Source: Candidatus Versatilivorator sp.
GTDB lineage: Bacteria; Acidobacteriota; Terriglobia; Versatilivoradales; Versatilivoraceae
Direction of reading: 5' to 3'
Assembly (NCBI GenBank): GCA_965207735.1
Contig: OZ242296.1
Coordinates: forward strand, 2,624,001-2,688,000
DNA: 64,000 bases
A program made the position numbers and the translations under genes. Below, in pieces: positions 1 through 64,000 of the stretch (position 1 is its first letter; each line of letters begins with the position of its first letter). The notes beneath the pieces were generated by a model. It had not been told where the DNA came from. It searched no databases and was given only the letters and a program-made list of their open reading frames with translations.

Positions 1-1518
1 CAGGGGAAAGAGAATGACATCTCGGATGGAAACGGAATCGGTAAAGAGCATGGCGAGCCGATCGATGCCGATCCCTTCCCCGGCGGTGGGCGGCATCCCG
101 TAACGAAGGGCTCTGACGTAGTCCTCATCCATCTGGTGAGCTTCCTCGTCTCCCTTCTCACGTTGTGCCGCCTGAGCCTCGAAACGTCGCTTCTGCTCCT
201 CGGGATCATTGAGCTCGCTGTAGGCGTTGGCGATTTCCATCCCACCGATGTAGAGCTCGAACCGTTCCACCAGCGAGGGATCCTCGGGCTTGGTCTTGCT
301 GAGGGGGGAAAGCTCGAGCGGATAGTCGTAGATGATGGTCGGCTGGATCAGATGCCTCTCCACCACCGCATCGAACAGGCTTGCCCAGATCAGTCCCCTC
401 GAATCTCCGGGCTTGCAGTTCACCGGGTCGAGCCCGCGCGAATCCGCATACCTGTTCCAACGGCGACACACCTGGGTCAGTGTCGTGATTGTTTCCAGGT
501 CCTCGGCACCGGGAACCGGCAAGGCCTCGCCGGGCCAGAACTGCAGGATGGATTCCTTCAGGGAATAGCGCGCCCAGGTCTGAAGAGAAATCCGGACTCC
601 GTTGAATTCGAATTCCAGACTCCCCAGAATTTCACGGGCCAGCCCCTTCAACAGGTCCTGGGTCAGGTCCATCAGCTCACGATAGTCGCTGTAGGACTGA
701 TAGAACTCCAGCATGGTAAATTCAGGATTGTGCTGGGTCGAGATCCCCTCGTTGCGAAAATTGCGGTTGATCTCGTAGACCCGTTCCAGCTGCCCTACGA
801 TCAGCCGCTTCAGGTAGAGTTCCGGCGCGATTCTGAGATACAGAGGCATGCCGAGCGTGTTGTGAAAGGTGCGGAAGGGCCGTGCCGTAGCTCCACCGGC
901 AACCGGCTGCATCATCGGGGTCTCGACTTCGACGTATTCTCTCTCGTCCAGGTAGTTCCGAATTCCCCTGATAATCCGGCTGCGGGTGACAAAGACCTCA
1001 CGCACCTCCGGATTGGCGATGAGATCCAGATAACGTTGCCTGTAACGGATTTCGATATCGGTGAGTCCGTGCCATTTCTCCGGCAGCGGCAACAGGGACT
1101 TGGCCAGGAACTCCAGGCCGGTGGCATGGACGGTAAGTTCGCCGGTCCGGGTGCGAAAAAGAAATCCCTCGACGCCCAGGAAGTCTCCGACATCCAGAAG
1201 CCGATAGAGCTCGAAAAGCCGTTCGCCTACCCCATCTCGGCGAATATATACCTGCAGGCGCCGTTCGCCGTCGGACAGGTTCAGGAAACCGGCCTTCCCC
1301 TTGCCTCGAATGGCCACCACCCGGCCGCAAACCCGCACGGCGACGCGGCGGGATTCCAGTTCTTCCTTGGAAGAATCCCGGTTCTGCCCGAGGACCTGCA
1401 GCAGAGAATGGCTGGAGGAATACGCGTGCGGGTAGGGGGGACAGTCCAGGGCCTTGATCTTTTCAAGCTTGGCGTATCGCTGAGCAACAAGAGTCTGCTC
1501 GGTCTTGGATGGACTCAA
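1..1518 (-). CDS. lysS: Lysyl-tRNA synthetase (class II), 3' end runs off the window
   Basis: Not in the ORF track. Manual minus-strand translation from TTG at 1518 gives MSPSKTEQTLVAQRYAKLEKIKALDCPPYPH... and ends ...YGMPPTAGEGIGIDRLAMLFTDSVSIRDVILFPL at base 1 (LysRS motif 3 and C-terminus). Start codon inferred. Confidence 0.95.
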   Translation of the reverse strand, partial: MSPSKTEQTLVAQRYAKLEKIKALDCPPYPHAYSSSHSLLQVLGQNRDSSKEELESRRVAVRVCGRVVAIRGKGKAGFLNLSDGERRLQVYIRRDGVGERLFELYRLLDVGDFLGVEGFLFRTRTGELTVHATGLEFLAKSLLPLPEKWHGLTDIEIRYRQRYLDLIANPEVREVFVTRSRIIRGIRNYLDEREYVEVETPMMQPVAGGATARPFRTFHNTLGMPLYLRIAPELYLKRLIVGQLERVYEINRNFRNEGISTQHNPEFTMLEFYQSYSDYRELMDLTQDLLKGLAREILGSLEFEFNGVRISLQTWARYSLKESILQFWPGEALPVPGAEDLETITTLTQVCRRWNRYADSRGLDPVNCKPGDSRGLIWASLFDAVVERHLIQPTIIYDYPLELSPLSKTKPEDPSLVERFELYIGGMEIANAYSELNDPEEQKRRFEAQAAQREKGDEEAHQMDEDYVRALRYGMPPTAGEGIGIDRLAMLFTDSVSIRDVILFPL

Positions 1519-1943
1519 GGCTCTCTGCCTCCCTCGGTTGCGACTTCCTTGCGGATACTGTCCAGGACGCCGTTAACGAATTGGATGGCCTCCGAGGTAC
1601 TGAACCGGCGGGCAATCTCCAGGGCTTCATTGATGGCGACGACCCTGGGGGTTTGGGTTTCGTACAACAACTCGAAGGTGGCCAGCCGCAGGACATTCCT
1701 GTCGACAGTGGCCATGCGGGGAAGGCGCCAATGGTCGGCGTGGCGGGCCAGCAGAACGTCGATCCGAGCGATGTGGCGGACGGTTCCGGAGGCGAGATGG
1801 TTGGCGAAGGCTCGGGTGTCAGCCTCGGAATCCTGGTTCAGAGTCCAGAAGGTCCTGCAGACATCGTTGAACGATGCCTTGGAAAGATCCCATTGAAAAA
1901 GCATCTGCAGTGCATGCTCACGCCCCTGCCTTCGTCCGCCCAT
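1515..1943 (-). CDS. nusB: Transcription antitermination factor NusB
   Basis: RRQGREHALQMLFQ N-terminus, DRNVLRLA, INEALEIARRFS and FVNGVLD motifs; follows ribH. Confidence 0.96.
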   Translation of the reverse strand: MGGRRQGREHALQMLFQWDLSKASFNDVCRTFWTLNQDSEADTRAFANHLASGTVRHIARIDVLLARHADHWRLPRMATVDRNVLRLATFELLYETQTPRVVAINEALEIARRFSTSEAIQFVNGVLDSIRKEVATEGGREP

Positions 1944-1981
1944 GGATCGATGTCCTCGAAAGGCCGCTCCGGAAGATCGAT

Positions 1982-2449
1982 CTATCCAAGTTGCTTCAGT
2001 AGATTGGCCATTTCGACGGCCGACATCGCAGCCTCGAATCCCTTGTTGCCGGACTTGAGCCCCGCCCGGTCAATGGCTTGCTCCACGCTTTCCGCCGTTA
2101 CCACACCGAAGGCCACCGGCACCTCTGAATCCAGGGACACCGATGCAATTCCCCTGGCCGCCTCGTTGCAAATGTAGGTGAAGTGCGGAGTTTCTCCCTG
2201 AATCAGGGTCCCCAGGCAGACCACCGCCTGGTACCTTCCGCTGCCTGCCGCCTTCTTGGCCGCCAAGGGAATCTCGAAAGATCCGGGCACCTTGATCACG
2301 TCGATGTCCCCTTCAGCCGCACCGGTTCGAGTCAGCGCGTCCAGCGCTCCCTCCAGCAGCCGCTGGGTCACAAAACCGTTGAAGCGACTCAGCACGATGG
2401 CAAAGCTGAGCCCCTTGGCATTCAGATTCCCCTGGATCGTGTTCACCAC
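1982..2449 (-). CDS. ribH: 6,7-dimethyl-8-ribityllumazine synthase
   Basis: [22 protein letters not shown] and NKGFEAA motifs. Confidence 0.97.
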
Positions 2450-2654
2450 CCTGCGCCTCCTGAAACGCGGCCGCCCGGATTCGACCGCCGGGCAACCCTA
2501 CGATCTCAAAGCTTCCGTGCCAAAACGCCTCAGGATGATAACAGCTTTTCACATGGAGTGTGGCCTGCATTCGTCATTTGGAGGTTGGATGGATCCTGTG
2601 ATCGTCACTCACGGGACGCCGCGTTTGCCCCCCTCCGGGACCGACAGGAACGGA

Positions 2655-2838
2655 CGTGCCTGAAACAAACGAAAAAAGACAATAGAGTTATCCACGAAGG
2701 GCCACGAAGAACGACGAAGGGCCACTAAGGCGTTGAGGTTAACCGCGACGGGATGCCAAGTTCACGAAAGGATTATCGATTTCCGATTGTTTGACTCTAG
2801 AATAATTAGCCCGGCGGGAGGGGGCCGGGCTTGTCTCC
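2655..2838 (+). repeat. Family A dispersed repeat, copy 1
   Basis: CCTGAAACAA...TATCCACGAAGGGCCACGAAGAACGACGAAGGGCCACTAAGGCGTTGAGGTTAACCGCGACGGG...CTTGTCT; aligns by eye with six other copies. Confidence 0.9.
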
Positions 2839-2913
2839 CACGTCAGGCTCCCTTAAGATGAGTTCTGTGCGGTAATTCCCGGACATCCGCAAACACCGGA
2901 CGGACCCCTGCCC

Positions 2914-3837
2914 ATGCTGCCTGCCCGCCTGCGCTGGAAGTTGCGCATCATCGCCCAGCAACTGGAAAGGCAACTCGACTACTGGAAAAATCTCTGGCAA
3001 GGCACCCAGGTCACCACCAGAATGTGTCCCTCCTGCCGGGCTCTGGTCGGCGTGCAGGAATCCGCGTGCTCCCTCTGCGGGGCCAGGCTCCGGCGGCGAC
3101 CCAGCGGGTTGGGCAAGCTGCTGAGCAATGTCCTGCCCCAGTACACACCCGTCTCCTACGCGCTTCTGACCGCCAATTTCCTGGTCTTCCTGGCCATGTT
3201 CGCTACCGAGCAACAGGGCACCGTCACTGATTTCGGCCGGCTTCTGACCGGGGGGAACCGGCAGGCCCTGGTGGCTTGGGGAGCCGACGTGCCCGCCCTG
3301 GTAGCCCAGGGGGAATGGTGGCGCCTGGTATCCGCCATTTTCATCCACATCGGCATCATCCACCTGCTGTTCAACTCCTATGCCCTGATGTTCATCGGGC
3401 CGCTGCTGGAAGAACTGCTGGGCAAGGAACGGTTCCTGGTCTCCTACCTGGCCACCGGAGTCATCGGCTTTGGCCTCAGCAACTGGTATTACCCGCCCTG
3501 GCTGGTGACCGCGGGAGCCTCGGGCGCCGTCTTTGGAATGATCGCCATGGCGGTGGTTCTCTCCCGGCGCTGGGGATCCTGGGGTCAAGTACTGCAACAG
3601 CAACTGGTCCACTGGATTATCTACGCATTCGTCTTCGGGATCTTCATTGGAGCCAACAACGCCGCCCACTTCGGGGGCGCATTGGCCGGCGCCGCTCTGG
3701 CTTTGGCGCTGCCCAACCCCAATCGACATCAGGAAACCCCCTTCCTGGGCCTGTTGTGGCGGGTGCTCTACTGGTCCAGCCTGGCGGCCATCGCCCTGTC
3801 TCTCCTCCTGGCCGTCCTGAATCGGCTTGAATTCTAG
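2914..3837 (+). CDS. Rhomboid family intramembrane serine protease with N-terminal zinc ribbon
   Basis: CPSC...CSLC ribbon, WRL, HLLFN, catalytic GASGA and AAHFGG; several hydrophobic segments. Confidence 0.92.
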   Translation: MLPARLRWKLRIIAQQLERQLDYWKNLWQGTQVTTRMCPSCRALVGVQESACSLCGARLRRRPSGLGKLLSNVLPQYTPVSYALLTANFLVFLAMFATEQQGTVTDFGRLLTGGNRQALVAWGADVPALVAQGEWWRLVSAIFIHIGIIHLLFNSYALMFIGPLLEELLGKERFLVSYLATGVIGFGLSNWYYPPWLVTAGASGAVFGMIAMAVVLSRRWGSWGQVLQQQLVHWIIYAFVFGIFIGANNAAHFGGALAGAALALALPNPNRHQETPFLGLLWRVLYWSSLAAIALSLLLAVLNRLEF

Positions 3838-3882
3838 CCCCCTTCCGAGGACTACCGGCGGAAACCAGCCTGCAAGCTGGGC

Positions 3883-3888
3883 TATAAT
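3883..3888 (+). promoter_or_regulatory. Putative -10 box (TATAAT) 8 nt before the glcD ATG
   Basis: Perfect TATAAT in GC-rich DNA; no Shine-Dalgarno between it and ATG 3897. Confidence 0.55.
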
Positions 3889-3896
3889 GCGGCACC

Positions 3897-5396
3897 ATGA
3901 CAGTTGCAACATCCCAACCGGGCATCCCCCGGACCGAGACCCGCAAGGAACTGGTGGCCTTGCTGGGCAGCGACAGGGTCCTCCACACCCCGGAAGAACT
4001 GCTGGTGTATGAATGCGACGGGTTGACCCTTCACTCCCGCATGCCCGATTTCGTGGTCTTCCCCGACACCACCGAGGAAGTGCTTCAGATCGTCAGGCTT
4101 GCCTGCCGTCAAGGGATCCCCTTTCTGGCCCGGGGCGCCGGAACCAGCTTGAGCGGCGGAACCATCGCCGCGGAGGGTGGAATCGTGCTGGAGCTCTCCA
4201 GGATGAATCGGATCCTGGAGATCGACCTGGAGAATCGCATGGCCCGGGTTCAGCCGGGAGTCGTGAACCAGCACGTCACCCGGGCAGTCGAAGCCGACGA
4301 GTTCTACTATGCTCCCGACCCGTCAAGCCAGGTAGCGTCGACCATTGGGGGCAACGTGGCCGAAAACGCCGGCGGTCCGCACACGCTCAAGTATGGCGTC
4401 ACCACCAACCATGTGCTGGAGCTGCAAGCCGTGTTGCCGGACGGCGAAGTCTACCGACTGGGAACCGCGGCCGGAGACCCGGTCGGTTTCGACCTGGTGG
4501 GAACCTTCGTCGGTTCCGAGGGAACCCTGGGCATCGCGACCGAAGTGACTGTTCGCCTGCTGCACGCGGCGCCGGCGGTGAAAACGCTTCTGGCCGTGTA
4601 CGACTCGGTGTCGGAAGCGACCCAGACGGTCTCCGGGATCATTGCGCGGGGCATCGTACCCGCGGCCCTGGAGATGATCGACAAGAACACCATTCAGGCG
4701 ATCGAAGCCGGAGTCTACGCCAGCGGCATTCCCCAGGACGCCGCAGCCGTACTTCTCATCGAAGTGGACGGGCTGGAGGCCGGCATCGACCGGCAACTGG
4801 AGGAAATCCTGGAGGTCATCGGATCCCGCCAGGCCCGGGAGGTACGGGTCGCAGGCTCGGCCGCGGAGCGAAAGAAGCTGTGGGCGGCACGAAAGAATGC
4901 CTTCGGCGCCTACGGGCGCATCAGTCCGAACTACTACACCATGGACGGCGTCATTCCACGCAGCAAGCTTCCGGAGGTCCTTGACCGTATCGAGAGCCTC
5001 GGCCGGGAATATGGCCTGCGGATGGCCAACGTATTTCATGCCGGGGATGGTAATCTTCATCCCATCATTCTCTACGACATCGCCCAGGACGATGCCAGGG
5101 AAAGAGTCATGGCGCTGGCCGGCGCCATCCTGCGCTGTTGCATGGATGTGGGAGGGACCTTGAGCGGAGAGCACGGAATCGGGTTGGAAAAGAGAGAGTT
5201 CATGCGGTTGTTCTTCAGCGAGGCCGATCTTCAAGTGATGGAACGGCTCAAGCGGGTTTTCAACCCGGACAATCTTGCCAATCCGCAAAAGATTTTTCCC
5301 ATGCGACGCGGATGCGGGGAGATGTCCTCGCTATCGGAAGACAGCCGCGATCGCCTCAGCCGATTTGAGGAAGACCCGGAGTTCGTGCGGTTCTGA
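3897..5396 (+). CDS. glcD: Glycolate oxidase FAD-linked subunit GlcD
   Basis: ARGAGTSLSGG, APDPSS, GGNVAENAGG, GSEGTLG, HAGDGNLH and GEHGIG motifs. Confidence 0.93.
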   Translation: MTVATSQPGIPRTETRKELVALLGSDRVLHTPEELLVYECDGLTLHSRMPDFVVFPDTTEEVLQIVRLACRQGIPFLARGAGTSLSGGTIAAEGGIVLELSRMNRILEIDLENRMARVQPGVVNQHVTRAVEADEFYYAPDPSSQVASTIGGNVAENAGGPHTLKYGVTTNHVLELQAVLPDGEVYRLGTAAGDPVGFDLVGTFVGSEGTLGIATEVTVRLLHAAPAVKTLLAVYDSVSEATQTVSGIIARGIVPAALEMIDKNTIQAIEAGVYASGIPQDAAAVLLIEVDGLEAGIDRQLEEILEVIGSRQAREVRVAGSAAERKKLWAARKNAFGAYGRISPNYYTMDGVIPRSKLPEVLDRIESLGREYGLRMANVFHAGDGNLHPIILYDIAQDDARERVMALAGAILRCCMDVGGTLSGEHGIGLEKREFMRLFFSEADLQVMERLKRVFNPDNLANPQKIFPMRRGCGEMSSLSEDSRDRLSRFEEDPEFVRF

Positions 5397-5413
5397 CCGG
5401 GCTGCCCCTGACG

Positions 5414-6829
5414 GTGGCCTCACCACACACAGGACGGGTGTCATACATGGTTGGACCCGGTTCAGGATCTCGAGGTCGGGCGGTGACGAAACGTCCCGTG
5501 CCGCCGCCGGCCAATCCGAAGATTTCCTGCGCCCTTCCCACTTCCCGGCTGGAGTCATTCGCCGTGCAGGGGAAGCATCCCGACCGGGCCGCCGCTCCAC
5601 GAACACCCGAGGAGATCAGCGATCTCCTGCGAACGGCTCAGCACGAACAGTGGGCCGTGGTGCCTTTTGGATCCGGAAGCCGCCGGGACCTCGGAAACCC
5701 TCCCAAGCGCTTCGACCTGGCCCTCGCGACCACCCGCCTGGACCGAATCCCGGAATATGAGCCCCAGGACCTGGTGGTCAGGGTGGAAAGCGGGTGTCGC
5801 TTGGGACGGCTGCAGGAAATGCTGGCGGCCGACCGCTTGTGCCTGCCCATCGATCCGCCTGGGTATGGCCAGACGACTCTGGGGGGGATGGTAGCCACCA
5901 ACGCCAGTGGACCGGGTCGATTGGGCCATGGGACCCTTCGCGACTACCTGCTCGGAATCGGTGTTGTCCAGGCAGACGGATCCCAAACGCGTTTTGGCTC
6001 CAGAGTGGTCAAGAACGTCACCGGGTACGACATGTGCAAGCTCTATGCGGGCTCTTTCGGCACCCTGGGCATCTTTTCGGACTTCTACCTCAAGCTCAAG
6101 CCCCTTCCCGCCGTGGAGAAGACGGTGGTGGGTCTCTTCAAGAGCCTCCCGCAGGTGCAGGGCGCCTTGAGCCGGTTGCTGCAATCTCCATTGATTCCCA
6201 CCGCCGTTGAATTTCTGAACAGCGGCGCCTGGAGGCGGCTTGACCGGGAGTTGGATTGGAACGGAAAGATCGGAGGCTATGCCCTGGCGGTCAAGTTCGG
6301 CGATCTGGAGGCGGCCGTCAACTGGCAGGTCGAGGAGTTGAGATCTATGTGGGGTAAGCACGCGGATGGAGACATGCCGGTCAGTGACTCCCGGGACCAG
6401 ACCGTGCTCTGGGATTTCTTGCGAGAGGACCACTTCTGCCTGGCGGCGCCACCGCTGGAAAGCCTGAAGCTCAAAGTCAACATCCTTCCCAATCAACTGG
6501 TCCGGTGGATCGGGGAGGTCGAAAGGCAGTTGTCCGAGACCGAAGTCCCATTCTTCTTGAGAGCCCACGCCGGAAGCGGAGTGTTGCGTGCCTTCTGCCA
6601 TCTCGACCCTTCGAACCCTCGGGCGGGGAGGCTGGCGACTCTGATCGAGAGGTGGCGGAGCTTGCTGAATGCGGTACGCGGCAGCGTGGTCATTGAGAAG
6701 GGTCCCGCCAATCTGAAGGCCCAGGTCGATGCCTGGGGCTATCGATACAAGGACCTGAAACTGATGAAACAGGTCAAGAACCAACTCGACCCCCGGGAGA
6801 TCCTGAACCCGGGAAGATTCGTGGTTTGA
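5414..6829 (+). CDS. glcE: Glycolate oxidase FAD-binding subunit GlcE (true start may be up to ~70 nt downstream)
   Basis: TLGGMVATNASGP, VVKNVTGYDMCKL, GSFGTLG and C-terminal LNPGRF; lies between glcD and glcF. Confidence 0.88.
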   Translation: MASPHTGRVSYMVGPGSGSRGRAVTKRPVPPPANPKISCALPTSRLESFAVQGKHPDRAAAPRTPEEISDLLRTAQHEQWAVVPFGSGSRRDLGNPPKRFDLALATTRLDRIPEYEPQDLVVRVESGCRLGRLQEMLAADRLCLPIDPPGYGQTTLGGMVATNASGPGRLGHGTLRDYLLGIGVVQADGSQTRFGSRVVKNVTGYDMCKLYAGSFGTLGIFSDFYLKLKPLPAVEKTVVGLFKSLPQVQGALSRLLQSPLIPTAVEFLNSGAWRRLDRELDWNGKIGGYALAVKFGDLEAAVNWQVEELRSMWGKHADGDMPVSDSRDQTVLWDFLREDHFCLAAPPLESLKLKVNILPNQLVRWIGEVERQLSETEVPFFLRAHAGSGVLRAFCHLDPSNPRAGRLATLIERWRSLLNAVRGSVVIEKGPANLKAQVDAWGYRYKDLKLMKQVKNQLDPREILNPGRFVV

Positions 6830-6848
6830 ACCCGCCCCGGTCCTGTTC

Positions 6849-8207
6849 GTGAGGCGGGTGTTATCGGAGGCGCCAGTGGAATCACCGGCTCATCCAAAGC
6901 AGGCCGGCAGCACCGTGGCGGCGGACTTGACTCCTCAATGCGTCCATTGCGGGCTCTGCCTGCAAGCCTGTCCAACCTACATCGAGCTGGGGAAGGAAGC
7001 GGACTCGCCCAGAGGCCGCATCTATCTGATGCAAGCCCGCCAACGTGGAAGGCTTCCGGTTGCCGGAAGTTTTGCCGAGCACATCTCCACCTGCCTGGAC
7101 TGCCGTGCCTGCGAGTCGGCTTGCCCTTCAGGCGTGCCCTACGGAGAACTGGTGGAGCAGGCCCGCGAGGTCGTCGAGCAACAACTGAAGCGCCCCTTCC
7201 TGGTGGACGCCCTCCGCCGCTACGTCTTCGGCTGGGTTTTCCCCTCTCCGCCGATCCTGCGGTTCCATTTTCATTTGCTGCGTCTCTACCAGCGCCTGGG
7301 CTTGCAGACATTGGTCCGCGGGCTGGCTGCCCTTAAATTGATTCCAGCGCGGTTGGCCGGCATGGAACGGTTGCTACCCGACCTTCGAGGGCGTGCCGCT
7401 CCGGTTGAACTGGGGGCGATCTTCAACAGCAAAGGAGCCACCCGGTTCCGAGTGGGATTGGTCGCCGGATGTGTCATGAACGAAATCTTTGCCGGCATTC
7501 ACCACGCCACCATACGAGTCCTGCAACGGAACGGTTGTGAGATCGTCGTCCCTGCCTCCCAGGTCTGCTGCGCCGCGCTCCACGCCCACGCCGGCATTAC
7601 GGCGACTGCTCAGGAGATGGCGAAAAGGAATATCCGGGCCTTCGAGCAGGCCGGCGTCTCGGCGGTCATCGTGAACGCAGCCGGATGCGGCGCCAAGCTC
7701 AAGGAGTATGGGGCCCTTCTCGCCCGTGATCCCGAGTTTTCATCCCGCGCCCGGTCCTTCAGCCAAAAGGTCGTGGATATATCGGAGTTTCTGGACGGGC
7801 TTCCGGCTCTGGCTCCACCTGGCCGACTGGAGATGAGGGTCGCTTACGACGACCCCTGTCACCTGCTGCATGCTCAAAGAATCGCCCAGGCGCCGCGCCG
7901 CTTGCTGCAGCAGATCCCGGGGCTGGAGCTGTTGGAGCTGCAGTATCCGGACCAATGTTGCGGGAGCGCCGGGATTTACAATATTACTCACCCCGAATTG
8001 TCCATGCGGATCCTGGAGCGCAAGGTCGAGGATATCAAGCAGTGCGGGCCGGCGGTGGTGGCCACCGGCAACCCGGGCTGTCTCCTTCAAATTGGCCAGG
8101 GCCTGCGGATGGCCGACCTGAACCATATTCAAGTGATGCATCCCCTGGAGATCCTCGATCGCGCCTATCGATCGGAGTCTTCCGGAAACGGTCGCAATCC
8201 CGACTGA
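6849..8207 (+). CDS. glcF: Glycolate oxidase iron-sulfur subunit GlcF
   Basis: CVHCGLCLQACP and CLDCRACESACP 4Fe-4S motifs, SPRGRI, two CCG-type domains (VCCAA, CCGSAG, NPGC). Confidence 0.92.
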   Translation: MRRVLSEAPVESPAHPKQAGSTVAADLTPQCVHCGLCLQACPTYIELGKEADSPRGRIYLMQARQRGRLPVAGSFAEHISTCLDCRACESACPSGVPYGELVEQAREVVEQQLKRPFLVDALRRYVFGWVFPSPPILRFHFHLLRLYQRLGLQTLVRGLAALKLIPARLAGMERLLPDLRGRAAPVELGAIFNSKGATRFRVGLVAGCVMNEIFAGIHHATIRVLQRNGCEIVVPASQVCCAALHAHAGITATAQEMAKRNIRAFEQAGVSAVIVNAAGCGAKLKEYGALLARDPEFSSRARSFSQKVVDISEFLDGLPALAPPGRLEMRVAYDDPCHLLHAQRIAQAPRRLLQQIPGLELLELQYPDQCCGSAGIYNITHPELSMRILERKVEDIKQCGPAVVATGNPGCLLQIGQGLRMADLNHIQVMHPLEILDRAYRSESSGNGRNPD

Positions 8208-8316
8208 ATCATCAGGAATTCCTATGATAAGGTTTGTCGAGCATCATCCGGACAGGCGCCCTGCTGGTGCAAGCAGCGAACAGTAACCGCGTGTTGGCGG
8301 ACGAAAGCCGGTCTCC

Positions 8317-8961
8317 ATGATGAACAAGCTGGAATCGATTGTCGGCGGTGTGGCCAGGGAGCGAGCCAGCCCACTTGCGGTCAGTCTGCAGGCTGACGTC
8401 CTGAAGGAGTTTCTCGGAGCCATCGGCCGCAAGAAAAGAGCCGTGTTGCTGGATATCGGTCCCCCCACGGGATCCAACGTCGAGTACTTCTTCGGACGTC
8501 AAATCAAGCTTTACGTGGAAGACCTGTTGGAAGCTTACGCGAAATCCAGATTCTCAACCCCGTTTGAAAATCAACGAACCCTCACTACCAGCAAGTTTTT
8601 CAGCGAAAACTTCAAATACCCCGTCGACTTCTTCGACGGACTGATTTGCTGGGATCTGCTGAGCTATCTGGATCCCGAATTCGCCTCCCTCTTTATGGCC
8701 CGAGTATCGGCGATGATGAAGCCGAAGAGCTTGGTCTTCGCTCTTTTTCAGACCAGACGGCCCGGCGCCGGCTCCGAAGGGATCCACCAGTACCGCATTG
8801 TCACCGAATCCAAGCTGGAACGCGTTCCCACCGGTCGCGCCATACCGATCCGGAAAATCTACCAGACCCGAGACGTGACTCAGTTGTTCGACGGGTACGA
8901 TACCCGGAGGTTCCTGCTCATGAAGCACAACCTCCTGGCTATCATCATGCAAAAGTACTGA
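8317..8961 (+). CDS. Class I SAM-dependent methyltransferase-like protein
   Basis: LLDIGP motif-I-like segment, FDGLICWDLLSYL, then MKPKSLV. Confidence 0.6.
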   Translation: MMNKLESIVGGVARERASPLAVSLQADVLKEFLGAIGRKKRAVLLDIGPPTGSNVEYFFGRQIKLYVEDLLEAYAKSRFSTPFENQRTLTTSKFFSENFKYPVDFFDGLICWDLLSYLDPEFASLFMARVSAMMKPKSLVFALFQTRRPGAGSEGIHQYRIVTESKLERVPTGRAIPIRKIYQTRDVTQLFDGYDTRRFLLMKHNLLAIIMQKY

Positions 8962-8964
8962 CCC

Positions 8965-9161
8965 TCAGGCAAGCCGGGGCCCCGCCCTGGCGTGCGGATC
9001 ATACATAGAGTGAAACAATCGGAAATCGATCAACCCTTCGCGAACTTGGTACCCCGTCGCGGCCAACCTCAGCGCCTTAGTGCCCCTTCGTCGTTCTTCG
9101 TGCCCCTTCGTGGATAAGTCTTTTTTCTTTTGTCGTTTGTCTGTTGTTTCAGACAAGCCGG
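8965..9161 (-). repeat. Family A dispersed repeat, copy 2, bounded by a 13-bp direct repeat
   Basis: TCAGGCAAGCCGG at 8965-8977 and TCAGACAAGCCGG at 9149-9161 flank the reverse-complement element between convergent genes. Confidence 0.92.
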
Positions 9162-9910
9162 TACTCGCGGATCGTGATTCCGGCTTCTTCGAACAACTGA
9201 AACGTCGAGTCGTTCAAGGGATACCCCATATTGAACACCACCTCGGCGATCCCGCTGTTGATGATCATCTTGGCGCACATCAGGCAGGGCGAAAAGGTGG
9301 AATAGAGGCATCCGTCCTTGACGCTGGTGCCGTGGTAGGCCGCTTGAGTGATGGCGTTCTCCTCGGCGTGGGAACACAGGCACTCATCCAGTCGGGTCCC
9401 ACTGGCTGCAAGTCCGCCGCAGCGCGGACACCCACCCTCGTTGCAGTTCCTCGTTCCGCGAGGGGTGCCGTTGTAGCCGGTGGAGATGATCCTGCGGTCT
9501 TTCACCACCACCGCCCCCACTTTGCGCTTGATGCAGTTGCTCCGCATGGACGCCACCTGGGCAATCCTCATGAAATACTCATCCCAGGACGGCCGCCGCG
9601 ACCCGGCCATTTTCTGCCGAACCAGGCGATTGAGACTCGCCAACGCTTCCACTTCCGATTGGCGAGGCGACAGCACCAGGTCAAAGGGCACTGCCGGCTC
9701 CACGGATTCACCGATGCAAACCAGCACCATTCCCGCTTCCTGCAGGGACTCCCAATCGGGAGGCAGCCGCCGCTTCCGAAAAACCAGGTGCTGCGACTGG
9801 TCCCGCGGCAGGTCCTGGGTGGACCGGCACGAACCGAACCCCTTCTCGTTCAGGTCATTTTGCAGAGCGAGGGTCAGTGGCGAATCTTCCCCGAACAACC
9901 CGATAATCAT
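9149..9910 (-). CDS. dCMP deaminase family protein with N-terminal extension
   Basis: RPSWDEYFM, STGYNGTP, HAEENA and PCLMC zinc motifs; ATG 9910 (MIIGLFG) preferred over the longer ORF start. Confidence 0.9.
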   Translation of the reverse strand: MIIGLFGEDSPLTLALQNDLNEKGFGSCRSTQDLPRDQSQHLVFRKRRLPPDWESLQEAGMVLVCIGESVEPAVPFDLVLSPRQSEVEALASLNRLVRQKMAGSRRPSWDEYFMRIAQVASMRSNCIKRKVGAVVVKDRRIISTGYNGTPRGTRNCNEGGCPRCGGLAASGTRLDECLCSHAEENAITQAAYHGTSVKDGCLYSTFSPCLMCAKMIINSGIAEVVFNMGYPLNDSTFQLFEEAGITIREYRLV

Positions 9911-10060
9911 CCTGCAATCCCCTTTATCCAGCTCACCCCCAAAGCGGTCCAGGCAGAGACCCGTCTTGGAGCGATTGCCCACGGCGACTGTTGCCGGCTG
10001 GTCCAGATTACCATAAGATCCCGATGGTGCGAGCATGCCCCGACACTAGGAGAAAAACCC

Positions 10061-10687
10061 ATGAACATTCTGGATCCGTCCATCGTTCGCTACCTCCATT
10101 CCCTGACTCCCCCGAGGGACCCCACGCTCCGGGAAATGGAGCGCATCGCCGCCGAGAAGAGATTTCCCATCATCGGCCCCCTGGTAGGTCGACTTCTCTT
10201 CCAACTGGCGCTACTGACGCGGGCGAAACGCATCTTCGAGCTGGGATCCGGCTACGGTTACTCGGCGATCTGGTTTGCAAGGGGCTTGCAACCGGGGGGA
10301 CGGATTATCTGTACCGATGGGTCCGGGACCAACGCCGCCCTGGCCGCACGGTTTTTCAAACAGGCGCAAATCGAAGGTCTGGTAGACTACCGAACCGGTG
10401 ACGCCCTTTCCCTGCTGGCCGAAGAGCCGGGATCCTTCGACATCATCCTGAACGACGTGGACAAGCACGAGTATCCCGAGGTATTTCGGCAGGCGGTCCC
10501 CAGACTGAAAAAGGGGGGATTGCTCGTCACCGACAACACCCTGTGGCAGGGGAGGGTGGTGAGCGACGACGATGCCGCCACCACGGCGGGAGTTCGAGCC
10601 TTCAATCGACTGGCTTTCCATTCCGAGGAAGTCCTGACAACCATTATTCCCCTCAGGGATGGCGTGGCTCTGAGCATCAAGCGATGA
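10061..10687 (+). CDS. O-methyltransferase (YrrM/COMT-like)
   Basis: AGGAG RBS before ATG 10061; ELGSGYGYS, FDIILNDVDK, DNTLWQG and IPLRDG motifs. Confidence 0.9.
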   Translation: MNILDPSIVRYLHSLTPPRDPTLREMERIAAEKRFPIIGPLVGRLLFQLALLTRAKRIFELGSGYGYSAIWFARGLQPGGRIICTDGSGTNAALAARFFKQAQIEGLVDYRTGDALSLLAEEPGSFDIILNDVDKHEYPEVFRQAVPRLKKGGLLVTDNTLWQGRVVSDDDAATTAGVRAFNRLAFHSEEVLTTIIPLRDGVALSIKR

Positions 10688-11526
10688 ACATAGGACCCTA
10701 CCGCATTGTCTCCCTGGAAACCGGGCGTTTCGGCCTCGACGGCGGCGCCATGTTCGGGGTTGTCCCCAAGACTCTCTGGAGCAGGACCAATCCCAGCGAC
10801 GAGCGCAACCGAATCCCGCTGGCCATGAGGTCTCTGTTGATTCTGGATGAGAAGCGCAGGATTCTGGTTGACGCCGGCTGCGGCCACAAGTTCTCCGACA
10901 AGCTCAAGGAGATCTACCGACTCGACCATAGCCAATTCACCCTGGAGGACTCGCTGGCCGCCCATGGACTCGAGCCGGAAGACATCACCGACGTCATCCT
11001 GACACACTTCCATTTTGACCATGCCGGTGGGGCGACCCGCTACCGGAACGACCGGTTGGAGCTGACCTTCCCCTCGGCCAGGCACTACATTCAGCGGAGT
11101 CAATGGGAAAGGGCCCTGAGCCCTTCCGAGAAGGATCGGGGCAGCTACATGTCAATGGATATCGAGCCCTTCCGCGACCACGCCCAACTCACAATCCTGG
11201 AGGGCCCCTGTGAGCTGTTCCCCGGCCTTCAACTCCTGCTGTCCAATGGGCACACCCCGGGCCTGCAGATGGTCAAGATTCAGGACGGTGGCGCCACGCT
11301 TTTCTATTGCGGCGACATGATGCCCACCGCCTCTCATCTCCCCCTGCCCTACCTGATGGGGTATGACCTCTATCCCCTGACCACCATCGAGGAGAAGCGG
11401 CGCTATCTGCGGCAGGCTTGTGAAGAAAACTGGATCATCGCTCTGGAACACGATCCGGCACAGCAGGCCATTCGCATTCAGCCCGGCAGGAAACACTTCG
11501 AGGTATGCGAGTCGGTGGGGTTATGA
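10684..11526 (+). CDS. Metallo-beta-lactamase fold hydrolase (YtnP-like)
   Basis: LDGGAMFGVVPK, THFHFDHAGG, GHTPG and EHDP; ATGA overlap with the upstream gene. Confidence 0.92.
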   Translation: MNIGPYRIVSLETGRFGLDGGAMFGVVPKTLWSRTNPSDERNRIPLAMRSLLILDEKRRILVDAGCGHKFSDKLKEIYRLDHSQFTLEDSLAAHGLEPEDITDVILTHFHFDHAGGATRYRNDRLELTFPSARHYIQRSQWERALSPSEKDRGSYMSMDIEPFRDHAQLTILEGPCELFPGLQLLLSNGHTPGLQMVKIQDGGATLFYCGDMMPTASHLPLPYLMGYDLYPLTTIEEKRRYLRQACEENWIIALEHDPAQQAIRIQPGRKHFEVCESVGL

Positions 11527-11568
11527 CGGGATGGCAGCGGGGGGCTCCGCGGCCCTTACCGGCGATTT

Positions 11569-12441
11569 TCAGTCATCCTGCTCCACCCGAAAGACCACCT
11601 TGGCTCGATGTTCGGCGCCTATCGGCTCACCGTCCCGGTAGGCCGGGGCAAAGTCCCACCAGTGTTTCACCTCGTAGAGCGCTCGTTCGGTGAGTCCGAA
11701 CTCCAGACTGGACTCGGGGACGGCTTCAACCACCTCGCCGCTGGCATCCAGCTTCAAGACGATGCTCAGGCTGCCGGTCTCCTTTTTCTTCCTGGCCTTT
11801 TCGGTACGCCTGGGGAAGGTGCTCAAGAGGGTCACCGGTCCTCGCGTCCCCTTGCTCACAAATGGTGCGGCCACCCGCCGGCAACGGATCCTGGAACCAT
11901 AGATGTTCTTGCCGTAAAGCACTCCCAACTGGAATTTCTTGAGGCGATCGCTGCTGACTCCGATATTGATCTTTTCGAAGTTCTCCACGAACTCCCGATA
12001 ATCCGGCCCGCCGACCGGCTGCAGCCGATAGGCCAGCCTCCCTATCAGGAAGACGACCTTGCGCACTTCCCCCGGAAAGTCGAAGCTGTAGCCGAGCTCG
12101 AATCTGCGCCGCGTCCGCTGGCGGACGCAAGCCCGGGGATTGCCCTCCAGCTTGGACTTGCGGCCGTCGTATAGGAAGGAGTCGAATCGCAGGGGCTGGC
12201 CTTCCGCCGTTCGCATGGAGATCCGTTCCACCGAGAGGCACCGTCGGTTCTCCCCAATATTGATGATCTCCATGAAGGCTTCCCGGTTCGGGGTCAACTC
12301 GAACGCGAAGAGCATGGTGGAATCCACGTAGGCATGGTAGGCGCTGGCCTCGGGCAGAAAATCCGGGGTCGCCCGGACCGCGGATCCACCGAGCAAGGCC
12401 AGGCTCACGACCAGCCAAGGAATGCGCCACAGAGTTTTCAT
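11569..12441 (-). CDS. Secreted protein with C-terminal TonB_C-like domain
   Basis: Signal peptide MKTLWRIPWLVVSLALLGGSAVRA; C-terminal PRRTEKAR...LDASGEV...FGLTERA...WDFAPAYRDGEP. Confidence 0.7.
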   Translation of the reverse strand: MKTLWRIPWLVVSLALLGGSAVRATPDFLPEASAYHAYVDSTMLFAFELTPNREAFMEIINIGENRRCLSVERISMRTAEGQPLRFDSFLYDGRKSKLEGNPRACVRQRTRRRFELGYSFDFPGEVRKVVFLIGRLAYRLQPVGGPDYREFVENFEKINIGVSSDRLKKFQLGVLYGKNIYGSRIRCRRVAAPFVSKGTRGPVTLLSTFPRRTEKARKKKETGSLSIVLKLDASGEVVEAVPESSLEFGLTERALYEVKHWWDFAPAYRDGEPIGAEHRAKVVFRVEQDD

Positions 12442-12457
12442 GGTTGGTAATGTTGAA

Positions 12458-13285
12458 CTAAAGCACATCGGCAAAGGATCGCTTGACGTAGCGGAACAGG
12501 AGACCGCCGCACACGAAAGTAGCCAGAGCCATTCCGTAGAGGGGAATCATCTCCTGCCAGGAGGGCATCTCGGCAAACAGCAACATCTTGCGGTAAGCAA
12601 TCACGATTTCGGCCAACGGATTCAAGCGCATGGCCAGGACCAGCTTGTCGCTGACCTTGGCCAGGTGTTCTTCGGTAAAGAAAATCGGAGTAAACCAGAA
12701 CCAGAAGGTGAGGACCACTGCGACCACTTGGGCGGTGTCCCTCAGAAACACCTGAAGGCTCGAGACCACCCAACTCAAGCCCAGGGCAAACAGCATCAGG
12801 GGAAGCAGGTAGAGGGGAATCAACAGCACAAAAAAGCTCAGGTCCTGCAGGTAGAAGAGGATGATCACCAGGAAGATGGCCAAGCCGATCAGATGGTTCA
12901 CCAGGTTGGCGATCAGTACGGCCACCGGCAGAATCTCCGAGGGGAACACCGTCTTGGTGATCAGATTGGCGTTGTCCACCAGCACGTTGCTGGAGCGGGT
13001 CAGGGTCTCCTGGAACATCATCCAGGGAAGGATGCCACAGAACAGGTAGAGGGCAAAGCTGGCCGTTCCGTTCTCGGGAAACCGGGGATGTTGTATTTGC
13101 AGTTTCCAGATCACCGAAAACACGAAGGTGTAGCACACCAGCAGCGCCAGCGGATGGATCACCGACCAGAAGAGCCCCATGATCGAACCCACGTAGCGGC
13201 TCTTGAGATCGCGTTCGACCATCGACCGGATGAGACCCCGATGGCGAACGACCTTGCTGACGAAATTGACGATTAGACCGGTCAC
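12458..13285 (-). CDS. ABC-2 type polysaccharide export permease (Wzm/RfbA-like)
   Basis: RDLKSRYVGS.MG.FWS, NANLITKTVFP, TPIFF, LNPL and FADVL C-terminus. Confidence 0.9.
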   Translation of the reverse strand: MTGLIVNFVSKVVRHRGLIRSMVERDLKSRYVGSIMGLFWSVIHPLALLVCYTFVFSVIWKLQIQHPRFPENGTASFALYLFCGILPWMMFQETLTRSSNVLVDNANLITKTVFPSEILPVAVLIANLVNHLIGLAIFLVIILFYLQDLSFFVLLIPLYLLPLMLFALGLSWVVSSLQVFLRDTAQVVAVVLTFWFWFTPIFFTEEHLAKVSDKLVLAMRLNPLAEIVIAYRKMLLFAEMPSWQEMIPLYGMALATFVCGGLLFRYVKRSFADVL

Positions 13286-13317
13286 GGGACGAATCCGGCG
13301 GCGGGCGCCGGCGGTGA

Positions 13318-16300
13318 TTATTCGATGGTCAACAACAGGTCCTTGGTCTCAACGTGCTGCCCCGCCCCCACCAGGATACGGCTCACACGTCCGGCCACGG
13401 GAGCGTAAATCGTACTCTGCATCTTCATGGCTTCCAGGGTAAACAGCTTCTCGCCCCGGTCCACTCGCTGCTCCAACTGGACGAACACGTGGGTAATCAC
13501 CCCGGGCGACGGCGGCCCCACGTGCCCAGGCTCCCCGGGGCTGATCTTGGGATGGGCCGGGGCAGCTGCCTGCAGGCTCATGTCGCGCACCACCGCCTCT
13601 CGAGGCTGTCCGTTGAGCTCGAAGAAGACGGTTCGTCGGCCGTCGGGGTTGGGTTCGCTGATGGTCAGGAATTTGATCACCAGGGTCTTGCCGGGCTCGA
13701 TGTCCACCGCAATTTCGTCTCCCGACTGCATCCCGTAAAAGAACTGGGGAGTCGGGAGGACGCCGACATCGCCAAATTTCAGCTGCATCGCGACGTAGTT
13801 CAGAAACACGTCCGGGTACAACAGGTAACTCAACACCTCGTCATGGCGGACATCTCGGCCCAGCTTTCGCTCCAGGAACTTTCGAGTTTTGCCGAAATCG
13901 GCAGGCGGCAGATCGGCTCCGGGACGCGTCCGGCTCGGTTCAGCCCCCCTCAAGATGATTTTTTGCAGGCGAGGCGGCCATCCTCCCGGGGGAGTTCCCA
14001 GAGAACCGGCAAAGAGATCGATCACTGAATTGGGAAGCGCGAGATCGTGCTTGACGTCCAGGTGAAGCAGGTCCTCCGGATCCATCCCCTTGGCCAACAA
14101 AAAGAGTGTCAGGTCTCCCACCACTTTACTGGAAGGGGTGACCTTGACGATATCGCCAAAGAGTCGATTCACTTCGGCGTAGGTGGACTCCACCTCCCTC
14201 CAGCGGTAACCCAGGCCAACGGCCGCCGCCTGCTGGCGCAGATTGGTGTATTGCCCTCCCGGAATCTCGTGCAGATAGACCTTGGCATCTCCCGACCTGG
14301 GACCGCTATCGAAAGGTCGATAGAAGTCTCTTACCACCCCCCAGTAGTCCGAGTAGCCGCCCAGGACCTCGGGGTCGAGCCCCGTGTCCCGCTGCCGGCC
14401 GCGCACGGCTTCCACAATGGAGTTGAGATTGGGCTGGCTGGTCTGACCGCTCATCGACGAAACGGCGCCATCGACCACATCCACTCCGGACTCGGCAGCC
14501 TTGAGGATGGAAGCCGCGCTCACACCGCTGGTGTCGTGGGTGTGGAAGTGAATCGGAATCCCCACTTCCTGGCGCAGGGCTTTCACCAACTCGGCGGCGG
14601 CGTAGGGTTTGCAGAGTCCCGCCATGTCCTTGATGGCCAGGACGTGGGCGCCCATCTCCTCCAGCCGGCGGGCCATCTTGAGGTAGTAGTCAAGGGAGTA
14701 CTTGGGCCGTCGGGGATCGAGGATATCGCCGGTGTAGCAGATAGCGGCCTCGCAAACGGCCTGGGTATCCCGCACCGCCGCCATGGAGACTTCCATGTTT
14801 TCCACTGAATTCAGGGAATCGAAAATACGGAAGATATCTATGCCCTGCCTGGCCGCTTCCTTGATGAACTCGGTCACCACGTTGTCCGGGTAACTGGTGT
14901 ATCCCACCGCGTTGGAAGCCCGGAACAGCATCTGGAAGCAGATATTGGGAACCCGCTCTCGAAGTTGCCGCAGCCTCTGCCAGGGATCCTCGTTGAGGAA
15001 GCGCAGGGCGGTGTCGAAGGTGGCCCCGCCCCACATCTCCAGGCTGAAGAGCCGGGGCAATCGGTGGGCCAAGGCCTCGGCAGTCCTCAGAATGTCTATG
15101 GAACGCACCCGGGTAGCCAGCAGGGATTGATGCGCATCCCGGAAAGTGGTGTCGGTGATCAGCAGGTTCTCCTGCTCCCGCATCCACTGAGCAAACCCTT
15201 CCGGACCCAACTCGAGCAAGCGCTGGCGGGTACCCGGAGGCGGAGCGGTTCCCTTGGGGAAAGGGATCTCCGGCAGTGGCGCCGGCTGGATGTCTCGACT
15301 CGTCCTTGAAGTGGCGAATGTTTCGGGCCAGGGTTTGCCGGCGACTTCCGGATTCCCGTTGACAATCACTCCCGCCAGGTAGTCCAGCAGTCGGGTGGCT
15401 CGATCCCGTCTTCGTACAAAGCGGAAGAGCTCGGGGTACTCTTCCAGGAAACGGGTAGTGGCCAAGCCTTCCTGAAACACCCGATGGTTGACGATATTCT
15501 CGAGAAAGGGCACATTGGTCTTGACGCCACGCACCCGAAACTCTCGCAGGGCTCTATCCATCCGCTGGCAGGCTTCCTTGGGGTTCCTTCCCCAGGCCGT
15601 GGCCTTCGTCAGCAGGGAATCGTAGTAGGGAATCAGGACCGCCCCCCCCGAGACTGCGCCCCCATCCAATCGCAAGCCGAATCCTGCCGGAGAACGGTAG
15701 GTGGTGACCTTCCCGAAGTCGGGCGCGAACTGGTTTTCCGGGTCCTCCGCCGTAATACGGCACTGCAGGGCGCAACCGTAGAGCGGAATTTTCGCTTGCC
15801 GGGGCAGAGAGATCGGGGGGTCGTGCAACCGGTGGCCCTGGGCAATCAGGATCTGCGAGCGCACCAGGTCGATCCCCGTCACCCTCTCGGTCACGGTGTG
15901 CTCGACCTGGATTCGGGGATTGACCTCGATGAAGTACCATTCCCGACTGTCCACATCCAGAAGGAACTCGACCGTTCCGGCATTCACGTAGCCGACTTCA
16001 CGAGCCAAAACAACCGCCGCATCGCGCAGCTCCCGCCGAAGCTCTTCAGGTACCCCGGCGGCAGGCGCCACCTCCACCACCTTCTGATGTCTTCGCTGCA
16101 CCGAACAGTCCCGTTCATAGAGGTGCACGACCTGTCCATGCTCGTCGGCCAGGATCTGAACCTCCACATGCTTGGGCCGCTCGATGAAGCGCTCCAGGAA
16201 AAGGGCGCCGTTGCCGAAGGCAGCCTCCGCCTCACCTCGGGCTTCGGCCAATTGCTTTTCCAGGTCCTCGGCGGAACGGATGATCCTCATTCCCCGTCCT

Positions 16301-16791
16301 CCGCCGCCGAAGGCAGCCTTGGCAATCAAGGGGAATCCCAGCTCTGAAGCCGTTCGCAGAGCCGCCTGCCCGTCCTCCACGGGCTCGTCGGTACCCGGAA
16401 TCACGGGGATTCCCGCCTTCTTGGCCAGGCGGCGGGCAGCCAGTTTGTCCCCCAGCAACTCCAGCAGATGCGGTGTCGGACCCACGAAGATGATGTTCTC
16501 CCGCCGACAAGCCCGGGCGAACTCGGGATTCTCGGCCAGAAATCCGTACCCCGGATGGATGGCGCCCACCTTCTTGTCCCGGGCGATCGCCAGAATACCC
16601 TCAATATCCAGATAGGCCTCCACCGGCCCCTTCTCTCTTGGCAGGGCATAGGCCTCATCGGCCTTGAAACGGTGCAAGGCGACGCGGTCCGCCTCGGAGT
16701 AGACGGCGACTGTCCGCAACCCGAGTTCGGTGGCCGCCCTCATGATACGAATGGCGATTTCGCTACGGTTGGCAGCCAGGAGTTTCTTCAT
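13318..16791 (-). CDS. pyc: Pyruvate carboxylase
   Basis: ANRSEIAIR, GGGGRGMR, RDCSVQRRHQK, FRDAHQSL, HTHDT and biotinyl EAMKM. Confidence 0.98.
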   Translation of the reverse strand: MKKLLAANRSEIAIRIMRAATELGLRTVAVYSEADRVALHRFKADEAYALPREKGPVEAYLDIEGILAIARDKKVGAIHPGYGFLAENPEFARACRRENIIFVGPTPHLLELLGDKLAARRLAKKAGIPVIPGTDEPVEDGQAALRTASELGFPLIAKAAFGGGGRGMRIIRSAEDLEKQLAEARGEAEAAFGNGALFLERFIERPKHVEVQILADEHGQVVHLYERDCSVQRRHQKVVEVAPAAGVPEELRRELRDAAVVLAREVGYVNAGTVEFLLDVDSREWYFIEVNPRIQVEHTVTERVTGIDLVRSQILIAQGHRLHDPPISLPRQAKIPLYGCALQCRITAEDPENQFAPDFGKVTTYRSPAGFGLRLDGGAVSGGAVLIPYYDSLLTKATAWGRNPKEACQRMDRALREFRVRGVKTNVPFLENIVNHRVFQEGLATTRFLEEYPELFRFVRRRDRATRLLDYLAGVIVNGNPEVAGKPWPETFATSRTSRDIQPAPLPEIPFPKGTAPPPGTRQRLLELGPEGFAQWMREQENLLITDTTFRDAHQSLLATRVRSIDILRTAEALAHRLPRLFSLEMWGGATFDTALRFLNEDPWQRLRQLRERVPNICFQMLFRASNAVGYTSYPDNVVTEFIKEAARQGIDIFRIFDSLNSVENMEVSMAAVRDTQAVCEAAICYTGDILDPRRPKYSLDYYLKMARRLEEMGAHVLAIKDMAGLCKPYAAAELVKALRQEVGIPIHFHTHDTSGVSAASILKAAESGVDVVDGAVSSMSGQTSQPNLNSIVEAVRGRQRDTGLDPEVLGGYSDYWGVVRDFYRPFDSGPRSGDAKVYLHEIPGGQYTNLRQQAAAVGLGYRWREVESTYAEVNRLFGDIVKVTPSSKVVGDLTLFLLAKGMDPEDLLHLDVKHDLALPNSVIDLFAGSLGTPPGGWPPRLQKIILRGAEPSRTRPGADLPPADFGKTRKFLERKLGRDVRHDEVLSYLLYPDVFLNYVAMQLKFGDVGVLPTPQFFYGMQSGDEIAVDIEPGKTLVIKFLTISEPNPDGRRTVFFELNGQPREAVVRDMSLQAAAPAHPKISPGEPGHVGPPSPGVITHVFVQLEQRVDRGEKLFTLEAMKMQSTIYAPVAGRVSRILVGAGQHVETKDLLLTIE

Positions 16792-16793
16792 CG

Positions 16794-16971
16794 TTTACCT
16801 GAAACAACAGAAAAAAGAGTGATCCACGAAGGGCCACGAAGAACGACGAAGGGCCACTAAGGCGTTGAGGTTAACCGCGACGGGATACCAAGGTCACTAA
16901 AGAATTTTCGATTTCTGATTGTTTCACTTTCGTATGATCCGCCCGGCAGGCCGGGGGCTGGACTTGTCTGA
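16794..16971 (+). repeat. Family A dispersed repeat, copy 3, abutting the pyc start codon
   Basis: TTTACCTGA (16794-16802) ... CTTGTCTGA (16963-16971) around the conserved CACGAAG core. Confidence 0.9.
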
Positions 16972-17031
16972 ACAAAAGACTCCTATTCTATACACAAGCT
17001 CCGGCGGACGGAAAGCGGATTAGGCGTTGGC

Positions 17032-17055
17032 GGCGCCTACAAGAGACGCCCCTAC
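17032..17055 (-). repeat. GTAG-type REP-like imperfect palindrome
   Basis: Minus strand GTAGGGGCGTCTCTTGTAGGCGCC: GTAG foot followed by a GGCG...CGCC stem. Single copy in this window. Confidence 0.45.
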
Positions 17056-17197
17056 GGTTTCGCCAGGCGACGGCGATTCCGTGAGAGAAGGAGACCGGTG
17101 GTTGCCTGAGGGAACCCCGCAAGCGGTTTCCGCCAGCCCAGGTCCCGCCGTTGTAATGTAGAATGCTGAATGCTGAATCGGACGGATATCGTACTCG

Positions 17198-18430
17198 TTG
17201 AAAAAGATGGAAGAAGAAACCCTGTATCGATCGCTGAGGCTGCCACACAGGCCGGAAGGAAAGGTCGTCCTGCTTGTCCTGGACGGTGTCGGCGACATTG
17301 CAACCGCTGAAACTCGCTACCGGACCCCGCTGGAGGCCGCGGTCACTCCGAACCTGGATGAATTGGCTCAGGCCTCGGCCATGGGCAGAATGATCCCGGT
17401 CCTGCCGGGGATCACGCCGGGAAGCGGTCCCGGTCACCTGGGGCTTTTCGGCTACGATCCGGCGCTATTCCGAGTCGATCGAGGCGTGATCGAGGCTCTG
17501 GGGGTTGGCATCGACTTGAGGACCGACGACGTGGCCGCCCGCGCCAACTTCTGTACCGTCAATGCCGAGGGAGTCGTCACCGACCGCAGAGCCGGCCGCA
17601 TTGACAGCGGGCTTAACCGAACCCTATGTCAGAAACTGGGCTCCATTGGCAGGATCGGCGAGACGGAGGTTATTGTCCGCCGCGGGAGATCTCATCGCTT
17701 CGTGGTGGTTTTCCGGGGAGGCGGGATCGCCGGGCCTCTCCCGGATTCCGACCCTCACGGCACAGGTCTCCCCGTAAGGCCAATCATAGCCCAAAGCCGG
17801 GAGCGCAAGGTCAGAAGGGCGGCCGAGGTGATCGCCCGATTCTACCGGCAGGCCACGCCTCTGCTGGCGGAAGACTATCCAGCCAACGGTTTCCTCTTGA
17901 GGGGCATTGGCAGCCTCCCCCGAATCCCCGGCTTTGAGGAGCGGTTCCGACTGAGGGCCGCGGCGATCGCCGCTTATCCCATGTACCGGGGACTGGCCCA
18001 ACTGATTGGAATGCGGACTCTGAAAGAAGCAAGGGAGATCGGGCAACAGTTTCGACAGTACCTCGACGAGTGTGAAGGCTTCGACTATTTCTTCATCCAC
18101 GTCAAGGGTACGGACATGGCCGGGGAGGACGGCGATTTCGATGGCAAGGTGGCCGTGATCGAGGCCGTGGACCGGGCTCTACCCATTCTCTTGCAAAAGC
18201 GTCCCCTGGTGCTGGCCATCACGGGGGACCATTCGTCCCCGGTGGCGCTGAAATCTCACAGTTGGCACCCCCAGCCGGTTCTGTTGAACAGCCCGGTTTC
18301 CGGAAGCGACGGACTGAGCCGATTCACCGAAACCTGTGCCAACCGGGGCTCGCTAGGGGTGTTCCAGAGCAAATACTTGATTCGATTGATGATGGCTAAC
18401 GCGGGACTCTTTGCCAAGTTCGGCGCCTGA
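17198..18430 (+). CDS. apgM: 2,3-bisphosphoglycerate-independent phosphoglycerate mutase (archaeal-type)
   Basis: VLDGVGD, TPLEAA.TPNLD, PGSGPGHLGLFGYDP, TDMAGEDG, TGDHSSP and HSWHP. Confidence 0.9.
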   Translation: MKKMEEETLYRSLRLPHRPEGKVVLLVLDGVGDIATAETRYRTPLEAAVTPNLDELAQASAMGRMIPVLPGITPGSGPGHLGLFGYDPALFRVDRGVIEALGVGIDLRTDDVAARANFCTVNAEGVVTDRRAGRIDSGLNRTLCQKLGSIGRIGETEVIVRRGRSHRFVVVFRGGGIAGPLPDSDPHGTGLPVRPIIAQSRERKVRRAAEVIARFYRQATPLLAEDYPANGFLLRGIGSLPRIPGFEERFRLRAAAIAAYPMYRGLAQLIGMRTLKEAREIGQQFRQYLDECEGFDYFFIHVKGTDMAGEDGDFDGKVAVIEAVDRALPILLQKRPLVLAITGDHSSPVALKSHSWHPQPVLLNSPVSGSDGLSRFTETCANRGSLGVFQSKYLIRLMMANAGLFAKFGA

Positions 18431-18563
18431 TCACCCGCCCCCCCTTCGTATCATTCGACTAGTTGAGTTTGAATGGTCGAGCATGTAAAATCCCGACCGA
18501 ATCGGCTACAGCGTGCGACGCACTCGTGACGATGTCCTTCAAGTGCCTGCACGGGAGGTTTCC

Positions 18564-19712
18564 ATGTCATTTCCGGCCTCGGTACAACGAGCCCTGGCTG
18601 CCAAGGGCGACCGCAAACCAGACTATGAGCGCCTCAAGACGGCCCTGAAACACCAGGAACCCGACTATGTCCCCCTTTTTGAAATGGGGATCGAGCCGGA
18701 GATCAAGCAATTTTTCATGGGCAAGTCCGTCGTGGGACACGCCCAGGAGATCGAATTCTTCGAGACCGCCGGCTTTGACGCCTACCCCGTCTCGCTGAGC
18801 GTGATCAATGTCCACCTGAAGCCTGTGGAAGGAAAGGACAGCCAGACCGAAAAAGGCGCCGGCGGCGTCGAAGTGAGCAGCCACACCGTCAGCACCTACA
18901 AGGCCGAACTGGAGGCCTATACCGAACGGCACTGGGCGGAAATGCACAAAGGGGTCATTTCCAACAAAGACGAGTTTGCCGCTTATCCCTGGCCCGACCC
19001 GGACGATCTGGACTTCTCCGTGCTGGACGAGGTGGGAGCGATGCTGCCGCCCGGGATGAAGATCGGCGTGGTCATCGGCAAGGTGTTTACCGGGGTCTGG
19101 TTCATGATGGGGATGGAGACCTTCATGTTGTCCTACATCGACGACCCGGAACTCATCGACATGATGTACGGCAAGATCATCCCCCTCCAGCAGCGGGTGA
19201 TGGAGGTCGCCATGGAACACCCGGCTGTCGGCCTGAGCTTCCATGCCGACGACCTCTCGGGGAAAAACGGACCCCTGGTGCACCCCGACCACTATCGCAA
19301 GTACGCCTTCCCCTGCTACAAGACCATGTGCGATATGGCCAGGGCCGCGGACAAGCCCTTCGTCTACCACACCGACGGGGACATCTCCATGGTGATCGAT
19401 GAACTGATCGACCTCGGCATCCACGGCTGGCATCCGGTGGAAGCACAAGCCCACGACATCAATGAAATCAAGGCGCAATATGGGGACCGGCTCGCCTTGC
19501 TGGGCAACATCGACCTCCAGTACACCTTGACCCTGGGGACTCCTGAGGAAGTTGAGGACGAGGTTCGCACTCGAATCAGGGATCTGGCTCCCGGCGGCGG
19601 CTACTGTGTCTCTTCCGGAAACTCCATCCCCGAATACGTGCCCATAGACAACTACGCCGCCATGCTGGAGGCCACGTTCAGGTACGGCAAGTATCCTATT
19701 GCACTCGATTGA
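18564..19712 (+). CDS. Uroporphyrinogen decarboxylase-fold protein (MtaA/CmuA-like methyltransferase family)
   Basis: GGAGG RBS before ATG 18564; EPDYVP, YHTDG, LLGNID, GTPEEV and GGGYCVSSGNSI; adjacent to a corrinoid protein. Confidence 0.85.
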   Translation: MSFPASVQRALAAKGDRKPDYERLKTALKHQEPDYVPLFEMGIEPEIKQFFMGKSVVGHAQEIEFFETAGFDAYPVSLSVINVHLKPVEGKDSQTEKGAGGVEVSSHTVSTYKAELEAYTERHWAEMHKGVISNKDEFAAYPWPDPDDLDFSVLDEVGAMLPPGMKIGVVIGKVFTGVWFMMGMETFMLSYIDDPELIDMMYGKIIPLQQRVMEVAMEHPAVGLSFHADDLSGKNGPLVHPDHYRKYAFPCYKTMCDMARAADKPFVYHTDGDISMVIDELIDLGIHGWHPVEAQAHDINEIKAQYGDRLALLGNIDLQYTLTLGTPEEVEDEVRTRIRDLAPGGGYCVSSGNSIPEYVPIDNYAAMLEATFRYGKYPIALD

Positions 19713-19793
19713 GCCTGAGCCGGCGGCGGACGGCAGGACCCTCTCCCGCCGGCAACGGCCTTCGATTTCATACGAACAAGGAAGGGACTCTCA

Positions 19794-20549
19794 ATGCCGA
19801 TTGTCAACGACGGCCTGGAGGAAGAACTGCAGTGGGTCACCATCCCCGAAGAGAACCATCGAATTCGGGGAGTCCTGGAAAAGGCAGACCCCTTGATGCA
19901 GGACATCGCCTTTTACGTCATTGTCGGCGAGCACCACCAGACCGACCGCTTGACCCGGGAGGCTCTGGACAAGGACTACGATCCCGGCGCCATTCTGGAC
20001 GATGGGCTGATCGCCGGCATGTCGGTGGTGGGGGTCAAGTTCCGCGACAACGTCATCTTCGTGCCTGAGGTGCTGGTGGCCGCCAGGGCCATGAAGGCCG
20101 GAATGAAGCACTTGGACCCGATCCTGTCGGCATCGGGCATCGAGCCCGTTGGCACGGTCATCATGGGTACCGTCCAGGGCGATCTTCACGATATCGGCAA
20201 GAACCTGTGCGGGATGATGCTTTCAGGGGCCGGCTTTTCCGTCCACGACCTGGGAGTGGACACCAAGCCTCAGGAGTTCGTGGAGGCCGTGATCGAGCAC
20301 AAGGCCGAGCTGGTCGGCATGTCGGCGCTGCTCACCACCACCATGAGAAACATCGAAACGACCAACCGGGCCTTCGAAGAGGCGGGCCTCCGCCACAAGG
20401 TCAGGACGATGGCGGGTGGAGCCGCGCTGAGCCGGGAACTGGCCCACAAGATGAAATGCGACGGCTATGGCAAAGACGCCCTGGCCTGTGTCGAAAGAGC
20501 CAAGGAACTGTTGGAGCAGGTAAAGCTTTCCACCTCCGCTGCAAGCTGA
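19794..20549 (+). CDS. Corrinoid (cobalamin-binding) protein
   Basis: Cap domain GLIAGM..VG.KF...FVPEVL, DLHDIGKN (DxHxxG), MSALLTTT and AGGA. Confidence 0.93.
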   Translation: MPIVNDGLEEELQWVTIPEENHRIRGVLEKADPLMQDIAFYVIVGEHHQTDRLTREALDKDYDPGAILDDGLIAGMSVVGVKFRDNVIFVPEVLVAARAMKAGMKHLDPILSASGIEPVGTVIMGTVQGDLHDIGKNLCGMMLSGAGFSVHDLGVDTKPQEFVEAVIEHKAELVGMSALLTTTMRNIETTNRAFEEAGLRHKVRTMAGGAALSRELAHKMKCDGYGKDALACVERAKELLEQVKLSTSAAS

Positions 20550-20558
20550 CCGGGGAGA

Positions 20559-21677
20559 TCAGGCAACCCGGTACTTCTCGACGCCCTCCGGGTTGAGGTC
20601 GATTCCCAGGCCGGGCGCCTGAGGAATGGCCAGAGTGCCGTCCCGGGCCGAGATGCGCTGCCGGGTGATCTCATCCCGCAACCGAGTGCCCTCCTCCACC
20701 ACAAATTCCGTAATGAAGGAGTTGGGGATAGCGTTCAGGAAGTGGAGTGCGGCGGCCACGTTGATATAGGTGGTGAATCCGTGGTTGACGCAGCGCAGGC
20801 CCCGGTCCGCTGCCAGGCTGGCGATTTTGACTGCCTCGGTGAAACCGCCGCATCGGGTCAGGTCCACCTGGACCACGTCGATCCTGCCCTTATCCATCAG
20901 CTCGATAAATGAGCGGCGTTCGCTTTCCTCCTCGCCGGCCGCGATGGGAATGTCGGTCGCCGAGGCCAGGCGTGCGTACCCCCGGTAGTCGTCCGGCAGC
21001 AGGGCCTCCTCGAGCCAGAAGATATCGAACTCGCTGAAGGCTCTGGCTCGCTGGATTGCGGTCTTGGCGTCCCAGGCCAGCCCGGCGTCGATCAGCAGGT
21101 CGGCATCCTCCCCCAGCCCCGCCCGCGCCTCCCGCACCAGGGCCACGTCCGTAGCCGCATCCTCGCCCATCGGCGCCCATCCGAATTTGACCGCGTCGAA
21201 GCCCTTGTCCCGGAAGCGACGGGCTCTCTCGCCCGTTTCAGCAGGCGTGGCCCCGAACAGGGAGCTGGCATAAGCGCGTATCCTCTGGTGGAAGCCGCCG
21301 CCCAACAGCTTCCAGATGGGCAACCCAAGCACCTTGCCCTTGATGTCCCAGAGAGCCATGTCGATTCCGCTCATGGCGTGAATGGCGATTCCCCGCCGGC
21401 CGGCATAGATGTTCTCCCGATACATCTTGTGCCAGAGGTACTCGGTCTGCAGAGGATCTTCGCCGATCAGGAGCTCGCCCAATCCGCTGTTGAGAGGGTG
21501 GCAATAGGGACCCTCGATCATCCCCTTGACGGCCATGGGGGCGGAGTCCACTTCGCCGATGCCATGCACTCCCGCATCGGTCTCGACCCGGACGATGAGA
21601 GCGTCCTGACCGCTGTCGGCCAGTTCCTTGACTTCGGGAAGACGCAAGTAGAGAGTTTCGACTCGAGTGATTTTCAT
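20559..21677 (-). CDS. Mandelate racemase/muconate lactonizing enzyme family protein
   Basis: SGIDMALWDIKGK, metal ligands LIDAG / WLEE / AGEE, PGLG C-terminus. Confidence 0.92.
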   Translation of the reverse strand: MKITRVETLYLRLPEVKELADSGQDALIVRVETDAGVHGIGEVDSAPMAVKGMIEGPYCHPLNSGLGELLIGEDPLQTEYLWHKMYRENIYAGRRGIAIHAMSGIDMALWDIKGKVLGLPIWKLLGGGFHQRIRAYASSLFGATPAETGERARRFRDKGFDAVKFGWAPMGEDAATDVALVREARAGLGEDADLLIDAGLAWDAKTAIQRARAFSEFDIFWLEEALLPDDYRGYARLASATDIPIAAGEEESERRSFIELMDKGRIDVVQVDLTRCGGFTEAVKIASLAADRGLRCVNHGFTTYINVAAALHFLNAIPNSFITEFVVEEGTRLRDEITRQRISARDGTLAIPQAPGLGIDLNPEGVEKYRVA

Positions 21678-21734
21678 GGTGGCTCCAGCCTCGACGGGCG
21701 GGCGGGACAGAAATCGGACCTCTGTGCCCTCGGC

Positions 21735-22466
21735 TCATGCAAAGGCCTGGTTAATGGGTTTGATGATGAGCTCGGGCACGTGGGCTCGCGGGGGAAGCGT
21801 GGCCACAAACAGCACCGCGGCAGCCACGTCTTCCGGCCGCAAAATCTGCGCCCGGTGCTCCGCGCTCACCGCCACCGGGCGGACCTCAAGCAGGGGCGTG
21901 TCCACCTCTCCCGGCGCAATCACGGTGGCGCGGATTCCCCGATGGCCCTCTTCCAGGCTCAACACCTTGGTGAAGGCGTCCATGGCGTGCTTGGAAGCGC
22001 TGTAGGCCGCTCCTCCCAGGTCGCTGGCCCGACAACCGGCCGTCGAGGTGACGTTGACGATGAGGCCGTCCCCGCGATCTCTCATCTGGGGAAGCACCTC
22101 GGCAGCCACGTTGAAGGCCCCGGTGGCATTCACGGCCATGATGTAATCCCAGCTCTCGGGCTCGATCCGCTCCATGGTCCTTTCAACCACGTTTACCCCG
22201 GCGTTGTTGACCAGGATGTCGATCTTCCCGAAGCGGTCGATGGCCTTCCTGACCACCTCGCCGACCTGGGCGCGATCCGTAACGTCCAACGGCCAGGGGT
22301 GCACGGCCCCCTTCCCCGAGACGGTCCGGGCCGCCGCCTGCAGTCTCTCTTGGTTGCGGCCACAGATCACCACCACGGCCCCCTGGGCGGAAAACTGCCG
22401 GGCCACGGCCAATCCGATTCCGGTGGCTCCTCCGGTAACCAGGGCCACTTTGTCCTTGAGTTGCAT
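21735..22466 (-). CDS. Short-chain dehydrogenase/reductase
   Basis: Start MQLKDKVALVTGGATGIG, NNAG, YSASK. Confidence 0.93.
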   Translation of the reverse strand: MQLKDKVALVTGGATGIGLAVARQFSAQGAVVVICGRNQERLQAAARTVSGKGAVHPWPLDVTDRAQVGEVVRKAIDRFGKIDILVNNAGVNVVERTMERIEPESWDYIMAVNATGAFNVAAEVLPQMRDRGDGLIVNVTSTAGCRASDLGGAAYSASKHAMDAFTKVLSLEEGHRGIRATVIAPGEVDTPLLEVRPVAVSAEHRAQILRPEDVAAAVLFVATLPPRAHVPELIIKPINQAFA

Positions 22467-22480
22467 GGTTTTCCTTTCAA

Positions 22481-23926
22481 CTACCGTTGAACGCCTGCCG
22501 TGGCTTCCGGTAGTCCAAAACAGTAGAGGTGTCGGGTGGTCCTCAGGTAGATCCGCCCTCCGGAAATGGCAGGCGTGGCATAGGCTTCCTCCTGAAAATC
22601 GGCCTGAGACAACTGGCGCCATTGGGGTTCGGCGCTGATCACGCTCAGTTCGCCCTTCTCGCTGAGCAAATAGATCTTGCCGTCTCCCGCAACCGGAGAA
22701 CTGAAATACCGGGATTGCCCGGCAACGCGACCCACTTTCAAGGTCTTTCCCGTTTCCCGGTCCAGGCTGGCCACGATTCCCCCTCGCTTTACCCAGAAGA
22801 GATATCCGTTGTACTGGATGGGAGAGGGAACGTAGGGCAGGTAGCGGTTCTGCCTCCACAGCACATGGGACTGGGTGACGTCGCCGGTCCCGCCGGGGCG
22901 GATAGCCAGAGCCACATTTTCCACCGTCTCGAAAATGTCTTTCATTCCGTCGTACTCGGCTCGGGTGAGCTGGTCGTCCTTGTCTCGGTCGAACTGGTTG
23001 AAGCGCGCCTTGAGCGATCCCTCAGGCAACTCCTCAAGCTCCAGGCGACCGTTCCGGTTGCGGTCCAATTGACCGGCAACCTCCGCGAAGGGTTGGAGCT
23101 TGTCCCGTTCTCCCGGTTCGGCTCCCGGAGACCAGGTGGCGCTGAAGACGACTCCTCCATCGCCGACAATCGGCGTGGTGTTGACGATGCGCGAGAGACC
23201 CCGAACGGTCCAGAGCTCCTTCCCCGTATCAAGATCGTACCCCGCGATCCGCAGGGTTCCGGAAACGACGATCTGCTTCTTTCCGTTAGCCTCCAGACTC
23301 ACCGGGGTCGAAAACCCCCGGGGAAACTCCGGGCGTTCGGTCTTCCAGAGCGTTTTGCCGCTTCCTTTGTCCAAAGCCATGAGAAAAGAGTCGATGTCAT
23401 GATCCTGGTTCAACACCACGCGGTCGCCGACGATGATGGGCGAACTGGCGGCGCCGAATCCATTCTTGAAGGGACCCATCCGGCGCCGCCACAACAACTT
23501 GCCGTTGCGGTCGTAGCAAAAGAGGCCGCCCGACCCGAAGAAGCTCACGATCCGCTGCCCGTCCGTGGCCGGGCTGGACTGGGCGTGGCTCCCGTCACTG
23601 TGAATTTCCTCCAGCTTCCCGTACTCCGCTTCAACCTTCCACAGCACCTCCCCGGTTTCTCCATGCAATCCCAGTGTGTACAGCGATTCATCCTCGACAC
23701 CCGTGATATAGACTCGATCGCCGTGGACCACCGGGGAAGAGTGTCCCGGCGGGAGGGGAACTTTCCAGAGAAGGTTGCGATCGGGCCCAATGGAGGCGGG
23801 CAGCTTGTAAGATCCCGAGGCCACGCCCGAAGCATTGGGACCACGGAACTGGGGCCATGATTCCGATTGAGCCGATTCAACCGCGCAGCATAGTACGACC
23901 AGCGACAAGCACAAGAGCATCTTCAC
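22481..23926 (-). CDS. PQQ-like (BamB-like) beta-propeller protein with inserted EF-hand pair
   Basis: Signal peptide, WPQFRGP, repeated SSP...G...W units; DRNRNGRLELEE and DRDKDDQLTRAE EF-hand loops. Confidence 0.88.
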   Translation of the reverse strand: MKMLLCLSLVVLCCAVESAQSESWPQFRGPNASGVASGSYKLPASIGPDRNLLWKVPLPPGHSSPVVHGDRVYITGVEDESLYTLGLHGETGEVLWKVEAEYGKLEEIHSDGSHAQSSPATDGQRIVSFFGSGGLFCYDRNGKLLWRRRMGPFKNGFGAASSPIIVGDRVVLNQDHDIDSFLMALDKGSGKTLWKTERPEFPRGFSTPVSLEANGKKQIVVSGTLRIAGYDLDTGKELWTVRGLSRIVNTTPIVGDGGVVFSATWSPGAEPGERDKLQPFAEVAGQLDRNRNGRLELEELPEGSLKARFNQFDRDKDDQLTRAEYDGMKDIFETVENVALAIRPGGTGDVTQSHVLWRQNRYLPYVPSPIQYNGYLFWVKRGGIVASLDRETGKTLKVGRVAGQSRYFSSPVAGDGKIYLLSEKGELSVISAEPQWRQLSQADFQEEAYATPAISGGRIYLRTTRHLYCFGLPEATAGVQR

Positions 23927-24299
23927 GTTGGACCTCCAGGAACGCCGGGAAGAACAGGCCGAGTCAAACCGGGAACACGGATTGAAATCGGCCTCCCCAT
24001 GTAGCGCAAACGAAAGGACGATTATATTCGTTTCAGGAAGGTCATCAAGCCCGCGAATGTCAGAGAGGCTGTGCCTCAGGCCGATAGGCAGGAATAAAGA
24101 TACCAGCGAAAGGGAAGAACCCCGAATAAACGCGAACAGACTGATTGATCGATGGTTGATTGGGGGAGGCGAACATGTATTCCACGTTTCCTGCAGCTTC
24201 TCATACAGGTTCTCAAATCACTGTCCAAAGAAATCGTGGGGCGGGGGACAGAAACCAGAACCTGGTTATTCCAGTAATTCAACAACGTCCCCGAGTTTT

Positions 24300-25190
24300 C
24301 AGGTAACGAGTGCCGGGCCGGGCCGGAGCCGTCCCCCCGAACTCGGCCACCAGCTGCCCCAGGACGTTGTAGACATAGGTGGTGGTGACGCCGCTCGATC
24401 CGCCGACCTCCTTCCGGACCCTTCTCCCCTCTCCGTCATAAGCATAGGCGGTGTCGCTGTCGGTGCCGGTGGGGTGGTCGAAGGCCACCAGGCGGTTGTC
24501 CCCGTCGTATTTGAAGGCGTTGGCGGCCCAGTCGGCCTTGAGGTTGCCGGCAGCGTCGTAGGCGACGATGTTCACTCCCTTGACGCCTGCCAGCCGGTTG
24601 GTCCCAGCGGCGATGTCGGCCGTCGACTGGGGTGTCAGCGCCTGGTTCGACCCGTGGGCGGCCCCCGCCGTCACCCGCCGGTTGCCGTAGCGGTCGTAGG
24701 CATAGGTCTGCGACCAAGCCGTGCCGCTGCCGCTTTCGGCGGCCGAGCTCAATCGGTTCAGCGCGTCGTAGGTGTAGGCCTGGTTTTGATTGAGCGAGGC
24801 CCCTACCCGGATCCGCTGGCTCAGGACGTTGCCGTTGTTCGAGGCTGTCCCGTAGGAGTAGTCGAGCAGCAGCAGGCCCGCCGTAGGCCTCGTCCCGGTG
24901 GCCGTCAGCCCCCCGGTGGCCATGGCCGTCCCGAGGCCGATCTGGGTCGGCTGCAGGCGGACGTTATAGCGCCGCTGCTCCCACAGCCCGTTGCCCAGAA
25001 GTAGCTGCTTCACCCCTCCGTGGGGCTCATACCCGACGGCGTTATCCCCCCTCCCCCCGGCATACCAGCCGTCGATGCCCGTCTTGGCCCCCGCAATCCT
25101 CCCCGCCCCGTCGTAGACGTAGTCCACCACCCGGTCGGAGGGGTAGCGCTGCGAGGTCAGGTTCCCCGCCCGGTCGTAGGCGTAGGCCAT
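24300..25190 (-). pseudogene. Rhs/YD shell fragment 1 (no N-terminus, no core end, no toxin)
   Basis: Near-identical to about 28290-29170 of the full Rhs gene (MAYAYDRAGNL...PGTRYL), with one variant loop. Confidence 0.88.
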
Positions 25191-25467
25191 TTGGGCGTTC
25201 AATAGGGGACGTTGTTGAATCAGTGGAATTTCGCTGTCAGGCGATTCTGTCGACGCCTGGACAGGGAGGAAAAAACGGAGGGGAAATCCCGGACATAGTG
25301 GGGAACTGCTTGGTGCAACGATTCGAACGCGTATTGAGGACGAATCGTGGCGTCAGTGTCTGCGAGTTTGCCGAAGCGCTCGGGAAGCCATCTGCATCGC
25401 CGTTTTATTCAGTCGCGAACAAGAAACTGAGAAAGTTATTCCAGCAATTCAACAACGTCCCCTATTT

Positions 25468-25632
25468 CCCCCGCTGAAGTGGCCCACCTCCACCACCCGC
25501 CCCAGATTATCCAGCCTGGTCCGGGTCCATCCCGACTTGGTCCTCCCCCGGTAGGGGTTCGAGGTCCAGGTGTAGTAGCCGGGCGAGGACCCATCCGTCA
25601 GGCGCCGGTAGACTGTCTTGATCTTGATGCCC
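25468..25632 (-). pseudogene. Rhs/YD shell fragment 2
   Basis: Manual translation GIKIKTVYRRLTDGSSPGYYTWTSNPYRGRTKSGWTRTRLDNLGRVVEVGHFSG matches main-gene GIKVATHY...SNPYRGTTKSGWTRTRLDNLGRVVEVGRFSG (about 29815-29965). Absent from the ORF track. Confidence 0.85.
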
Positions 25633-26107
25633 GAAGTCGTCGGGGCGTGGGCGGTCGTTTGGGGGGGGAAGAGATCTCTCAGGCTGCCGGCCGGCCGTTC
25701 CGTCGGCAGGACAACAGATTGAAAGGGCTATTCGGTCGAAAGGGGTGAAACGGAGGGATTCACAGGTCGATGTCGGCGCCGGCGAGAGTGACCCTTCAGC
25801 TATGTGGGGCTCTAACTGGGGAAGTACACTGGGGAAGTATTCAATGGCGGTGCACTTGACTCAAGGGTGCAACCTCTGGAGACGGAAACAGGGGATGTTG
25901 TTGAATTGCCGGATTAACCTCTCTCACACCGAGTTGTTGGAAGAGCCCGGATGGTCTCGGATATAGGTTCCGCACCAGGCAAACCACTCCAACACCTTCA
26001 TCGCCAACGGATTACAGAATCGCTAGTTCAAGCTATTCCAGTAACTCAACAACGTCCCTGAATTCCCTCTTAACAAATCCACTGTTTCGCACAACCAATT
26101 GCAGACA

Positions 26108-27322
26108 TCACATCTTATCCAGAAACTTCCGGATCCGTTCCACTACCTTGTTCTCTTTAGCAAGTTCGCATTGCCAAATGACCAGCACGTCCCAACCCGC
26201 TTCAGCGAGAGCCTCTTGGTCTTGCGCGTCTCGTTGGTCGATGTCGCGTAGCCTCCGCGACCAGTAATCATAATAGTACTCATCAGCCTGGTCCTCCCTG
26301 CATTCGGGCAGGTCATGCCGATGCACACGACAAGCGTAATAGAAGATCACCTTTTGCCGGTCCGGGAAGACCAGAGCGGGACAGCCGGGAAGGTCCTTGC
26401 GGTCGAGCTGACAATGGTAGCCCATCGATTGCACGAGCTGGCACAGCTGATTCTTTTCAGGCAGCGCTTGAATCTCTAGATAGGGGGGAGTGTAGTCTCT
26501 TCGCAACGGAACAGTAACCCTATTCAGGGACGGCAACGTCTGCAAGGAAGACAGATCCTTGTCGGCCGTGACGTGTAAATCAACAATCGACACCCACTCG
26601 AGGCTTTCGCTCCCTGACAGGAATTTGAGACTCGGGAGAGGGCCACAGTTTTCGAACCGCACTTTCTTGAGACGCTTCATCGAAGCGAGGCGGGGAAACA
26701 TGCTAATTTTCTTGCAAGCATAGACTTCCAGTTCTTCAAGATTGGACAGCTCCTCAATGCCCTCGAGACTGGTCAGCTTCGTGCAGATACATAACTCGAG
26801 AGTCCGCAGCTTGGTAAGCTTCGAAATGCCCGCAAGGCTACACAACTTCCTCGAATAGATCTTCAGGTTTTCGAGCTTCCGCATGGACGCAAGCATACCC
26901 AGGTCTTCCCCAGGGTACGAATCGATGGTCAAGTACTCCAAACGATGGCATTTGTCCAGATTCCTGGTTTTTTTCGACCAACGACAGTACAAACTCCGCA
27001 ACTGCTTGAATACTCCTAGGTCAATGGGGCGCTTCAGATTGACCTCAAATGACAGGTGTTCGATCCCCTTCCGGCACATCAAGGGACTAAGATCGTTGAC
27101 GTTCCAACTGAAGACCTTAAATCCGGTCACAGAAGTCGGAACCTCCTCTAGAAAATCAAGGTGTTCGTCTGGCCAAACTGGAGAGCGCCCATCCCCATCC
27201 AGAGTTAGGGTAAGTACACCTTCGCTCTCAATCACAGAGGCAAATTCCTGCGACCAGGACTGCCGCAAAACCAAGCAGCGACCAAAACGCCCATATTCCC
27301 TGATATATACCCCCCTCCCCAT
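26108..27322 (-). CDS. Putative immunity protein: leucine-rich repeats fused to a degenerate Vsr-like domain
   Basis: LxxLxL repeats (KLENLKI, KLRTLEL, NLEELEV); C-terminal MGYHCQLDRKDLPGCPALVFPDRQKVIF...GWDVLVIWQCEL resembles Vsr; directly downstream of the toxin gene and lower in GC. Confidence 0.82.
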   Translation of the reverse strand: MGRGVYIREYGRFGRCLVLRQSWSQEFASVIESEGVLTLTLDGDGRSPVWPDEHLDFLEEVPTSVTGFKVFSWNVNDLSPLMCRKGIEHLSFEVNLKRPIDLGVFKQLRSLYCRWSKKTRNLDKCHRLEYLTIDSYPGEDLGMLASMRKLENLKIYSRKLCSLAGISKLTKLRTLELCICTKLTSLEGIEELSNLEELEVYACKKISMFPRLASMKRLKKVRFENCGPLPSLKFLSGSESLEWVSIVDLHVTADKDLSSLQTLPSLNRVTVPLRRDYTPPYLEIQALPEKNQLCQLVQSMGYHCQLDRKDLPGCPALVFPDRQKVIFYYACRVHRHDLPECREDQADEYYYDYWSRRLRDIDQRDAQDQEALAEAGWDVLVIWQCELAKENKVVERIRKFLDKM

Positions 27323-27352
27323 AAAAGAGATCCCTCCATTGCACCGAAAGTC

Positions 27353-30300
27353 CTATCGTCCTTGCTCTAGCTCCAATTGCTGCCGCCGTTGCTTGGAAAC
27401 CGGATTACGCTGGTTCGAAACCATGGGTGAATCCTTCACATTATCACCCCCGACAATCTTCTTAAGTCTATCGGATTCTGCAAGCTCTCGCTTCGTTTTC
27501 CCTCCGCGCACTTCCTTCACCGTGACTTGGGTGCCCTCGGGGAGCGTTCCTGACCTCATATGCTGCTGAAGTCGTTTCTGAGGATTGCCGGATTGGCCGA
27601 CATATTTTTTGCCAGTATCGTCAACGAATTCGTAAATTCCCTCCTTGACCGGGACGGTCATCTTGCCCTTACCGCTGGCCGCGCGAACAACGGCAGTACC
27701 TTTGTCAACCCGGTTGACCGCCCGTGCCACTCCACCCGCTGCCCGCGAGGCCCTGATGGCGGTGGCTGCCCCACCCGGCACTCCCGGTATGGCGGTAGCA
27801 GCTACATCCACAACCACCCCGGCAAGATCGACGGCGGCGGCTTTGTAATTTCCTTCTGCGATGTTGACGGCAGCGGATGCCAGTCCGATGGTGACGTTGA
27901 AAACATCCCAGGGAGATTCAAGGACGTTGCCGGTCCTGTCGACGTACTTGAGGGGGCTGTTCCGGGTGTAGGTGTAGAGATTCCAGCTCTGGGGATCGGC
28001 TGCGCCCTGATCGGCGAAGGGGGCATCGGCGGACGTAAACCGTCCTCCTGCCCCGCTAAAGTAGCGTGCCCCGAAGTAATCGAGCCCGGACTCGTTATCC
28101 CTTTCCTTGCCGGTAAACTTCTGGGCGGGTCCGTCGGCGCGGGAGGCGGTGTAGCCCGTGACCCCCGTGGCCTGGCCCCGATTCCCCAGGCCGGCGCCGA
28201 TCTCCTCCCCGAAGGGCAGGTAGTCGTGGCGGGAGAGGACCGACTGGTCCTCCCCGGTCACGACGCGGGTGCTGCCGAGATGATCGGGGGTGAGGTAGCG
28301 GGTCCCCGGCCGGTCCGGAGCCGTCCCCCCGAACTCGGCCACCAGTTGCCCCAGGACGTTATAGACGTAGGTGGTGGTGACCCCGCCTGAGCCCCCGACC
28401 ACCTTGCGGACCCTCCGGCCCTCTCCGTCATAGGCGTAGGCGGTGTCGCTGTCGGTGCCGGTGGGGTGGTCGAAGGCCACCAGGCGGTTGTCCCCGTCGT
28501 ATTTGAAGGTGTTGGCGGCCCAGTCGGCCTTGAGGTTGCCGGCAGCGTCGTAGGCGACGGTGTTGACTCCCTTGGTGCCTGCCAGCCGGTTGGTCCCAGC
28601 GGCGATGTCGGCCGTCGACTGGGGCGTCAGCGCCTGGTTCGATCCGTGGGAGGCCCCGGCCGTCACCCTCCGGTTGCCGTAGCGGTCGTAGGCGTAGGTC
28701 TGCGACCAAGCGGCGCCGCTGCCGCTTTCGGCGGCCGAGCTCAATCGATTCAGCGCGTCGTAGGTGTAGGCCTGGTTTTGATTCAGCGACGTTCCCACCC
28801 GGATCCGCTGGCTCAGGACGTTGCCGTTGTTCGAACTGGTGCCGTAGGAGTAGTCGAGCAGCAACAGGCCCGAGCCGGCCGGGGTCAGGCCGCCCGTGGC
28901 CTTGGTTGACCCCAGGCCGATTTGGGTCGGCTGCAGGCGGACGTTATAGCGCCGCTGCTCCCACAGCCCGTTGCCCAGAAGCAGCTGCTTCACCCCGCCG
29001 TGGGGCTCATAGCCGACGGCGTTATCCCCCCTCCCCCCGGCATACCAGCCGTCGGCACCCGTCTTGGCTCCCGCTATCCGCCCCGCCCCGTCGTAGACGT
29101 AGTCCACCACCCGGTCGGAGGGGTAGCGCTGCGAGGTCAGGTTCCCCGCACGGTCGTAGGCGTAGGCCATGGTGTAGGGAGGGTTCCCCCCGGTCCTCTG
29201 GGTGCTCTCCAGCACCCGCCCCAGCGCGTCGTAGCGGTTGTAGGCCGTCCGGGTGACGTCTGTCGTGCCCTTCTTCGCCGTCACCGAGCACAGCCGCCCT
29301 CGGGAGTAGCTGCCGCAGCTGTCATAGGCGTAGTCGACCCGGGTGGTCCCGAGGCTTACGGCAGTGTCGCTCCCCGTGTAGCTGTAGCTGCGCCGGGTCA
29401 GACGGTCCAGGCGGTCGTAGGTGTAGGCGGTCACCACCCCGCGGGCGTCGGTCCTTTGCGTCAGGTTGCCGTTGTTGTCGTAGGTGTAGGCGACGGTCCC
29501 GCTTTCGGGATTGGCGGCCGAGGTCAGGCGCGAGAGGCTGTCGTAGGCGAAGGTCCGGGTCTGGCTGCCCTGGGTGACCCCGGTCAGGTTGTCGAGGGCG
29601 TTGTAGGTGTAGGAGGTCCCCTGGTTGGGCGAGCCGACTGTGCCCAGGGCGGGGGGTGAGCCGGTGGGCTCATCCACCCGCACCAGGCGGCCGAGCCCGT
29701 CCAGACGGCTGCGGCGCGTCTTGCCGGCCGGGTCGGTCACGGTGGTGTATTCCCCGTCGTAGGCGGTCGCGGTCTTGCCCAGGGTGGGGGCGGCGCCGGC
29801 CGAGGGCTTGGCGGCCCCGCTGAAGCGGCCTACCTCCACCACCCGACCCAGATTATCCAGCCTGGTCCGGGTCCATCCCGACTTGGTCGTCCCCCGGTAG
29901 GGGTTCGAGGTGGTGGTGGTGCTCGAGGTCCCCGACCTCAGGTAGTGGGTCGCCACCTTGATGCCGGCCGTCTCCGAGTCGTAGGACGAGCAGTGGGCGT
30001 TGCGGTCAGACCCGGCCGGAAGCGGCGGCGCGTCTCCCTCGTAGCCGCGGACCAGCCTCACCCTTCCCAGCCCGTCGTAGTCGGTCACCGTCACCAGCTT
30101 CCCGTCCCCCTTGGCTCCCAGGTCGGATCGCACGATCATCCGCCGCTTCTCGTCGCAGTGCCAGCTTTGGGTCCGCCGCTCCTCGCTCTTCCCCGAGGAC
30201 TCCTTCACCAGGATGGCCCGGCCCACGTCGTCCAGCCCGGTCAGGGTCGCCACGCCGTTGTCCACGTCGGTGGATGAGGTCACCTGACCGGTGTGGAAGT

Positions 30301-32689
30301 CGTAGCCGTAGGTCATCGTCCGCGACACCCCGGTGCCGGAGGCCTCCACCACCCGGGTCGGGTAGAGCTGCGAGATCGACGGCGAGCCGCTGCCGGCGAT
30401 GGCCCCGTAGGTCCAGCGCGTCACCGTCCCCCGCCCGTCGGTGGTCGAGGTCCGGTTGCCGTGGCTGTCGTAGGCGTGCGAGAGGGTGAAGGAGTTGGCC
30501 GAGGTCAGCGTCCCCGACACCACCCCCGAAGCATTGGACTTGCCGATCTTCTCCCCCGTCAGGTTCCCCCGGGTGTCGTAGCTGAACTCCCGCCGCGACC
30601 GCTTCGTTCCCCCGCCTTCCCGGACCTCGGTCGAGGCCTTCAGCGTGAGCCGGCGGGCCGAGTCGGGATCGTAGTAGGCGTCGTCGTCCGAGGTGGCGGT
30701 GTCGGTGGCTGCCGGGGTCGCCGACCGGTAGGCGTGGGCGGTGGTGCGCCGCTTGCTCCCGCGGCTCCGGGTCGGGTTGCCGCTCGCATCGTGCACGGCG
30801 GTGTAGTCGACCCAGTCGTACTCCTCCACCCGGGTCAGGTTCCCGTTCTTGTCGTAGGCGTAGTCGGTGACCGCCGTCTTGTCGGTCGTCCCCTGCTCGG
30901 TCCGGTACTCCGACTTCACGTAGGGGTTGGCCTGAAGGATCGAGGCCCGCGTGATTCCAGGCGACCCGATGGATGGGATGTTGTAGGCCCACTCCCGCTC
31001 CATCACCCTGGAGAGCTTCGAGTCCAGGCAGTTCGGCCCCCCCAAGGGAATGGTGGCCTCCTCGCAGTACTCGACCTTCGCCAGCAGGCCCCCGAAGGCG
31101 GCGTTGCGGCCGTAGGTCTCCCGCCTCTTCCCCCCTCCCGGGGTGGTGATGACGGCCTGGAGGTTGGGCGCGATCCGGTAGTCCCAGCTCTCGGTCTGCC
31201 TGGCGCTGCCGAAGCCGGTCGGGTAGCTGACGCTCTTGGCCGTGATGGCGTTTTCCGCCGCCGCCTGCGCGTTGTGCAGCGCCGAGGCCGACTCCATGTC
31301 GGCGTAGTCCTGCACATAGGTGTAGGTGGCCTTGGCTCCCCAGGGCATGGTTGCGGTGCGCAACTCCCCCAGCCCCCGCGAATGGGGCGCGTAGGGGGCG
31401 CCTGAAGGGTTGCTCTCGGCGCCGTTATAGGTGAACCGGTAGTCGAGACCCCCCACTTGGGAGGGCAGCACGATGCGGGCCACCATCCGCAGGTCGCCGG
31501 CAATGAAGCCCACCGTGTCCTCGCTGTTGGTCGTCGAGGTGGCGGTGCCCGCCTCGTTGTGCTGGATCCTCCGGATCGGGTAGGTGCGGTTGACGCTCGT
31601 TTCCCCCCACTCCACCGTCCAGGTCAGATCCTCGCCCCCGGCCCCCTTTCCGGTGATGGTCTGGCGGTTCGGATCCGGCCGCTGATTCTCCCCCGGCTCG
31701 ATCCGGATCGTCCGCCCCGCCTCGTCCCGGATCAGATCGTAGGGAGCGTCGTCGTTGTCCAGCAGCCGGCTGACGGTCACCGCGCCGGCGTCGCTGTCGT
31801 TGGGGTCCAGGAAGCGGTTGGCCATCAGCCCCACCCCCTTCACCTGACGCCCGTCGGGAAAGGTCAGCGTCCAGGGGTTGTCCTGCCACTGATAGACGTC
31901 GAGCAGGGTCGCCGAACTGCCGGTTTCGAAGTCCAGCCGCAGGTAGGTCCCGTCGGTGCTGTAGTAGCTCACCGTGCTGTTGGCCGCCGGGGCCGTCCAT
32001 CCCGTGATCCCGGCCATGCAGTGGCCACGGTCCTTCATCTTCCAGCCCGTGGGCAGGATCCGGAAGTAGCCGTCTCCGTAGCGGTCGTCCTCCCCCACCG
32101 GACGGAACACGTGCACGCTCCCGTCGGGAAACACCATCCGCACCTGGTAGCGGTACCAGTGCTTTCCGATGAAGTCGTCACCCCCGCCCGGCGTCAGCGG
32201 CAGCCCGTCGCAGTAGTTCGGATAACGCCCCCGGCGGTGCTGGTTGCGGTCCTGCACGTCCAGCCGGTAGTCGTAGTTGTAGCGCCACCCCGGACTTCCG
32301 AAGGCCTCCCCCACCCGCTGCACCTCCCGGTAATAGGGGTCTCCCGGCAGCGTCCGCTCCGAGTTCCACTCGTGCTGCACCAGGAAGTCCCGCAGGTTGC
32401 TGTTGTAGTTGAGCGTGAGCTCGAAGCCCGGATTGCCCCCGCGCCCCGGCGGCAAAGACGCCAGCGGCACCACCAGCGTCACGTTGCCGTTCTTGGCGTT
32501 GACCGTCTCGATCTCGGAAAACTGGTAGGACCCGGTCGGCACAAAGCCCCGCTCACCGGCTTCCTTGCCCGCCGTCTTGCCCTGCCCCCACAGCCCCGGG
32601 GCCAACACACACAGCCACCCCAGCCCCGCCGCCGCTGCCGCCAGCCCTCGCCTCGACCCCGTTCTCATGCCCACTGTCCTCCTCCTCAT
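27353..32689 (-). CDS. Signal-peptide Rhs/YD-repeat polymorphic toxin with C-terminal GIY-YIG nuclease
   Basis: Sec-like N-terminus; many YD repeats; core FTGKERDNESGLDYFGARY...WNLYTYTRNSPLKYVDRTG; tip EGIYEF...YVGQSGNPQKRLQQH...RELAE...SN. Confidence 0.93.
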   Translation of the reverse strand: MRRRTVGMRTGSRRGLAAAAAGLGWLCVLAPGLWGQGKTAGKEAGERGFVPTGSYQFSEIETVNAKNGNVTLVVPLASLPPGRGGNPGFELTLNYNSNLRDFLVQHEWNSERTLPGDPYYREVQRVGEAFGSPGWRYNYDYRLDVQDRNQHRRGRYPNYCDGLPLTPGGGDDFIGKHWYRYQVRMVFPDGSVHVFRPVGEDDRYGDGYFRILPTGWKMKDRGHCMAGITGWTAPAANSTVSYYSTDGTYLRLDFETGSSATLLDVYQWQDNPWTLTFPDGRQVKGVGLMANRFLDPNDSDAGAVTVSRLLDNDDAPYDLIRDEAGRTIRIEPGENQRPDPNRQTITGKGAGGEDLTWTVEWGETSVNRTYPIRRIQHNEAGTATSTTNSEDTVGFIAGDLRMVARIVLPSQVGGLDYRFTYNGAESNPSGAPYAPHSRGLGELRTATMPWGAKATYTYVQDYADMESASALHNAQAAAENAITAKSVSYPTGFGSARQTESWDYRIAPNLQAVITTPGGGKRRETYGRNAAFGGLLAKVEYCEEATIPLGGPNCLDSKLSRVMEREWAYNIPSIGSPGITRASILQANPYVKSEYRTEQGTTDKTAVTDYAYDKNGNLTRVEEYDWVDYTAVHDASGNPTRSRGSKRRTTAHAYRSATPAATDTATSDDDAYYDPDSARRLTLKASTEVREGGGTKRSRREFSYDTRGNLTGEKIGKSNASGVVSGTLTSANSFTLSHAYDSHGNRTSTTDGRGTVTRWTYGAIAGSGSPSISQLYPTRVVEASGTGVSRTMTYGYDFHTGQVTSSTDVDNGVATLTGLDDVGRAILVKESSGKSEERRTQSWHCDEKRRMIVRSDLGAKGDGKLVTVTDYDGLGRVRLVRGYEGDAPPLPAGSDRNAHCSSYDSETAGIKVATHYLRSGTSSTTTTSNPYRGTTKSGWTRTRLDNLGRVVEVGRFSGAAKPSAGAAPTLGKTATAYDGEYTTVTDPAGKTRRSRLDGLGRLVRVDEPTGSPPALGTVGSPNQGTSYTYNALDNLTGVTQGSQTRTFAYDSLSRLTSAANPESGTVAYTYDNNGNLTQRTDARGVVTAYTYDRLDRLTRRSYSYTGSDTAVSLGTTRVDYAYDSCGSYSRGRLCSVTAKKGTTDVTRTAYNRYDALGRVLESTQRTGGNPPYTMAYAYDRAGNLTSQRYPSDRVVDYVYDGAGRIAGAKTGADGWYAGGRGDNAVGYEPHGGVKQLLLGNGLWEQRRYNVRLQPTQIGLGSTKATGGLTPAGSGLLLLDYSYGTSSNNGNVLSQRIRVGTSLNQNQAYTYDALNRLSSAAESGSGAAWSQTYAYDRYGNRRVTAGASHGSNQALTPQSTADIAAGTNRLAGTKGVNTVAYDAAGNLKADWAANTFKYDGDNRLVAFDHPTGTDSDTAYAYDGEGRRVRKVVGGSGGVTTTYVYNVLGQLVAEFGGTAPDRPGTRYLTPDHLGSTRVVTGEDQSVLSRHDYLPFGEEIGAGLGNRGQATGVTGYTASRADGPAQKFTGKERDNESGLDYFGARYFSGAGGRFTSADAPFADQGAADPQSWNLYTYTRNSPLKYVDRTGNVLESPWDVFNVTIGLASAAVNIAEGNYKAAAVDLAGVVVDVAATAIPGVPGGAATAIRASRAAGGVARAVNRVDKGTAVVRAASGKGKMTVPVKEGIYEFVDDTGKKYVGQSGNPQKRLQQHMRSGTLPEGTQVTVKEVRGGKTKRELAESDRLKKIVGGDNVKDSPMVSNQRNPVSKQRRQQLELEQGR

Positions 32690-32691
32690 GG

Positions 32692-33483
32692 CTATGGCAG
32701 GCTGAACTTGCCGTCCTCGGCCGCCGCCGCTATCCCCGCCTCCCGGATCTCGAGCTTCACCACCTCGACACCGTTCTCAAAGCGCACCATCTTCCCCGGG
32801 ATCAGCTGCCCGTAGACCTCTCCCCAGTCGCTGATTTCCACCGACACCTTCACCTCGCCCCGAACCCGCTCCGGACTCAGCCGGTAGCGCACCCGCTCCA
32901 GCAGCGCCGTGTCCGAGTTGAAGTAATAGAGCTTCCGCTGCCGCAGGGGACGCCCCACCACCCGCACCTCGTTGATCACCTCGTAGAGGTCGTAGTCCGG
33001 ACCCACCCGGTTGCCCGAATCGTCCACCCGGTGGTAGCGGCTCCCCAGAAGCCGCGTCGCAAACCCTTCGAGCTGACCGATGAAGAACCCCTCCACCGAG
33101 TCGTAGACCAGCATCTCGATCAGGTCCTCATCGGCCAGAACCGCCGTCCCCCGCTTCTTCCTCAGGTTCCCCGCCCCGTCGTAGACCAGCAGCTCGTCCT
33201 TGTTCGGGTCCGGCTCCTCCCCCAGCCGCTTCTCCAGGCGCACCTTCCCCGGAAACTCCCACAGGATCCGCACCCCCACCGGGCTCTGACCCGCCCGCGT
33301 CAGCACCCCCAACAGGTCCAGCCGCTCCTTGCCTTCGACCTGCAGCCGGTCCCCCATGATCTCGAGCACCCTGCCGGCCCCGTAGGGCACATCCTGCGGC
33401 CCCACGTATCCCTGCCCCGCTCCCGGCCAGGGCAGACCCAGCAGGCCCCAGACAACCGCCATCCCAACCGCTATCCTCTTCAT
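32692..33483 (-). CDS. Secreted beta-rich protein, possibly LolA-like; co-transcribed with rhs
   Basis: GGAGG RBS then MKRIAVGMAVVWGLLGLPWPGAG signal; PGKVRLE, KLYYFNSDTALL and DWGEVYGQLIP recall LolA-like/DUF620-type proteins; stop 2 nt from the rhs ATG. Confidence 0.6.
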   Translation of the reverse strand: MKRIAVGMAVVWGLLGLPWPGAGQGYVGPQDVPYGAGRVLEIMGDRLQVEGKERLDLLGVLTRAGQSPVGVRILWEFPGKVRLEKRLGEEPDPNKDELLVYDGAGNLRKKRGTAVLADEDLIEMLVYDSVEGFFIGQLEGFATRLLGSRYHRVDDSGNRVGPDYDLYEVINEVRVVGRPLRQRKLYYFNSDTALLERVRYRLSPERVRGEVKVSVEISDWGEVYGQLIPGKMVRFENGVEVVKLEIREAGIAAAAEDGKFSLP

Positions 33484-33506
33484 CCCTTTCCTCCCTTCCG
33501 CTCTCC

Positions 33507-36500
33507 CTACGGGTCCGGCGTCGACTCCTCTTCCTCTTCGTCTTCCTCCGGACAGTCCTTCGGGTCCTCGCACTCCTCCTCCGGGTCCCGCCGCACCGGG
33601 TCCCCCGTCACCGTGAAGTCCACCCCCGTGCTGGTCAGACCGTTGGCCGTCACCGTCACCGATACCGTCCCCCGGCCCAGGTGCCTCGGCACCAGTGCGT
33701 CGATCGAGGTGTTGCTCCAGCTTTCGATCTCCGCCGAGCTCCCCCCGAAGCTCACCGTATCCTCGGTCGTCCCGAAGTTCGACCCCGAGATCGTTACCTG
33801 AGAGTCCGGGACCCCCTGACTCGGCAGGATGCCGCTGATCGACGGCGCCGGTGGCGCCGGCTGGCCGGTGACCGTCACCGAGTCCAGCCGGGCTCCCAGG
33901 ATGCGGTTCTCGTAGTCGTAGAGATAGAAGACGTAGCTGTGGGCCGGCGACTGCTGGATCCAGGAGGGCGAGGAGCTGCCCGTCCGCCCGCTGCTGGCAT
34001 GAACCCGCTCTGCCTGCCCATTGTGGGAAGTTCGGACAAGCAGTCCCGTGGTGCCGGTGGCGCTCCAGCGGACGGTGGTCGTGCAGGTGGTCGCCGACGC
34101 TGCAATGGTGCAGGGGTTGGGCGAGGCGCTGATGGTGCCGGGCGGCCTGGCGTCGACCGTCACCGTCTCGCTGTCGCCGGCGTCGCTCCAGGCCGGGTTG
34201 GAGGCCGTGATCGTATAGTCATGGCTGCCCTGAACGGGCGTCAGGTCGCGGCTCCCGCTGGAATTGCCCGATACGGTGCCGATGCCGCTGATACCGGTGA
34301 TGACCGTGGTCTCGGCATTGGTGCTCGACCAGGTCACCGTCACCGGCTGACCCTGGTTGATGCTGGTCCGGTTGGCGCTGATCGCGGCCGTCGGCTCGTC
34401 CCAGGCCGTCACAGTGACGGTGCAGCTCGCGGCATAATTTCCGGTCCAGGCCGGATTGCTGGCAGTCAGCGTAAAGGTGTGGGCGCCTTTCGTGCTCAGC
34501 CTCACTGTATGGGGACTGGTGACGGATCCCGAGGTGCCGGTCACGATCACCGTTTGAGCGTTGGTCGCCGTCCAGGTCAACCTAGAAGTGCCGCCGGTCC
34601 TGACGTCGGTGGGATTGGCCGAGCAGGAGCTAATGGTCGGCCGCGCCCAGACCGTCACCGTGACGGTTTTTGTGACTTTCTTGTTGCCGGTGTCGGTGCT
34701 GCAATTGCTCGCGCAGGCCATCAGCGTGTAGGTATGGGAGCCTGTCGTGCTCGGCCGCACATCCTGGGCGCCATCCACGGGCACCGAGGAACCGTTGATC
34801 GTCACCTGTTCGGCGTTACTCGTCTGCCACGCCAGCGTAGAGTGGCTGTTGGTCGCAATGTGCTCCGGATCGGACGTGAAGGAATCGATCCTCGGCAGGG
34901 CCATCGTCGTCACCGTGAAGGTGCCGATGGTTCTCGCCTCCCGGGCGACGGTGACCACCACGCTCTTGTTACCGGTCGTGGCGTTCTGCGGCACCGTGAA
35001 CACGATCCGGGTGTCGCTCCAGCTGGTCGGCGTCACCGCCGCTCCCCCGAAGGTCAGCGTCGAAATTCCCTGCCTCGCCCCGAAGCGCGACCCCATGACC
35101 GTCACCGAGGTCCCCACCTGTCCCGAGGCGGGACTTAGCGAGAGCGCCCGGTCGCCGGTGACTAAGACCGAGCACAGTTGACTGCCCCGCCTTCCGCCGG
35201 AGTGGTCATGGACGGCGAACTCGTGGCGAAAGCGCGGCGCCGGCTCGATGGTGGCGTTCTGGTTGCCCGAGGTGGAATCGGTGGTCGTGAAGGCCGTCAG
35301 CGTCCCGCCGAGGTATCCGAAGGGGGTCCGCTCCTGCCGCTTGGTCCAGACCCGAACGGCGGTCGTGTTCATCGATGTCCAGGTGAGGGTGGACGTGCAG
35401 GTGCTCCGGCCCTTGGCAATGATGCAGGGGTTCGGAGCGGCAGTGATGGTGCATCGTACCGTCCCCACCGGGGGAACCGTCCCCACCGTGAAGGTGCCTA
35501 TGGTCCTGGCCGTCCCGCCGACGGTGACCACCACCTCTCCGGTGGTCGCCTCTGCCGGCACCTCGACCACGATCCGGGTGTCGCTCCAGCTGGTGTAGGT
35601 CGTGACCGGGGTCCCGTTGAAGGTCACCGTGGACGCGTTCGGGCCCGTCCCGCGGGAGTCCCCGAAGGCCGACCCCATGATGGTCACCACCGTCCCCACC
35701 GGTCCCGAGTCGGGACTCAGCGAGAGCGCCTTGACGCCCTTGACCGTGACGGTGGCCAGTTGGCGGCCCCTCCTGCGGGTGGAGGTAATATACTCATACA
35801 GATAGAAGGGGGAATCGGTCAGATCGATCCCGGTGAAGACGCGGTTGCCGTCGGGGCTGCCGCTTCGGACCACGATCTCGTTGATCGAGGACGTCGAGCC
35901 CTCCTGCGGCCTGATGCGCCGCACCTGAACGGCCGTGGTGTCGGTCGAGGTCCAACTCAGGGTGGTCGAGCAGGTGGTCTGCCCCGCCGCGATGGTGCAG
36001 GGATTGGGGCTGGCCGTCAGGGTGCCCTTGGGCATGCGGGTCGGGTTGCGGTCACGGATCACCACCGAGACGTCCGGGATCTCGATCCCCTGGTAGCGGC
36101 TGTCGGTGCTGGTGGCCGCATGGGTGATGACCTCGGTCTCTCCCACCGTGTCGTCGTCCCGACCGACCGAGACGGTGATCCATTGGGGAGAGTCCCAGTT
36201 CGAGGCAGTGAAGGTCACCCGGGCGGGGTTGACCGTCACGTCGGCCGTATTGTCCGAGCCCCGGCTGACCGAAAGCGCGATCGCCACGTTGGCCGTCGGC
36301 GCCGCGCCCAGCTCCAGCGTATAGGCCCCTGTGTGCCCCTCGGTGAGCCGCAAGCTGTTGGTCAAGGCCGGCACCCCCGGCGTGTCGGGGTCGTCGTCGT
36401 CGTCGATGGTCACCACCACGCTGACCTCTCCCACGGCTCCGCCCTGGCTGATCGCCGCCAGCCGGCCGCCCAGGTAGACGTACTCCCGGGTGGGGGCCGG

Positions 36501-37589
36501 TGAGCCCATCGCCGTGGCCAAGTACCCATCCCGCAACAGGCCTCCCCGAAGCGACGAGCTCGAGCCGGTGGTGGCCCGCGTGAGGGTGTGGGTGATGCTT
36601 TCCACTTCATCCACCAGGTCGGTGTCCTGCACCGCCTCCTCCCGGTCCTCGTCCTCCCCCGCCGTCACCGTCACCGTCTGCGGCTCGTCCCAGTTCGAGG
36701 CCGTAAAGACCGGCAGGATGTCCACCGACAGGTCCGTCCCCTCGGAAGCGAACATCGATACCGTCACCGCCGAGGCCGGACTCGAGTCCAGCACCACCGT
36801 ATAGGTCCCCGTCCCTCCCTCCTCGACGGTCAGCTCCGTCGGATCGACCGTCACCCCCGTCACCGTGAAGGGAACCCCGTTGCTGGCCCTACCCCCCACC
36901 GTCACCACCACGTTGCCCGTCCTCGCTCCTGCCGGCACCGTCGCCGCGATCGAGGTCGCACTCCAGGCGGTCGTGACGGCTTCCGCCCCGTTGAAGGTCA
37001 CCGTCGAGAACCGCTTCGCCGCCCCGAAGTTCGAACCCGTGATCACGACCGATGTCCCCGGCTCCCCCGAGGTCGGATCGATCCCGCCGATCACAGGCGT
37101 CGGCGACACCGCGAACACCAACCCGTTGCTCGCCTGCCCTCCCACCGTCACCAGCACCCGGCCCGTCGCCGCCCCCACCGGCACCGCAGCCGTGATCGAA
37201 GTCGCGCTCCAACTCGTCGTGGCCGCCCCGGTCCCGTTGAAGGAGACCGTCGAAGTCCCCTTCGCCGCCCCGAAGTTCGAACCCGTGATCGTGACACTCA
37301 CCCCCACCCCTCCCGAGATCGGGGTCAGCCGGCCGATCGACGGCGCCGGCGTCCCGTCGGGGTCGTCGTCACCCAGCGTCACCTGGCAGGTGTCCCCAAT
37401 GTGTCCCTCTGCGTTCACCCTGTAGAGGATCCGCTCGTTGCCCTCCCTGCCGGAATCGTCGACCACCGTCAGCGTCCCGGTCGCGCTGCTCTCTCCCGCC
37501 GCTATCGTCAGCGTCGCCGGCGTCGTATATTCCGCCCCATGGGTCGCCGTCCCCCCGAAGGTCACCGCCCCTTGCACTATCGCACACAA
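33507..37589 (-). CDS. Large Ig-like surface protein (partial Calx-beta, IPT/TIG repeats, ASPNPC modules); probably 5'-truncated
   Basis: Five units like P.SG..G..VTI.GSNFG...SWS.T.I...VP; three [AS]PNPC.I...C...W modules; begins mid Calx-beta with no signal peptide. Confidence 0.8.
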   Translation of the reverse strand: MCAIVQGAVTFGGTATHGAEYTTPATLTIAAGESSATGTLTVVDDSGREGNERILYRVNAEGHIGDTCQVTLGDDDPDGTPAPSIGRLTPISGGVGVSVTITGSNFGAAKGTSTVSFNGTGAATTSWSATSITAAVPVGAATGRVLVTVGGQASNGLVFAVSPTPVIGGIDPTSGEPGTSVVITGSNFGAAKRFSTVTFNGAEAVTTAWSATSIAATVPAGARTGNVVVTVGGRASNGVPFTVTGVTVDPTELTVEEGGTGTYTVVLDSSPASAVTVSMFASEGTDLSVDILPVFTASNWDEPQTVTVTAGEDEDREEAVQDTDLVDEVESITHTLTRATTGSSSSLRGGLLRDGYLATAMGSPAPTREYVYLGGRLAAISQGGAVGEVSVVVTIDDDDDPDTPGVPALTNSLRLTEGHTGAYTLELGAAPTANVAIALSVSRGSDNTADVTVNPARVTFTASNWDSPQWITVSVGRDDDTVGETEVITHAATSTDSRYQGIEIPDVSVVIRDRNPTRMPKGTLTASPNPCTIAAGQTTCSTTLSWTSTDTTAVQVRRIRPQEGSTSSINEIVVRSGSPDGNRVFTGIDLTDSPFYLYEYITSTRRRGRQLATVTVKGVKALSLSPDSGPVGTVVTIMGSAFGDSRGTGPNASTVTFNGTPVTTYTSWSDTRIVVEVPAEATTGEVVVTVGGTARTIGTFTVGTVPPVGTVRCTITAAPNPCIIAKGRSTCTSTLTWTSMNTTAVRVWTKRQERTPFGYLGGTLTAFTTTDSTSGNQNATIEPAPRFRHEFAVHDHSGGRRGSQLCSVLVTGDRALSLSPASGQVGTSVTVMGSRFGARQGISTLTFGGAAVTPTSWSDTRIVFTVPQNATTGNKSVVVTVAREARTIGTFTVTTMALPRIDSFTSDPEHIATNSHSTLAWQTSNAEQVTINGSSVPVDGAQDVRPSTTGSHTYTLMACASNCSTDTGNKKVTKTVTVTVWARPTISSCSANPTDVRTGGTSRLTWTATNAQTVIVTGTSGSVTSPHTVRLSTKGAHTFTLTASNPAWTGNYAASCTVTVTAWDEPTAAISANRTSINQGQPVTVTWSSTNAETTVITGISGIGTVSGNSSGSRDLTPVQGSHDYTITASNPAWSDAGDSETVTVDARPPGTISASPNPCTIAASATTCTTTVRWSATGTTGLLVRTSHNGQAERVHASSGRTGSSSPSWIQQSPAHSYVFYLYDYENRILGARLDSVTVTGQPAPPAPSISGILPSQGVPDSQVTISGSNFGTTEDTVSFGGSSAEIESWSNTSIDALVPRHLGRGTVSVTVTANGLTSTGVDFTVTGDPVRRDPEEECEDPKDCPEEDEEEEESTPDP

Positions 37590-37663
37590 AATGCATTATG
37601 ACACATGGCTTGTCAACCCAATTTTCTTGTCTTTGGTAAAAAAACTATGCAATATGGTGCATA
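37573..37663. promoter_or_regulatory. AT-rich divergent control region with candidate operators
   Basis: TGCANTAT at 37573, 37592 and 37648; palindrome TATGCA-N6-TGCATA at 37646-37663; minus-strand TTGACA at 37611-37616. Confidence 0.5.
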
Positions 37664-37690
37664 TAAGACGGCCTTATTCACAGGTGCCCC

Positions 37691-38464
37691 ATGTGCGCGG
37701 AGAAGCCTTTCGACCTGATCCGCACCGCCATCCGCGAATCCCTCATACGGTCCGGCGCCGGCGCCAGAACCCTCGAATCCAAGCTCGGCCTCAAGCCCTG
37801 GTCCCTCAGGGGCATCCTCGACCGCCGCCGCCCCCAGGTCCCCTCGGTCGACCGTGCCTTCGAGATCTGCCAGGCTCTCGGCCTCGAGTTCTACATCGGC
37901 CCTCCCCGGCGCTCTTCCTCCTCCCCGCCTCCGACCCGGACCGACCCCGCCCCCGAGTGGGTCGAGATCCTCCGCTCCGAGATCCGCCAGGCCCTCAACC
38001 CCGATAACGCCGGCCTCTCCCACGACCTTGTCCACGTCCCCCACCTCAGGACCCTCGTCGGCAGCGGCGCCGACCGTCTCGACCCCGAGGAAATCGGGCT
38101 CGTCCCCTTCCGCAAGAGCTGGCTGCTCCAAGACGGCATCGACCTTCACCGGTGCTATATGGTCCGCGTCCAGGGCCACGCCATGGCTCCCACCCTCCCC
38201 GACGGCTGCCTCGTCCTGGTCAACCCCGCATGGAAGGACCGCGAGAACGATCGCCTCTACCTGGTCCGCTCCCGCCAGGGGCTCATCGCCCGCCGCGTCC
38301 GCAAGGGACCCAGCGGCTCCCGCGGCATGGTGGCCGACAACCTCGCCTTCAACGATCGGTTCTGGCCGACCGACAAGGACGTGCTGGGGGAACTGGTCTG
38401 GATGGCTCGATGCCTGCGGAGTAAAAGCTCGGAGGCAGGAGTGTATGCGTGGGAAACGAAGTGA
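37691..38464 (+). CDS. XRE-HTH / S24-like (phage CI/LexA-type) transcriptional regulator
   Basis: N-terminal HTH (ARTLESKLGLKPWSLRGI...PSVDRAFEICQALGL); C-terminal VQGHAMAPTLPDGCLVLV...VLGELVW. Confidence 0.85.
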   Translation: MCAEKPFDLIRTAIRESLIRSGAGARTLESKLGLKPWSLRGILDRRRPQVPSVDRAFEICQALGLEFYIGPPRRSSSSPPPTRTDPAPEWVEILRSEIRQALNPDNAGLSHDLVHVPHLRTLVGSGADRLDPEEIGLVPFRKSWLLQDGIDLHRCYMVRVQGHAMAPTLPDGCLVLVNPAWKDRENDRLYLVRSRQGLIARRVRKGPSGSRGMVADNLAFNDRFWPTDKDVLGELVWMARCLRSKSSEAGVYAWETK

Positions 38465-38811
38465 CAGACCGGCCCGGACCCGCCCGGCTACCCGTACCGG
38501 TCCGGACAGGAAGAGACCGAGGACGATCCCGGCGAAAGCCAGCCCCCCCAGACACGGTTACAGTGAGGAGGTTCAAGCCCGCTCCGGGTTGGAGGGATAC
38601 CGCCGCCGGGACTGCTTGGAGTAAACGGGGCCTCGAGAAGCCCGCCGGCCCGGACACTGAATCGGCCGCAAGCTATCCCCCGCAAGCCAGCCTGTATTGG
38701 TCACGGACACCCCCGTGCCGGTTGCCCTCGTAACCGGACGGGCCTTGCGTCCAGCGATTGATCAGGCCGACCCCGTCACGGCAAAGAACCCTGGAATCTG
38801 TCAGGATGTTC

Positions 38812-38865
38812 CCAGGCAAGTCCCGCCCCTGCCCTGCCGGGCAGATCATCCGAAGGTGAAACAAC
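38812..38865 (-). repeat. Family A repeat, partial copy (right end only)
   Basis: CAGGCAAGTCCCGCCCCTGCCCTGCCGGGCAGATCATCCGAAGGTGAAACAA matches about 60188-60240. Confidence 0.8.
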
Positions 38866-38921
38866 GAATCTTCATGTCCTGCCGGGAATAGGGGCCATGC
38901 CGTGCTAAACCGGTTTTCGAC

Positions 38922-39219
38922 TTATTGAACATGGATGCACAGGATAGACAGGATAAACAGCTAGCCGTTTTCGTTTTGGAAATGAAGACGAACCACGAAT
39001 GGACACGAATAGACAGGAATAGGGATGGACCACCTTCAATGACCAACCGCGCCCGAATGCATCTGCTATATCGTGACCTTCTATTGAACATCGATGCACA
39101 GGATTAACAGGACGAGAGCTTCCTGCACCAGAAGCCAACTCGGGCGATGATCCGGGCGGATTTGCGAATTCCCGGCATTGGAAGCTAGCCGTTTCCTGAA
39201 GAATCCTGTGCATCGATGT
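38922..39219. repeat. Family B foldback repeat cluster
   Basis: Half copy at 38922-38985; full copy 39088-39219 with perfect 18-bp arms ACATCGATGCACAGGATT / AATCCTGTGCATCGATGT; interior matches 59596-59747. Confidence 0.88.
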
Positions 39220-39309
39220 CGATAATTCCTGTAAATTTCGGTGACCCCTTTGCCGACCTTTGGCCCATTTCTCTTGAGCCTTCTCCAACGCCTTAGTGGC
39301 TCGTCTCGG

Positions 39310-39315
39310 TATAAT
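39310..39315 (+). promoter_or_regulatory. Putative -10 box of the epimerase-enolase-dehydrogenase operon
   Basis: Perfect TATAAT about 55 nt upstream of ATG 39371. Confidence 0.4.
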
Positions 39316-39370
39316 GGGCGGACCTCGCTCTGACAGAGGAAATTCCAACGGACATCAAAGGACAGGGCCG

Positions 39371-40213
39371 ATGAGCAATATCAGCTATAGCACCGTGGGT
39401 TTTAGAGATCGGGATGTGGAGGCTGCCCTGGACGGGGTCGCTGCCGCGGGGTTCACCCAAACGGAAATATTGGGACAAGAGCCTCACCTGGCGGCCCCCC
39501 CCACGGGGAAGGCTTTGGCGGACTTTCGAGCCCGCCTGGCGGCGCGAGGTCTTCGGGCCAGAACGGTTCATGCTCCCTTGACCCGGAATGTCCTGGGAGC
39601 CCCCGAGGAAAACTGGCGCCTGGAAGTGGTCGAGATATTGGCCGGCTACCTTCGGCTGGCCGCCGGACTGGAGGCCACCGAAGTCATTATTCATCCGGTA
39701 CCCAACCCCATTTTCGTTCCCGAGGGCGACCATCCCGAGGTGGCTCGCCGCATCGCCGATGCGGTTCCGCGGTCCCTGGACCGACTGGTTCCGGTTGCCC
39801 GCCTCGAGGGCGTCCGCATCCTGCTGGAGAACCTGCCCTACTCCTGCGGCTATCCCTATCTGGACATGCGGGAATTGCGGCCGCTGGTGGATGGCTACCC
39901 CGAGGAGCAACTGGGACTGGTGATCGATACCGGACACGCCTGGACGATGAGACGGGACCCCTCCCTGGAAATCGAGCTCGCCGGATCCCGTCTCCGGGGA
40001 ACCCACCTGCAGGACGTCGACTACGAGAACCCCAACGACAACCACTGGGCGCCAACGAAGGGAGGACTGAACTGGCCGGCCATCCGCAAGGCGCTGGCTT
40101 CGGTGGGATATCCCGGCCCCTGGACCTTTGAAGTCGCCCAGGGGACCCAGGGCGAGACCCCCGACCAGTTGGCGCATTTCACCCGCCAGGTGGCGCGCTC
40201 CTGGGGCCTGTAA
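39371..40213 (+). CDS. Sugar phosphate isomerase/epimerase (xylose isomerase-like TIM barrel)
   Basis: VHAP, LLENL, IDTGHA, THLQD, DNHWAP and TFEV metal motifs. Confidence 0.88.
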   Translation: MSNISYSTVGFRDRDVEAALDGVAAAGFTQTEILGQEPHLAAPPTGKALADFRARLAARGLRARTVHAPLTRNVLGAPEENWRLEVVEILAGYLRLAAGLEATEVIIHPVPNPIFVPEGDHPEVARRIADAVPRSLDRLVPVARLEGVRILLENLPYSCGYPYLDMRELRPLVDGYPEEQLGLVIDTGHAWTMRRDPSLEIELAGSRLRGTHLQDVDYENPNDNHWAPTKGGLNWPAIRKALASVGYPGPWTFEVAQGTQGETPDQLAHFTRQVARSWGL

Positions 40214-41401
40214 ATGAAGATTACCGACATCCGTGTCCATGGAGGCCGCCTTTCCAGCCTGACCTTCGTGCAGGTGGAAACCGACGAGGGCTTGACCGGA
40301 ATCGGGGTCACCGGCTCTCCCTCCTGGATCATCGGGCCCATTGTCCAGGACCGACAGGGAGGCTTGATCCGCTTTCTGGCTGGCCGGGACCCGCTGGAAC
40401 CCGGCCGCCTCTGGGTGCGCATGTTCCAGGACTGGCAGGCCCTCAGGGGGCGCGGCGGCGAGGGCGGCATGGCGGTCAATGCCATGGGCGCCGTCGACAT
40501 GGCTCTTTGGGACCTGGCCGGAAAAGCCCTGAACCAGCCGCTCTGCAAGCTGCTTGGAGGAGCGGTTCAGAACCGGGTCATGGCCTACGCCAGCGGCACG
40601 GCCTTCGATCCCGACTCCCTGGCGGGAAGTGTCCCGCCCCGACTGAAGTCCCCCGAGCAGTTGGCAGCGGAAAGCCGAGCCTTTGTCCAGCAAGGGTTTC
40701 GGGCTATCAAGTTCGGATGGGGCAACCACTTCCGCACCGAGGACGAAGAGAGATTGGCCGCCATCCGTCAGGCCATCGGGCCGGAGACCCGCCTGATGCT
40801 CGACTTCGGCTGTCCGGCCTATTGGACCCCCGGCTGGAACCTCAAGGAAGCCATTCGAGCCACCCGCTTTCTGGAAGAGTTCGACCTCTACTTCCTTGAG
40901 GAGCCCATGCCCCCCTTCGACGTGGACGGCTACGCCGCGCTGACCCAGGCCGCCGAGGTCAAGATCGCTTCCGGGGAGAGTCTGGGCACCACCCATGAGT
41001 TCCAACCCTTCATCGACCGCCGGGCGCTGGACGTCATCCAGCCCGACGCCGCCCAGATGGGGGTTACCCAGTGTCACTACGTCGCCCGTCGGGCCGAGGA
41101 AGCCGGCCTGCTCTGCATCCCCCACAGCCCCTGGTCGGCCACGGTGGTTGCCGCCCACCTCCACATTCTCTTTACCGTGACCAACGGAGCCATGGTGGAA
41201 TATCCCGGCTGGGAGGCCCTGCGCGAAGGGTCGACCTCGGCTTACCGGATCGCCAGGATGGCCCACGAGGAAATCATCGAGCGCCCACTCAAGCTGAGCG
41301 ACGGCTACCTCCAGCTTCCGGAAAGCCCGGGGCTGGGATTGGGCAACTACGTCCCGGAAGCGCTCTCGCGGATGGAACAGCTGGCGGCACAAGGAGATTG
41401 A
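40214..41401 (+). CDS. Mandelate racemase/muconate lactonizing enzyme family protein
   Basis: GAVDMALWDLAGK, MLDFG, LEEP, SGES, IQPD, IPHS, PGLG. Confidence 0.92.
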   Translation: MKITDIRVHGGRLSSLTFVQVETDEGLTGIGVTGSPSWIIGPIVQDRQGGLIRFLAGRDPLEPGRLWVRMFQDWQALRGRGGEGGMAVNAMGAVDMALWDLAGKALNQPLCKLLGGAVQNRVMAYASGTAFDPDSLAGSVPPRLKSPEQLAAESRAFVQQGFRAIKFGWGNHFRTEDEERLAAIRQAIGPETRLMLDFGCPAYWTPGWNLKEAIRATRFLEEFDLYFLEEPMPPFDVDGYAALTQAAEVKIASGESLGTTHEFQPFIDRRALDVIQPDAAQMGVTQCHYVARRAEEAGLLCIPHSPWSATVVAAHLHILFTVTNGAMVEYPGWEALREGSTSAYRIARMAHEEIIERPLKLSDGYLQLPESPGLGLGNYVPEALSRMEQLAAQGD

Positions 41402-41402
41402 T

Positions 41403-42377
41403 TTGGCGGGAAAACCCCCTTTCCTGGCGGTGGTCAGTTGGCTCCCCCAGGGCTTGGAAAAGATCGAAAGCTGCGTGGACGGCGTCCGGGTGGTTGCCGG
41501 TGAGGACCGCGAGTTCCTGATGGAGGCCTTCGCCGAGGCCGAGGTGGCCTTTGTGGGGGCTTTCGATCCCGGACTTCTGCGGGTGGCCAGGAAACTCCGC
41601 TGGGTTCACGCAGGCTCGGGCGGCGTGGAAGGCTACATGTTTCCGCAACTGGTGGAGAGCGCCGTCACCGTGACCTGCTCCAAACCCTGCTTCGATTCGA
41701 CCGGGGCCGAGTACGCCCTGGGAATGATGCTGGCCTTCAGCCGCCGGCTACATGTCGATTTGAGGCACGGGCCGGACCGGGAGTGGGAATGGTCGGTTCC
41801 GGGGACCCTGCGCTCTCGAGGCCAATGGCCCACCGAGCTGAAGGGCAGGACCGTCGGCATCATGGGTCTGGGTGTGATGGGATCGGAAATCGCCCGGGTG
41901 GCAAAATGCTTCGGCATGCGGGTCATCGCAATGGCCAGAACGCAACGAACCCCTCCGCAAACCGTGGACCGGTTGCTGAGACCGGCTCAAATGGACGAGC
42001 TTCTGGCAGACTCGGATTTCGTGGTTCTGAGTCTCCCGCTCACTCCCGAGACCAGGGGAGCGATCGGCGCTCGGGAACTGGGAAGGATGAAAGACAGCGC
42101 CTGCTTCATCGATGTTTCCGGGAGGCCGGCACTCTACGACCTGGAAGCCGTTCGGAGGGCTCTGGAGGAAAGACACATCGCCGGAGCCGCCCTGCAACTG
42201 GAAGTGCCGCCCCCCGATTCGGCGCTGTGGGGGGTGGAAAATCTGCTGATGTCGTTCCACCGCGTCGTCACTCGCGAGGAATACCAGCGTTGCGTCGAGC
42301 TGTTTTGCGAGAACCTGCGGCGCTACTGCCAGGGGCAACCCCTGTTGGGCCTGGTGGACAAGTCGGCCGGCTACTGA
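41403..42377 (+). CDS. D-2-hydroxyacid dehydrogenase family protein
   Basis: LRWVHAGSGGVE, GIMGLGVMG, LPLTPET and VDKSAGY C-terminus. Confidence 0.88.
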   Translation: MAGKPPFLAVVSWLPQGLEKIESCVDGVRVVAGEDREFLMEAFAEAEVAFVGAFDPGLLRVARKLRWVHAGSGGVEGYMFPQLVESAVTVTCSKPCFDSTGAEYALGMMLAFSRRLHVDLRHGPDREWEWSVPGTLRSRGQWPTELKGRTVGIMGLGVMGSEIARVAKCFGMRVIAMARTQRTPPQTVDRLLRPAQMDELLADSDFVVLSLPLTPETRGAIGARELGRMKDSACFIDVSGRPALYDLEAVRRALEERHIAGAALQLEVPPPDSALWGVENLLMSFHRVVTREEYQRCVELFCENLRRYCQGQPLLGLVDKSAGY

Positions 42378-42412
42378 ACAGACCTGCTCCCGACCGATGT
42401 CCCGCACCCCCG

Positions 42413-43330
42413 CTACAGCAATCGCTGTTTTTTGAGGAAGTCCCCCAACTGTTCCATCTCGGCGTCGCTGAGGCTGTAGTAGGGAGGTCTTCTCCAACGC
42501 CCGCAGAGCCCGTAGTGCTCGTAAATCCCGTGAAACCAGGCGTCAAAGGCTCCCTGCCGCGCCATGATGAACTCGAACAGAGGCAGATCGAAGTTCCGGA
42601 TGATTTCGACGGCCTTGGCCATGTCCTCCGTCTGGATGGCCTTCCAATAGTCGTGGGATACCTCGGGCTTGAAGGTGATGAAGGTTGAAAGGTACCCGTC
42701 ACAGCCGAAAGGATGAAGGTTCAGGTGATTCTGCTTCTGCCCACCGGAAAAGACGGCCCAGCGGTCGTGGACCAGCAGCGCCATCTTCCGGCCGAACTCC
42801 CCGCACCAGTCGTCCTTGATGGCCACCACTCCCGGCACCTCGTCCCGAACCCGTTTGAGCGTCTCCAGGCCGAAGGCCTCCCCCCGAGGCACGAAGGTGG
42901 CCGTGATGATCATTACCGGCAGTTCGGCTGCAGCAGCCGCATAGTGGTCCACCAGCGTGGACGTGGTGCAGGACCCGGCCCAGTCGGGCGGCATCACCAT
43001 CAGGACGCCGGCACCGGTCTCCTTGGCGTAACGGGCGAACTCCACCAGCTTGGGTGTTCCCCAGTTCCTTTCGGCCGCCACCACCATCGCCCGCCCGGCG
43101 GTCTGCTCACAAACCACCCGGGTGACCTCGGCAATATCGTCATCGGTCAGGAGTGTATACAGGCTGTCCCCCCAGGTCAGCAGCATGGTGGGGCTGCCGG
43201 CCTGGATGGAAAAATCCACATACCGCCGCAGGCCGGCGTAGTCGACTTGACCGTCCCGCAGAAAGGGGGTCCGGATGGAAGCCACCGGACCGGTCAGATT
43301 GTTTCGAATCTCCTGCTTGAGAGCATCCAT
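42413..43330 (-). CDS. Dihydrodipicolinate synthase (DapA/NanA class I aldolase) family protein
   Basis: TPF...VDY, LTDDD, VMPP, Schiff-base VVAIKDD and RPPY. Confidence 0.85.
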   Translation of the reverse strand: MDALKQEIRNNLTGPVASIRTPFLRDGQVDYAGLRRYVDFSIQAGSPTMLLTWGDSLYTLLTDDDIAEVTRVVCEQTAGRAMVVAAERNWGTPKLVEFARYAKETGAGVLMVMPPDWAGSCTTSTLVDHYAAAAAELPVMIITATFVPRGEAFGLETLKRVRDEVPGVVAIKDDWCGEFGRKMALLVHDRWAVFSGGQKQNHLNLHPFGCDGYLSTFITFKPEVSHDYWKAIQTEDMAKAVEIIRNFDLPLFEFIMARQGAFDAWFHGIYEHYGLCGRWRRPPYYSLSDAEMEQLGDFLKKQRLL

Positions 43331-43333
43331 GGC

Positions 43334-43729
43334 TTACTCCTTGACGATCAGTCCGAGCAGGGCGCCCGCCACACCCCCTTGCACCACGGTTCCCAGGAAC
43401 CAGACCAATGCGATCGTGTGGGTAAAAGGCATTACGGCAAAGCTGCCGTAGCCCATTCCGATTCCAACGGCCACCCCGTACAGCAGACCGAATTGAATGG
43501 CCCGGCCCAACACCTTCCGGCAAATCAAGAACTTGTAGATACTGACGAACATCAACGCGGAAATCAGCGTCACCACGTAGATCAACCCGATCATGATCTC
43601 GGTCTCGGGCCGCCAAAGTGCAGCCGTAGCCCGATATTCACCCATCAGGATCAGCTGATGAATGACAATATCCAGCAAGGACCAAGCCAGAAAAACAGCC
43701 ACTACGGCCAGGATGGTTCTTTTCCCCAT
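43334..43729 (-). CDS. Small four-helix membrane protein of unknown function
   Basis: Four hydrophobic segments; AGGAG RBS; 3 nt from the DapA-like start. Confidence 0.75.
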   Translation of the reverse strand: MGKRTILAVVAVFLAWSLLDIVIHQLILMGEYRATAALWRPETEIMIGLIYVVTLISALMFVSIYKFLICRKVLGRAIQFGLLYGVAVGIGMGYGSFAVMPFTHTIALVWFLGTVVQGGVAGALLGLIVKE

Positions 43730-43769
43730 CTCGTCTCCTTTTCGTTACCCAGCCTCATTCCTGCGTTGT

Positions 43770-44136
43770 TCAGGAAGCAGCCAGGCGTAGCTCTCCCACC
43801 GAATCGATCATCCGACGCACCCGGTCTACGAACCAGGCGGGCGGATGTCTCAAGGGCAACCTGGCCGGGCCGCAAGGAATTCCGACCAGCGGCATGCAGG
43901 CCTTGATAAAGTTGCCCTCCCCCGTGATCCCTTCACGTATCACTTCCGCCAAAGCCCGATTGTACACTTCTTCCGACGCCATACACCCCCGTTCCGGTCC
44001 GCAACCCTCCGCTGACGAGATATTCGATACAGGTCCCGATCCTGGGAAGATCCAGTGAATAGTCTTCCTTCATGGGAGTGCAGGCTGCGACAAAAATTCC
44101 CTGATACTTCGATTTGGCCTCTTCGCTCTTCGTCAT
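43770..44136 (-). pseudogene. Internally deleted DapA-family gene
   Basis: N-terminal YQGIFVAACTPMKEDYSLDL and C-terminal IKACMPLVGIPCGPARLPL are in different frames and joined near 43980; the catalytic middle is missing. Confidence 0.75.
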
Positions 44137-44200
44137 GGCTTCTTGTCTTCCCGGGCTGCAGTCGGTTGGTGAACGAGAGCCTCCCCCCAGACAGGAGTCT

Positions 44201-45385
44201 TCAAACGGGTGAGTATTTCCCGTGGGGGCGCTTGTGGATGGCGGGTCGACGACCGCCTTGGATCTGTGTCACTTCGTCTTCGACGGCCGCCACCTGGTCC
44301 CGGCTGGTGCAGACTTCCATCTCCAGCCGGCAGTGGTAGCTCTCACCCGGCGGCAGTACGATGACGCGACCCTTTTCCCGCTCGAATCCCTTCAGGTTGG
44401 GATAGTTGGTTCCCGGCTCCAGCCCGGTGACGTATCCGTCGGACAGACCGACCGTATTTTTCCACTGGGTGAAGTGGGGGAGCTCTTTCTTGTTGAATCG
44501 AAGCACCACGGCGCGGTCGCCGGAGGCATTCCGCAAGGCCACCAGGGTGCGGCCTGACGCACCCTCCGCCAGGTCATAGAAGTAAACCTGCTCCACGTAT
44601 CCGGGGGTGGGTGGCAGGTAGGTATCGATCTCCCCGATCCCCTCCACCGCCCAGGCGTCCCGGGGAGCGACCTCCAGCACGGCCGCCAGCATCTTGGCGC
44701 CGCCCCCCAGGAAGGGCTGGCCGAAGTTGCAATGGTAGACCAACTCCAGTTCGGAGGGAGTGGACTTCAAATTGGTGATGGTGTCCTGGACCGTCAAGCG
44801 GTTGGAGCGGGGAGTGGTGCTGACGGTCGACCGCAGGCGGAGGCCCGGAAGAAAGAGGGAGGATTCGTCCACTTCCCCCACCACCGAAACCCTGCCGCTT
44901 CCGGGATCGGAGCGGACTTCCAGGTAGTGAGCCGGAAGGTTGGCGATCTTGCCATGGAGGGTGAGGTCGACCGAGACGCGGTTCCCGTTGTTGTCGACGA
45001 TGACGTCTTCGCCGGGGGCTCCATTGGAGTCCAGGCCGCAGCGCACGATGCATTCGTCGAATCCCTTGAGCCAGCCCAGCCCTCCCCGGTCCCCCTCGTC
45101 CACCCACTTCGGATGCACCGGGCCCTTGACCGGAGATTCCCAACCCACCGGAATCCCGCGGCAGGACGCTTTCCACAGCCCCATTCCACGAGTTGGCAGA
45201 ATGGAGAAGGAGAGTTCGGCGTTGGTGACCTCCACCAGATCGACGCCGCTTCTCAAGCCTCCCTGCAGGCGAGCCTTGGAGACCGTGCAATCCGGGACCC
45301 CCAGGTCGTCGTGGCCCAGAAAGAGCGACTCTTTCCAGACGTTGGCACCGACATCGGTCAAAACCCAAGACTTCTCCTCCGCCAT
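44201..45385 (-). CDS. Aldose 1-epimerase-like protein (DUF4432)
   Basis: GGAGG RBS; LPTRGMG, CGLD..GAP, LHGKIAN, YHCNFG and GLEPGT. Confidence 0.88.
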   Translation of the reverse strand: MAEEKSWVLTDVGANVWKESLFLGHDDLGVPDCTVSKARLQGGLRSGVDLVEVTNAELSFSILPTRGMGLWKASCRGIPVGWESPVKGPVHPKWVDEGDRGGLGWLKGFDECIVRCGLDSNGAPGEDVIVDNNGNRVSVDLTLHGKIANLPAHYLEVRSDPGSGRVSVVGEVDESSLFLPGLRLRSTVSTTPRSNRLTVQDTITNLKSTPSELELVYHCNFGQPFLGGGAKMLAAVLEVAPRDAWAVEGIGEIDTYLPPTPGYVEQVYFYDLAEGASGRTLVALRNASGDRAVVLRFNKKELPHFTQWKNTVGLSDGYVTGLEPGTNYPNLKGFEREKGRVIVLPPGESYHCRLEMEVCTSRDQVAAVEDEVTQIQGGRRPAIHKRPHGKYSPV

Positions 45386-45491
45386 GGCATTCCCTCCTCT
45401 CGACTGCGATCCTCGTATTCTAATGAATGGCTCGACCGATATGTCAATCGATTCCTGCCGGTGCACCCGGATCGGCCGGGCGGAGGCCCGG

Positions 45492-45680
45492 CTTGCCTGA
45501 AACAACCGACAAGAGACAAGAGAAAAAGACTTATCCACGAAGGGGCACGAAGAACGACGAAGGGGCACTAAGGCGTTGAGGTTGACCGCGACGGGGTGCC
45601 AAGGTCGCGAAGGGATGGTCGATTACTGATTGTCACACCGTGGTTTGATCCGCACGGCACGGAGGGGCCGGGCTCGCGGA
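45492..45680 (+). repeat. Family A dispersed repeat, copy 4
   Basis: CTTGCCTGAAACAAC...TATCCACGAAGGGGCACGAAGAACGACGAAGGGGCACTAAGG...; right core degenerate. Confidence 0.88.
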
Positions 45681-45762
45681 CAAACGGGAGTTTCCCAAAA
45701 GGCGCCTGTCGGCTCTCAGAGAAGTCGCCCGCCGCATACGCTCCACCGCACCATCGGGACGC

Positions 45763-45805
45763 CCCACCCGGGAGCGCGGGCGTCCCGCCCGCGCTCCCGG
45801 GTGGG
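45763..45805. repeat. Perfect 20-bp-stem palindrome (REP-like)
   Basis: CCCACCCGGGAGCGCGGGCG-TCC-CGCCCGCGCTCCCGGGTGGG. Confidence 0.8.
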
Positions 45806-46122
45806 CTTCCTCCCATGAGGTCGTGATATCAAGGTCACGGTATCGCAGATGCATTGGGGGGCCGTTGGTGGTTGAATGAGGTGCAGTTGTCTTCGGGGCC
45901 CTTCGCGGTCCTTCGTGTAACATCGTGGATCACTCTTTTAGCCTTGCGGATGAGCCCCAGTTGTCTCCGGCAAGCCGGCTTCGCCTTGATACCCGGGAAT
46001 CGGTTCGACTAAAATGAGCGGAGTCGAACAGACTCGGTCCTGCCGACTAAAACCCAAGCGTTCATCGGCGTGGCGCCGAGACCCCACTTATCCTGAGGAG
46101 ATGGAGGAGGCACCAGCCAACC

Positions 46123-49100
46123 ATGAGTTGTCTGCGACCGGCAAAGCCGCTGTTTCTCAAGGGCGGCGCCTGGATTGTGACTGGCTTGGCAGTGGCGGCC
46201 TGGTTTTTCAATCCCCTGCGCGCAGCCGAACCCGGGGAGAACTCCCCTCCGGATTTCAACCGCGACATTCGGCCCATCCTTGCCGACAACTGCTACGCCT
46301 GCCACGGGCCCGATCAGAACCAGCGCATGGCCGGTTTGCGCCTCGACCTCCAGGATACCGCCCTGGGGCGGCTGGACTCGGGCAAACTGGCCATCGTCCC
46401 CGGCCACCCGCAAGAAAGCGAGCTCATCCGGCGCATCACCGCCGAGGACGGCACTCTCAAGATGCCTCCGGCCTATTCGGGCAAGGAATTGACCCGGCAG
46501 CAAATCGATCTCCTGACCCGTTGGATTCGCCAGGGAGCTCCCTGGAGTAAACACTGGGCCTACGTCACCCCGGAAAGTCCGGCACTCCCGGCAGTGAAGG
46601 ACAAGAGCTGGCCCGCCAACGCCATCGATCATTTCATTTTGGCCCGGCTGGAACGGGAAGGGGTCAGTCCCTCGCCGGAGGCAGACCGCAGGACCCTCAT
46701 TCGGCGTCTGACCTTCGACCTGACCGGACTCCCGCCCACGGTCCGGGAAGTTGAGAACTTTCTTTCCGATCGGAGCCCCCAAGCCTACGAGAGACTGGTG
46801 GACAGGCTGCTGGCTTCACCCCACCACGGCGAGCGCATGGCCATGCACTGGCTCGATCTGGCCCGCTATGCCGACTCGGACGGTTACCATGTCGACTTTC
46901 CCCGATCGATGTGGAAGTACCGCGATTGGGTGATCGCGGCATTCAATGCCAACAAGCCCTTCGACCAGTTCACGGTGGAACAATTGGCGGGAGACCTGCT
47001 GCCCAATCCCACCCTGGACCAGAGAATCGCCACCGCCTTCAACCGCAACGGAATGACCAGCACCGAAGGCGGCGCCGACGCCAAGGAGTACCTCTCCAAG
47101 TACGTGATCGACCGGGTCAACACCACTGCGACAGTCTGGCTGGGCTCCACCGTCGCTTGCGCCGAGTGCCACGACCACAAGTTCGACCCCTTTACCCAAC
47201 AGGAGTACTACCAGCTGTACGATTTCTTCCACCAGATCCCCGAGAAGGGTCTGGACCGGGACCCCGCCCCTCCCTACCTGCTGCTGCCGTCCGAGGAGCA
47301 GCGCTCCCGGCTGAGCCAACTGGAAAAAACCATCCAGACCCTGGAAGCGAGCCGGCAAGCCCGGCTCGACATGACCCATGACGGCTTGGACGAGGCCCAG
47401 GCCGAATGGGAAGGAGAGCTGGCTCAAATCCATCGGACCCGCCAGGAGATGGAACTGAAGGAATGGTCGGTGATCGGGCCATTTATCGCCCAGTCCGCCG
47501 AAGAAGCCTTCACGAGGTCTTTCCCACCGGAACTAGAGCTGGACTTCTCCAAGAACTATCAGGACGGCAAGTTGTCCTGGAACGCTCGCCCGGACTGGAA
47601 GGACGGGGAAGCTAAATCGCTGCTGGGAAACAAGGCCGCCACCTATCTGCACCGCAGGATCCATACCGAATCGGCCCGCAAACTGAAATTCTTCGTGGCC
47701 ACCAACGCCCCCTATGCCGACGGTCTCAAGGTCTGGTTGAACGGAGGGCTCGTTCTTGCCAAAGCCGTGGAGGGCTGCGAGCCGGCGGAATCGATCCAGG
47801 TGCAGGTGGACCTCCGGTCCGGAGCCAATGACCTGCTGCTGAAGGTCGTCAATTATGGCGGCGGCTATGGATTCTATTTTTCCCTGGATGCTCCCTTGGA
47901 GGATAAGCGGCTCAAGCAAGTGATGTCGGCGGTCGCGGAGCCGGTGCTGGAGAGAGACGGTGGGGAAAAAACGGCCTTGAGGCACTATTTTCGTGAGAAA
48001 CATTCCCCCCGGCTGCAGGCCCTCGGCCGGCAACTGTCCCAGATGCGCAAGCAAAAGGAGGAACTGGAGAAAGAGATTCCCACCGTGCGGGTGATGGAAG
48101 ACATGGAGTTCCGCAGGCCCACTCACATCCTGGTACGGGGAGACTACCGGAGCAAAGGCGAGCGAGTATCGGCAGGCGTTCCCGATTTCTTGCCCTCGTT
48201 GCCCCCGGCAGAAAGGGTCGATCGTCTGGCCCTGGCTCGCTGGCTGGTCCACCCAGATCATCCGCTGGTGGGCCGAGTCGCCGTGAATCGCTTCTGGCAG
48301 CTCTTCTTCGGCACTGGAATCGTTAGAACGGCAAATGAATTCGGCACTCAGGGCGAGCCGCCCTCTCACCCCGCGCTGCTGGACTGGCTGGCTCGGGAGT
48401 TTGTGGACGGAGGTTGGGACGTCCAGTCCGTGCTGAAGACCATTGTGATGTCGGCCACCTACCGGCAATCTTCCCGGTACCGCCCGGAGCTTCTGTCCGG
48501 AGACCCTGCCAACCGATTGCTGGCCAGAGGCCCCCGGCTGCGGCTGCCCGCCGAGGCCATCCGCGACAACGTGCTGGCCGTCAGCGGCCTGCTGGACCGG
48601 GACCGCCACCCCGGGGGGCCGAGCGTCTTTCCTTATCAGCCTCCCGGACTCTGGGAGCAGAAGGCCTTCTACTGCCGCACCAAGTACGAGCAGAGTCGGG
48701 GCGAGGATCTATATCGCCGCAGTTTGTACACCTTCTGGAAGCGCTCGGTACCCAATCCCATCCTGCAAACCTTCGACGCACCCGACCGGGAGGTCTGCAC
48801 CGTCAGCCGGGAGCGCACGGTCACTCCGTTGCAGGCGCTGATCACCCTGAACGAGACCACTTACGTGGAGGCCGCGCGGGTGTTTGCCCAGCGGATTCTC
48901 ACCGAGGCCGGACCTTCGACGCGGGAGCGCATTCGTTTCGCCTATCGCACGGCCCTGGCCCGGCTGCCCGAACCTGAAGAGGAGAAGATCACCGAACGCA
49001 CCCTCCACAGGATTTTCGCTACTTACCGGGACGACGCGGCCAAGGCCCGGCAGCTGGCCAGCATCGGGGAGTCGCCGGCCGACGCAGATCTCGAGGTCAC

Positions 49101-49170
49101 TCAACTGGCAGCCTGGACCGGCGTGGCCAAGTTGATTCTGAACCTGGACGAGACCATGACCAAGGAGTAG
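46123..49170 (+). CDS. Planctomycete cytochrome c / DUF1549 / DUF1553 protein
   Basis: FNRDIRPILADNCYACHG, WLDLARYADS, CAECHDHKFDP, PSHPALLDWLA and TPLQAL. Confidence 0.93.
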   Translation: MSCLRPAKPLFLKGGAWIVTGLAVAAWFFNPLRAAEPGENSPPDFNRDIRPILADNCYACHGPDQNQRMAGLRLDLQDTALGRLDSGKLAIVPGHPQESELIRRITAEDGTLKMPPAYSGKELTRQQIDLLTRWIRQGAPWSKHWAYVTPESPALPAVKDKSWPANAIDHFILARLEREGVSPSPEADRRTLIRRLTFDLTGLPPTVREVENFLSDRSPQAYERLVDRLLASPHHGERMAMHWLDLARYADSDGYHVDFPRSMWKYRDWVIAAFNANKPFDQFTVEQLAGDLLPNPTLDQRIATAFNRNGMTSTEGGADAKEYLSKYVIDRVNTTATVWLGSTVACAECHDHKFDPFTQQEYYQLYDFFHQIPEKGLDRDPAPPYLLLPSEEQRSRLSQLEKTIQTLEASRQARLDMTHDGLDEAQAEWEGELAQIHRTRQEMELKEWSVIGPFIAQSAEEAFTRSFPPELELDFSKNYQDGKLSWNARPDWKDGEAKSLLGNKAATYLHRRIHTESARKLKFFVATNAPYADGLKVWLNGGLVLAKAVEGCEPAESIQVQVDLRSGANDLLLKVVNYGGGYGFYFSLDAPLEDKRLKQVMSAVAEPVLERDGGEKTALRHYFREKHSPRLQALGRQLSQMRKQKEELEKEIPTVRVMEDMEFRRPTHILVRGDYRSKGERVSAGVPDFLPSLPPAERVDRLALARWLVHPDHPLVGRVAVNRFWQLFFGTGIVRTANEFGTQGEPPSHPALLDWLAREFVDGGWDVQSVLKTIVMSATYRQSSRYRPELLSGDPANRLLARGPRLRLPAEAIRDNVLAVSGLLDRDRHPGGPSVFPYQPPGLWEQKAFYCRTKYEQSRGEDLYRRSLYTFWKRSVPNPILQTFDAPDREVCTVSRERTVTPLQALITLNETTYVEAARVFAQRILTEAGPSTRERIRFAYRTALARLPEPEEEKITERTLHRIFATYRDDAAKARQLASIGESPADADLEVTQLAAWTGVAKLILNLDETMTKE

Positions 49171-49174
49171 ATCC

Positions 49175-50617
49175 ATGAGCCTTGAACAAGAGCTGGCCCT
49201 TCAGATGACGAGACGGCGCTTCTTCGGTCGAGGGGCCAAGGGCATCGGATCGCTGGCCCTGGCGACGCTTTTGAGGGAAGACCTGTATGGCGACACGAAC
49301 GGAAAATCCTTCGGTGCGTTGAAACCGCTCCACTTCGCACCCACGGCCAAGCGCATCATCTACCTCTTCATGTCGGGAGCCCCATCCCAGCTGGATCTGT
49401 TCGACCCCAAGCCGAAGCTGGTCGAAATGACCGGGGAGCCCATGCCAGAAAGCGTCACCAAGGGCCAGCGGATCGCTCAGCTTGCCGGCCGCAAGCTGGT
49501 ATGCATGGGATCCAAGTTCCAATTCCGGAAACACGGGCATTCCGGCGCCGAAATGTCCGAACTCCTGCCGCATATGGCCGGCATAGCCGACGACCTGGCC
49601 GTCATACGCTCGATGCACACCGACGCCATCAACCACGACCCGGCCGTCACCTTGATCCAGACGGGAGGACAACAGCCGGGGCGTCCCACCATGGGGGCCT
49701 GGTTCTCCTACGGCCTGGGCAATGAAAACCAGCAGTTGCCCTCCTTCGTCGTCCTGACCTCGGGGGGCGGGCAGGGCCAACCCCTGCTGTCCCGCTACTG
49801 GGGCAGCGGCTTCCTGCCCAGCAGCCACCAGGGGGTCGAGTTTCGCTCCCAGGGAGAGCCCATCCTCTTCGTTTCCAACCCCGGAGGCGTCACCCCCACC
49901 TCGCGTCGCCACTTGCTTGACGGACTGCGCGATCTCAACCGCCTCAAGATGGATGCAGTGGGCGACCCCGACATCGCGGCCCGGATCAAGTCCTTCGAAA
50001 TGGCCTACCGGATGCAAACCAGTGTTCCGGATCTGATGGACACCGGCCAGGAGTCCCCCAAGGTTCTGGAGCAGTACGGTGCTCAGCCCGGTGTTTCCTC
50101 CTTTGCCAACAATTGCCTGCTGGCCCGGCGCCTGGTCGAGCGAGGCGTCCGATTTATCCAGCTCTACCACCGCGGCTGGGACCACCACAACAGCTTGCCC
50201 TCCAACATCGCCTTGCAGTGCCGCCAGACCGACCAGGCAACGGCAGCGCTGATTCGGGATCTGAAGCAGCGGGGTCTATTCGAGGAGACCCTGGTGATCT
50301 GGGGAGGGGAGTTCGGGCGGACGCCCATGAACCAGGGAGACATGAAGCGGGGAAATTACGGCAGGGACCACCATATGAAAGCCTACACCATCTGGATGGC
50401 GGGTGGAGGCATCAAGCCGGGGGTCACCATCGGAGCCACCGACGACCTGGGCTACAACCCGGTGGAAGATCCGGTGCACATCAACGACTTCCAGGCTACC
50501 GTGCTGCACTGCATGGGCATCGACCACGAGAGGTTCACCTACCGATTCCAGGGACGCGACTTCCGCCTGACCGACGTGGGCGGCAAAGTCATTAAAAAGG
50601 CAGTGGTTAGTGGTTAG
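49175..50617 (+). CDS. DUF1501 domain protein (Tat signal)
   Basis: TRRRFF, GAPSQLDLFDPKP, CLLARRLVERGVRF, WDHH, GEFGRTP and GRDHH. Confidence 0.93.
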   Translation: MSLEQELALQMTRRRFFGRGAKGIGSLALATLLREDLYGDTNGKSFGALKPLHFAPTAKRIIYLFMSGAPSQLDLFDPKPKLVEMTGEPMPESVTKGQRIAQLAGRKLVCMGSKFQFRKHGHSGAEMSELLPHMAGIADDLAVIRSMHTDAINHDPAVTLIQTGGQQPGRPTMGAWFSYGLGNENQQLPSFVVLTSGGGQGQPLLSRYWGSGFLPSSHQGVEFRSQGEPILFVSNPGGVTPTSRRHLLDGLRDLNRLKMDAVGDPDIAARIKSFEMAYRMQTSVPDLMDTGQESPKVLEQYGAQPGVSSFANNCLLARRLVERGVRFIQLYHRGWDHHNSLPSNIALQCRQTDQATAALIRDLKQRGLFEETLVIWGGEFGRTPMNQGDMKRGNYGRDHHMKAYTIWMAGGGIKPGVTIGATDDLGYNPVEDPVHINDFQATVLHCMGIDHERFTYRFQGRDFRLTDVGGKVIKKAVVSG

Positions 50618-50730
50618 TGGTCAGTTGTGGAAGGAAAGTCCCATTCGCCGGGAGTGTTGTGGGCTAGCCCGTCTTTCGCCCCCCCACCGCATCAGCCTTC
50701 GCCACTCGGCTCGGCTTCTGCGACTCCCCC

Positions 50731-51531
50731 TCAACCCACCTTGCAGGTGATTCCGCCGTCCACCACCAACTGGACCCCGGTAATGTACCTGGCTTCGTCC
50801 GAGGCCAGAAACAGCGCCGCATAGGCCACATCCCAGGCATCTCCCATCTTGCCCATGGGCACCATGGCATCCCGTTTCCGCACCATCTGCTCCACCCCTC
50901 CCGGTCCATAGGTATCTTTCAACGGCTCCACGATCATGGGAGTGTTCATGAAGCCCGGCAGAATACAGTTGGCCCGAATGTTCTTAGGCGCGTACTGCAG
51001 TGCAATGCTCTGAGTGAGCTGATTGACGGCCCCCTTGGAAGCCTGATAGGAAATCGCCGGATAACCCGTGTAGCGGATCGCGGCAAACGAGGAGATGTTG
51101 ACGATCGCGCCCTTGCCCTGGCGTTCCATGACGGGCAGGACGTATTTACAACTCAGGAACATGCCCTTCACGTTGACTGCGAACAGGTGATCCCACTGTT
51201 CCTCGGATATTTCTTCCGGCCCACCCACGTGGAGGATCCCCACGTTATTGTGGAGAATGTCGATCCTGCCGTAGACCTCCAGGCAGCGGTCCACCATGGC
51301 TTTCACCTGTTCCCCGCGGGAAACATCCGTCCGGTGGACGGAGCACTCCCCTCCCTCCTCGAGAATGATGCGGCGAGTCTCCTCGGCAGCATCGGGATTG
51401 ATATCCACGGCCAGCACCCTGGCGCCCTCCCGGGCAAAGAGCACGGCGGCAGCCTTGCCGTTGCCCCAGCCGGGCCCGACCGAGCCGGCTCCGGTGACGA
51501 TGGCGATCTTGTCCTTGAGACGGTCTCCCAT
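50731..51531 (-). CDS. Short-chain dehydrogenase/reductase
   Basis: VTGAGS...GNG, NNVG, YQASK and VDGG. Confidence 0.93.
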   Translation of the reverse strand: MGDRLKDKIAIVTGAGSVGPGWGNGKAAAVLFAREGARVLAVDINPDAAEETRRIILEEGGECSVHRTDVSRGEQVKAMVDRCLEVYGRIDILHNNVGILHVGGPEEISEEQWDHLFAVNVKGMFLSCKYVLPVMERQGKGAIVNISSFAAIRYTGYPAISYQASKGAVNQLTQSIALQYAPKNIRANCILPGFMNTPMIVEPLKDTYGPGGVEQMVRKRDAMVPMGKMGDAWDVAYAALFLASDEARYITGVQLVVDGGITCKVG

Positions 51532-51578
51532 GGGATTCCTCCTCCCGGCGATTGGATAAAATCTCCTCTATCCCGACG

Positions 51579-52340
51579 TCATCCGGACTTGTGGAACTCT
51601 ACGAAGGCTTGGCTCAGGGAACGGATCACCGCCGCCAGGTAGGCTTTTCCCCGCTCCGCATCGCCCCGGTCGGGGCTGTCGGTATAGCCGTCCAGGTCTT
51701 CCAGAAACCGGTGCTTCTCCGACCGATAGGGACCGTAGAAACTGCGAGGGTCGGAGCCGTGGCCTCCCTCGCGATGGGGCAGCGGCTCCACCACCAGATC
51801 CGGGCGCAGGGCCATTATCTGAGATGTCTCATAGAAGCCTGCGTGCCCGGGGAGATTGCCGCTCAGGTGAGCCCCCTCTGCCACCAGGGCGTCCCAGGCC
51901 ACGGTCCAATAGGACATGGCGGCAAACTTGATATCGTGCTTGATGGCCAAATCCCGAGCGACAAGCTGGATCAACTCGTGGTTGCCCCCGTGCCCGTTGA
52001 GCAGCACCAGGCTCCGAAACCCCGAGACAATCATGGATTCCCCCAGGTCGAAGAGAGCCCGGTAATAGGTTTCCGTGCTGAGAGACAAGGTGCCGCCAAA
52101 GGACAGGTGGTGATGGGAGGAACCAAAGGGCAAGGTGGGAGCAACCAACACCGAAATTTTTTCCTTGGCCTGTTCCGCCGCTCCCCGCGCCACGTGCTCG
52201 ACGGTCAGGAAGTCGGTGCCGACCGGCAGGTGGGGACCGTGTTGTTCGACGGCGCCGACCGGCAGCACCAGAAGGGTATGAGGAGCCAGTTCCCGTGCTT
52301 TCTCACGGGTAAGCTCATGAAGCAACAGGTGGGAGTCCAT
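51579..52340 (-). CDS. Creatininase family protein
   Basis: GAVEQHGPHLPVGTD, NGHGGN and HAGFYETS; AGGAG RBS before ATG 52340. Confidence 0.93.
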   Translation of the reverse strand: MDSHLLLHELTREKARELAPHTLLVLPVGAVEQHGPHLPVGTDFLTVEHVARGAAEQAKEKISVLVAPTLPFGSSHHHLSFGGTLSLSTETYYRALFDLGESMIVSGFRSLVLLNGHGGNHELIQLVARDLAIKHDIKFAAMSYWTVAWDALVAEGAHLSGNLPGHAGFYETSQIMALRPDLVVEPLPHREGGHGSDPRSFYGPYRSEKHRFLEDLDGYTDSPDRGDAERGKAYLAAVIRSLSQAFVEFHKSG

Positions 52341-52489
52341 AAATCCATTTCTCCTTTCCAAATGAAGTATTGGCAGTCTATCGGAGTTACAACATCCGTT
52401 CCAGGTTTGAACTATCGGCGCAAATCCCGTCTGATGAGTGATAGGCTTCCCCACATACTACATCCTGAGCCTACCGGCAGGAGGATGCC

Positions 52490-53869
52490 ATGAAAATCAA
52501 CGATCCAATCGATCACTCCATCAGGGAGCCTCCAAGACCATCGGCACCCAAGACCAATCGTCGGGGCTTCCTGGCTACCGGCTTTGGAGGGTGGCTGGCG
52601 GCCACAACAGTGTCCAGCGGCTGGAAACCATTGCGGGCAGAGGAATCTCCATCGGACCCGGCCTCCCAAGAGACTCAGATAGCGGTCACTGTCAACGGGG
52701 AGAAAATTCGAACCGTTCCGGCTCAATTTACGGTGGTCCCCTTCGGCCGGGGGGCTCCCATCGGCAGGACGCAGGACGGCGTTCTCTACGCCGGTTTCTC
52801 CACAGAGGGACCGGGGCTCGAAAGCATCCTGCTGGCCTCCAGCGACGAGGGACGGACTTGGCGGCAAAAAAGTCTGGATTGGTGGCAGTTCTTCGACCAC
52901 AACCTGGCGAGGGACTCGTCGCGCTGGCTCTTTTTTGACAATCGGTGGGCACTGCGAAGCGACTCGTTCGGGATCCTGAGAGACGGTACCCTCGTCTGGG
53001 CGTTCCGCCAGGCAGCCGATGGCTGCGGGGTCGCGGGACTCGAAGCGGAGTGCTATGTGATTCGAAGTCAAGACGGCGGCAGGAGCTGGCAAGGGCCGTT
53101 CAGGGTCGACAAGGCGCCCTTTCCTTCGATTGGAAACTCCTCGAACCGAATGACCGAATTGACGGACGGAACCGTGCTCTGGCCCCAGCGCCTGGGCGCG
53201 ACTTCGACCCGCCAGAAAGAGATCAGGCAAGCGGCTGAACGGTCTTTGCAGCCTTGGACGGAGACTCCCTATACCGCTACCTTCGTTCTTCGGTCGACCG
53301 ACGGCGGCCGAAGTTGGGGCGAGCGAACCCCATTGCCGGACTGGTCTGCCGAGACGACTCTCTTGCGGTTGCACTCCGGACGGTTGATCGCCGCAATCCG
53401 TTACCAGCCTGCCTTTTGGTCGGCCGAGATGATGGACCGGCAGCTCCACGCCCGTCCCTCCCTGTATGAGGATGGATTTCAACCATCCAAGCGGGTCTAC
53501 CTGGCCGACTCGGAGGACGCCGGCCATACCTGGACCCATTTCCGCCCGGTAAGCCAGGCGCCGAATGGGCCAACCGACCTTGCGCTGGGACAGGCTCACG
53601 GGGAACTCTCCCAGTTGTCCGACGGAACGCTCATCCTGACCACCGATCACCGCTACCCGCGGGAAGAGGCTCAAGTTCTGGCACGGATCAGCCACGACGA
53701 GGGTCGAACCTGGAGCGCGGAGGTCTATCACCTCACTCGGGCGGGCGGTTCGGTACTGGGGTCGTCGATCAAGGGTGTTGGAACCGGCTATGCTTCCAGC
53801 GTGGTCTTGGAGGACGATACCATCGTGACCATGACGGGCGCAGGCACCTGCCTGCGTTGGAGGGTTTAA
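52490..53869 (+). CDS. Tat-exported BNR/Asp-box (sialidase-like) beta-propeller
   Basis: NRRGFL; five Asp boxes (SSDEGRTW, SQDGGRSW, STDGGRSW, SEDAGHTW, SHDEGRTW). Confidence 0.85.
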   Translation: MKINDPIDHSIREPPRPSAPKTNRRGFLATGFGGWLAATTVSSGWKPLRAEESPSDPASQETQIAVTVNGEKIRTVPAQFTVVPFGRGAPIGRTQDGVLYAGFSTEGPGLESILLASSDEGRTWRQKSLDWWQFFDHNLARDSSRWLFFDNRWALRSDSFGILRDGTLVWAFRQAADGCGVAGLEAECYVIRSQDGGRSWQGPFRVDKAPFPSIGNSSNRMTELTDGTVLWPQRLGATSTRQKEIRQAAERSLQPWTETPYTATFVLRSTDGGRSWGERTPLPDWSAETTLLRLHSGRLIAAIRYQPAFWSAEMMDRQLHARPSLYEDGFQPSKRVYLADSEDAGHTWTHFRPVSQAPNGPTDLALGQAHGELSQLSDGTLILTTDHRYPREEAQVLARISHDEGRTWSAEVYHLTRAGGSVLGSSIKGVGTGYASSVVLEDDTIVTMTGAGTCLRWRV

Positions 53870-54112
53870 CCTGCATTTCACGCCGGATCAGGTTGTGATA
53901 GGCTCACCGGCAAGCAAGTTCATGATCCAGCCCGGAGCGCAGCAATAGACGGCAGGGAAGCCATGATCGTGTCTCCCCTGATCTTGACTGCGGCTCGGTT
54001 GACTGAATTCAAGTCGCCACGACCGCGAGTGGCGGGCTTGGTCGGTGCCATACCCCGTTGCACCCGGCGACAGAATCGGCAACCAAGCGGAATACCGGAC
54101 GGGAGACAACCC

Positions 54113-56578
54113 ATGAAACACACACTCTTCAGTGTCCTTTCGGCCTCACTCCTGCTGTCAGGAACAGCCTTCTCCAACGATCTTCCCGAGGTCGGAACTG
54201 TCGAAGCCCAACCGCTGTTGGCCCAGGCGCTACGGCTGGATGACGCGCTGACCTTCCTGGGAAGCGGGCTCTCGGCGGAGGACTCCCGCCGACTGCAAGC
54301 GCTGAGGGATGAAGCGCCTGGCTCGAAGACGACTCGCAGCATCCAGCAGATCCTGGACCCCTACTGCCTGGCCATGGTGGTGATCAACCCCGAGGCGCGG
54401 GTGAAGGTGCTGCGCGGCCCCACCCAGCCCGTGCTGGTGCAGAACGGCTGGAAGAGCTTCCTGATCAAGGTCCACAACCAGGCCATGGTCAAGGCACAAC
54501 TCGAAGCGGAGAGTCCCAACGCCGAGCCCATCCTGCACCGCTCGACCGGAGCCAAGCAAGCCAAGCCGGAGAACCTCCTCTCTTCCGGCCAGGTCGCCAA
54601 CCGCTTTCTGGAACTCTACATGTATCGGAGGCGGCCGCTTCTCAGCAACCTGTCGGGGGTCGAGCTCGAATATGCGGTGCTTCAGATCCACACCCGGGAC
54701 ACCGGACGCCGGGAAGCCAAACTCGGTTTCCACGTCGGCCAGGGAACCCAGGATATCGGATTTCGCAGCACCATCGACATCCTGTTCGACTGCCGGTCCG
54801 CAACCAAGGTGGTGTTCAGGATCAAGGATCATGACGGCTCGCCGGCTCGGATGGCCTCCCTGGTCATCACCGACGGGATCGAACGAATTGTGGAAGGTTC
54901 CGACCCGGTGCGGATCAGCGGGACCGCCCCCTCGGGAAGACCACCACTGCCCAAAGACTACCGGCTGTCGCTGGCGGCCCGCCAGACCTGGGAGGAGCGC
55001 GGCGCCTCCGACCTGCCGGACTTTTCCAGGGCCAAGCGGCTGACGGGAATCCGCCCCCTGCCCTCCCGCCGCCTGGCGGCGCTGGATGAATTTCCCGACT
55101 TCTTCTTTCATCCGCAGATTTACCGCGCCGACGGCGAGCACGTGTTCCTGCCGGCGGGGGAGTATGAAGTCACGCTGACCCGCGGCCCGGAGTACCTGCC
55201 CCAGACAAAACGCATCCGGGTGCCCCCGGGGAAAAAGGTCCACGAGGTCCAGCTCCAACTCACGCGCTGGGTTCACATGGCCAAGCTGGGCTGGTACAGC
55301 GCCGACCACCACGTGCACGCTGCCGGATGCAGCCACTACGAGAGCCCGGAAGAGGGCGTGCGTCCCGAGCACATGTGGCGCCAGGCCCAGGGGGAAGACC
55401 TGAATATCGCCTGCAATTTGACCTGGGGACCTTGCTGGTACTACCAGAAGAGCTACTTCACCGGCAAGGTGCATCCCCTGTCGAACCAGCAGAACCTGCT
55501 GCGATACGACGTGGAGGTCTCCGGCTTTCCCTCCTCTCACGCGGGACATGTCTGTCTGCTCCGCCTGAAAGAGGACGATTATCCGGGGGCCAGCAAGGTG
55601 GAGGAGTGGCCCAGTTGGACGCTGCCCATTCTGCAATGGGCCAAGAAACAGGACGCCGTGGTGGGCTACGCCCATTCCGGATGGGGCTTGGAACCCACGG
55701 AGCCGACCGATTCGCTTCCCAACTATGTCCTGCCCAAGTTCGACGGCATTGGAGCCAACGAGTACATCGTCACCGTGACCCAGGATGCCGTCGACTTCTA
55801 CTCTGCCGGAGACACCCCCGCTCCCTGGGAACTCAATATCTGGTACCACGTCCTGAACACCGGGTTCCGAACGCGCTTGAGCGGCGAAACCGATTTCCCC
55901 TGCATCTTCGACGACCGGGTGGGGATGGCCAGAAGCTACGCCAAGCTGGAGGGTCCGCTGAATTTCGACCGGTACATGGACCAGATTCGGGTCGGCCGCA
56001 GCTATGTTTCCGACGGAGCATCCCACATCGTCGACTTTAGCGCCAACGGTCTGGAACTGGGGACCCGGGAGAGCGAGTTGAACCTGCCGGGAGCACAAAC
56101 GGTCGAGATTCGATCCAGGGTGATCGCCCATCTGCCCGATCGCCAGGATGAGGTGGGCGCCATTATCGCTGCCAGACGAATCGACCGTCCCCCCTATTGG
56201 CACATCGAGCGCGCCCGGCTGGGAAAGACCCGCCAGGTGCCGGTGGAACTGATCGTCAACGGCGAGCCCGTGGCCAGGAAGATGGTCGAGGCGGATGGAC
56301 AATGGCGCGACGTCAGCTTCAAACACCCCCTTGAAAAGTCCAGTTGGCTGGCCCTGCGGATCTACCCCAGCTCGCACACCAATCCCATTTTCGTTCAGGT
56401 GGGGGGGAAACCGATTCGGGCGTCACTTCGGAGCGCCGAATGGTGCCGCCGGGCCGTGGACCAGTGCTGGAAGATGAAGAGTCCGCGGATTCGTCCCGAG
56501 GAACGCGAGCAGGCCGCCGCGGCCTATCAGCGGGCCCGACTCATCTACGACCGCATCATTCGGGAAAGCCGGCCGTAG
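54113..56578 (+). CDS. CehA/McbA family PHP-like metallohydrolase, secreted
   Basis: Signal MKHTLFSVLSASLLL; RGPEY, ADHHVH, SHAGH, YAHSG, GETDFP and SHTNP. Confidence 0.82.
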   Translation: MKHTLFSVLSASLLLSGTAFSNDLPEVGTVEAQPLLAQALRLDDALTFLGSGLSAEDSRRLQALRDEAPGSKTTRSIQQILDPYCLAMVVINPEARVKVLRGPTQPVLVQNGWKSFLIKVHNQAMVKAQLEAESPNAEPILHRSTGAKQAKPENLLSSGQVANRFLELYMYRRRPLLSNLSGVELEYAVLQIHTRDTGRREAKLGFHVGQGTQDIGFRSTIDILFDCRSATKVVFRIKDHDGSPARMASLVITDGIERIVEGSDPVRISGTAPSGRPPLPKDYRLSLAARQTWEERGASDLPDFSRAKRLTGIRPLPSRRLAALDEFPDFFFHPQIYRADGEHVFLPAGEYEVTLTRGPEYLPQTKRIRVPPGKKVHEVQLQLTRWVHMAKLGWYSADHHVHAAGCSHYESPEEGVRPEHMWRQAQGEDLNIACNLTWGPCWYYQKSYFTGKVHPLSNQQNLLRYDVEVSGFPSSHAGHVCLLRLKEDDYPGASKVEEWPSWTLPILQWAKKQDAVVGYAHSGWGLEPTEPTDSLPNYVLPKFDGIGANEYIVTVTQDAVDFYSAGDTPAPWELNIWYHVLNTGFRTRLSGETDFPCIFDDRVGMARSYAKLEGPLNFDRYMDQIRVGRSYVSDGASHIVDFSANGLELGTRESELNLPGAQTVEIRSRVIAHLPDRQDEVGAIIAARRIDRPPYWHIERARLGKTRQVPVELIVNGEPVARKMVEADGQWRDVSFKHPLEKSSWLALRIYPSSHTNPIFVQVGGKPIRASLRSAEWCRRAVDQCWKMKSPRIRPEEREQAAAAYQRARLIYDRIIRESRP

Positions 56579-56636
56579 CCACACGGGCAGGCCGTCACAA
56601 TCCGTGTGTGGTTCCACGTAAAAGGAGGAACAAGAG

Positions 56637-57674
56637 ATGAGCGATGTACGAGTCGGCATCGTGGGCCTGGGCTGGGTGGCCGGCGCCCACATCGACGCCT
56701 TCAAGGCCGTGTCGGGAGCGCGGGTGACGGCTGTCTGCTCGCGGCGACAGCTCGATGAGGCCGCACTGAGCCGGGATTACGGCATCCCGCTTCGAGCCTT
56801 TACCAGCTACGAGGAGATGCTGGCCGATCCTGCCATTGACGCGATCGACATCTGCACACCCCACCCGCAGCATGCCCGGCAAGCCATCGCCGCCGCCAGG
56901 GCCGGCAAGCACCTCATTATCGAGAAGCCTATCTGCCTCTCCTACCAGGACGCCCTGGAAATGCAGGCTGCCATTCGGCAGGCCGGCGTTCAGACCTGCG
57001 TCTGTTTCGAATGCCGCTTCAGTCAGCACTTCGACCTGATCCGCTCCTGCATCGACGAAGGCCTGCTGGGTGAGATTCACTATGCGGAAGTCGATTACTA
57101 CCACGGAATCGGCCCCTGGTACGGGCAGTTCGGCTGGAACGTCAAAAAGGACTTCGGGGGCAGCAGCCTCCTCACCGCCGGTTGTCACGCCCTGGACGGT
57201 CTGCTCTACTTCACCGGGTCCCGGGTCGAAGAGGTCACCAGCTACAGCACCAAATCGAGCAACTCGATTTTCGAGCCCTATGAGTACGACACCAGCACCG
57301 TTACGCTGGTGAAGTTCACCGACGGCAAGATCGGCAAGGTCGCCTCCATCGTGGATTGCCTGCAGCCCTATTACTTTCACATCCACCTGGTGGGGAGTGA
57401 AGGCAGCCTGCTCGACAACCGCATCTACAGCCAGAAGCTGAAGGGAATGACCAAGGCTCGCTGGAGTGTCCTGGAGACCGCCCTGATCGACTCCGGCGAT
57501 GTAGTGGACCATCCCTATCAGCCCCAGTTTCAAGCCTTCGCCGACAGTGTCGCCCAGGGGCGACCCATGCCGCTCACCGATTTCGAGACGGCCTTCGAGA
57601 CCCATCGCGTGGTCTTTGCGGCTGACCGCTCGGCGGCCGAAAACCGCACGGTGAAACTGGCCGAGTTGGGCTGA
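56637..57674 (+). CDS. Gfo/Idh/MocA family oxidoreductase
   Basis: [24 protein letters not shown] and GCHALD. Confidence 0.92.
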
Positions 57675-57708
57675 ACGCCAGGCTTGACCGAAGAAAGATC
57701 CCTCTCGA

Positions 57709-58377
57709 ATGAGCCGGAACCCCAACTATCTCAGTACTTACCAGGCCCTTGTTCCGCCCCTGCCCGGGGATTTCGAGCCGGACGCGGACCTCGGCAAACC
57801 CATCTGGCAAGGGGTCCCCGAACTGACCCTGCACCACTACCGGCAGCCGGGCAGCACCATCCCGGGAGTGAACACCGGGGTGGCGGTGGCCTATACGCCC
57901 TCCAGGCTCTATCTGGGCTATCGGTGCCAGTACTTCGAGATGCACTGCTACCAGGGTGAGGACCCTGGACCGGAGCGCTGGCTGTTGTGGGACCGGGACG
58001 TGGTGGAGGTTTTCGTCAATCCGTTTCCCGAGAGAATGAACACCTACTGGGAGTTTGAAGTCGCCCCCAACAATCAGTGGATCGACCTGGCCATCGACCT
58101 GGATCGGGACCCCGTGCTGGACGCCGGCTGGGATTCCGGCTTCGCCCACGCCACCCGGATCGACGAGGACAAGAAGGAGTGGACCTGCGAGATGAGCATT
58201 CCCGCCAGTTCGATGGGTGTTGCCTCCATCCGGCCCGGCATGGAATGGCGGATCAACTTTTTCCGGTGTGACGGAGTCGGGGAAATTCGGCAGCGCCGGC
58301 TGCTCGCCTGGAGCCCGCCCCTGGAAGATTCCTTCCACGTCCCCAGTCGATTCGGCACGATCCTCTTTCAACCCTAA
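57709..58377 (+). CDS. Carbohydrate-binding family 9-like protein
   Basis: LWDRDVVEVF, YWEFEVAP, WTCEMSIP, WRINFFRC, AWSP and FHVPSRFG. Confidence 0.8.
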   Translation: MSRNPNYLSTYQALVPPLPGDFEPDADLGKPIWQGVPELTLHHYRQPGSTIPGVNTGVAVAYTPSRLYLGYRCQYFEMHCYQGEDPGPERWLLWDRDVVEVFVNPFPERMNTYWEFEVAPNNQWIDLAIDLDRDPVLDAGWDSGFAHATRIDEDKKEWTCEMSIPASSMGVASIRPGMEWRINFFRCDGVGEIRQRRLLAWSPPLEDSFHVPSRFGTILFQP

Positions 58378-58391
58378 CCCGCGGTTCCGAA

Positions 58392-59390
58392 TCAATCCAA
58401 GGGCAGGACCCAGATATTCCGGTACCGGACGGGGTCGCGGTGATCCTGCAGGAGCAGCGGTCCGCTTTCGCCCTCTTGATTGCTCACACCCCCCGGGGTG
58501 AGCCTGGGGAGCTCCCGGTTCAAGTGAATCACCTGGCCGTTATGCCGGACCGTGATTCGGGCATTGGCGGTCTTGCTGCCGCTCGAATCGAAGCGGGGCG
58601 CCCGAAAGATGATCTCGTAGGTCTGCCACTGCAGCGGAGGAAGCGAGGCATTCACACGCGGAGCGGCAATCCTGTAGACGGCCCCGCAGCCGTTGTCCAT
58701 CGGCTCCAGACCGAAGCTGTCCAGGACCTGAACCTCGTAGCGTCCCTGGACATAGACGCCGCTGTTGCCGCGGGCTTGACCCCGGGCCTCCGGCATCAGC
58801 GGCGTGCGAAACTCGAGATGGATGCGAACGTCCCCAAACGACCGGCGGGTGAGAATGTTTCCCCGGGCCACTTCCATGCTGCCGTCTTCCCGCAGCTTCC
58901 AGCCGGCAGGCTGCCCGTCCCGGTGCATCCAGGCCTCCAGGCCGGTGCCGTCGAAAAGGACCAACGCCTTCTCGGGAGGCTTGGCTCCCAGACTCGGCGG
59001 CCGGCGCTCCATCCTCCTCAGGGAGAATCGGGCTGTCGAGCCGGCGTCGGCGCACGTGCCACTGAACCCCACGGAGTCGACCTGACCTTTAAGTTGACAG
59101 ACTCCGCCGGCCCCCTGCCCTCGATCCAGAGAGCCCGAGAACGAAACTGTCTCGCCCTTTCGACGACCGGTGGATTCACCCGCGTTCCAGGCACCGTCCT
59201 TGTCCAGTCTCATCACAGCCCGGTAGCGGTCCCCGCCCTCGGCCACAACTTGGGCCTCCAGGATCTGTTCAACCCCGTCGTCGCCGCGGAGCCTTCCTTT
59301 CCATTCACCCATAACGGAATCGCCGGCAAGGACCGCTCCGGCGCCAAGGTAGAGAGAACCCATCAGGATAATCATCAGTGAAATTCGCAT
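58392..59390 (-). CDS. DUF1080 (3-keto-disaccharide hydrolase-like) protein
   Basis: Signal peptide; LFDG, HLEF, GNSGVY, YEVQVLDS, LQDH and YRNIW. Confidence 0.9.
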   Translation of the reverse strand: MRISLMIILMGSLYLGAGAVLAGDSVMGEWKGRLRGDDGVEQILEAQVVAEGGDRYRAVMRLDKDGAWNAGESTGRRKGETVSFSGSLDRGQGAGGVCQLKGQVDSVGFSGTCADAGSTARFSLRRMERRPPSLGAKPPEKALVLFDGTGLEAWMHRDGQPAGWKLREDGSMEVARGNILTRRSFGDVRIHLEFRTPLMPEARGQARGNSGVYVQGRYEVQVLDSFGLEPMDNGCGAVYRIAAPRVNASLPPLQWQTYEIIFRAPRFDSSGSKTANARITVRHNGQVIHLNRELPRLTPGGVSNQEGESGPLLLQDHRDPVRYRNIWVLPLD

Positions 59391-59595
59391 GGCTTTTCAG
59401 AGGCAGGTTCCGCCCCCGCCCCACCCCACGACGTGCGGATCATTCAGAGGAGAAACAGCCAGCTGTTTGCGTTTTGGAAAGAGACAGGATTAATAGGACC
59501 AGAGGCCGCTGCACGGGACGCTGACTGGGAATCGGGGCGTTGGGCACGGCCATGGCCGGCACGGGGAAGATCAATCGAGAAGGACTAAGAATTGA

Positions 59596-59747
59596 ACATG
59601 GATGCACAGGATGCACAGGATTTACAGGACGAGAGCTTCCTGCACCAGAAGCCAACTCGGGCGAAGATCCGGTGCGGATTTGCGGATGTCCAGGACTGCA
59701 AGCCAGCCGTCTTCTGAAAAAATCCTGCGCATCCTGTGCATCCATGT
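59596..59747. repeat. Family B foldback repeat, second full copy
   Basis: 28-bp arms ACATGGATGCACAGGATGCACAGGATTT / AAATCCTGCGCATCCTGTGCATCCATGT with one mismatch. Confidence 0.88.
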
Positions 59748-59812
59748 GAATAAACCAACTACCCATGCTTGACCTTGAGCCGGTCTCCAACCACCCGGCG
59801 CAAGGGGTTGTT

Positions 59813-60377
59813 TCAGGCAAGCGAGGCCCCTGCCCTGCCGTGCAGATCATCCGAGAGTGAAACAATCAGAAATCGACCATCCCTTCGCGATCTTGGTACC
59901 CCGTCGCGGTTAACCTCAACGCCTTAGTGTCCCTTCGTCGTCCTTCGTGGCCCTTCGTGGATAGCTCTTTTTTCTTTTGTCTTTTGTTCTTTTCTTCGGT
60001 TGTTTCAGGCAAGCCGGGCCCCCGCCCTGCCGTGCGGATCATTCGAGAGTGAAACAATCAGAAATCGACCATCCCTTCGCGATCTTGGTACCCCGTCGCG
60101 GCCAACCTCAGCGCCTTAGTGCCCCTTCGTCGTTCTTCGTGCCCCTTCGTGGAAATGTCTTTTTCTTTTGTCTTTTTTCGGTTGTTTCAGGCAAGCCCCG
60201 CCCCTGCCCTGCCGGGCAGATCATTCGAAAGTCAAACAATCAGAAATCGATCAGTCCTTCGCGAACTTGGTACCCCGTCGCGGTTAACCTCAATGCCTTA
60301 GTGGCTCTTCGTCGTTCTTCGTGGCCCTTCGTGGATACCTCTTTTTCTTTTGTCTTTTTTCGTTTGTTTCAGGTAAG
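59813..60377 (-). repeat. Family A repeat, three head-to-tail copies (192, 182, 182 bp)
   Basis: Shared cores TCAGGYAAG at 59813, 60005, 60187 and 60369. Confidence 0.93.
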
Positions 60378-60396
60378 GATCGGAGGGTCGGGAGAC

Positions 60397-61356
60397 TCAG
60401 TTCATGACGTTTCGGGGATTTCCCTGCAGAAACGCCAGTACGTTGTCCACCACGCCCTCGTTGAGAAGCTCCACCCCTTCGGGTGTCATGTCAGCGCAGT
60501 GAGGGGTCAGAACCACCTGCTCACAGGCACGCAGCGGATGACCCGGCGGCAGGGGCTCCACCTGGAACACGTCAATGCCGGCACCTCCCAGGCGCCCCGA
60601 CCCCAAGGCGGTCGCCAGGGCTTTTTCATCCACCAGGGCTCCCCGGCCGACGTTGATCAGGACCGCGTCCGGCTTCATCCGGTTCAACTCGGTCTCGCCG
60701 ATGAGATGCCGGGACTGTTCGGTCAGCTTGAGATGGAGGCTGACCACGTCGGAGCGGCGCAGCAACTCTTCCAGCCCCACAAAAGTGACGCCCAACCGAG
60801 CGGCTCTCTCAGCCGAAGGATTAAAGGTCCAGGCGATGACCTTCATGCCGAGGGCGCGCCCCAACCGGGCCATCTCGGCGCCGATGTTGCCCGTCCCCAC
60901 CACTCCCAGGGTCTTTCCCTGCAGAAAAAGACTGTCGACACGAACCCAATCGCCCGCACGAATCAAGGCTGTCTGGTATGCGGCCCGCTTGGCGACCGCA
61001 AACATCAGCCCGAAGGCGTGCTCGGCCACGATGGGCGCGGTCTTGCCCGGCACGTTGCAAACGGTGATTCCCTGAGCCCTGGCGGCCTCGACATCGATGG
61101 CGTCGACACCGATCCCGCAGACGGTGATCATCTTGAGGTCGGGCAGTTCCTTCAAGACGTCGGCAGGCCATTTGACCGAGTTGCGGGAGTTGATCAGCAC
61201 GTCGGCCTGCCCGGCTCGGCCTATCTTCTCCCCGCGCGTCTCGGGGCGCGTGGGATAGAGAACCACCTCCGCCAGGGACCGGAGCCGTTCCAGTTGCGGC
61301 GAACCCTGGCATTGGGGAGGATCGTCTCCAGGAATGACGACGACCGGTTTGGCCAT
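60397..61356 (-). CDS. D-2-hydroxyacid dehydrogenase (SerA-like)
   Basis: GIGVDAID, VAEH, GTGNIG, INVGRG, DVFQVEP and TPH; ATG 61356 preferred. Confidence 0.92.
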   Translation of the reverse strand: MAKPVVVIPGDDPPQCQGSPQLERLRSLAEVVLYPTRPETRGEKIGRAGQADVLINSRNSVKWPADVLKELPDLKMITVCGIGVDAIDVEAARAQGITVCNVPGKTAPIVAEHAFGLMFAVAKRAAYQTALIRAGDWVRVDSLFLQGKTLGVVGTGNIGAEMARLGRALGMKVIAWTFNPSAERAARLGVTFVGLEELLRRSDVVSLHLKLTEQSRHLIGETELNRMKPDAVLINVGRGALVDEKALATALGSGRLGGAGIDVFQVEPLPPGHPLRACEQVVLTPHCADMTPEGVELLNEGVVDNVLAFLQGNPRNVMN

Positions 61357-61442
61357 ATTGGATCCTTTCGGAAACGGGTTGCGGGCTGAGGACAAGCAGC
61401 GGCCGGGGTCGACCCCTCACGACCGTCCGCCGGATACCGTCG

Positions 61443-63164
61443 TCAGTTGGTGGCGGGCGCCTCCAGCGCCACCAGGGTCTTGCTGGACATCTCGCCGGCG
61501 GAAAGGTCGATCGAGGTGGAATCGCCTTCCAGAAAACTCAGGTATTCCGGCTCGCTCTCGCGGCCGGGCTCATGTTCGGCCAGGGCGCACACCAGGTATT
61601 CGGCAGGTGGCAGGCCCTCCAGAGAATATCTTCCAGTCTGGTCGGTTTGAGTTGTCCTGGTAAAGCGCGAAAAGCTTCCCCTCTGTTGGGGATCGGCGGA
61701 AAAGACCAGGACGGTGGCTCCATCGATCGCCTTCCCGTCCTCCTCGCTTTGCACCACGCCGCTGATTCGAGATCCATGGGGGGAAACCCGGACCTCCACA
61801 CCCGACAATTGGTCATGGTCGTTCATCTCTATCAGCCGGTCGATAATGTCCTGTCCCTGGGCGCGGATGGACTCGACGTAGTGATTGCCGGGAGGAAGGT
61901 TGACAGACAAGCGATAGAGTCCTCCGGGAAGATTTGAGATCCTGAAGCTGAAGTCCTCCTCGATCGGGCGCCCCCCTCCACCAAACCTGCGTCCTCTGCC
62001 ACCGCCTTCAGCCGGCCTGGTAACCACCGAAACACGCCGCCAATTCAGGGCCGGCTCCTCGTTCTCGGATACAATTCTGCCGGTGATGGAGGCACCCGAC
62101 CCCAAAGCCAGCGTCAACCCCTGGATGTCCCGGTCAATCACCTCCACCGCCGCGCTGGCAATCTGCGGTTCCTGTCCACGTCCCCTGCGGGCGATCAGAC
62201 GATACCTGCCCGGCAGCAGACCGGCCACCTTGAATGTTCCCTGAAGGTCCGTGGTGGCGCCTCCCCTCAGGGAAACCTGCCCCGGGGAGGACCGGTTGAC
62301 CGTCATGATTCGAACCGACTGAGCCGGACTTCCCTCCTCCGCCAGCACCCGCCCGCTGACACTGTAGGTGTGGGACTCGATCAGGGTGAGATGAAAACCG
62401 CCCACTTCCCCACCCGCGCTCACCTCAATCCTGGTGGCCTGCTCGGGACTCGGAACTCCCGGATAGTAGGTGGGAGGAAAGGACTGCCCCCGGCGGCCCC
62501 TCCCCCTCCCCCCAAATAAACGAAAGCCGCCCTGGGTCGCGCTCAGGAAATAACTTCCCGGCGGGATATCGAAAAGTCGAAACTGACCGCGGTCATCGGT
62601 CTGGGCGCGAGCCACCGGAACCAGAGTGCGCTCGCCTTGCACGGTCTGGTATCCGCTCATGGTGACGATGACTCTCGAAAGAGGCTCGTAGTCCTGATCG
62701 GCCACCCGTCCCTCCACGACGCCCCCTCGAATCAGCTTGAAGTCGATCCCGTTCAATACCTGCCCATTTCCCAGTGTCAGGGGAGTGCCACCCCGCTGCC
62801 CTCTGAATGCCTGGATTCTCTTCTGGCCGTAATTCTGCGGGAGAAAGCCGTTCCGCATCACGCTCAGCAGGTATTTGCCCGCTTCGAGGTCCGTGAATTC
62901 GTATTGGCCGCGATCATCGGAGCGGGCGGTTCGCTCGCTGTCGCCGCCACGGCTGCCCGACTTCTGCAGCGACACCGTGGCCTTGGCCAGCGGACTTTCG
63001 CCGTCAGCAGCCAAGACCGTTCCCTGGATCACTCCACGCTCGCGCCCTTCCCGGTCTTGATCGGAACTCCTCGGAAACTGACCTCGGAATTGTCCCCTTG
63101 CATCAATCACGCCAACCAACAGACAGACAACCACAGTCGGAAACAGGAATCGGGTTCTCATCAC
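61443..63164 (-). CDS. Secreted multi-domain carboxypeptidase regulatory-like (prealbumin-fold) protein
   Basis: Signal peptide; repeated G.I.G.V...TD..G.F....L.PG.Y units and PTYYPG. Confidence 0.85.
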   Translation of the reverse strand: MMRTRFLFPTVVVCLLVGVIDARGQFRGQFPRSSDQDREGRERGVIQGTVLAADGESPLAKATVSLQKSGSRGGDSERTARSDDRGQYEFTDLEAGKYLLSVMRNGFLPQNYGQKRIQAFRGQRGGTPLTLGNGQVLNGIDFKLIRGGVVEGRVADQDYEPLSRVIVTMSGYQTVQGERTLVPVARAQTDDRGQFRLFDIPPGSYFLSATQGGFRLFGGRGRGRRGQSFPPTYYPGVPSPEQATRIEVSAGGEVGGFHLTLIESHTYSVSGRVLAEEGSPAQSVRIMTVNRSSPGQVSLRGGATTDLQGTFKVAGLLPGRYRLIARRGRGQEPQIASAAVEVIDRDIQGLTLALGSGASITGRIVSENEEPALNWRRVSVVTRPAEGGGRGRRFGGGGRPIEEDFSFRISNLPGGLYRLSVNLPPGNHYVESIRAQGQDIIDRLIEMNDHDQLSGVEVRVSPHGSRISGVVQSEEDGKAIDGATVLVFSADPQQRGSFSRFTRTTQTDQTGRYSLEGLPPAEYLVCALAEHEPGRESEPEYLSFLEGDSTSIDLSAGEMSSKTLVALEAPATN

Positions 63165-63535
63165 TTACTCACACGATCAACCACTCAGATTTTTCGGATG
63201 GAAACATTATGCGGCAGAATGCTGGTGGATTCCATATCTCCATTGGCCGGTTCGCAGCCCGTCGGCTCCTGCTTGTATTCGAAGCAGGGTTCGACAAGCG
63301 CGGGGTCGGTCATCCCCTCAGTCCGGCCAGTTGGACAGCCATTTTCTCACTTGGACAATTTGCCCGACAAACAGAAAACGCCGCCGAATGGACTCGTCGC
63401 TCCGAGGCTCGAATCACTTAACCCGAAGTTCCTCCCATTTTACACCCAAAAAATCGCCTTAAGCCATTTGTTTTCTTGGGGAAGAGGATTGAGGCGTGTG
63501 GAGTGTTGTTCCCATGTATATGATTAGCATTTATC

Positions 63536-63563
63536 TTGACATGATAGTTGTATGTGATATCGT
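63536..63563 (+). promoter_or_regulatory. Putative sigma70 promoter of the transposase
   Basis: TTGACA (63536-63541), 16-nt spacer ending TGA, TATCGT (63558-63563), 6 nt before the ATG. Confidence 0.5.
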
Positions 63564-63569
63564 AGTCCC

Positions 63570-64000
63570 ATGTACGTCGAAACCGTCCCCAACCGCAACT
63601 CTCCCCCTGCCATCCTCCTGCGCGAAGGCCGCCGTGAGGGTAAAAAGGTCCATAAACGCACCCTGGCCAATCTCTCCCATTGGCCCAAGGACAAGATCGA
63701 GCGCCTCCGGCGCGTGCTCAAGAACGAACCCCTGGTCCATCCCGACCAACTCTTCGCCATCGAACGCTCCCTGCCTCATGGCCACGTCGAGTTGCTGCTG
63801 GAAGTGGTGCGGCAGCTGAAGCTGCCGGCGCTGATCGATTCCCGACCCTCTCCCCAACGGGACCGGGTCTTGGCCATGATCCTGCAGCGTCTGCTCTATC
63901 CGGCCTCCAAGCTGGCCACCACCCGTCTTTGGCACACCACCACGTTGGGTGAGGAACTGTCCCTTGAGGACACCGACGAGGACGATCTCTATGAGGCCAT
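63570..64000 (+). CDS. IS1634-family transposase, N-terminal part (runs off the window)
   Basis: Manual translation MYVETVPNRNSPPAILLREGRREGKKVHKRTLANLSHWP...SLPHGHV...PASKLATTRLW...DEDDLYEA; not in the ORF track. Confidence 0.88.
   Translation, partial: MYVETVPNRNSPPAILLREGRREGKKVHKRTLANLSHWPKDKIERLRRVLKNEPLVHPDQLFAIERSLPHGHVELLLEVVRQLKLPALIDSRPSPQRDRVLAMILQRLLYPASKLATTRLWHTTTLGEELSLEDTDEDDLYEA

Follow-up and report, generated by a model that had tools for sequence, protein, structure and literature searches.

A candidate two-part Rhs toxin in Candidatus Versatilivorator: a shell without one hairpin and an adhesin that carries it

The locus described here, part of a window of 64,000 nucleotides (the whole stretch of DNA that was analysed), encodes an Rhs polymorphic toxin whose shell lacks one β-hairpin, and this hairpin is carried by a neighbouring adhesin. 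Since the hairpin is absent from one protein and present in the other, the probable role of the adhesin is to complete the shell through donor-hairpin complementation, which would tether or aim the toxin capsule. Judged by sequence comparison, the adhesin is likely to be an exchangeable aiming device that snaps into the capsule. The locus is a new Rhs variant, not a new secretion system. The layout of donor and short core recurs across Acidobacteria, and no description of a hairpin-less Rhs with an adhesin-borne hairpin was found in the literature. A hairpin supplied in trans would be a defined, short and mutable handle with which to test how Rhs toxins find and select target cells when T6SS, Tc and CDI machinery is lacking.

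Layout of the locus and its toxin

The host belongs to the genus Ca. Versatilivorator (Acidobacteriota), possibly with a link to sponges, and its genome is complete (rated 100% complete). Four minus-strand open reading frames encode the adhesin, an accessory protein, the Rhs protein and an LRR-Vsr fusion (Table 1). A preliminary description had called these genes tightly packed and co-oriented, and both their coordinates and the intergenic gaps of 23, 2 and 30 nt were confirmed. The length of the accessory protein is counted from an ATG that a ribosome-binding site precedes. Scans for sigma-70 promoters and for terminators gave nothing above chance level. The divergent regulator (257 aa) matches Peptidase_S24 (Pfam PF00717, E 2.9e-10). 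It is found next to the adhesin in only one of three relatives with upstream DNA: L054 has a truncated homologue immediately beside it, and none was seen in L053 or L142.

Table 1. Features of the locus and of the region downstream, in window coordinates
Feature	Position	Strand	Remarks
CI/LexA-type regulator	37691..38464	+	divergent; S24 domain, N-terminal helix-turn-helix by inspection
Ig/IPT-TIG repeat adhesin, candidate hairpin donor	33507..37589	-	1360 aa; 5 TIG stretches; 5'-truncated
Donor hairpin	36450..36491	-	adhesin residues 367-380, loop of Ig-like repeat
Accessory protein	32692..33483	-	263 aa; signal-like N-terminus, LolA-superfamily fold
Rhs/YD-repeat protein	27353..32689	-	1778 aa; signal-like N-terminus, short core, variable tip
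Short linker in Rhs	28304..28330	-	residues 1454-1462; hairpin site in other Rhs
Rhs C-terminal tip	27353..27928	-	Ntox10-like helical part + GIY-YIG/Tox-URI1-like nuclease; low GC
LRR + degenerate Vsr fusion	26108..27322	-	404 aa; LRR and Vsr profile matches
Small orphan rhs piece	25469..25565	-	96% identity to main rhs gene
Orphan rhs piece	24301..25190	-	91% identity to main rhs; also hairpin-less
Five IS/MITE-like terminal repeats	24277..26059	.	at 24277, 25205, 25447, 25891, 26044; bound orphan pieces

The Rhs protein consists of YD repeats and an Rhs-associated core (PF05593, TIGR01643 and TIGR03696, all above cut-off), and a fold search of its model returned the shells of Rhs, TcB-TcC and TLP proteins. 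Its tip matches PF15520 (E 6.6e-5) and, as a weak GIY-YIG hit, PF01541 (E 7.7e-5), with a GC content of 0.574 vs 0.686. Among 42 close relatives there are 17 tip groups, and the genes downstream differ among L053, L054, L139 and L141. Orphan rhs pieces and IS-like ends follow the four genes; the larger piece is interrupted by an IS-like end just ahead of the core, and the terminal repeat has 95 matches genome-wide at no more than 2 mismatches. The variable tip, the adjacent variable gene and the orphan modules together place the locus among polymorphic toxins.

The LRR-Vsr gene (GC 0.521) is, by its position, likely the immunity gene. Its earlier reading as an LRR-pseudoVsr holds, as it joins LRR to a catalytically degenerate Vsr that scores 62 bits against TIGR00632, below the cut-off of 97.85. 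Both catalytic motifs, the Asp and FWHxH of Vsr (E. coli numbering), are altered; relative to the intact Vsr of the same genome, the PD-Asp and FWHxH motifs are lost. The fusion was seen in only two close homologues, and it was rejected as a component of the system since it is one of many genes found behind the variable tip.

The missing hairpin and its donors

In the solved structures of RhsP, BiTLP and teneurin-3, a β-hairpin precedes the Rhs core, in cis, at the site of the short linker. Alignment places either the hairpin or the hairpin plus an inserted domain at this site in other Rhs proteins, and a clean gap of 14-18 residues separates 7 short cores from 8 long ones. The Rhs protein of the window is without this last hairpin before the core, a variant feature by which it departs from the solved Rhs and teneurin shells. 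In its predicted model, pLDDT falls to 62-68 at the linker.

By sequence comparison, the segment absent from Rhs is matched by the donor hairpin of the adhesin (Table 1), which gives the previously proposed link between adhesin and capsule a basis at the sequence level. A profile built from in-cis Rhs hairpins only ranks this site first in the adhesin (25.9 vs 17.1 for the next); the corresponding HMM did not recover it in a search of the six-frame genome translation. The cis-only profile also selects the motif in 113 of 113 donors, a test that is partly circular because these donors were initially chosen with a donor profile. In turn, for 32 of 41 long or insert Rhs proteins the best site of the donor profile coincides with the hairpin in cis, with donor-to-cis scores of a few bits only.

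The donor motif matches 362 clusters at 50% identity, and 149 of the best 150 library matches to the donor are without Rhs marks; an Atlas search with one donor N-terminus gave no usable match. Typically, a donor contains a signal-like segment, then the motif, then varied binding domains, and a hydrophobic stretch lies ahead of the motif in 129 of 134 early-motif donors. F5/8, LamG and DUF4214 domains are found both inserted behind the hairpin within Rhs proteins and behind the motif in separate donors. A hairpin supplied in trans would illustrate how, in the Rhs/teneurin fold, an inserted domain can become a subunit of its own, and it would explain hundreds of Acidobacteriota proteins that are unannotated, "hypothetical" or FG-GAP/Fn3.

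Donors and short cores occur together. Among loci not selected by the motif, 7 of 10 short Rhs genes have a donor upstream vs 0 of 37 long or insert ones; for two of the three short genes without one, a donor is present at another place in the genome. Where a donor comes first and the downstream core is visible, the core is short in 16 of 16 loci, a count in which an automated pattern had mis-scored two. No donor was found near L056, L147 or L226, and G279 (complete) and G319, which contain orphan cores of the short type, gave no match to a donor. A quick tree, from which 8 rows were dropped for lack of an anchor, groups the long and insert forms of this Rhs family in one branch (support 92) and the short forms in 2-3 basal groups. 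Thus, the contingency may reflect one or a few events, and its p-value of 2e-6 is an overstatement; the shell may have been split in a single event or in a few.

The adhesin of the window has no signal peptide. About 160 N-terminal residues are missing, its alignment with the full-length relative L142 starting at residue 160 of the latter, and a search of the rest of the genome did not recover the lost 5' end. Because the signal peptide has been lost, the copy in this genome may be switched off or decaying. An assembly error at the adhesin start was rejected, as 37261-38884 is matched without differences by a compared run that may be the source sample.

Export, assembly and alternative readings

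The N-termini of the Rhs and accessory proteins contain basic residues and a hydrophobic stretch; by inspection, they agree with the Sec-like signals reported previously, and no lipobox is evident in Rhs. The absence of PAAR, VgrG and Tc genes, first noted for the window, extends to the whole genome: PAAR, VgrG, Hcp, VipB and SpvB gave no match, with positive controls detected. The idea of a T6SS-independent, signal-peptide Rhs in a diderm thus stands, as this complete genome has no T6SS match. Searches for TpsB and T9SS also had no genome match, but here the positive controls likewise went undetected. The genome has a T2SS-type cluster (a secretin and GspK), whose use by Rhs is putative; given this cluster, the new export route once proposed is unneeded.

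The accessory model (pLDDT 89) is an open β half-barrel with a helical lid, which places it in the LolA superfamily. Foldseek returned LolA3 and NE2245 (E 1e-8 to 1e-7, TM 0.42-0.51), Atlas gave 0.96 to a lipoprotein-sorting cluster, and one homologue is annotated DUF4292. The fold is common to LolA superfamily/DUF4292-like proteins (PDB 9TP6, 3BUU, 3BK5); however, the accessory protein is only 11-16% identical to these, has no Pfam match and lies outside a lol operon. It adds a new family with the LolA fold to the partners of Rhs proteins. Its gene precedes Rhs in 79 of 89 loci, matches in L031 and L057 (non-acidobacterial MAG titles, short contigs) not being trusted. Of the conserved neighbourhood anticipated in the preliminary description, the tight accessory-rhs coupling therefore held; the IPT/TIG adhesin joins the two only within the genus, and IPT/TIG was rejected as the defining trait of the adhesin.

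In the proposed pathway, Sec would carry both Rhs and adhesin across the inner membrane. Once in the periplasm, the shell would receive the hairpin in its last turn, perhaps with help from the LolA-fold protein, and the complex would exit via the T2SS-type machinery. The core would cleave the tip, a putative GIY-YIG-type nuclease that the LRR-pseudoVsr would neutralise, and the binding domains of the adhesin would choose the surface or target cell. A broader version, to which we give slightly less than even credence, is an Acidobacteriota-wide two-part Rhs in which the 14-residue hairpin is a universal plug and any adhesin with it a targeting arm. Tip and donor would be shuffled independently, and the LolA-fold protein would guard the open groove until assembly.

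An unlikely alternative is that the layout is a relic of gene fission: the hairpin departed from the Rhs along with an adhesin domain inserted there, the shell closes without it, and the neighbour's motif no longer binds. The few independent origins on the tree and the short cores without a donor are consistent with this, as is the Rhs protein modelled alone, which still forms a shell (pTM 0.74). However, several families and classes retain the motif, although every other domain of the donors is exchanged among them. In Ca. Versatilivorator it now lies in internal loops (residues 367, 1018 and about 1100), and in P0247, a natural single-chain fusion, a donor at the N-terminus and a short core share one chain. 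Somewhat less probable still is a donor that serves mainly as anchor or export aid, its uncleaved hydrophobic N-terminus keeping the capsule attached to the envelope of the producing cell until it is released. In most donors the motif does follow a basic, hydrophobic N-terminus at a distance of 20-40 residues, and some have SLH domains; against this, the C-terminal parts of donors comprise a variety of folds that bind carbohydrate or protein, of the same kinds as the cis inserts of other Rhs proteins, and in full-length adhesins of the genus the signal ends in an Ala-rich cleavage-like site. Very improbable is the dedicated four-gene delivery system first suggested, with the accessory protein as an essential export or chaperone component: its frequent place ahead of Rhs, a fold suited to a periplasmic carrier and the lack of a T6SS match favour it, but no accessory gene turned up among the donor-first and Rhs-first loci, a paralogue in this genome sits between LRR surface proteins without rhs, a T2SS-type cluster is present, and the trio, the regulator and the variable LRR-Vsr gene are not a fixed set.

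Comparison with known systems

Donor-hairpin complementation, the preferred reading, resembles the donor-strand complementation of chaperone-usher pili, in which a missing β element is supplied by a neighbouring subunit; there, unlike in Rhs, an Ig fold receives a single strand. WapA of Bacillus is a Sec-exported YD toxin with binding repeats, but it is one chain in a monoderm. T6SS Rhs proteins with EagR chaperones have a small accessory gene directly upstream, as does this locus, and the shell fold and core of PAAR/VgrG-Rhs proteins (RhsA, Tse5, RhsP) are as found here. However, this genome has no match to PAAR, VgrG, Hcp or sheath, and the accessory protein is LolA-like and, by its signal-like N-terminus, exported.

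A signal peptide is the default export mark of Sec/T2SS-class RHS toxins (PMC3482391). Those with Tox-URI1 tips resemble this locus in their RHS repeats, in a tip that varies, in an immunity gene downstream and in orphan cassettes (PMC3482391), and the residues typical of URI1 (Y, YxG, R, E, N) can be recognised in the tip found here. The portion of that source available gives no signature neighbour gene, LolA-fold partner or split shell for this class, and it lists Imm14/26/44/51 as URI1 immunity families, where this locus has LRR-Vsr instead (PMC3482391). TcB-TcC also builds one YD shell from two polypeptides, each of which contributes a large half, one after the other, in a system with SpvB and a TcA injector (PMC6425310, as available in part). 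Here only one internal hairpin resides in another protein, and SpvB is unmatched. BiTLPs (PDB 9IFO) are, like the product of this locus, signal-peptide YD-shell toxins with variable adhesion domains, also present in Acidobacteriota (PMC13018210, in the portion available). Searches of Rhs with NHL and teneurin N-terminal Pfam families gave no match, the folded model covering the part that follows the first 900 residues. TLPs, as far as the same portion describes them, are single chains with an FN-plug, NHL and N-terminal adhesion modules, and BiTLP keeps in cis the hairpin that is here carried by the adhesin (PMC13018210).

The hairpin segment of the Rhs shell

Aligned Rhs cores take three forms directly before a DxLG[ST] motif. 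In the long form, which includes the solved structures of RhsP, BiTLP and teneurin-3, a two-strand piece of the shell (the hairpin) is present; in the insert form the hairpin is followed by 100-450 extra residues; and in the short form 14-18 residues are missing. The window Rhs belongs to the short form; so do 111 of the 120 homologues that match it best, the other 9 being unscored. The missing segment is found at residues 367-380 of the window adhesin, within the loop of an Ig-like repeat. A profile derived solely from 40 in-cis hairpins, that is, those within the Rhs itself, placed this adhesin site first (25.9), above both the next adhesin site (17.1) and the best site of the window Rhs (17.7). 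An HMM made from the same hairpins did not recover the adhesin motif among 71,827 six-frame genome segments. In the reverse test, using a profile of donors (separate proteins carrying the hairpin motif), the top-scoring site fell on the in-cis hairpin for 32 of the 41 Rhs proteins of long or insert form, at low scores. Rhs residues 900-1592, modelled alone, gave a pLDDT of 79 that falls to 62-68 over the short linker, and the model fails past its residue 620; this is compatible with a gap in the shell, but also with a shallow alignment. Judged from sequence, it is fairly probable that the shell of the window Rhs is split and that a donor hairpin supplied by an exchangeable adhesin completes it.

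Donors and short cores

A library search with the donor motif returned 362 clusters. Rhs marks are present in one of the 150 best, and a hydrophobic stretch precedes the motif in 129 of the 134 that begin with Met and have the motif early. In 57 domain-scanned donors the motif is followed by Fn3, F5/8, LamG, BACON, CBM6/35, FG-GAP, TIG, SLH, DUF4214 or no match; insert-form Rhs proteins carry F5/8, LamG, NPCBM or DUF4214 behind the in-cis hairpin, with domain matches in 7 of 13 inserts. F5/8, LamG and DUF4214 are common to both. The library protein P0247 (2751 aa) joins a donor motif (residues 33-61) to Fn3/TIG domains and a short core, all within a single chain. The simplest inferred history would lead from a hairpin, to a hairpin with an inserted binding domain, to these two together in a gene of their own. 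A recurrent 110-residue insert with no Pfam match lies behind the hairpin in the Rhs of loci L037, L105, L140 and L220-L223.

Co-occurrence was counted on 76 distinct, automatically scored Rhs proteins of at least 1200 aa, plus four judged by eye as long or insert; L056 and L183 were assigned to the short form, and two contig-cut rows were removed. For Rhs genes that were not motif-selected and had at least 2.5 kb upstream (n = 47), a donor lies upstream of 7/10 short and 0/37 other forms. The three exceptions are L056, L147 and L226; in the last two the contig ends upstream of the Rhs, and donors occur elsewhere in the genomes of L147 and L056. The donor profile matched in 22 of 401 genomes, and its 32 regions comprise 24 donor genes matching a strict pattern, another recognised by eye, six in-cis hairpins and one without an ORF. 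In each of the 16 cases where a core is visible behind the donor, that core is short (L194 and L198 included), and genome G435 adds one donor/short-core pair. Counting against the pairing, genomes G279 and G319 have short orphan cores and gave no match to the donor motif. In a quick tree (68 rows, 8 dropped) the long and insert forms of this Rhs family make up one branch of 41 rows, and the short forms two or three basal groups; since the forms sit on few branches, the counts do not represent independent events.

The accessory protein

The accessory protein has 107 homologues, those with names being acidobacterial. Its model (pLDDT 89) matches the LolA superfamily in structure, at 11-16% identity. 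The preliminary description had named conserved proximity to rhs as a check. From 111 loci, 5 duplicates and 17 with <300 bp downstream were set aside; an Rhs start lies within 1.5 kb downstream in 79 of the remaining 89 and is absent in 10. The coupling is supported in this direction but not in reverse: none of the 32 donor-first or 40 Rhs-first regions was flagged as carrying an accessory gene, a full-length match occurs in only 5/401 genomes of the phylum, and the paralogue in this genome has LRR surface proteins on both sides. A LolA-fold partner accompanies the probable split-shell Rhs in a subset.

Upstream of the accessory gene and Rhs, seven loci (L037, L091, L100, L105, L129, L136 and L140) encode secreted proteins in which a tail-fibre-like motif, GNVGIGT, recurs and the donor motif was not found; in L062, L070-L074 and L081 the place ahead of the accessory gene is taken by PA14-like repeat proteins. 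Both types were named by inspection.

The locus, its copy and export

Coordinates of features (window positions unless contig C1 of the same genome, G000, or another genome is named)
Feature	Position	Strand	Remark
S24 regulator	37691..38464	+	divergent
Palindrome	37646-37663		between adhesin and regulator; two 6-base arms, 6-base spacer; candidate operator
Adhesin	33507-37589	-	
Adhesin end	33507-33600	-	acidic tail containing two cysteines, conserved in every relative of the genus; may act in sorting or bind metal
Accessory gene	32692-33483	-	
Rhs	27353-32689	-	
Variable Rhs tip	27353..27928	-	
LRR-Vsr	26108-27322	-	
Orphan rhs pieces	24277-26059		bounded by an IS/MITE-like terminal repeat that also occurs genome-wide, often paired 55-240 bp apart
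S24 paralogue	G000:C1:1745035-1745778		near reverse transcriptase and transposase
Secretin, GspK match, pseudopilin-like genes	genome, near 2.25-2.26 Mb		grouped
Large protein region	G000:C1:2767832-2777290		same Ig-like repeats as adhesin; lacks donor motif
Accessory paralogue	G000:C1:4333314-4343093		between two large LRR surface proteins sharing an unnamed C-terminal domain, a type also behind the broken Rhs of L143
Donor variant L253, 1041 aa	G436:C133:488-3613		Bryobacterales genome; motif middle altered

Genes, strands and gaps are as first described, and the locus is flanked by metabolic genes in a one-contig, 5.26-Mb genome rated 100% complete. The Rhs clusters with those of two other Ca. 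Versatilivorator genomes (support 100, quick tree), which places the host in this genus of the Acidobacteriota. Its tip gives weak Ntox10 and GIY-YIG matches, and its residues follow the Tox-URI1 pattern in the available part of PMC3482391; 17 tip groups occur among 42 close relatives. GC is low in the tip and in the downstream LRR-Vsr gene, a fusion with only two close homologues and with the Vsr catalytic motifs lost, whose position suggests a putative immunity protein.

The window adhesin lacks a signal peptide; its first residue corresponds to residue 160 of the full-length adhesin in L142, and other full-length relatives begin with a signal. A contig matching 37261-38884 crosses the adhesin 5' junction without differences. 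Adhesin starts are also damaged in L053 and L054, where, in the latter, a deletion fuses the adhesin to a truncated regulator. Each of the three loci carries a different lesion where the adhesin begins or meets the regulator, which hints at repeated switching off. The repeat bounding the orphan rhs pieces downstream has 95 genome matches, and the same elements border those of L053 and L054.

The proposed independence from T6SS is borne out: VipB, VgrG (Phage_GPD), Hcp and PAAR, as well as SpvB, had no match in the whole genome, with controls positive. TpsB and PorP also had none, their controls being likewise silent. The genome has three secretins, one in a T2SS-type cluster. The new export route of the preliminary description is therefore not required, because Sec/T2SS is, in the available part of PMC3482391, the default class for signal-peptide RHS toxins.

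In the literature covered, no paper links Rhs to strand complementation or donor strands, and nothing relevant concerns Rhs with LolA; an earlier mention is possible in subscription papers, which lay outside this scope. The locus is a new variant of the Rhs polymorphic toxins, distinguished by its probable split shell. Donor-strand complementation is known in pili, and WapA and EagR provide the cases for comparison.
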